Assembly: GCA_045106895.1 (NCBI GenBank)
Contig: JBGCFM010000156.1
Span: 1 to 26,640 of the forward strand
From: Polyangiales bacterium
Lineage (GTDB): Bacteria > Myxococcota_A > Polyangia > Polyangiales > Houyiibacteriaceae
Direction: 5' to 3'
Length of the DNA stretch: 26,640 bases
Positions within the stretch are counted from its first letter, which is position 1, and the number at the start of each line of letters is the position of its first letter. A model generated the notes under the pieces. The model was not told where the DNA came from and ran no database searches. It saw only the letters and a list, made by a program, of their open reading frames with translations. The translations under genes and the position numbers were made by a program. This document shows positions 1 to 26,640 of the stretch, in pieces.

Positions 1-1
1 G

Positions 2-880
2 GATGAGCTGCCCAACGACTAAGGCGAGTAGCGCGACGCTCGAAAGCTCGCACGCCGTGTAGACCTGGGCGCTCGACAGGCCCTGGAAGGCGAAGCAGCA
101 GACCAAGAGTGTAGCCAAAGCCCATGCTCCGAGCGCGCGTAGGCCCGAGCGGCCCCCGGCTCCGGTGTGGGACAGGGTGAACGCGCCGGCCAAGGCAACC
201 GCCGGAAAGATGCTAAGTAGATACGCACGATAAACGCCACTGGTTAGCAGCCCCCAGTCGGCTGCCAAAGGGTGTTCGTAGAGCTTCCAGAAACAGAAGA
301 TGCCGAACATCGGTACGAGCATCGCCGTGGATAGCCTTCGACTGAACACCGCGAGCACCAACGCAAACAACGCGAATATTCCGTGAAGCATCACCAACGC
401 GACGAGCCAGCTCCCCTCGGATTGCGCCCGCTGGTTCTGTAGGTTCTGTATGACGAAGGCGTCTCCGATGATCCAATCCGAGTGGGACAAGCGCCCAAAC
501 CACGAATCCGCGAATCGCACCGTCAGCGCATCGGTTCCGTCGCCGCGCAGCAACCTCTCGGGCAAGACGACGATGTCTGAGACACCGACCACTTCCGTCA
601 GTGGATCGAAGGACCCTTCCCCGGCCACCGGTGCGCCGTTGAGTTCGACCTCGTAAGCCCCCGTGATGCCGCCAAACCAAAGCGCGACGCCGCGCCCCGC
701 CGCGCTCCACCTTGGGGCGAGCGGAACGGTCTCATCGCAGACCCCGAACATGCACTCCTCACGTGCCCCGCTTTGGTGAGAGAGTACCTCGCAGCCCTCT
801 ACCGAAGAGGCAGACTGGTAGCCCGAGCATCCCAATGAGGAGCACACCAAAACCAACATCAGGGGCGACAAACGATGCAC
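2..880 (-). CDS. Membrane sensor-like protein, 7TM-DISM-like (extracellular beta domain + multiple TM helices); 3' end runs off the window
   Basis: Manual translation gives a stop-free frame from GTG 880 (alt. ATG 859) to the window edge: signal-like LMLVLVCSSLGC, then ...VALWFGGITGAYEVELNG... (resembles the evyvNG motif of DISM extracellular domains), then several hydrophobic segments (WLVALVMLHGIFALFALVLAVF etc.). Absent from the ORF track because it has no stop in the window. Confidence 0.7.
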   Translation of the reverse strand, partial: MHRLSPLMLVLVCSSLGCSGYQSASSVEGCEVLSHQSGAREECMFGVCDETVPLAPRWSAAGRGVALWFGGITGAYEVELNGAPVAGEGSFDPLTEVVGVSDIVVLPERLLRGDGTDALTVRFADSWFGRLSHSDWIIGDAFVIQNLQNQRAQSEGSWLVALVMLHGIFALFALVLAVFSRRLSTAMLVPMFGIFCFWKLYEHPLAADWGLLTSGVYRAYLLSIFPAVALAGAFTLSHTGAGGRSGLRALGAWALATLLVCCFAFQGLSSAQVYTACELSSVALLALVVGQLI

Positions 881-1091
881 AGCAGCGTCGGTTGTACCAT
901 CGATGGATGTGGCGTTGTCTCTCACGTCGCGCATGGACCGCCCTTCGTCCAAAGACACCCCGGCAAATGGAGCGACCCGCAGCAAGCGCGCCACGACCGA
1001 TGCTCCGACATTTCTAGGAAATCACGCCCAAAATGGCCGCGCTGGCGACTTTCGTTTCGTGATCTATCCGCATCGGCGGTATCAACGCGGC

Positions 1092-2738
1092 ATGACCACC
1101 GCCGCGCGAGAGCCCATTTCCAAGACCGCCGAGAGCCTCGGCATCGATTCGCCTTTCCTCCGAAGCTTCGGCCCAGAGATCACGAAGGTGTCTCCGGACT
1201 TTCTGAAAGCGCAGACCGCGGCCAAGGCGTCGCGGCTGGTGCTCGTGTCCGCCATCACGCCGACGCCCGCCGGCGAAGGAAAGACGACGAGCAGCATTGG
1301 CCTCGCTCAGGGTCTTGCGAAGATTGGCGAGTCCGTTTGTCTCGCGCTCCGCGAGCCTTCTCTTGGACCAGCCTTCGGTCGCAAAGGCGGCGCGACGGGC
1401 GGCGGCGCGAGCCAAGTGGTTCCGGCGGGTCGCATCAACCTGCACTTCACCGGCGACTTTCACGCCATCAGCTCCGCGCACAATCTGCTCGCAGCGCTCA
1501 TCGACAACCACCTTCACTTTGGCCAAGAGCCAACCCTCGACGCGCGCCGCGTGACCTGGCCACGCGTCATGGACATGAACGACCGCTCCCTTCGTAACGT
1601 GAACGTGGGCCTCGGCGGCCGCAGCCACGGCGTGCCGCGGGAGACGGGCTTCGACATCACGGCGGCGTCGGAAGTCATGGCGGCGCTTTGTCTCACGGAA
1701 GGCTTCGAAGACATGCGCGAGCGTCTTGGCCGTCTCATCGTCGGCCAAAGTCCCGGCCGCAAGTCCATCACAGCGGCGGACCTCAAAGCCCAGGGCGCCA
1801 TGCTGGCGCTCCTCCAGGACGCGCTTTGGCCGAACCTCGTGCAGACCACCGAAGGCGTGCCTGCCTTTGTCCACGGCGGCCCCTTCGCGAACATCGCCCA
1901 CGGCTGCAACAGCGTCTTGGCGACGCGCATGGCGCTCAAGGTCGCCGACTGGGCCATCACCGAAGCGGGCTTCGGCTTCGACCTCGGCGGCGAGAAGTTC
2001 TTCGACATCAAGTGTCGCTCGGCGGACCTCAACCCTGCACACGTGGTTCTCGTCGCCACCGTTCGCGCCCTCAAGTACCACGGCGGCACAGCCCTCGATG
2101 ACCTCTCCACCTCGGACCCCGCTGCGCTTCGAAAAGGCCTGCCGAACCTCGCGCGCCACGTGGAGAGCGTCCAGAGCTTCGACAAGTCGCCGCTGGTGGT
2201 GCTCAACCGCTTCACCCACGACACGGACGAAGAGATCGCCGTTCTTCGCGAGTACTGCGACAACGCCGGCATCGCCTTTGCTGCGAGCGATCACTTTACC
2301 CACGGTGGCGATGGCGCCATCGAGTTTGCGAAGACCCTCGTCGCGCAGAAAGACCAGCCGCTGACGCCCGTTCGTTTCAGCTACGAGCTCGAGTCCAGCG
2401 TCGAAGATAAGGTGCGCGCGGTCTCCACGCGCGTCTATGGCGCGAAGGATGTGTCGTTCACGGCGGCGGCAAAGCGCGCCATCCGCGGCATCAAAAAGAA
2501 GGGCTTCGCGAACTTGCCCGTGTGCATGGCCAAGACCCAGTCCTCACTCTCCGACGACCCCAAACGCCTCGGCCGCCCGGAGGACTTCACCATCACCATC
2601 CGCGACGTACAACTCAACGCCGGCGCCGGTTTCTTGGTGGTCATCACCGGCGACATCTTGCGCATGCCGGGTCTCCCCAAAGCGCCGCGTGCGCATAAGA
2701 TCGACATCCGTGACGGCGTCGCCGACGGAATGATGTAG
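1092..2738 (+). CDS. fhs: Formate--tetrahydrofolate ligase
   Basis: Signature motifs ITPTPAGEGKTT, ALREPSLGP, INLHFTGDFHAI, FDITAASEVMA, VHGGPFANIAHGCNS, TEAGFG, MAKTQSSLSDDP, MPGLP. ATG 1092 gives 548 aa, a typical length. Confidence 0.97.
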   Translation: MTTAAREPISKTAESLGIDSPFLRSFGPEITKVSPDFLKAQTAAKASRLVLVSAITPTPAGEGKTTSSIGLAQGLAKIGESVCLALREPSLGPAFGRKGGATGGGASQVVPAGRINLHFTGDFHAISSAHNLLAALIDNHLHFGQEPTLDARRVTWPRVMDMNDRSLRNVNVGLGGRSHGVPRETGFDITAASEVMAALCLTEGFEDMRERLGRLIVGQSPGRKSITAADLKAQGAMLALLQDALWPNLVQTTEGVPAFVHGGPFANIAHGCNSVLATRMALKVADWAITEAGFGFDLGGEKFFDIKCRSADLNPAHVVLVATVRALKYHGGTALDDLSTSDPAALRKGLPNLARHVESVQSFDKSPLVVLNRFTHDTDEEIAVLREYCDNAGIAFAASDHFTHGGDGAIEFAKTLVAQKDQPLTPVRFSYELESSVEDKVRAVSTRVYGAKDVSFTAAAKRAIRGIKKKGFANLPVCMAKTQSSLSDDPKRLGRPEDFTITIRDVQLNAGAGFLVVITGDILRMPGLPKAPRAHKIDIRDGVADGMM

Positions 2739-2801
2739 GGCGCCCCTTCGTTCGCTCGGCGTTCCGCAACGTCGGGCAGAACGTTCGGGTACCCTCCAAG
2801 G

Positions 2802-4358
2802 ATGAACGCACGCGCCGGGCTTCTTTGTGTATCCCTGCTGGCCAGCTTGATGGCCTGCACCTCCGAGCCGGAACCCGCCCGGCCCATCGATGTTGGACCG
2901 CGTGACACGAGCGCGGCGGACTCATTGGACCTCGAAGATGTAGCCCTCTCGGACGCCTCCGGCGTAGACGCTGCGACGCCTGATGCCGGCGCCGACGTGG
3001 GCGAAGACGACGCTGGCGGCGACAGCGGAGTAAGCGCCGTGCTCCGTGCGTTCCCCGGCGCCGAAGGTTTCGGCAGGGACGCCACAGGAGGCCGCGGCGG
3101 CGCGGTCTACAAGGTGACGAACTTGAACGACAGCGGCCCAGGGAGCTTCCGCGACGCGGTCTCTGCGCCAGGCCGAACAGTGCTCTTTGAGGTCGCGGGT
3201 TATATCGACACTCTCTCCACCATCGACGTGTTTCCGAACACGACCATCGCGGGGCAGACGGCGTTCCGTTCCGGTGGACAAGGCATCACCCTGCGCCGCG
3301 CTGCGGCTCACCCCGGCGGCCCGCTCCTGACGAGTGGCGGAAATACCATCGTCCGGCACATTCGTTTTCGGCCGGGAAGCCGAGTCGAAGGGGACTGCTG
3401 CGGCGATGCGTGGCTCGCCTACGAGACCTCGAACCTCATCTTCGATCACGTGAGCGCAAGCTACTCGTCGGATGAGATGTTCGACTTCACGGGGACGACG
3501 AATGTCACGATTCAGAACTCGATTTTGAGCGAACCGCTGAGCGAAGTCTCGAGTCCCGCTGCCGGCGGAAAGACGGTGATGGGCGCGAACACGGACCGGA
3601 TTTCTATCTACCGGACGCTCATCGCCAACTCGTCCCAGCGAAACCCGCTGCTGACGCCGCCGAATGGCGTCAGCACGACGCATGAGTATGAGTACGTGAA
3701 TTGCTACGGCTTCAACTTGGGGTCATTCGGTCTCACCACCGGCGGAAACGACAGCGGCGCACCGATTCACATGAACATCGTCGGAAACTACTGGCACGAC
3801 GCCGTGGGGACATCGCGGCGCTGGGTGCAGCTCTTCGGCGAGACCAACAGTCTCTACTTTCTCTCCGACGACAACTTTGATTCACGCTACCGAACGAGCG
3901 CCGGTGGCGACGTCTGGGACGACATCACGGCCATCACCGACGACTACGAGAGCAACTTCTCGCGTCCCCAAAGCACCGACTATCAGGCGACGACGGCGCA
4001 CGCGCTGCCCCTCGCCGATGGAACCGCGCTCATCGACGGCAGCGAGATTTGGTCCACGCTCGGTGGCGAGTTCGGCGCGAGTCTCTTCCGTGACGCCGCC
4101 GACCTTCGCGTCGTCGCCCAGATCAACGGCAACGACGCGCCGGACTGGTCCATCGGACCTCTCGATGAGAGTGATTTCGGAACCGCGTATTCGCCCATCG
4201 CCGCGATGTCTGACGTTGCCAGCGACGGCGACGGCGACGGCATCCCGGACGCCTTCGAAATGAGCCTTGGAAGTGACGCCGACAGCGCGGACCAGAACGA
4301 AGACGAGGACGGGGATGGGTATACGAACCTCGAGGAGTACCTGAACTCCCTCATGTGA
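2802..4358 (+). CDS. Pectate lyase-like (PL1, beta-helix) lipoprotein
   Basis: Lipobox LMAC, acidic linker, AFPGAEGFG..ATGGRGG..YKVTNLNDSGPGSFRDAV, IFDHVS, QRNP, and C-terminal Ca-binding-like DGDGDGIPD / DGDGYTNLEEYLN. Confidence 0.85.
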   Translation: MNARAGLLCVSLLASLMACTSEPEPARPIDVGPRDTSAADSLDLEDVALSDASGVDAATPDAGADVGEDDAGGDSGVSAVLRAFPGAEGFGRDATGGRGGAVYKVTNLNDSGPGSFRDAVSAPGRTVLFEVAGYIDTLSTIDVFPNTTIAGQTAFRSGGQGITLRRAAAHPGGPLLTSGGNTIVRHIRFRPGSRVEGDCCGDAWLAYETSNLIFDHVSASYSSDEMFDFTGTTNVTIQNSILSEPLSEVSSPAAGGKTVMGANTDRISIYRTLIANSSQRNPLLTPPNGVSTTHEYEYVNCYGFNLGSFGLTTGGNDSGAPIHMNIVGNYWHDAVGTSRRWVQLFGETNSLYFLSDDNFDSRYRTSAGGDVWDDITAITDDYESNFSRPQSTDYQATTAHALPLADGTALIDGSEIWSTLGGEFGASLFRDAADLRVVAQINGNDAPDWSIGPLDESDFGTAYSPIAAMSDVASDGDGDGIPDAFEMSLGSDADSADQNEDEDGDGYTNLEEYLNSLM

Positions 4359-4395
4359 GCTCCGCGCCCGCGTTTTTCGCCGCGCCGCTTAGGTC

Positions 4396-4424
4396 TTGCG
4401 CGACGCGACCTTCGTACCTAGAAC
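4396..4424 (+). promoter_or_regulatory. sigma70-like promoter of the GST gene (probably leaderless transcript)
   Basis: TTGCGC (4396-4401), 17 nt spacer, TAGAAC (4419-4424), 7 nt to ATG 4432; no Shine-Dalgarno. Confidence 0.4.
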
Positions 4425-4431
4425 CGGCGGC

Positions 4432-5097
4432 ATGAGCGTCGTTCTTCATCATCTCAACAACTCCCGTTCCCAGCGCATTCTTTGGCTCCTGGAGGAGCTG
4501 GAGATCCCTTACGAGGTGAAGCGCTACGAGCGCGACCTGAAGACCATGCGCGCGCCGGACTCACTCACGGCGATTCATCCGCTGGGCAAGTCACCGGTGC
4601 TCGAGCACGAGGGCCGCACCTTCGCAGAGACCGGCGCCATCGTGGAGTACATCCTGGATGCTCTCGCGAAGGGAGCGCTGCGGCCTGAGGCGGGGACAGA
4701 CGCGTTCTACCGTTACCGTTTCTTCCTTCACTACGCCGAGGGCTCACTGATGACGCCGCTTCTTGTGAAGCTCATCATGGGTCAGGTTCGTGACGCGCCG
4801 GTTCCTTTCTTCTTGAAGCCCATCATGAAGGGCGTCGCCTCAAAGGTAGACGGAAACTTCACGGACCCAGAGATCACGAAACACATGAAGTTCTTGAACG
4901 ACGAGCTCAAAGGACGCGAGTGGTTCGCCGGGGAACTCAGCGGCGCGGACATCATGCTGAGCTTTCCTTTGGAAGCCGCCGGCGCCCGTGTTGAGCTTGG
5001 CCGCTACGCGAATATCAAAGCATTCGTCGAACGTGTTCACGCGCGCCCCGCTTACGCCCGGGCGCTCGAGCGTGGCGGTCCCTACGACTACGCGTAG
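4432..5097 (+). CDS. Glutathione S-transferase (GTT1-like)
   Basis: LHHLNNSRSQRILWLLEEL, HPLGKSPVL, ETGAIVEYI, LHYAEGSLM, LSGADIMLSFPL. Confidence 0.95.
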   Translation: MSVVLHHLNNSRSQRILWLLEELEIPYEVKRYERDLKTMRAPDSLTAIHPLGKSPVLEHEGRTFAETGAIVEYILDALAKGALRPEAGTDAFYRYRFFLHYAEGSLMTPLLVKLIMGQVRDAPVPFFLKPIMKGVASKVDGNFTDPEITKHMKFLNDELKGREWFAGELSGADIMLSFPLEAAGARVELGRYANIKAFVERVHARPAYARALERGGPYDYA

Positions 5098-5111
5098 GCA
5101 CCCCGGCCGAC

Positions 5112-5600
5112 CTACGCCGCTCGTGCGAACTGACTGAGCTTCTGTTCGGAGGCGACGCCGGTCTCGATGAAGGTCTTCAGGTCGATGCAGATCTGATCGC
5201 ACATCTTGTTCATCTGACGCTTCATCATCCACCCCATCATGAAGGCGGGGACCGGTTTGAGCTCGGCTTTGATGCAGAAATGAATCTCGCTCTCGTGAGG
5301 CCCCTTCGCGTAGAGAGTCCAGGTGTTGCCAAGGTGCGTCATCATGCCCGGCGCGCCGTCCACGACGGTGTAGGCGAAGGAGCGAGCCTTCGGGTCAAAG
5401 TGGGTGACGCGCTCCGTGATGGTTCCCATGCCATCCACGGTGCATTGGCGGTCGGCGACGCCGGCGGGGCCAACTTCCGTGAGCTCTTCGGAGCTCGCGA
5501 TGCCGCAGGCCCATGCGCCGACGTTATGAAAGTCGTCGGCGAGGATGCTCCAGGCTCTTTCGACGGGGACTTTGACGGTGATGCTTCGTTTGATTTCCAT
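5112..5600 (-). CDS. SRPBCC / polyketide cyclase-dehydrase family protein
   Basis: From ATG 5600: MEIKRSITVKVPVERAWSILADDF...ITERVTHFDP..RSFAYTVV; 162 aa with C-terminal helix typical of the fold. Confidence 0.88.
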   Translation of the reverse strand: MEIKRSITVKVPVERAWSILADDFHNVGAWACGIASSEELTEVGPAGVADRQCTVDGMGTITERVTHFDPKARSFAYTVVDGAPGMMTHLGNTWTLYAKGPHESEIHFCIKAELKPVPAFMMGWMMKRQMNKMCDQICIDLKTFIETGVASEQKLSQFARAA

Positions 5601-5644
5601 TCTCACACTCTGGTGACCGGCGAGGCGCGAGACCATGCCGAATC

Positions 5645-5671
5645 CTGCATAGGTGTGCTGCACGATTGCAG
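5645..5671. promoter_or_regulatory. Candidate LysR operator upstream of the SRPBCC gene
   Basis: Dyad CTGCA-cgat-TGCAG (5658-5671) with a further CTGCA half-site at 5645-5649, 45-70 nt upstream of the SRPBCC start and next to a LysR gene. Confidence 0.35.
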
Positions 5672-5854
5672 CCTCGCCCTTTTTGTCGTTCGTGGTGAGA
5701 GCCCATCTCATTACTGCGGCCACATTTGGGTCAGAGTGCTTCGACTTTACTGTCCGCGAAGCGATGAACTGTGGTGCATTTTTGAGCTGAGGGGATGAGT
5801 GAAAGGCGGTGTGCTCCGGCCGCAATGTGGCCGTGCATAGTGATGGGATGGGCT

Positions 5855-6760
5855 CTAGGCAACGATGGTGGGCAAACGGGGCCGCCGCCCGTGGATGAGG
5901 TCTTCATCGCGCTCGATAAGCTCCGCGACGAAGTCCATGAACGCGCGAATTCGCCCCGTTCGCCGAAGCTGCTCGTGGGTGAGCGCCCAGAGGTACGTCC
6001 CCCCTTCGAAGTAGGACCCAAGACGCTGAAGCTTGGCCGATGAGTCACCCATAAAACACGGGAGCACGGACACACCCTCCCCGCGCTCCATCGATTGCCG
6101 GAGGCGATGCATGGTGTTGATGCGCAGCACCACCTGGGCGCCCTTCGCGACGCGGTCGATAACGCGGTCCGTCGGCTCTGAGTAGGGCTCGTCCCATCCG
6201 ATCCATGGATACGCCGCGTACTCCGGCGCTGCCTCGCTCTTCATCTCTTGGATAAGGTCGGTGCTTGCGTAGACCGCATAGAAGACTTCCGTGAGGCGAC
6301 GACCCACAAGCTGCTCAGGCGGCATCACCGTGAGACGCAGCGCCACGTCGGCTTCGCGGCGGAGTAGATCTGCGCTCCTCGCCGACGCCGTGAGCGCCAA
6401 ACGCATACGGGGATGGCGTTTTCGAAACTCGGCAAAGTCTGCCTGCCACAGGTCGAAGACCATGTCCAAGCTCGCCACGCGCAGGGCCCCTTGAACGGCG
6501 TCGTCGAGTCCGTGCACCGTGGCATCAAGCTGGAGAACCTCTTGCTCCATACGCTCCGCGGCGGCAACGGCGCTCGTGCCGGCTTCGGTGGGGAGCATGC
6601 CCGAAGAGCTTCGGTCAAAGAGCGTCACTTCGAGGGACGCCTCCAGCGCGTGGATGCGTCGCGTGACCGTCGTGGCGTTTACTCGCAGCGCTTTCCCGGC
6701 GGCGGTCGCATTCTCGTGTCGTGCCATCGCCAATACGTACTTGAGGTCTTCCCAGTTCAA
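5855..6760 (-). CDS. LysR family transcriptional regulator
   Basis: N-terminal HTH MNWEDLKYVLAMAR...TTVTRRIHALEASLEVTLFDR; DLLRREADVALR; 301 aa; TTG start with GAGGGGAG upstream. Confidence 0.95.
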   Translation of the reverse strand: MNWEDLKYVLAMARHENATAAGKALRVNATTVTRRIHALEASLEVTLFDRSSSGMLPTEAGTSAVAAAERMEQEVLQLDATVHGLDDAVQGALRVASLDMVFDLWQADFAEFRKRHPRMRLALTASARSADLLRREADVALRLTVMPPEQLVGRRLTEVFYAVYASTDLIQEMKSEAAPEYAAYPWIGWDEPYSEPTDRVIDRVAKGAQVVLRINTMHRLRQSMERGEGVSVLPCFMGDSSAKLQRLGSYFEGGTYLWALTHEQLRRTGRIRAFMDFVAELIERDEDLIHGRRPRLPTIVA

Positions 6761-6873
6761 TGCGCCAACTCCCCTCGTCCACGTAGAGCGAGCCCAAGAC
6801 CCAACACTGCGCGGACTCTTGCCACGTGGATGCAGCCCGGGGCCCGAGCGTCAACCCCTCCACGTAACCTGAA

Positions 6874-8208
6874 TCAGAACGCGCCGGCGACACTCGCTGC
6901 GTCGACGGTAATGATGAGCCGCCCGGGCGTTGGCACGCGGAGGAAAAGGCCGCTCTCATCCCCGAAGACCACTCCTCCCGTAGCTGGCGCCTCAAAGTTG
7001 GCGTCCACGCTGACCCCGTCGAGATTGAGCGCGAGGGCCCGAAAGCCAGCCACGGCACGCTCACGGAGCTCGCCCAGGGCGCCATCCACGGGGTGCCGCC
7101 AGCGCCTTAACGAATCGAAGAGCGTGGCGCCCAGCTCGTCGAATGACTCGTCGCGAATCGCAGCAGCGGTGGCATCGCTCCAGCGCAGCGCGCCTAGTTT
7201 CAACGCGCCACCCTCATGCAGCAGCGTGCCCGTCACCCAGAGGTTGGCCACGGACGCGCCGCTCAGCTGGATACTCATAGCGACGCCGCCGTCGACGACG
7301 CGCAGCTCGACGCCGTTCACGACGGCGCCTTCGAGAGTGACGCCCTGCATCGCCAACTGAAGCGCATTCTGAATTTCGGACAGCTCAAGCGGCAGCTCGA
7401 AGTTCGCCACGAAGGGCGGCGCTGGGCTCTCGAGCGGTGGCGGCAACGCGCCGGCTACGTGAAAAGGGATGCGAGGCCCGATCCAGAAGCGGCCCACCAC
7501 GGCGAGGCGCAAACGTAGCTGTGTTGCGTCTCCGCTCAGGGCATCGACGCGCAAACCGACAGGCTGCATACCGAGACGCAGCGCGGGGTCCGCCGCGTCG
7601 AGGTCGAGGGGGATCGCGGACAGCGCCCAAGCCTGCGTGAGTACACTCGCCAAGTCGAAGTTCGCCGCCTGCGCGTCGATCTCCCGCGCGGCGCGAGCTT
7701 GGGCTTCGGCCACATAGGGGTCGATCATCGAAGTAACGTCGATGCTGAGGAAGGAGACCCGGCAGCGTCGCGACCATCGGCGGCGTCCTGCGGTGGTCAC
7801 GGTAGCGAGGCTCCAGGCGTCGTCGATGCGAAGCTCGGTTCGAAGCGTGACGTCCACTTGCGGCCTGCGGGCGCCGACGCCGCAGGAGAAACGGAGCGGG
7901 CCCACACTGGCGCGCGCCCAAAACTCGACAGGCACGGTCCAGAGGAGTCCGCCGTCGCCGGGCTCCAGGCGCAATGGACCACGCAGCGCCTCGGCCTGAA
8001 GCCGAGAGCTGCGCTCACGGTGAATCGGGTTTGGAAACTCGCGGTCGAGGGTCTCCTGAATCGCGTCCGTGCGCAGTACCAGGTCGACGTAGACCTCGGA
8101 CTCCGCCAGCTCCGGGGCGGCGATGGACCCGGCCACGGGACCCGGCACCAAAGCCGGCGGTATGGTAGCGCCGCATCCGCAGGCAAGGAGGAGGAGCAAT
8201 CGACTCAT
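6874..8208 (-). CDS. DUF4403-like lipoprotein
   Basis: Probable start MSRLLLLLACGC (signal/lipobox); beta-rich body with RGPLRL, ELRIDDAWSL, CRVSFLSIDVT resembling DUF4403 proteins. Family call from memory. Confidence 0.55.
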   Translation of the reverse strand: MSRLLLLLACGCGATIPPALVPGPVAGSIAAPELAESEVYVDLVLRTDAIQETLDREFPNPIHRERSSRLQAEALRGPLRLEPGDGGLLWTVPVEFWARASVGPLRFSCGVGARRPQVDVTLRTELRIDDAWSLATVTTAGRRRWSRRCRVSFLSIDVTSMIDPYVAEAQARAAREIDAQAANFDLASVLTQAWALSAIPLDLDAADPALRLGMQPVGLRVDALSGDATQLRLRLAVVGRFWIGPRIPFHVAGALPPPLESPAPPFVANFELPLELSEIQNALQLAMQGVTLEGAVVNGVELRVVDGGVAMSIQLSGASVANLWVTGTLLHEGGALKLGALRWSDATAAAIRDESFDELGATLFDSLRRWRHPVDGALGELRERAVAGFRALALNLDGVSVDANFEAPATGGVVFGDESGLFLRVPTPGRLIITVDAASVAGAF

Positions 8209-8299
8209 CAGGCGATGATGATGCTCGCACGCTCCGCGTGCCAGGGCGGTAGCTTGGGTCATCGGCGGCACTGGAACTGGGCGTTCCCATGAACGAGCC

Positions 8300-8327
8300 T
8301 TGCAAGTTGAGAAATCGCCCCTAAAAA
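8300..8327 (+). promoter_or_regulatory. sigma70-like promoter of the RND operon (probably leaderless transcript)
   Basis: TTGCAA (8300-8305), 16 nt spacer, TAAAAA (8322-8327), 7 nt to ATG 8335. Confidence 0.4.
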
Positions 8328-8334
8328 CGCGCCC

Positions 8335-9426
8335 ATGGCGCGCAGGCTTCTCTTTGTTCTCTTGTCGCTAACGGCGTGTGGAAGCGAAGAACAAGCGGAA
8401 GCACGGCGAGCGCCGCCGCCGGCACGCGTCGAGGTCGCCGCGGTTCGGACGGATGCGCTGCGCGTAGAGCGTCGTTACCTCGGAGAGGTTCGCTCCCTTG
8501 AGGACGCCATCGTCGGCGCCAGCGCATCTGGCGAGGTCGTGGCTGTGCTCGTTCGCGAAGGCGAACGTGTCGCCGCCGGAGACGTCCTCGTTCGAATCGA
8601 CGCCGCAACGCGCCGTGCATCTCTGGCGTCGGTTCGCGCCGCTCGCGACCAGATCACCGAAGAGCTGTCGCAAGCGCAGCGAGAGCAGGAACGACTCCGA
8701 GGAGCAGGCCGCAACATCGTCGCCGAGGTTGAGATCGAGCGCAGTGCGAGCCAAGTCACCGCGTTGCGTGCTCAGCTCGCCCGCGCAGACGCGCAGCTTC
8801 GAGAATCACGGCAGGCCCTCGCGGAACACCGTGTCGTCGCTGCGTTCCCAGGCGTGGTGAGCCGGCGAATCGTCAGCGTGGGGGACTACGTGAACATCGG
8901 CCAAGCGATGATGGAGCTCGTCTCCACGGATCGCGCAGAGGTCTTGGTCCGTGTGGAACCTGAGCTCTTGGCGTCGGTGGAGCGCGGGATGAGCGTGACC
9001 ATCGAGGGCGGCGACGCGAGCGCGAGGGGGCATATCGATGGCATCGTCCCAGCGCTCGAAGCACGAACCCGGACGGCGCAGCTTCGCGTCGCCGTCGAGG
9101 AAGAAGCCCCTTGGCTCCTCGCGGGCTCCGCCGTGAACGTCGCCATCACCATCGAGCGCGCTCTCGGCGAGGGCGAATGGGTGGTGCCGCGCGACGCCTT
9201 GGTCTACGGCGTCGCCGGAGCCCGCCTCTTCGTCGTGCGCGACGGGAGTGCCGTGAGCCTCGACGTGGAGATCATCGAGCAGAGCGAAGCGCGAGTTTTA
9301 GTTCGCGCCGAGCTAGAGAGCGATGACAGCGTGGTCACCCGCGGGAACGACCGCCTTCGTCCCGGGCAAGGCGTGACGCGACAAGAGGCCACCGAGAGCC
9401 CAGCTGAGGACTCCACCGATGGCTGA
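8335..9426 (+). CDS. RND efflux periplasmic adaptor (membrane fusion protein), lipoprotein
   Basis: Lipobox LTAC; lipoyl half-motifs SGEVVAVLVREGERVAAGDVLVRID and AAFPGVVSRRIVSVGDYV around a coiled hairpin; VPRDAL; RLRPGQ. Confidence 0.95.
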   Translation: MARRLLFVLLSLTACGSEEQAEARRAPPPARVEVAAVRTDALRVERRYLGEVRSLEDAIVGASASGEVVAVLVREGERVAAGDVLVRIDAATRRASLASVRAARDQITEELSQAQREQERLRGAGRNIVAEVEIERSASQVTALRAQLARADAQLRESRQALAEHRVVAAFPGVVSRRIVSVGDYVNIGQAMMELVSTDRAEVLVRVEPELLASVERGMSVTIEGGDASARGHIDGIVPALEARTRTAQLRVAVEEEAPWLLAGSAVNVAITIERALGEGEWVVPRDALVYGVAGARLFVVRDGSAVSLDVEIIEQSEARVLVRAELESDDSVVTRGNDRLRPGQGVTRQEATESPAEDSTDG

Positions 9427-12400
9427 CGCTGCAGCACCGGAGGAAAACGACGCGCCAGAAGAAAACGACGCGCCGGAAGAAAACGACGCACCCGGAACGA
9501 GTGAAAACACCGGCGGGCTACTCAAACTCGCCATCGGTCGCCCCGTCAGCGTCGCCGTCGGCGTCATCCTCGTGGTGCTCTTTGGAGCGCGCGCCCTCGG
9601 GGAGCTTCCTATTCAGCTGACGCCGGACCTGAGCATTCCGCGTCTGACGGTTCGAACGTCATGGCCCGGCGCGTCGCCGGAGGACATCGAGCGCGAAATC
9701 TTGGTGCCCCAGGAGAACGCCCTCAAGCGTCTCACGGGGCTCGAAGAGATGAGCGCGAGCGCCAACGCGAACGCCGGAAGCCTCACGTTGGAGCTCGCCC
9801 TTGGCACCGACATCGACGAGGCCCTGGTGCGCGCGACGAACCGGCTCCAGGAAGTCGGAGACTACCCAGAAGGAGCGAACCAGCCTGTCGTCGAGACCGC
9901 CGACGACAGCGGGCCTCCATTGGCTGTCATCGCGATCCGGCGCGATGGTGGCGGAGCCGTCTCCGCGTATCGTACCTGGGTCGAAGACCGAATCCTGCCG
10001 GAGCTTCAGCGCATCGAAGGCGTTGGCGACATTCGGCTACTCGGCGGTCAGGACACCGTCATGCGCGTCGACTTTGACCCGACAGACCTCGCCGCCCGCG
10101 GCGTCTCCGTGCAGACTTTGGTGGCTCAGATTCGCAGCGAACTCAACGACGTCTCCGGCGGCGACGTCGAGATCGGTCGCCGCCGACTTTTGCTTCGAAC
10201 CATGGCGCTGGAGCCTGCGCCGGAAGCCCTGGCATCGATGGTCATCGGCGCCGCCGAAGACGGCACGCCGCTGCGCTTGTCCGATGTCGCCGAGGTGTCG
10301 CTGGGACTGCGCGAACAACAAGCCGTCGCTTTCAGCGATGACCGGCCATCGATGGTCATGCTTCTTTCCCGCGAGGCCGGCTCCAACGTTCTCGAAGTCA
10401 CCCAAGAGATTCGCAGCGTCGTCGAAGGGTTGGACGAGGAGCGCTTCGCCCGCGAGGGCCTGAGCATCGAGGTCATCTCCGACCAGATCGACTACATCGA
10501 AGGCGCCCTATCCCTCGTGCAGCAGAACCTCCTACTCGGCGGTATTCTCGCCGTACTGGTGCTGCTCCTCTTCCTTCGCAGCATCGGCGCGAGCGCCATC
10601 ATTGCCGTCGCGATTCCCGTGTGCGTCTTTGGCACAGGGCTCGGAATGACCTGGCTTGGCCGCAGCGTAAATGTCGTATCTCTCGCTGGCATCACCTTCG
10701 CTATCGGCATGGTCCTCGACAACTCCATCGTAGCGCTCGAGTCCATCGACACCTGGCGAAACAAGGCCGGCGATCCACGCAAGGCAGCGCTGCTCGGCAT
10801 CAAGGAAGTCGCCGGCGCCCTCGTCGCCTCGACGGCCACGACGGCGGCGGTGTTCATTCCCGTCATCGCGTGGCAAGACGAAGTGGGTCAGCTCCTCAAA
10901 GACGTCGCCGTCGCCATCACCTTCGCGGTCTCCGTGTCCCTCTTGGTTTCGGTGCTCGTGATTCCCGCCCTCGCCGCGAAGCTGCCGCAGAAAGCGCACA
11001 ACGGCGAAGAGCGCGAAACGAACAGCTGGCTCAACACGCTCAAAGAACGCACAGCGCGTCTTGTTCGATCCCTCGTCGACTCCCGCGTGCGTTCAGCGCT
11101 CATCGTCAGCGTCGCCGTGGGCGCGAGCGCCGTCTTCGCGTGGATGTTCTTGCCGCCCCTCGAATATTTGCCGAAGGGGAACCGAAACCTCGTGTTTGGC
11201 GTGCTCGTTCCACCGCCGGGAACAAGCGTCAGCGATCTGGAGAGCGTGGGACGAACGGTCCAAAGCCGCGTCCAGCGCGAGTCCGGTCAAGGAGATGCGC
11301 CAGTCGTCGCGCGGAGCTTCTTTGTGGGAGGCACCAGCCGGCTCTTCGCAGGCGCCGTCGCCGACGACCCCACGCAAGTGACGGCGATGCAGAACTGGCT
11401 GCGCGGTATCCAGAGCTCCATCCCCGGCTACTTCTCCTTCACGAGCCAGGCGTCGCTTTTTGGACGTGCAGGCGGCGGCCGAACCATCGACCTCCGTCTG
11501 ACAGGTGCAGACCTGGGCCGTCTCACCTCCGTCGGCGGGGCGCTCTTCGGTCGCATTCGCGAGGAGATGCCAGGCACCCAGGTGCGGCCTCGGCCAAGTC
11601 TTGACCCTGGGGCGCCGGAGCTTCGAGTACGCCTACGCCGGGACGAGGCGGCCTCTCAGTCGCTGACGACGGCGAGCCTCGGTTTGGTGGTGGACGCCCT
11701 CGTCGATGGCACCTTTGTCGGTGAGCTCGCGCCGCCGGGTCGCCCAACCATCGACGTCATCGTGAGCGGCATGCGCGATGGCGCGTCCATCGAAGGCAGC
11801 GACGCCATCCGCTCGTTGCCCGTGGTCACGCCCGCCGGCGACGTCGTGCCCTTGGTGAGCCTCGCACGCATCGGCGAAGAACTCGGGCCCACGGTGATTC
11901 AGCGCATCGAACGAAACCGCGCCATCACTTTGCAGATCGGACCGCCCGACGAGGTCCCCCTTGAGACGGCTCTTGCGGACATTGAAGCGCTCGTCACAGA
12001 GATGGGCGAGGCTGGAGCCCTGAGCGGCGTCGAGACGGACATCGCCGGCACCGCCGGTGACCTCGAGGTGGCCAAGGGCCGTTTCGCCAACGTGCTCTTG
12101 CTCGCGCTCCTCATCAGCTACCTCTTGCTCGCGGCGCTCTTCGAAGACTTCCTCGCGCCCTTTGTGATTCTCGTGACGCTTCCTCTCGCGGCGGCCGGCG
12201 GGGTCGGCGGCCTTCGACTCGTGGACGCGTTTCTTCAGCCGCAGCCCCTCGATCTCATGACGGCTCTTGGCTTTCTAATCTTGATCGGCGTCGTGGTTAA
12301 CAATGCAATTCTCGTTGTGGATGGCGCGCTGGCTGGCCTCCGTCGTAGTGAGGAACTCGAGGAGGCCATCGAAGGTGCCGTGCGCTCCCGCGTGCGACCG

Positions 12401-12622
12401 ATCTTGATGACCGCCATGACGAGCATCGCGGGCCTCGCGCCGATGGTGCTCCTGGGCGGCGCCGGCTCGGAGATCTACCGCGGCGTCGGCGCCATCGTCC
12501 TCGGGGGTTTGGCGTTTGGCACGCTGCTCACGGTCTTGGTCGTCCCCTGCCTCTTCGCCCTCGTCTGGCGCCTGCGCCTGGGACTCGGCGGAAAGAAGAC
12601 GCTTCCAGAACGCGAGGCGTAG
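9419..12622 (+). CDS. RND efflux permease (AcrB/AcrD/AcrF family)
   Basis: 1067 aa; WPGASPEDIE, NVVSLAGITFAIGMVLDNSIV, IGVVVNNAILVVD, RVRPILMT; overlaps the MFP stop. Confidence 0.96.
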   Translation: MADAAAPEENDAPEENDAPEENDAPGTSENTGGLLKLAIGRPVSVAVGVILVVLFGARALGELPIQLTPDLSIPRLTVRTSWPGASPEDIEREILVPQENALKRLTGLEEMSASANANAGSLTLELALGTDIDEALVRATNRLQEVGDYPEGANQPVVETADDSGPPLAVIAIRRDGGGAVSAYRTWVEDRILPELQRIEGVGDIRLLGGQDTVMRVDFDPTDLAARGVSVQTLVAQIRSELNDVSGGDVEIGRRRLLLRTMALEPAPEALASMVIGAAEDGTPLRLSDVAEVSLGLREQQAVAFSDDRPSMVMLLSREAGSNVLEVTQEIRSVVEGLDEERFAREGLSIEVISDQIDYIEGALSLVQQNLLLGGILAVLVLLLFLRSIGASAIIAVAIPVCVFGTGLGMTWLGRSVNVVSLAGITFAIGMVLDNSIVALESIDTWRNKAGDPRKAALLGIKEVAGALVASTATTAAVFIPVIAWQDEVGQLLKDVAVAITFAVSVSLLVSVLVIPALAAKLPQKAHNGEERETNSWLNTLKERTARLVRSLVDSRVRSALIVSVAVGASAVFAWMFLPPLEYLPKGNRNLVFGVLVPPPGTSVSDLESVGRTVQSRVQRESGQGDAPVVARSFFVGGTSRLFAGAVADDPTQVTAMQNWLRGIQSSIPGYFSFTSQASLFGRAGGGRTIDLRLTGADLGRLTSVGGALFGRIREEMPGTQVRPRPSLDPGAPELRVRLRRDEAASQSLTTASLGLVVDALVDGTFVGELAPPGRPTIDVIVSGMRDGASIEGSDAIRSLPVVTPAGDVVPLVSLARIGEELGPTVIQRIERNRAITLQIGPPDEVPLETALADIEALVTEMGEAGALSGVETDIAGTAGDLEVAKGRFANVLLLALLISYLLLAALFEDFLAPFVILVTLPLAAAGGVGGLRLVDAFLQPQPLDLMTALGFLILIGVVVNNAILVVDGALAGLRRSEELEEAIEGAVRSRVRPILMTAMTSIAGLAPMVLLGGAGSEIYRGVGAIVLGGLAFGTLLTVLVVPCLFALVWRLRLGLGGKKTLPEREA
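9434..9493 (+). repeat. 18-bp coding tandem repeat, 3 copies plus a partial one (APEEND)
   Basis: gcaccggaggaaaacgac / gcgccagaagaaaacgac / gcgccggaagaaaacgac / gcaccc. Confidence 0.9.
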
Positions 12623-12628
12623 TCGCGT

Positions 12629-14233
12629 TCAGTACGGGAGCCGATGCAGAGTCACGCAGAGAAGCGCCGAGACCCACGCCGCGGCGGCGAAAACGAGGAC
12701 GATGAGCGCGGGACGCAAGGAACGGCGAACCAGACTGAGGCCCACTTCGTCTTTGTCGCCGGCGAGGAGCAGTGCGTCTTCGGGCCACTCCGCGGACGCT
12801 TCACGCAGCCGCCCCTGGAGCTTGGAGAAGACGCCGGTAAGCGTCACGGGCTGGCCATCCGCGGGCGTGCCGATGCCGCTCGTGCCGGACTCTGGAATCC
12901 GAAAACGAAGAAGGCTGCCGCCGAGGTGAGCGCGCACCTCTCCTTCGCCTTTGACCTGAATGATCTTTCGCCCTTCAAAACCGCTGACGTTGTATGCCTT
13001 GCCGTGAAAAGTACCCTCGATGGCGCCGGTGCACTGAGGCGTGTCGAGCTCTTCGACGGAGCGAATGGCGATGAGGCGGCGGCGCACCCGCGTCGCGGAC
13101 GCGATGAGCCAAACGCAGAGCGCGATGAGCAAGAGACCCCCGGCGAAGAAGAGAAGCGCGTTGCTCCCAAGACCGTGACGGAGCCGCCGAGCGAGGCCGT
13201 CGTCCGTGCGCACGCCGGTTGCGTCGATGGTGAAGTAACGCCACTCGGACCCCTCTTGGTAGACCTCGAATCCTTCGGAAGTTACGGCAACCCAAGTATC
13301 GCTGGTGACGGTCTCGGGCTGGTCTTCGTAGGGCGAGAGAAACTCGGCGGGCCCGGCGCCGCCACCGTCGGCGGTCTCGACGCTCACGCCACCGGGGAAA
13401 GGACGAAGACGAATGTCCGTCCCCGGGAGAAGCGCGTCTTCGGTCAGCGGACGGGCGTTCGCGTGAAGAACGGGATCGAAAGGAACCACGAGTGTAGGAA
13501 GCCCGACGTCCATAGGTCCCTCGTAGGCCGCCATCGGCGCGGGCTCCGTCGCCGCAGCGAGACCGTATGCGAGGAAGACAGCGCCGAGGAGCGTGCACGC
13601 GAGGGCAGGCAGCGTGAGGTAGCGCGCGCTCGCCACGGGGACCTCGTCGGCTTTCCAGGTCAGCACGTGCGCCGACGCGGCGGCTTCCGCGTAGGCAAAC
13701 GTGCCAAGCCCATACACGTAGGACGCCAGCAGGAACGAGACTCGCCAGGAGAGCCACTCTCGGAAGACAAAGAAGAGCGCGACGCTCGCGACGACGGGGA
13801 CGACACGAAGCGCCAGGAGGCCGAAGCGATGCTTCCAAGAGAGCCGGTCCCACTGCGCGAGGGCGCGGTCCAGGTTAGGCATGGCGTAGATCGTGATGAC
13901 GCCGCGATCCGGTGGCGGCACCGTGAGGTGAGCCGGCACAAAGAGCGCATAGGGCGCAAAGATCGCTGCATGAACGACAGACGCGGCGGCGGCGGCGGCG
14001 ATGTAGCCCATGGTGTCGTGGGGCAAACCGGCGGAGGCGGCGGCGAAGAGCGGAAGCCACACGAAGTGGCTCAACGCGGACAAGAGCACGCCGCGGCTAT
14101 GAAAGCGCGCATTGAGTCCGCGCGCGCGCAGGGCGTAGACGATGAGCGCGACGTGCTGAATCCCCGGCATGAAGCCGAAGCACAGAGACCCCGCCGTGAA
14201 GATGGGGGTGAGCGCGATGAGGAAGAGCCGCAA
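12629..14233 (-). CDS. Hypothetical multi-pass membrane protein
   Basis: 534-aa ORF with several N-terminal hydrophobic helices, two soluble beta-rich domains separated by a TM segment, and a final TM helix; convergent with the RND gene (6-nt gap). Confidence 0.75.
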   Translation of the reverse strand: MRLFLIALTPIFTAGSLCFGFMPGIQHVALIVYALRARGLNARFHSRGVLLSALSHFVWLPLFAAASAGLPHDTMGYIAAAAAASVVHAAIFAPYALFVPAHLTVPPPDRGVITIYAMPNLDRALAQWDRLSWKHRFGLLALRVVPVVASVALFFVFREWLSWRVSFLLASYVYGLGTFAYAEAAASAHVLTWKADEVPVASARYLTLPALACTLLGAVFLAYGLAAATEPAPMAAYEGPMDVGLPTLVVPFDPVLHANARPLTEDALLPGTDIRLRPFPGGVSVETADGGGAGPAEFLSPYEDQPETVTSDTWVAVTSEGFEVYQEGSEWRYFTIDATGVRTDDGLARRLRHGLGSNALLFFAGGLLLIALCVWLIASATRVRRRLIAIRSVEELDTPQCTGAIEGTFHGKAYNVSGFEGRKIIQVKGEGEVRAHLGGSLLRFRIPESGTSGIGTPADGQPVTLTGVFSKLQGRLREASAEWPEDALLLAGDKDEVGLSLVRRSLRPALIVLVFAAAAWVSALLCVTLHRLPY

Positions 14234-14272
14234 GGCCGAGCTATAGCACGAGAGGGGTCGAAGAGACCGGGC

Positions 14273-14830
14273 TCACGTCGCGGCGAAGGCCCCGAGGATC
14301 TCGTGAAGACATGGCGCCGCGAAGCCGCGTGTTTTGGTGGGGGCGAAGGCACCGAAGACGAGGGCGCCGACGATGAAAGCCATGACGCCGCTGGATTGCT
14401 GTGCACTCAGCGTCCCTCCGCTGCGCTCCTGAATAAGGCTCACTTCGGCGTCGAGGACGCGGCGGACCTTGCGGAAGAGCGCCGGGTCCCGGACAGCTTC
14501 GGCGAAGAGACCCACCCAGCACCGGGCGCCGGCGACGCCTGAGGCGCCCCGCAGGCGGAGAGCCGCGTTGGCGTAGGCATGGAGCGCTTCGCCGTCCTCG
14601 GCATCTTCCGCCCTCGTGCGGGCACGAAAGTCCGCCACGAGCTGATCCAAGAGGCAAGTCAGCAGCTCGTCTTTGCCCTTGAAGTGATGGTGAATAAGCC
14701 CAGGGGCAACGCTGGCCTCTTCGGCGATGGCGGCGATGGTCGCGCCGGCGTATCCGTGGTTTGCTAAGACTCGCGCGAAAGCCTCGAGTATCTCTTTTCG
14801 TCGCTCTGCACGTTTGCTGGGACGTCCCAT
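14273..14830 (-). CDS. TetR/AcrR family regulator (BetI-like)
   Basis: MGRPSKRAERRKEIL...GYAGATIAAIAEEASVAPGLIHHHFKGKDELL; SD AAGGAG upstream of ATG 14830. Confidence 0.93.
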   Translation of the reverse strand: MGRPSKRAERRKEILEAFARVLANHGYAGATIAAIAEEASVAPGLIHHHFKGKDELLTCLLDQLVADFRARTRAEDAEDGEALHAYANAALRLRGASGVAGARCWVGLFAEAVRDPALFRKVRRVLDAEVSLIQERSGGTLSAQQSSGVMAFIVGALVFGAFAPTKTRGFAAPCLHEILGAFAAT

Positions 14831-14879
14831 CACTTCTCCTTGATGTTGCTGGCACCTGGCGGCGGCACCGATTGTCTGG

Positions 14880-14891
14880 TTGGATAACCAA
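14880..14891. promoter_or_regulatory. Candidate TetR operator between divergent tetR and MFS genes
   Basis: Dyad TTGG-ATAA-CCAA in an AT-rich patch of the 84-nt divergent intergenic region. Confidence 0.55.
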
Positions 14892-14914
14892 TTTACTAAC
14901 CCCACGCTAACGGT

Positions 14915-16174
14915 ATGGACTCTTCAACAGGCCAGCAGCTTCCGGCGTTTCAAAAGTGGACGCTCCTCGGCGCCCTCTACTTTTCTCAAGGCCTGCCCTT
15001 TGGCTTCTTTACGCAGTCCTTGCCTGTGGTCCTTCGCAAGGAAGGCCACTCGCTCATCGCCATCGGGCTCGTTTCGCTCTTGGCGCTGCCCTGGGCGCTC
15101 AAGTTCCTCTGGGCGCCGCTCGTAGACCGTCACTACTCGAAGCGCGTCGGCAAGCGCCGTTCGTGGATTCTCCCGCTCCAGGCTGCGTCCGTCGCGGCGC
15201 TTTTGCTTCTTGCCCTCGCGCCGGACGCCATCGTCTTGGTGCTCTGCATTGTCTTTGTGGTGAACCTGCTCAGCGCCACGCAAGACATCGCCACCGACGG
15301 ACTCGCCGTCGACCTGCTCTCCTACCGCGAGCGAGGCATCGGGAACGGGCTTCAGGTTGCTGGCTATCGCATCGGCATGGTCACCGGTGGCGGCGCGCTT
15401 CTGATTTTTTACGGCGAGCTTGGCTCCCGCGCGACGTTCTGCGTGATGGCCGTGTGCATCGCCATCGCGAGCATCCCTGCTCTTCTCTTTCGTGAGCACA
15501 CGCCGCCCCAGTCTGACGTCGAAGAGCCCGAAGCGGCCGCCGAGCAAGCGCCGGCGAGACCATCCATTCCGCATTTTCTTAAGCGGCCCGAAGCGATGTC
15601 ACTGCTCTGCCTTATCGCGCTCTACAAGTTCGGTGATGCCCTCGCGACCGGGATGCTGCGGCCTTTCCTCGCCGACCTCGGCCTCAGGATGGCGGACCTT
15701 GGCTGGCTCCTCGGCACCGTCGGTTTCGCCGCGGGGCTGGTCGGCGCCCTCGCCGGAGGCGCCCTCGTCGGGGTGCTGGGGCGAAAGCGTTCGCTCCTCG
15801 TCTTTGGCGTGCTCCAAGCGCTGAGCATCGCCGGCTACGCTCTTGTCGCCGCTACTTCGCCCACCTTGGTTCAGCTCTATGTGGCCTGCTCCATCGAGCA
15901 CTTCGCAGGCGGCATGGCGACGGCGGCGCTCTTCACCTGCATGATGGACTGGTCACGCCCTGACGCGGCGGCAGCGGACTACACGGTGCAGGCTAGCGCC
16001 GTGGTCATCGCCACGGGCAGCGCGGCGGCGCTCGCCGGTTTCAGCGCCCAGTGGCTCGGCTACACTGTTCACTTCGCCATCTCCGCGGCGCTGAGCCTCC
16101 TCGCCGTCATCTCCGTGGCGGTGCTCTTCCCGAAGACAAGCCCTGTTGCCGGCACACAAGAGGAACAACGATGA
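14915..16174 (+). CDS. MFS transporter, AmpG/RhtX/FptX family
   Basis: LYFSQGLPFGF, LPWALKFLWAPLVD, RRSWI, SATQDIATDGLAV, ERGIGNG, LYKFGD; about 12 hydrophobic segments. Confidence 0.92.
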   Translation: MDSSTGQQLPAFQKWTLLGALYFSQGLPFGFFTQSLPVVLRKEGHSLIAIGLVSLLALPWALKFLWAPLVDRHYSKRVGKRRSWILPLQAASVAALLLLALAPDAIVLVLCIVFVVNLLSATQDIATDGLAVDLLSYRERGIGNGLQVAGYRIGMVTGGGALLIFYGELGSRATFCVMAVCIAIASIPALLFREHTPPQSDVEEPEAAAEQAPARPSIPHFLKRPEAMSLLCLIALYKFGDALATGMLRPFLADLGLRMADLGWLLGTVGFAAGLVGALAGGALVGVLGRKRSLLVFGVLQALSIAGYALVAATSPTLVQLYVACSIEHFAGGMATAALFTCMMDWSRPDAAAADYTVQASAVVIATGSAAALAGFSAQWLGYTVHFAISAALSLLAVISVAVLFPKTSPVAGTQEEQR

Positions 16175-16926
16175 GCTTTGACGTACACATCCTAGGAGTC
16201 GGCGACACCTTCTCCGAGTTTCACCACCCGACCTCCTTGCTCCTTGAGCGCGACGGCTTCTTCTTGGCCATCGATTGCCCGGATATGTACCGGCGTGTGC
16301 TTCGCGACGCGCGGGAGGTCAGCGGGCGTCCACTAGACCTGCGTCACATCGACCACATGCTCATCACGCACGTACATGGGGATCACATGAACGGCCTCGA
16401 AGGCGTCGGCTTCTTCAAGCACTTCGCCCAGAACAAGGCTCTCTCGCTCGTCGCTAGCGCCGAGGTACGCGAAGACCTGTGGGAGCGACGTCTTGCAGCG
16501 AGCATGGGGCAGCTATGGACCGGCGAAGCCATGAAGCCCATGCACTTCGAAGACTACTTCGACTTCACTTCTTTGCCGTGGGATGCGCCACTGAAGGTGG
16601 GACCTTTCTCCATCACAAGCCGACGTACAAAACACCACGTCACCACCAGCGCGCTGCGCATCGAAGCCGGCGGCGTCACCCTCGGCTACTCCGCGGACAC
16701 GGCATTTGACCCGGAGCTTATCGCGTGGCTCTCGGATGCCGATCTCATCATCCATGAGACCAACCTCGGCCCTTCTCATACGCTCTATCGGCAGCTCGCG
16801 GACCTACCCGCGGAGCTGCGGTCGAAGATGCGCTTGGTTCATTACCCGGATGGTTTCGAGAAGATCGACTCGAAGGTGGAGCTAGCGCGCCAGGGAGATG
16901 TACTTTCTGTGGGTGCAACTTTGTGA
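16171..16926 (+). CDS. Metallo-beta-lactamase-fold hydrolase (RNase Z-like phosphodiesterase)
   Basis: ILGVGDTFS, IDC, THVHGDH (HxHxDH), YSADT, IIHE, SHT, LVHY; ATGA overlap with the MFS stop, AGGA upstream. Confidence 0.92.
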   Translation: MSFDVHILGVGDTFSEFHHPTSLLLERDGFFLAIDCPDMYRRVLRDAREVSGRPLDLRHIDHMLITHVHGDHMNGLEGVGFFKHFAQNKALSLVASAEVREDLWERRLAASMGQLWTGEAMKPMHFEDYFDFTSLPWDAPLKVGPFSITSRRTKHHVTTSALRIEAGGVTLGYSADTAFDPELIAWLSDADLIIHETNLGPSHTLYRQLADLPAELRSKMRLVHYPDGFEKIDSKVELARQGDVLSVGATL

Positions 16927-16936
16927 GTCCCCCGGA

Positions 16937-18097
16937 GTGAGGCTGTCCTTGGCCGCCTGCGCGTGGCTCTTCGCCGCCTGCGAAGGCGCGCCACTGGAGC
17001 CCTTCGATGAGAGCGCGCAGGAGTCGCCACTCGTCGCTGCGCCCGTCGACTCCGACTGTCCGCAGTTTCGCGCGCTAACCTTCAACGCGTTTTCCATTCT
17101 CTTTCATGAGAACCACGAGGAGCTCACGCGGCTTGGAGCGGAGGCTGTCGTCGCCGAGGATGCGGACCTTGTCGCGATCCAGGAGGTCTGGTTGGCCCGC
17201 GACGCCGCCGTATACGCCGATGCGCTGCGCGGAGCGGGGCTCGTTCACCAGATTCAACACACCACCGACGCGGTCCTCGCGCGGGGCAGCTCCGGACTTC
17301 TTCTCGCCAGTCGTTTCCCGATTGTGGCCAAACGCTTCATCCCCTTTCGAAGCGCCGCTGCTCCGTACTGGATGTGGCCTCCGGACTGGTACGCCAACAA
17401 AGGCGTGCTGGAAGTGGTCGTCGAGACCGGGGCGGGTTTGCTACGCGTGCTCAACGTCCATGTGCACGCGGACTACGAGCCCGGCGGCTACCTGGAGGAG
17501 CGACTGGGCCAGAGCATGGAGCTGGCGAACCTGATGCGCGAGCGACCGGAACTTCCACTCGTCGTTCTTGGCGACATGAACTCCCAGCCGCACGAGGTGT
17601 CCCACGCTGTGCTCACGGAGAGCACCGGGGCCGAGGTCGTCGCGCGCTCAGACGTCGACCTCATTCTCACGCGGCACGGACGGGGCGGAGCACTTCACGT
17701 CGACTCCGCACGCTATGCGCTCGTTCAGCGTGTGCGCCTTCAGAGCGGCGTTTGGTCGCGCCTCTCGGACCACGCGGGCGTGCTCGCGTCTCTCAAGCAG
17801 TGTCCAGCACGCAGCCCCCGGCCTGTGCTCGAGGACGTCGACGCAGCCTCACGCGTCATCCAGGAAGCCGCGAACAACGCACGGGTTCAAGGTTTGGTGG
17901 CGCGAGGTGGATGTGCCGCGCTTGCTGTCGTTTTGCTGTTCTGGGGCGGGCTTATGGTTCGCCGACGTCGATGGCCGAGCCGCTACCAGGTGACCCTGCC
18001 GCTCTTGCTGGTCTGGGTCATCGCCTGGAGCGTCTACCAAGGGTGGCTGGCGGCGCCGGCGCAACTCGCTGCGTATGAGGCCCTCGTTTCCATGTAA
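16937..18097 (+). CDS. Endonuclease/exonuclease/phosphatase (EEP) family, neutral sphingomyelinase-like, with two C-terminal TM helices
   Basis: LTFN, IQEVW, SGLLLASRFPI, DWYANKG, VHVHADY, LGDMN, LSDHAGV; possible lipobox FAAC. Start uncertain (GTG 16937 or ATG 16898). Confidence 0.85.
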   Translation: MRLSLAACAWLFAACEGAPLEPFDESAQESPLVAAPVDSDCPQFRALTFNAFSILFHENHEELTRLGAEAVVAEDADLVAIQEVWLARDAAVYADALRGAGLVHQIQHTTDAVLARGSSGLLLASRFPIVAKRFIPFRSAAAPYWMWPPDWYANKGVLEVVVETGAGLLRVLNVHVHADYEPGGYLEERLGQSMELANLMRERPELPLVVLGDMNSQPHEVSHAVLTESTGAEVVARSDVDLILTRHGRGGALHVDSARYALVQRVRLQSGVWSRLSDHAGVLASLKQCPARSPRPVLEDVDAASRVIQEAANNARVQGLVARGGCAALAVVLLFWGGLMVRRRRWPSRYQVTLPLLLVWVIAWSVYQGWLAAPAQLAAYEALVSM

Positions 18098-18154
18098 AGC
18101 GGCGGCAAGCGCCTGGGCCCGGGGCTGTCTCATCGATGATCCATGGCTTTTCCC

Positions 18155-18181
18155 TAAAGCAAGACGGCGGACGTCCGATGA
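18155..18181 (+). promoter_or_regulatory. sigma28 (FliA) promoter upstream of flgM
   Basis: TAAA-N15-TCCGATGA versus consensus TAAA-N15-GCCGATAA, followed by SD GGAGG and ATG 18204. Confidence 0.75.
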
Positions 18182-18203
18182 GATCCTTGGAGGCTCACAC
18201 CCC

Positions 18204-18455
18204 ATGCGAGTTCAAGGATCGTCCCCCATCAACCCCCTACGCACATCTTCCACGCAGAATGCCGCCCCGCCGCGCAGCGAGCGTCCCAAAGACGCCGCCC
18301 AGGTCTCAGCGGTCGCGACTCAGCTCGCGGATGCGAAGGGCCCGGAGGTCATCGACCTCGAACGCGTCGAACGCTTGAAAGCGGCCATCGCGAAGGGGGC
18401 CTTCAATATCGACGCCGACGTCATCGCAGAGCGCATGCTCGCGGAAGAGTCATGA
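18204..18455 (+). CDS. flgM: Anti-sigma28 factor FlgM
   Basis: 83 aa; D..QVS and IDLERVERLKAAIAKGAFNIDADVIAERML, the FlgM C-terminal signature; position upstream of flgK. Confidence 0.92.
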   Translation: MRVQGSSPINPLRTSSTQNAAPPRSERPKDAAQVSAVATQLADAKGPEVIDLERVERLKAAIAKGAFNIDADVIAERMLAEES

Positions 18456-18760
18456 GAGGCGCCGCGAGCGAAGAAGCGAAGGTCCTCTGGGAGCTGCTCG
18501 AGACGGAGCGCGAAGCCGCTCGCCGCGCAGACGCCATGGGGCTCTTGACCATTCAGTCGTTGAAACGTGACGCGCTGGCGGACTTGGTAAATGTACCGGA
18601 CCACGAGCGGATGGAGCTCGTTCGCTACGCCCGTGAAAACCTGCGCCGAATCCGCACGCTTCTGAACTGCTACGAGGGAAGCCTCGGCATCGAGAAGGCG
18701 CCGCAGACCTACGGGAACTCCGGGCGACTTCGCATCCTCGGGGGGAACGGAAACCCATGA
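18452..18760 (+). CDS. flgN: FlgN-like flagellar export chaperone
   Basis: Between flgM and flgK with ATGA overlaps at both ends; helical, LLETEREA...K...N...TYGNSG pattern typical of FlgN; short (102 aa). Confidence 0.7.
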   Translation: MRGAASEEAKVLWELLETEREAARRADAMGLLTIQSLKRDALADLVNVPDHERMELVRYARENLRRIRTLLNCYEGSLGIEKAPQTYGNSGRLRILGGNGNP

Positions 18761-20136
18761 GCATCTACGGCATCCTGAACACGGGCCGAACCGGGATGAC
18801 GGCGCACTCTTACGCCACCGGCGTGACCGCGCAGAATGCCGAGAACGCGACGACCGCAGGCTATTCGAGGCGACTCGCTCGCCTCGAGAACGTCGCGCCT
18901 CCTGAAGGCGGCGTTCGCGCCCGCGGGGCTCGGCGTGTCGTCGATCCCTTCATCAACAAACGCCTCCTCGGCGCGGGATCCGGCGCAGGCTACGGGGAAG
19001 CGAAAGCGTCTGCCCTGGGTGTACTCGACCACGTCTTCGCCGATGGCCCTGGAGACCTTGGTGAACGCATCGGTGCTTTTGAGGCCGGACTGGTCGAGCT
19101 CAGCACGCACCCAAGCGAAGGCGGCACCCGCGCCTCTGTGCTCGCCCGCGCGGAAGCGCTCGCGGATGCGTTCAACGGCGCTGCAGCGGAGCTCAGGGGC
19201 GCGAGGTCCGAGATCAACGACCGAATCGTCGGTGAAGTCGACGCCATCAACGCGTCCGCATCGCGCATCGCCGACCTCGGATCCCAAATCACGCGCGCCG
19301 AGATCGGCGGCCAAGAAGCATCCGACCTGCGAGACCTTCGAGACCAAGAGCTGCGTTCCCTCGCGGAGCGTGCTCCCATCACCGTCATCGAAGGAGAGCA
19401 TGGCTCGATGAACGTCCTCCTCGCGGGCAGCGTGAGTCTCGTCGACGAGGACCACCGCGCCCACGCGTTGCGTGCGCCCATCGACCCGGGCACAGGTGAT
19501 ATCGCCATCACGCGCCAAGAGGTCGGCGTCGACCGCGACGTCAGCGCGCTCTTCACGTCCGGAAGCGTCGGCGGAATGCTCGACGCACGAGACGGCGCGC
19601 TTAGCGACGCGCAGAGCGCCCTCGACGAACTCGCCTTCGACTTTGCCGGCGCCTACAACACGGCCCACCAAGCCGGAGTCGGCCTGGACGGGGTTGGCGG
19701 TCGCGACCTCTTCGACGCCGGGGTTGTCGATGGAGCGGCGGCGCGCTTCAGTGTCTCCGCCGACGTCGATGGACAGCCGGACAATATCGCCGCGGCCACC
19801 GACCCACTCGCTGTCGATGGTGACAACCGTGGCGCCTTGGCCCTCGTCGACCTCGCCAGCAACGCGTTTGCTCGTGGAGGCACAGAGACCGCCGTCGGCG
19901 GATACGCGCGAATCGTCGCCGATGCCGGGGCCGGCGTCCGCGCGGCGCTCGACGGGGCGGACACAGCTGCGGCGGCACTCTCACAAGTCAGCGCGTTACG
20001 CGAGGGCATCAGCGGCGTGTCCACAGATGACGAGATGGTGACGTTGATGGAGCTCCAGCGCGGCTACCAAGCGACCCTCAAAGTGATTCAAACGGCGGAT
20101 GAGATGCTCGAGAGCCTCATCAACCTGAAGAGGTAG
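18757..20136 (+). CDS. flgK: Flagellar hook-associated protein 1
   Basis: QNAENATTAGYSRR, DLRDLRDQ, GSVGGML, ISGVSTDDEMVTLMELQRGYQATLKVIQTADEML. Confidence 0.95.
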   Translation: MSIYGILNTGRTGMTAHSYATGVTAQNAENATTAGYSRRLARLENVAPPEGGVRARGARRVVDPFINKRLLGAGSGAGYGEAKASALGVLDHVFADGPGDLGERIGAFEAGLVELSTHPSEGGTRASVLARAEALADAFNGAAAELRGARSEINDRIVGEVDAINASASRIADLGSQITRAEIGGQEASDLRDLRDQELRSLAERAPITVIEGEHGSMNVLLAGSVSLVDEDHRAHALRAPIDPGTGDIAITRQEVGVDRDVSALFTSGSVGGMLDARDGALSDAQSALDELAFDFAGAYNTAHQAGVGLDGVGGRDLFDAGVVDGAAARFSVSADVDGQPDNIAAATDPLAVDGDNRGALALVDLASNAFARGGTETAVGGYARIVADAGAGVRAALDGADTAAAALSQVSALREGISGVSTDDEMVTLMELQRGYQATLKVIQTADEMLESLINLKR

Positions 20137-20138
20137 TC

Positions 20139-21014
20139 ATGCGCATTAGTGACCGATCTTTCTACAATCAAAACCGCAGCTCCCTCGCCAAGAGCCGAGG
20201 CGACCTCGCTGCGGCGCAGAGCAAAGCGACGTCCGGAAAGCGCGTGGAGAAACCCAGCGACGACCCACTCGCGGCAAGCCTGGCCACGAAACATCGGGCG
20301 CGCGAGCAGCATCTGCGCGCCAACCTCAAAGCCATCGACGCCGGGAAAGCGAAGGTCGACACCCAGGACACCGTCCTCGGCGACGCCGCGGACCGTTTGC
20401 GACGTGCCCAAGAGCTCGCGATTCAAGGGGCGAATGACCCCATGGACCCGGACGACCGACGGGCCATCGCCATTGAGATTTCTTCCATTCGCGAGACGAT
20501 CATTGGCCTGGCGAACACGCAAGATCCCGACGGCTACGTCTTCGCGGGCTACCGCTCCGATGCGCCCGCTTTTGATGCCGCGGGAGTTTATCAGGGAGAC
20601 GCCAACGTCCCGAGCTTCGACACCGGAAACGGCACCCGCGTCGAGGCGGGTGTCACCGGACTCACGGCCTTCGATGCCGGCGGCCCCAACGACGTATTTG
20701 CCGTTCTGAGCGATCTGGAGACCGCCTTAAACGCGGACGACGGACCGGGAATCGCTGCAACCATCGACCGCCTCAACCAGGCGCACGAAACGGTAGTCTA
20801 CGCGCGAGCAGATGTGGGCGGTGGACAGGCGGCCCTCGACGCTGCCAAAACGATCGCTGAGCGGATGCGCGATGACGCCATCGAAGCCCAGACTTCCCTC
20901 GTCGCCATCGACGAAACCGAAGCCTACGTAGACCTGCAGCAAACCCGCAACGCCTACGAGGCAGCCGTTCGAATCGCGTCGCAGATTCCGCCGCAAGGAC
21001 TCGTCTCACGATGA
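20139..21014 (+). CDS. flgL: Flagellar hook-associated protein 3
   Basis: MRIS..., SGKRVEKPSDDP, LANT..DGYVFAG, YQGD, AYEAA C-terminus; directly after flgK. Confidence 0.92.
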   Translation: MRISDRSFYNQNRSSLAKSRGDLAAAQSKATSGKRVEKPSDDPLAASLATKHRAREQHLRANLKAIDAGKAKVDTQDTVLGDAADRLRRAQELAIQGANDPMDPDDRRAIAIEISSIRETIIGLANTQDPDGYVFAGYRSDAPAFDAAGVYQGDANVPSFDTGNGTRVEAGVTGLTAFDAGGPNDVFAVLSDLETALNADDGPGIAATIDRLNQAHETVVYARADVGGGQAALDAAKTIAERMRDDAIEAQTSLVAIDETEAYVDLQQTRNAYEAAVRIASQIPPQGLVSR

Positions 21015-21083
21015 ATCGTCTGAACGTTGTTGGCGGTGATGGTTCAGGCCGCGAAGAGATGTCCGTATGACGGAGGAGACCCT

Positions 21084-21704
21084 ATGTTGACCCTAACGCG
21101 CAGACCCGGAGAGCGAATCGTCATTGGAGATGGCATCGAGATCGAGGTCCTCGCCGTAAGCGGAGGTCGGACACGTCTAGGTATCCGAGCTCCCCGCGAA
21201 ACCAGTGTCGTACGTGGCGAGCTCGTCGACCGCGTGCTCGGGCAGAACTTGGAAGCGTCCACCGAAGCGCAGGGACCGGAGACCTGGCGTCCGCCCAATG
21301 ACATGCCCATCGTGACCTTGGAGTCCGGCCTCTACGGAATGCCCGACCTCAAACGCTGGGTAGTCTGCGAGCTCGCCGAGGCCGTAGAAGGGGCCCGTAT
21401 TCCGCTTCGGCTCTTCATCGCCGCGGACCGCCCCTCGATACGACTGCTGGTGGCGGATGTCGTCGTGATTCGCCCCGACTTCCCCATCGCTCAGGCTTGT
21501 CTCATGGCCGGCGTGCCCGCAGAGAGCGCGGTGCTCGCAGGCGTGGTCACTGCGCCGACGGACGGCGAGTGCTCCATCAACCTGGCGGCGCCCATCGTCA
21601 TCGACCTCGCCCAGCGTCGCGGACGTCAGGTGATCCTCTCAGACGCACGTTTGCCAGTGGACGCGCCGCTCCACGCCGCGCCACCGATGGCGGCCAACTC
21701 ATGA
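21084..21704 (+). CDS. csrA: CsrA-FliW fusion protein
   Basis: SD GGAGGAG; residues 1-~58 are CsrA (MLTLTRRPGERIVIGDGIEIEVL...RLGIRAPRETSVVRGEL); the remainder is FliW-like (IVTLESGLYG, INLAAPIVID, GRQVIL), in the same frame with no stop. Confidence 0.88.
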   Translation: MLTLTRRPGERIVIGDGIEIEVLAVSGGRTRLGIRAPRETSVVRGELVDRVLGQNLEASTEAQGPETWRPPNDMPIVTLESGLYGMPDLKRWVVCELAEAVEGARIPLRLFIAADRPSIRLLVADVVVIRPDFPIAQACLMAGVPAESAVLAGVVTAPTDGECSINLAAPIVIDLAQRRGRQVILSDARLPVDAPLHAAPPMAANS

Positions 21705-22825
21705 TGGAGTCGAGCGCGGTGCTGGGGTTTGCGACGAGTTCCACGGAAGCCGTGGACATGGCGATCCGAATCCTAAAAGGCGCCGTCGCCGCCGGAGCGA
21801 GCGACGTTCACCTTCGGGCGGGAGCTCCCCCGCACGTGAGAATCGACGGCGAACTCTGTCCTCTTGAGCACCCCGATCTCGAAGCCGACCTCGTCGAATC
21901 GGTCTATCGGAACTTCTCGGCTTGGGCCAACGTTGGCCAAAGCCGGGTTGCCCAGCTTCAGCTCGAGTTCGGCTGCACCGTTCCGAACGTCGGGCGCTTC
22001 CGCGTGCACGCCTACAAGCAACAAGGAACCCGGGCGATGGTCATCCGCCATATCCCGCTGCCTGTTCCCGACTTCGCGACGCTACGCTTGCCTCCTGTCG
22101 TCAAGCCCATCACCCAGGAGCGGCGCGGTCTCGTCCTTGTCACCGGCGCGACGGGCAACGGGAAGTCGACGACCATCGCGGCGATGCTCGAGTACATGAA
22201 CCACCAGTCATGTCGTCACGTGGTCACCATCGAGGACCCCATCGAGTTCGTCTTTACCGAAGGCAAGAGCAGCTTCTCGCAGCGAGAGATCGGTGTCGAT
22301 GTGCCGACGGCCCGCGATGGGCTTCGCGGCGCTCTTCGCGAAGACCCCGACGTCATCTTCGTCGGAGAGATTCGCACGCACGAAGAGTTCGACGTCGCCC
22401 TCAACGCGGCAGAAGCGGGACACCTAGTGGTTTCCACTCTGCACTCCACGGACTGCATGGGCGCGATCTCGCGTATGCTGGGCTTCTACCCGCCGGAAAT
22501 GGAGAGTCATATCCGTGGCCGGCTCGCAGAGGCCCTCACTGCGGTCATTTGCCAGAAGCTTCTCCCGTCCCGCGGTGGCCGAGAACGGGTCCTCGTCACC
22601 GAGGTGATGCGGCGCGGCGCCACCATCGTCGACTGCATTCGCGACGCCACACGATTCCGCGGCTTGCCGGCGGCCCTCGACTCGGCGTTTCACGAACTAG
22701 GCACTCACAGCTTCGACTCGATGCTGCTCAAGATGGTCAAAGCCGGGGTGATCTCCATCGAGACTGCACGCGCGGCCGCTCGCTCCGAGAAGGACCTCAT
22801 ACGGCAGGTGAAGCTCGGCCGCTGA
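21701..22825 (+). CDS. pilT: PilT/PilU family type IV pilus retraction-type ATPase
   Basis: ASDVHL, GRFRV, Walker A GATGNGKSTT, TIEDPIE, QREIG, LREDPDVIFVGEIR, AEAGHLVVSTLH; ATG 21701 overlaps the csrA-fliW stop (alt. start 21758). Confidence 0.9.
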   Translation: MMESSAVLGFATSSTEAVDMAIRILKGAVAAGASDVHLRAGAPPHVRIDGELCPLEHPDLEADLVESVYRNFSAWANVGQSRVAQLQLEFGCTVPNVGRFRVHAYKQQGTRAMVIRHIPLPVPDFATLRLPPVVKPITQERRGLVLVTGATGNGKSTTIAAMLEYMNHQSCRHVVTIEDPIEFVFTEGKSSFSQREIGVDVPTARDGLRGALREDPDVIFVGEIRTHEEFDVALNAAEAGHLVVSTLHSTDCMGAISRMLGFYPPEMESHIRGRLAEALTAVICQKLLPSRGGRERVLVTEVMRRGATIVDCIRDATRFRGLPAALDSAFHELGTHSFDSMLLKMVKAGVISIETARAAARSEKDLIRQVKLGR

Positions 22826-22869
22826 CTAGGCTGGTTCTCAAGGGAGCACTCACGGGAGTCGAATGCGTG

Positions 22870-22885
22870 TATAGTTTGCGCGTAT
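22870..22885 (+). promoter_or_regulatory. -10 element overlapped by a LysR-type box
   Basis: TATAGT (22870-22875) overlapping ATA-N9-TAT (22871-22885, contains T-N11-A) just upstream of a LysR gene. Confidence 0.5.
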
Positions 22886-22912
22886 GGAAACCCAGCGACC
22901 GAAAGTGTCGAC

Positions 22913-23842
22913 GTGAGCGACGCCCCTACCCTCGAGTCACCCCTTCTCTACTTCCTGGCGGTGGTGGAGAACGGCAGTTTTAGCTCAGCTGCACGCGCCA
23001 TTGGCATCAGTCAGCCTTCGCTTTCCGTCGCCGTTCGCCGCCTCGAAGAGCGCTTAGGGACACAGCTCTTGCACCGGGAGTCGCGTGGGGCGAGTCCAAC
23101 CCGCGCCGGCCAGGTGCTCGCGCTGCGCGTCCAAGAGAGCATCGCTCTACTCGGACGCGCCAAAGACGAGATCGACGCCCTCGATGGCGAGCCTCGGGGG
23201 CACTACAACATCGGCGTTCATGAGAGCCTCGGCGCGTACTTCTTGCCGGGCTTCATGGGAGAGTTCGTCATGCGCCATCCGCGGGTGGAGCTGGGACTCT
23301 TCAACGCGCCCTCGCGCGACGTCGAAACGGCGATCCTCGAACGGCGCGTGGACCTTGGGCTCGTCGTCAACCCGGTACGCCACCCGGACTCCGTGGTGAG
23401 CGGCCTCTTCGACGATGTCGTCGTTCTCGTCGTCGCCTCGAAGCTACGCAAGCAGTGGAAGACGACGAAGGAGCTCCTCGCTGAGACACCCCTGCTTCAT
23501 GTGCCTTCCATCGTGCAGACCCAGGCGGTGCTTCAGGGGCTCGGACGCGACGGCTATGTCGTCCCAAGACGTGTGGCGTGCAGCAGCATGGCCCTCGTCA
23601 AAAACCTCGTCCTCGGCGCAACCGGCGTGGGCATTCTCCCCTGGCGCGTCGCGACGCACGGAGTCCCCGCCAAACGCATCGAGCTCGTCGACCCCAAGCT
23701 GCCCTCCTACCGCGACCACATTGCGCTGGTGCGCCGCGCGGACGCGCCGATGACGCGCACGCTGCGGCTGCTCCTCGACGGGCTCAAGGCCCATGGGAAG
23801 ACCGTGGCTGCGCTGCCGAAGCTGTCTAAATCGATGTCCTAG
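22913..23842 (+). CDS. LysR family transcriptional regulator
   Basis: YFLAVVENGSFSSAARAIGISQPSLSVAVRRLEERLG HTH; VDLGLV; 309 aa. Confidence 0.95.
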   Translation: MSDAPTLESPLLYFLAVVENGSFSSAARAIGISQPSLSVAVRRLEERLGTQLLHRESRGASPTRAGQVLALRVQESIALLGRAKDEIDALDGEPRGHYNIGVHESLGAYFLPGFMGEFVMRHPRVELGLFNAPSRDVETAILERRVDLGLVVNPVRHPDSVVSGLFDDVVVLVVASKLRKQWKTTKELLAETPLLHVPSIVQTQAVLQGLGRDGYVVPRRVACSSMALVKNLVLGATGVGILPWRVATHGVPAKRIELVDPKLPSYRDHIALVRRADAPMTRTLRLLLDGLKAHGKTVAALPKLSKSMS

Positions 23843-23865
23843 GTCGCTCTTGCAGAGCCCGGGCG

Positions 23866-24231
23866 TCAGAGTGGAGCGACGGCATTCGTTGACCCCATGC
23901 TGACGCTGCTGCCCAAATCGCTGCCGTCATCAACTTCTTCCTCCGGCGCTTCGACACTCGGGTCCGGCGCTTCAACTCCTGGGTCCGGCGCTTCAACTCC
24001 CGGGTCCGGCGCTTCGACACCTGGTTCGATCATCTCGTTCGAGGTCGGCTCCTCGACCTCCGCAGGTGGCATTCCTGGCGCCACCACCCCGGGCTCGATG
24101 ACGACCGGCGGCGCGGTCTCGTTGCCCGTCGGCTCGTCACCAGCGAAGTCGCACCCCTGAACGGCGGGCCCGATGAGAAGCGCGCTGGTAATGATGAAAC
24201 GCATGGGCTTGTGGCGCGGCTTCTTGGTCAT
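23866..24231 (-). CDS. Small acidic, proline-rich putative lipoprotein
   Basis: Basic N-terminus, hydrophobic FIITSALLIG, lipobox-like VQGC, then a disordered E/P-rich body with PGVEAPD repeats. Confidence 0.65.
   Translation of the reverse strand: MTKKPRHKPMRFIITSALLIGPAVQGCDFAGDEPTGNETAPPVVIEPGVVAPGMPPAEVEEPTSNEMIEPGVEAPDPGVEAPDPGVEAPDPSVEAPEEEVDDGSDLGSSVSMGSTNAVAPL
23942..24025. repeat. 21-bp tandem repeat, 4 copies (PGVEAPD on the - strand)
   Basis: tccggcgcttcgacactcggg / tccggcgcttcaactcctggg / tccggcgcttcaactcccggg / tccggcgcttcgacacctggt. Confidence 0.92.
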
Positions 24232-24286
24232 TGCGCGAGTGTAACGCGCGCCCACGTTCAACGGAATATGTCGCGCGCAAACGGTC

Positions 24287-26245
24287 TCAGCCGTCTTCCC
24301 AGACGCTTCGATAAGCTCCGCTCTCCATCGCCGCGTCGATGAACGCGCGATAGTAAGGGTGCTCGCCAAGCGTCGCGCTGTCGCCGACGACGATGAGGAG
24401 GCGCTTGGCGCGAGTGAGGGCTACGTTCATGCGGCGGGTGTCCGCGAGGAAGCCGATGTTCGCGTCGTTATTCGAGCGAACCAGGTCGACGACGATGACC
24501 TCGCGCTCCTGTCCCTGAAAGCCGTCGACGCTGCCCACGTCGACGTCTTCGGCGCCGTCCCCCGCCGCCCGAAGCAGGTCGCGCAGTCGCTGCACCTGCG
24601 CCGAGTAGGGAGAGATGAGGGCGACATTCTCCGGAGTGATGCCGCGGCCAAGTAGGCGCGTGATCTCGCCGGCGACGAACTCCGCAGCCTGTACGTTTTC
24701 GATGGAGCGCTTCGCCGCGAGCTGAACGCCGGAGTCTCCGCCGCTCTCTTCCCAACCTTTGCCCGCGGTGTCGATGAAGAGCACCGGCCCCTGGCGCTCG
24801 GCGTCCGGCGAGGCAAGCTCATCGATACTGCACGACGCAACGGCGGGGGCCGCAATGAGCCGACCTTCGTACATAGACGCGCTCGGGAACGCCATGATGG
24901 CGTCGTTCATTCGGTGCTGCACCACCAAGAGCTTGCGTGCATCTGGCGCGCGCGCAGCAAGACGCTCGAAGAAAGTCTCGCCGAGCCCTTCGCGGGCGGC
25001 GCTGAGATCGATGACCGTCGGCGCGAGCTGCTGGGGGTCGCCGGCAAGGACCGCGCGGGGCGCGCGGGACAGCGCCACAAGCGCGATGGGGTCCGGCGCC
25101 TGCGTCGCCTCGTCGAGGATGACGACGTCGAACTCTTCGTCGCTGAGGATGCGCGCGTCTGCGCCAGCCGCCGTCGAGAGAACGACGCGTGCTGCGGCGA
25201 CGATGCGCTCTTTGGCGCCCTCAAGCTGCGCCCGGGCGTCGCGACGAAGGGCGCGCGCGTCCGCATAGAGCGTGCGCTTGTCCGCGACGGCGATCCGCCC
25301 TCTTCCGGCGCGTTGGTGAAGCGTGTGATGAAGCGCAGCGGCGTCGCGACTCCACGCGCGGGCGAGCTTCCATTCGCTGGTGGCCTCAAGCTTTGCGTCG
25401 AGGGTGTCCGCTTGAAGCTCCTGACTGACGCGCGCCGGATGTCCGAGGCGCAGGACTTCCGTGCCGTGCTCTTGAAGGCACGCCCCGAGGTGGTCCACGG
25501 CGGCGTTGGAGGCCGCGCTCACGAGCACGCGCTTTCCGCGAAGGGCGAGCTGGCGGACTATTTCGACGAGAGTCCGCGTTTTGCCAGTACCCGGCGGGCC
25601 ATGGATGAGCGCGATGGGCGCATCACCAAGGGCGTACTCCACGGCCTGCCGCTGCGCTTCGTTGAGCGCGTCGTCGAGGGGCTCCACCGTCATCGGGCTT
25701 CCGGCTAGAGGTACGTCGCCGAAGAGGATGCGGGCACGTCGAGCGGCCGCCTCTTCTTGTTCCGAAGCGCCCCGCTTGCCGGCCTTGGAGAGCGCGGCTC
25801 GGAGCTGTCGAATGGCGGAGTCGCCGCGGTCAAAGGTAACCTCCGGAGCGTCAGCGTCGATGGCGAAGGGCTCCCCTTCCAAGACCTCCGCCGCGTCTCC
25901 GTCCACGACCACTCCAACGCGAAGGCGCCCGCGCCGCGAGACCGTTGCGCGCGCCTCGCCGTGCTCGTTGTGAAGTCGCACGGGCTGACCGGGCCGAAAC
26001 GTGCGCTCCGAACTCTCAGGGATGGCCAGCCACAACAGCGAGCGCCCCCCCGTTGTGGCGTTCTCTTCTTCGATGCGCGCCTTACGAATGGCGATACCAA
26101 GAAGCGCGCGCTCGCGAAGCGTGGTCCCTTCGCGGAGCTCGACGAAACGTTCCCGCGTCGCCTCGCGTTCGCGGCGCCACAGGTCGGCTAAACGGTCGAG
26201 GGCTTCGTTCTCTGCTTCCACGTGTGCATTCCTAATGCGGGACAC
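24287..26245 (-). CDS. Superfamily 1B helicase, IGHMBP2/Upf1/DNA2-NAM7-like
   Basis: LNEAQ, HGPPGTGKT, SNAAVD, LRLGHPAR, DEATQA, LAGDPQQL, QHRM, ISPYSAQ, VDGFQGQE, RRMNVALTRAK. Confidence 0.95.
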   Translation of the reverse strand: MSRIRNAHVEAENEALDRLADLWRREREATRERFVELREGTTLRERALLGIAIRKARIEEENATTGGRSLLWLAIPESSERTFRPGQPVRLHNEHGEARATVSRRGRLRVGVVVDGDAAEVLEGEPFAIDADAPEVTFDRGDSAIRQLRAALSKAGKRGASEQEEAAARRARILFGDVPLAGSPMTVEPLDDALNEAQRQAVEYALGDAPIALIHGPPGTGKTRTLVEIVRQLALRGKRVLVSAASNAAVDHLGACLQEHGTEVLRLGHPARVSQELQADTLDAKLEATSEWKLARAWSRDAAALHHTLHQRAGRGRIAVADKRTLYADARALRRDARAQLEGAKERIVAAARVVLSTAAGADARILSDEEFDVVILDEATQAPDPIALVALSRAPRAVLAGDPQQLAPTVIDLSAAREGLGETFFERLAARAPDARKLLVVQHRMNDAIMAFPSASMYEGRLIAAPAVASCSIDELASPDAERQGPVLFIDTAGKGWEESGGDSGVQLAAKRSIENVQAAEFVAGEITRLLGRGITPENVALISPYSAQVQRLRDLLRAAGDGAEDVDVGSVDGFQGQEREVIVVDLVRSNNDANIGFLADTRRMNVALTRAKRLLIVVGDSATLGEHPYYRAFIDAAMESGAYRSVWEDG

Positions 26246-26409
26246 CGGAGAACGAAAGGATGATAGGTGTGACGCGCGGTGAGATGCGTTCTTGTCTCGG
26301 CAGTGTCGGCGACCGCCGGCGGCGATTGGCGTTGGGTGGTAGGTGCGCGCCGGTGGCGCAGGGGTTTCTGCATCAAGTCCTGAGGCGCACTTCCTGCGGT
26401 GCAGAATGC

Positions 26410-26640
26410 ATGGCCAAGCAGCAGAAGCACCAAGCGAAGAACGGCAGCAAAGCGAAACGGCGCAGCAAGAATCGTCAGATCATCCTGCCGGGACAGACCG
26501 TGTTCGCGAGCGTGCGCACCATGCATCGCTTCTATCTGCTGAGGCCGGACCACGAGACCAACGAAGCCATTCTGTACTTGCTGGGGCACTACGCACAGTT
26601 ATGGGGCATGGAGGTGCTCGCCTTCTCGTTCATGTCGAAT
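26410..26640 (+). mobile_element. 5' part of a Y1 HUH transposase (IS200-like / REP-associated RAYT-like), truncated by the window edge
   Basis: Manual translation: MAKQQKHQAKNGSKAKRRSKNRQIILPGQTVFASVRTMHRFYLLRPDHETNEAILYLLGHYAQLWGMEVLAFSFMSN; ends immediately before the expected H-x-H of the MxNHxH motif. Confidence 0.75.

Follow-up and report, generated by a model that had tools for sequence, protein, structure and literature searches.

Does an open reading frame in which the RNA-binding regulator CsrA runs straight into its antagonist FliW represent a genuine gene, and could its single product act as a switch of flagellin synthesis? The question is raised by a DNA stretch of 26,640 nucleotides (hereafter the window) from an uncultured flagellated myxobacterium. 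In Bacillus subtilis the Hag-FliW-CsrA system consists of two proteins that exchange partners, whereas here both families share one polypeptide. The flagellin-FliW-CsrA switch is also reported from Campylobacter jejuni, Clostridioides difficile, Helicobacter pylori and Geobacter sulfurreducens, and the FliW-CsrA pair is a leading model of protein-mediated allosteric control over a global RNA-binding regulator. The way in which FliW inactivates CsrA, and the reason for so exact a ratio between the two, are still debated (PMC6529632, excerpt). The fused gene, a real and uncharacterised one-chain version of the flagellin-synthesis switch, offers a natural test of such models: a covalent link joins its partners, neither the tail of CsrA nor the N-terminus of FliW is present, and several contact residues are replaced.

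Domain architecture and gene neighbourhood

The reading frame extends from an ATG (21084-21086) to a TGA (21702-21704) (Table 1). Pfam CsrA (PF02599) matches residues 1-51 with 72.4 bits (cut-off 27, E 2.9e-20, profile positions 1-51 of 53), and Pfam FliW (PF02623) matches residues 78-196 with 54.4 bits (cut-off 25, E 1.4e-14), the alignment covering positions 2-122 of the 122 in the profile. A first-pass annotation made from the sequence had described a 206-residue ORF with a complete CsrA and a FliW-like domain; its coordinates are exact and both Pfam cut-offs are passed. The features it listed, namely R44 (codon 21213-21215), an Asn at position 55 (codon 21246-21248), a linker (STEAQGPETWRPPNDMP) and several FliW motifs, are all present in the translation. 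PDB CsrA chains are matched at E 1e-10, and the family profile (alignment A1) matches 5dmb_A at E 3.6e-19. The NCBIfam equivalog cut-offs for CsrA are missed (NF002469, 61 vs 73; TIGR00202, 56 vs 70.1); these models span C-terminal residues for which the fusion protein has others. The best NCBIfam FliW model, NF009799, aligned from its position 17 and also stayed below its cut-off (54.2 vs 165). The source genome, an assembly of 288 contigs, is 96% complete and has one CsrA place and one FliW place, both of them the fused gene; a further copy of either csrA or fliW was not found.

Table 1. Features of the fused gene and its neighbours, in window coordinates
Feature	Position	Strand	Basis or remark
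flgM (anti-sigma-28)	18075..18455	+	Pfam FlgM 42.7 bits; TIGR03824 52 bits vs cut-off 40.75
102-aa ORF between flgM and flgK	18452..18760	+	no Pfam match above cut-off, no NCBIfam match
flgK (hook-associated protein 1)	18757..20136	+	Pfam FlgK_D1 176 bits, Flg_bbr_C 58 bits
flgL (hook-associated protein 3)	20139..21014	+	TIGR02550 173 bits vs cut-off 127; Pfam Flagellin_N 73.9 bits
Shine-Dalgarno GGAGGAG of fused gene	21072..21078	+	read from sequence; 5 nt ahead of ATG
csrA::fliW fused ORF	21084..21704	+	206 aa plus stop; Pfam CsrA and FliW in one ORF
CsrA domain, residues 1-61	21084..21266	+	beta core, then helix 45-61 bearing N55 and A58
Linker, residues 62-75	21267..21308	+	replaces CsrA C-terminal tail and FliW first strand
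FliW domain, residues 76-198	21309..21677	+	Pfam FliW spans residues 78-196
C-terminal tail, residues 199-206	21678..21701	+	low confidence; unconserved in family alignment A1
PilT/PilU-family ATPase	21701..22825	+	TIGR01420 350 bits vs cut-off 319

AlphaFold2 monomer models were obtained for two members that are 38% identical, with pTM values of 0.81 and 0.83 and a confident helix and linker. These values are consistent with a fixed docking of the two domains, of which pTM is an indirect sign. DSSP assigns strands to residues 11-14, 18-26 and 29-35 and a helix to residues 45-61. Residues 1-10 are unpaired in the monomer models, as would follow if the pairing of strand 1 depended on a second chain, and residues 201-206 have a pLDDT below 50. 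VIA gave a Z of 14.7 and an rmsd of 2.3-2.5 Å over 126-128 residues against 5dmd_B and 5dmb_A (2.5 Å over 128 residues for the latter), and Foldseek matched 5dmd, 5jak, 2aj7 and 5dmb at E 1e-7 to 1e-6 (best quoted value 1.3e-7). The C-terminal half is therefore FliW both by profile and by fold, as had been proposed, and the protein unites the same two families and the same FliW fold as the B. subtilis system and the Geobacillus thermodenitrificans structure 5DMB.

The fused gene follows flgK and flgL, as in the B. subtilis system, in a row of late flagellar genes of which flgM is the first recognisable member. This position is held in 15 of 18 species loci (L049-L066); among the 18, homologues of the 102-aa ORF were found in L049 and L052. 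Downstream, the start of the PilT/PilU gene overlaps the stop of the fused gene (ATGA), and the same 4-nt overlap is found again in 8 related loci; of the 18 species loci, 10 have a pilT homologue downstream of the fusion and the other 8 do not. A scan of positions 17800-23200 returned no promoter-like site, and fewer terminator-like sites than the mean of shuffled sequences.

Authenticity and origin of the fusion

The fusion is real, in frame and kept under purifying selection. One uninterrupted fusion ORF of 190-223 aa is present in each of 18 species-level genomes, all of them metagenome-assembled and titled Polyangiales, Polyangiaceae, Sandaracinaceae, Myxococcota or Deltaproteobacteria. 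Each of the 39 clusters found in the database (98-37% identity) has both domains, 12 of 41 relatives have full-length stop-free matches, and in the phylum sample all nine fusion-bearing genomes have the fusion as their sole match. Close relatives carry the fused form, and none of the outcomes that the first-pass annotation had named as refuting its reading occurred. That two genes were joined by a frameshift introduced in sequencing or assembly, or that the locus is a pseudogene, might be suspected from the fragmented assembly and from frameshifted family entries in the database, for example P0087. This explanation is extremely improbable in view of the identical junction architecture in 18 species, the persistence of both domains down to 37% identity and the confident models of both proteins. 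The junction itself (21240-21310), for which a check had been recommended, is bridged without any indel by independent contigs from three studies, and in sequencing run X5 all four substitutions inside the ORF fall at third codon positions. The distribution also follows that of flagellin: flagellin genes are present in 12/12 fusion-bearing relatives, and the fusion is absent from 26/26 relatives without flagellin.

A further doubt concerned the possibility that one gene yields two proteins, either as a precursor cleaved in the linker or by a second initiation near M74, so that FliW would be made separately and the switch would be of the ordinary kind. An in-frame ATG (21303, M74) does lie immediately ahead of the FliW domain, but just 2 of the 31 aligned family members have Met in this column and there is no usable Shine-Dalgarno sequence, the nearest GGAG lying about 21 nt upstream. 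The linker varies in sequence and length (equivalents of A58 and G82 are 18-50 residues apart, median 22, among the 31 members) and is modelled with low confidence in part, residues 61-70 having a mean pLDDT of 68 in this protein, but of 87 in the relative P0035. Two rows of the compact clade, P0075 (128 aa) and P0083 (164 aa), have no CsrA part; truncation or a frameshift in the gene calls may account for this, and the same database has clearly frameshifted entries such as P0087. Moreover, the FliW part has lost the start and first strand that are retained in split relatives. On balance we regard separate production of FliW as rather improbable.

Split relatives of the same phylum indicate how the fusion may have arisen. 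In these, csrA is followed by fliW, adjacent or overlapping (by 14 nt at the fliW start in G344, a genome of the same taxonomic order), and the pair lies after flgK-flgL. The gene position and the csrA-before-fliW order match those of the fusion, as they do in Geobacter, for which a flgJKLMN-csrA-fliW operon is described in an excerpt of PMC13407953. In B. subtilis, by contrast, fliW precedes csrA and the two overlap (PMC6529632, excerpt). The split CsrA proteins are tailed (75-112 aa), and the split FliW proteins have their own start and a first strand, M-x-F-x-S-P-R-F-G-x-x-E-V, preceding the GLxGF motif. This segment is missing from the fusion, which instead has a linker of about 14 residues, so that the absence of the N-terminal hairpin reported in the first-pass annotation holds at the sequence level. 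FliW of 5DMB aligns to the fusion from residue 19 (phmmer) or 13 (family profile), although linker residues 63-75 follow, in the AlphaFold2 model, the path of 5DMB FliW residues 6-18. The LQS motif is likewise absent, as had been noted, the protein having LFIAA at a place where the family consensus is L-V-S. Judged by comparison with split relatives, B. subtilis and 5DMB, the fusion event removed the CsrA C-terminal tail and the first ~18 residues of FliW. The fused gene is conserved in its lineage and probably arose from adjacent, overlapping csrA and fliW genes that ended a flgM-flgK-flgL late flagellar operon.

CsrA-FliW fusions with other junctions exist elsewhere, and the view that the design is special to one lineage had to be abandoned. 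Further metagenomic fusions with both Pfam domains include P0206 (222 aa, on 152 contigs), P0101 (253 aa), P0078 (238 aa, in a cluster that includes a Desulfobaccales-named member), P0090 and P0084. Like the compact form they have CsrA at the N-terminus and FliW at the C-terminus of a single ORF; unlike it they are longer, retain the first strand of FliW and mostly also the CsrA tail. A quick FliW-domain tree, built without bootstrap, places the compact form in one clade (33 rows, SH-aLRT 99) and scatters the other fusions among split FliWs, which points to separate fusion events in different lineages. In agreement with the statement in the first-pass annotation that no characterised fusion was known, a literature search retrieved no paper describing a natural CsrA-FliW fusion.

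Conservation of RNA, CsrA-FliW and flagellin contacts

Mutagenesis in Escherichia coli has placed the RNA-binding residues of CsrA on strands beta1 and beta5 (L2, L4, R6, R7, R44 and neighbours). Among 31 aligned fusion family members, L2, L4, R6, R44 and E46 are invariant and R7 is present in 29, being replaced by K in the remaining two. On the antagonist side, N108, A111 and Q124 of B. subtilis FliW are required to antagonise CsrA, and the N55D variant of CsrA is not subject to FliW (Oshiro and Kearns 2020 preprint, excerpt). Both sets are conserved in the fusion: the equivalents of the FliW residues, N166, A169 and Q182, are kept in 29, 30 and 31 of the 31 members, respectively, and in the CsrA helix A58 is kept in 30 and N55 in 28, in line with the emphasis placed on N55 by the first-pass annotation. 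G82, G85 and P170 are, like Q182, invariant, and L121, equivalent to F58, is found in 30/31. Other contacts differ from those of B. subtilis. P26, essential in B. subtilis FliW, corresponds to F, Y or L in 30/31. For the core-proximal salt bridge between CsrA D41 and FliW K123, no counterpart is seen among the 31 members: position 41 is P in 22 and S, T, A or R in the others, without a single D or E, and position 181 is R or K in 15.

Hydrogen-deuterium exchange on FliW, as given in an excerpt of PMC6070490, delimits two flagellin-protected regions, W1 (residues 3-11) and a second one made up of residues 22-28 and 95-115. The second region overlies the CsrA-contact residues, which fits mutually exclusive binding of flagellin and CsrA. 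The segment missing from the fusion includes the equivalent of W1, and this gives a concrete basis to the caution, expressed in the first-pass annotation, that the ligand may have changed: flagellin binding may be weakened or altered.

Flagellin leaders and a proposed tethered partner switch

Candidate RNA targets were sought in the leaders of 25 flagellin genes from 11 fusion-bearing genomes. All 25 have CA[AC]GGA no more than 22 nt from the start, with a GGA site that overlaps the Shine-Dalgarno sequence, and 20 have the exact form CTCA[AC]GGA[AG]GAG. An upstream GGA in a hairpin loop is predicted in 21/25 leaders, compared with a mean of 11.4 in shuffled sequences (sd 2.4, maximum 18 in 300 shuffles). 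The leaders of fusion-bearing genomes thus resemble that of hag, which has a GGA hairpin and a second GGA site covering the Shine-Dalgarno sequence (PMC13443453 and PMC6070490, excerpts). The two leaders of the source genome both have predicted upstream hairpins with GGA in the loop, with folding energies weakly better than shuffles in one (z -2.06) and not better in the other (z +0.72). The motif at the Shine-Dalgarno site includes the ordinary GGAG. Flagellated relatives without CsrA and FliW (G026, G036 and G039) provided four usable leaders, a sample too small to carry weight, of which one has CAAGGA at the Shine-Dalgarno sequence and none the 12-mer. Genome-wide, the 10-mer CA[AC]GGA[AG]GAG has 176 matches vs 75 expected and the 12-mer 24 vs 4.4; most matches are not followed by a start codon, and the definition of a regulon by motif scanning was abandoned.

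From these conserved residues and leader sites we consider it fairly probable that the protein works as a flagellin-FliW-CsrA partner switch tethered on one chain. The CsrA halves would dimerise, as in all CsrA proteins, and each tethered FliW would dock in cis on the CsrA helix near N55 through its N166/A169/Q182 surface, turning the RNA-binding faces off. Unexported flagellin, on building up, would occupy the same FliW surface and displace the CsrA helix, and the released dimer would clamp the two GGA sites of a leader, in the upstream hairpin loop and at the Shine-Dalgarno sequence, and block translation; flagellin export would reverse the repression. The tether would impose two FliW per CsrA dimer at a very high local FliW concentration. 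As a CsrA dimer in B. subtilis works with about one FliW (Oshiro 2019, PMC6529632, excerpt), tethering would set a different stoichiometry and not simply fix the native one; the first-pass annotation had spoken of a fixed 1:1 ratio. The changed contacts, with F, Y or L for P26 and no D41-K123 pair, may retune the intramolecular affinity so that flagellin still wins.

A permanently tethered antagonist could also keep CsrA off constitutively, the high local concentration favouring the bound state. The protein would then serve mainly as a FliW-type flagellin-binding factor, a role compatible with the FliS-flagellin-FliW complex in which FliW is also a partner of flagellin (PMC6070490, excerpt), or its CsrA part would merely tether it to flagellin mRNA; repression would in either case be unregulated or absent. 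If RNA repression were never used, decay of both the RNA-binding residues and the leader sites would be expected; the former are instead invariant among members only 37-40% identical, and the two-site architecture is retained in 21-25 of the 25 flagellin genes. As fusion-bearing genomes also have no other CsrA, permanent inhibition seems improbable.

It is similarly unlikely, if slightly less so, that FliW has ceased to read flagellin, or does not read it alone, and responds to another partner or state, possibly linked to the translationally coupled PilT ATPase. The loss of the W1 equivalent, the changes at P26 and at the salt-bridge positions, and the overlap of the PilT/PilU gene with the stop codon, found both in this genome and in 8 related loci, would all suit such a change of input. 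They have to be set against the flgK-flgL position held in most loci, the strict co-occurrence with flagellin genes, the dual GGA sites retained in flagellin leaders, the conservation of the second flagellin-protected region (N166, A169, P170) and the absence of a downstream pilT in 8/18 loci. A re-engineered single-chain sensor, in which the linker would replace the flagellin-contact loop and flagellin would act on the tether, the two sensors of a dimer would be cooperative, and the coupling to PilT would coordinate filament assembly with type IV pili, is given the same small chance. If true, it would mean that bacteria with both motility systems coordinate flagella and type IV pili from one operon.

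For the favoured tethered partner switch, the compact protein represents a minimal construct for structural and biophysical study of intramolecular partner switching. As a Rosetta-stone case it also provides independent confirmation of the CsrA-FliW interaction, in a phylum whose members are noted for gliding more than for swimming. The fused gene, with ACGGAGGAG as its own Shine-Dalgarno region, was also considered for autoregulation. This was rejected, as clear GGA-loop hairpins upstream of the gene are limited to one subclade (L050, L051 and L059) and the gene abuts flgL in many loci, so that such sites are not conserved. These genes are currently annotated only as "carbon storage regulator" or "FliW", labels that hide the fused architecture.

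The fused gene and its two domains

The product of the fused gene (see the table) contains two Pfam domains: residues 1-51 match CsrA with 72.4 bits (cut-off 27, E 2.9e-20), and residues 78-196 match FliW with 54.4 bits (cut-off 25, E 1.4e-14, profile positions 2-122 of 122). Both halves fall below the stricter NCBIfam equivalog cut-offs (61 against 73 for CsrA and 54 against 165 for FliW). A family profile of the fusion matches the solved chains of the Geobacillus thermodenitrificans FliW-CsrA complex (5DMB) with E values of 3.6e-19 (FliW) and 5.2e-18 (CsrA). In an AlphaFold2 model (mean pLDDT 86.9, pTM 0.81), the N-terminal part superposes on CsrA chains and the C-terminal domain on FliW structures (Z 14.7, rmsd 2.3-2.5 Å over 126-128 residues), so that the FliW-like nature assigned to this domain by the first-pass annotation is borne out by both profile and structure. 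A second model, that of a 38% identical relative (P0035), reached pLDDT 91.5 and pTM 0.83, and its linker block scored pLDDT 87. For chains of two domains, pTM values like those of the two models suggest that the CsrA helix is docked in a fixed manner on the FliW domain.

Features of the flagellar gene row containing the fused gene
Feature	Coordinates	Strand	Remarks
flgM	18075-18455		
102-aa ORF	18452-18760		between flgM and flgK; no Pfam or NCBIfam family
flgK	18757-20136		
flgL	20139-21014		
csrA::fliW fused gene	21084-21704	+	206 residues; ATG 5 nt 3' of GGAGGAG
PilT/PilU-family type IV pilus ATPase	21701-22825		TIGR01420, 350 bits (cut-off 319)

In the genome of the window (G000; 7.7 Mb in 288 contigs, 96% complete), CsrA and FliW are each matched at one place only, the fused ORF. 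Of 41 genomes (this one and 40 relatives), 12 contain a match that is full-length and free of stops, with identities from 97% to 40%. The CsrA plus FliW architecture proposed at first holds for all 39 homologs found among clustered public proteins (195-246 aa, 98-37% identity), each of which carries both Pfam domains. Scanning one genome per prokaryotic species returned 30 loci, of which 18 have this architecture in one unbroken ORF of 190-223 aa, all from MAGs with Polyangiales, Polyangiaceae, Polyangia, Sandaracinaceae, Myxococcota, Myxococcales or Deltaproteobacteria titles. The junction at 21240-21310, for which a lost stop or an indel had been considered, is bridged with zero insertions or deletions by contigs of runs X1, X4 and X5, from three different studies, and the four substitutions seen in X5 inside the fused ORF all lie at third codon positions. 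Because of these concordant observations an assembly error or pseudogene is very unlikely, and the CsrA-FliW fusion is real, conserved and compact. Separate CsrA and FliW products made by internal start or cleavage are rather improbable: a Met at the internal position occurs in only 2 of 31 family members and lacks a usable SD.

The fused gene is the last flagellar gene in its row, and its TGA overlaps the start ATG of the PilT/PilU ATPase gene. This 4-nt overlap (ATGA or GTGA) recurs in L049-L054, L057 and L059, eight of the species loci. Ten of the 18 species loci have a pilT homologue downstream, and we read the pilus retraction ATPase gene as translationally coupled to the flagellin regulator. 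To judge from its place in a typical operon order, the 102-aa ORF may code for a FlgN-like chaperone; of the 18 species loci (L049-L066), L049 and L052 alone, the closest relatives, conserve it.

Distribution and origin of the fusion

A single fused match was found in nine of 401 genomes sampled across the phylum, all nine belonging to the order of the window. In family f17 of the same order csrA and fliW are matched separately, in some cases on different contigs, and in other classes of the phylum csrA is mostly followed directly by fliW, the gene order of split relatives being flgK-flgL-csrA-fliW. In G344, another genome of the order, csrA overlaps the start of fliW by 14 nt in another frame, an arrangement in which a small frame change would unite the two genes. 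Split relatives have a CsrA of 75-112 aa with a C-terminal tail and a FliW starting with M-x-F-x-S-P-R-F-G-x-x-E-V ahead of the GLxGF motif, whereas the compact fusion has lost the tail and approximately the first 18 FliW residues. The missing N-terminal segment, already remarked on in the first-pass annotation, is confirmed at the sequence level by the alignment to 5dmb_A, which begins at residue 19 of that chain. The spacing between the conserved A58 and G82 is 18-50 residues (median 22) in 31 family members, and the modelled linker residues 63-75 follow the path of FliW residues 6-18 in 5DMB.

Among the best 150 matches of a profile search against 1.84 billion representative proteins, about 50 are single-stretch full-length fusions. 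Some have other junctions, keeping the first strand of FliW and usually the CsrA tail too, for example P0101, P0090, P0084, P0206 (222 aa, 152 contigs) and P0078, whose cluster holds a Desulfobaccales-named member. In a quick FliW-domain tree without bootstrap, the compact form is one clade of 33 rows (SH-aLRT 99), of which P0075 and P0083 lack the CsrA part and are possibly truncated gene calls, and the other-junction fusions are dispersed among split FliWs, a pattern indicating that the fusion probably arose several times. It is neither categorically new nor unique to the genome of the window. Provisionally, a full-text search of papers outside subscription journals returned no description of a natural CsrA-FliW fusion among the matches listed, which dealt with engineered or reporter fusions or with the two-protein system, and no work joining FliW, CsrA and Myxococcota; in the passages matched, a 2026 survey on the diversity of CsrA mentions no natural fusion, and flagellar genes have already been noted in uncultured Myxococcota (bioRxiv 10.1101/2021.07.06.451402).

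Contact residues and flagellin leaders

Residue conservation was counted across the 31 family members. For RNA binding by CsrA, L2, L4, R6, R44 and E46 are each kept in 31/31 and R7 in 29/31 (K in two). In Bacillus subtilis, CsrA N55D escapes FliW, antagonism by FliW needs P26, F58, N108, A111, A122, K123 and Q124, and a D41-K123 salt bridge is located close to the core (Oshiro and Kearns 2020 preprint). Most contact equivalents are kept in the fusion: N55 (28/31), L121 for F58 (30/31), N166 for N108 (29/31), A169 for A111 (30/31) and Q182 for Q124 (31/31). A58 of the CsrA helix is kept in 30/31. In contrast, the equivalent of P26 (position 84) is F, Y or L in 30/31, and the salt-bridge pair is not kept, position 41 being never acidic and position 181 (K123) basic in 15/31.

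G000 has two flagellin genes beside fliD and fliS, on a contig other than that of the window, and also carries FlhA and FliG. Both flagellin leaders, whose folding energies are unremarkable, have an upstream hairpin whose loop contains GGA (CGCC-AAGGAC-GGCG and CGCU-AGGAC-GGCG) and a CUCA(A/C)GGA(A/G)GAG element over the SD, which includes an ordinary GGAG, the short motif being common genome-wide. Among 25 flagellin genes from 11 fusion-bearing genomes, CA[AC]GGA lies within 22 nt of the start in 25/25, the exact 12-mer is present in 20/25, and the GGA-loop hairpin in 21/25 (dinucleotide shuffles: mean 11.4, sd 2.4, maximum 18 in 300), the same two-site layout as reported for B. subtilis hag (PMC13443453, PMC6070490). 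Three flagellated relatives of the order (G026, G036 and G039) have flagellin genes and zero CsrA or FliW matches to the family profile; their four usable leaders include one with CAAGGA at the SD, and the 12-mer is in none of them. Flagellin genes are present in 12/12 fusion-bearing genomes, and the fusion is absent from 26/26 genomes without flagellin.

Some further features were observed. The region upstream of the G036 flagellin (552-aa open frame, L106) is AT-rich, which sets it apart from its relatives. In L050:3385-3458, L051:3927-4000 and L059:110-183, the leader of the fused gene itself has two GGA-loop hairpins (CCCGTCAGGATGAACGG and GCGCAGGATGCGC), which suggests autoregulation in the one subclade that these loci form; upstream of the fused gene in the window such hairpins were not seen, only an SD reading ACGGAGGAG. 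G000 has two full-length FHIPEP (FlhA-type) export-gate genes, on contigs C128 and C39, and one FliG copy was found, on C128; the second gate gene may be part of a type III system that is not flagellar. Beside the flagellin-fliD-fliS cluster lies a ParA/MinD-type ATPase with a C-terminal PilZ domain (L018:8292-9557, contig C168).

A candidate tethered switch

The compact CsrA-FliW fusion is a new variant within the known FliW-CsrA switch system, a natural tethered form of interest to specialists. We infer, as most likely, a plausible mechanism in which the CsrA halves would dimerise and each tethered FliW would sit on the N55 helix, keeping RNA binding off. Cytoplasmic flagellin would occupy the FliW surface and displace the helix, the CsrA dimer would then clamp two GGA sites and block flagellin translation, and flagellin export would reset the switch. 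Mutually exclusive binding of flagellin and CsrA fits, since flagellin protects FliW residues 22-28 and 95-115 in HDX, a region containing CsrA-contact residues (PMC6070490). Residues 3-11 are also protected (PMC6070490), and the compact fusion lacks exactly this second region, so its binding of flagellin may have changed or may draw on the linker. A rewired ligand of the FliW part, possibly tied to PilT, is unlikely.

For the tethered flagellin switch, the first-pass annotation had expected 1:1 stoichiometry. The fusion does fix the FliW-to-CsrA chain ratio, but it imposes two FliW per CsrA dimer and makes the local concentration of FliW very high, whereas B. subtilis has about one FliW per dimer, maintained by translational coupling (PMC6529632). 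A permanently locked CsrA is quite unlikely, and the changed contact residues may, speculatively, be compensatory.

Other architectures were called by Pfam in public metagenomic proteins (P0060, P0061, P0065, P0067, P0068, P0071-P0073, P0076, P0085 and P0097). They are CsrA-CsrA and FliW-FliW tandems, runs of four CsrA repeats and, in the singleton P0065 of 261 aa, a CsrA-CsrA-FliW chain, which would match the B. subtilis ratio.
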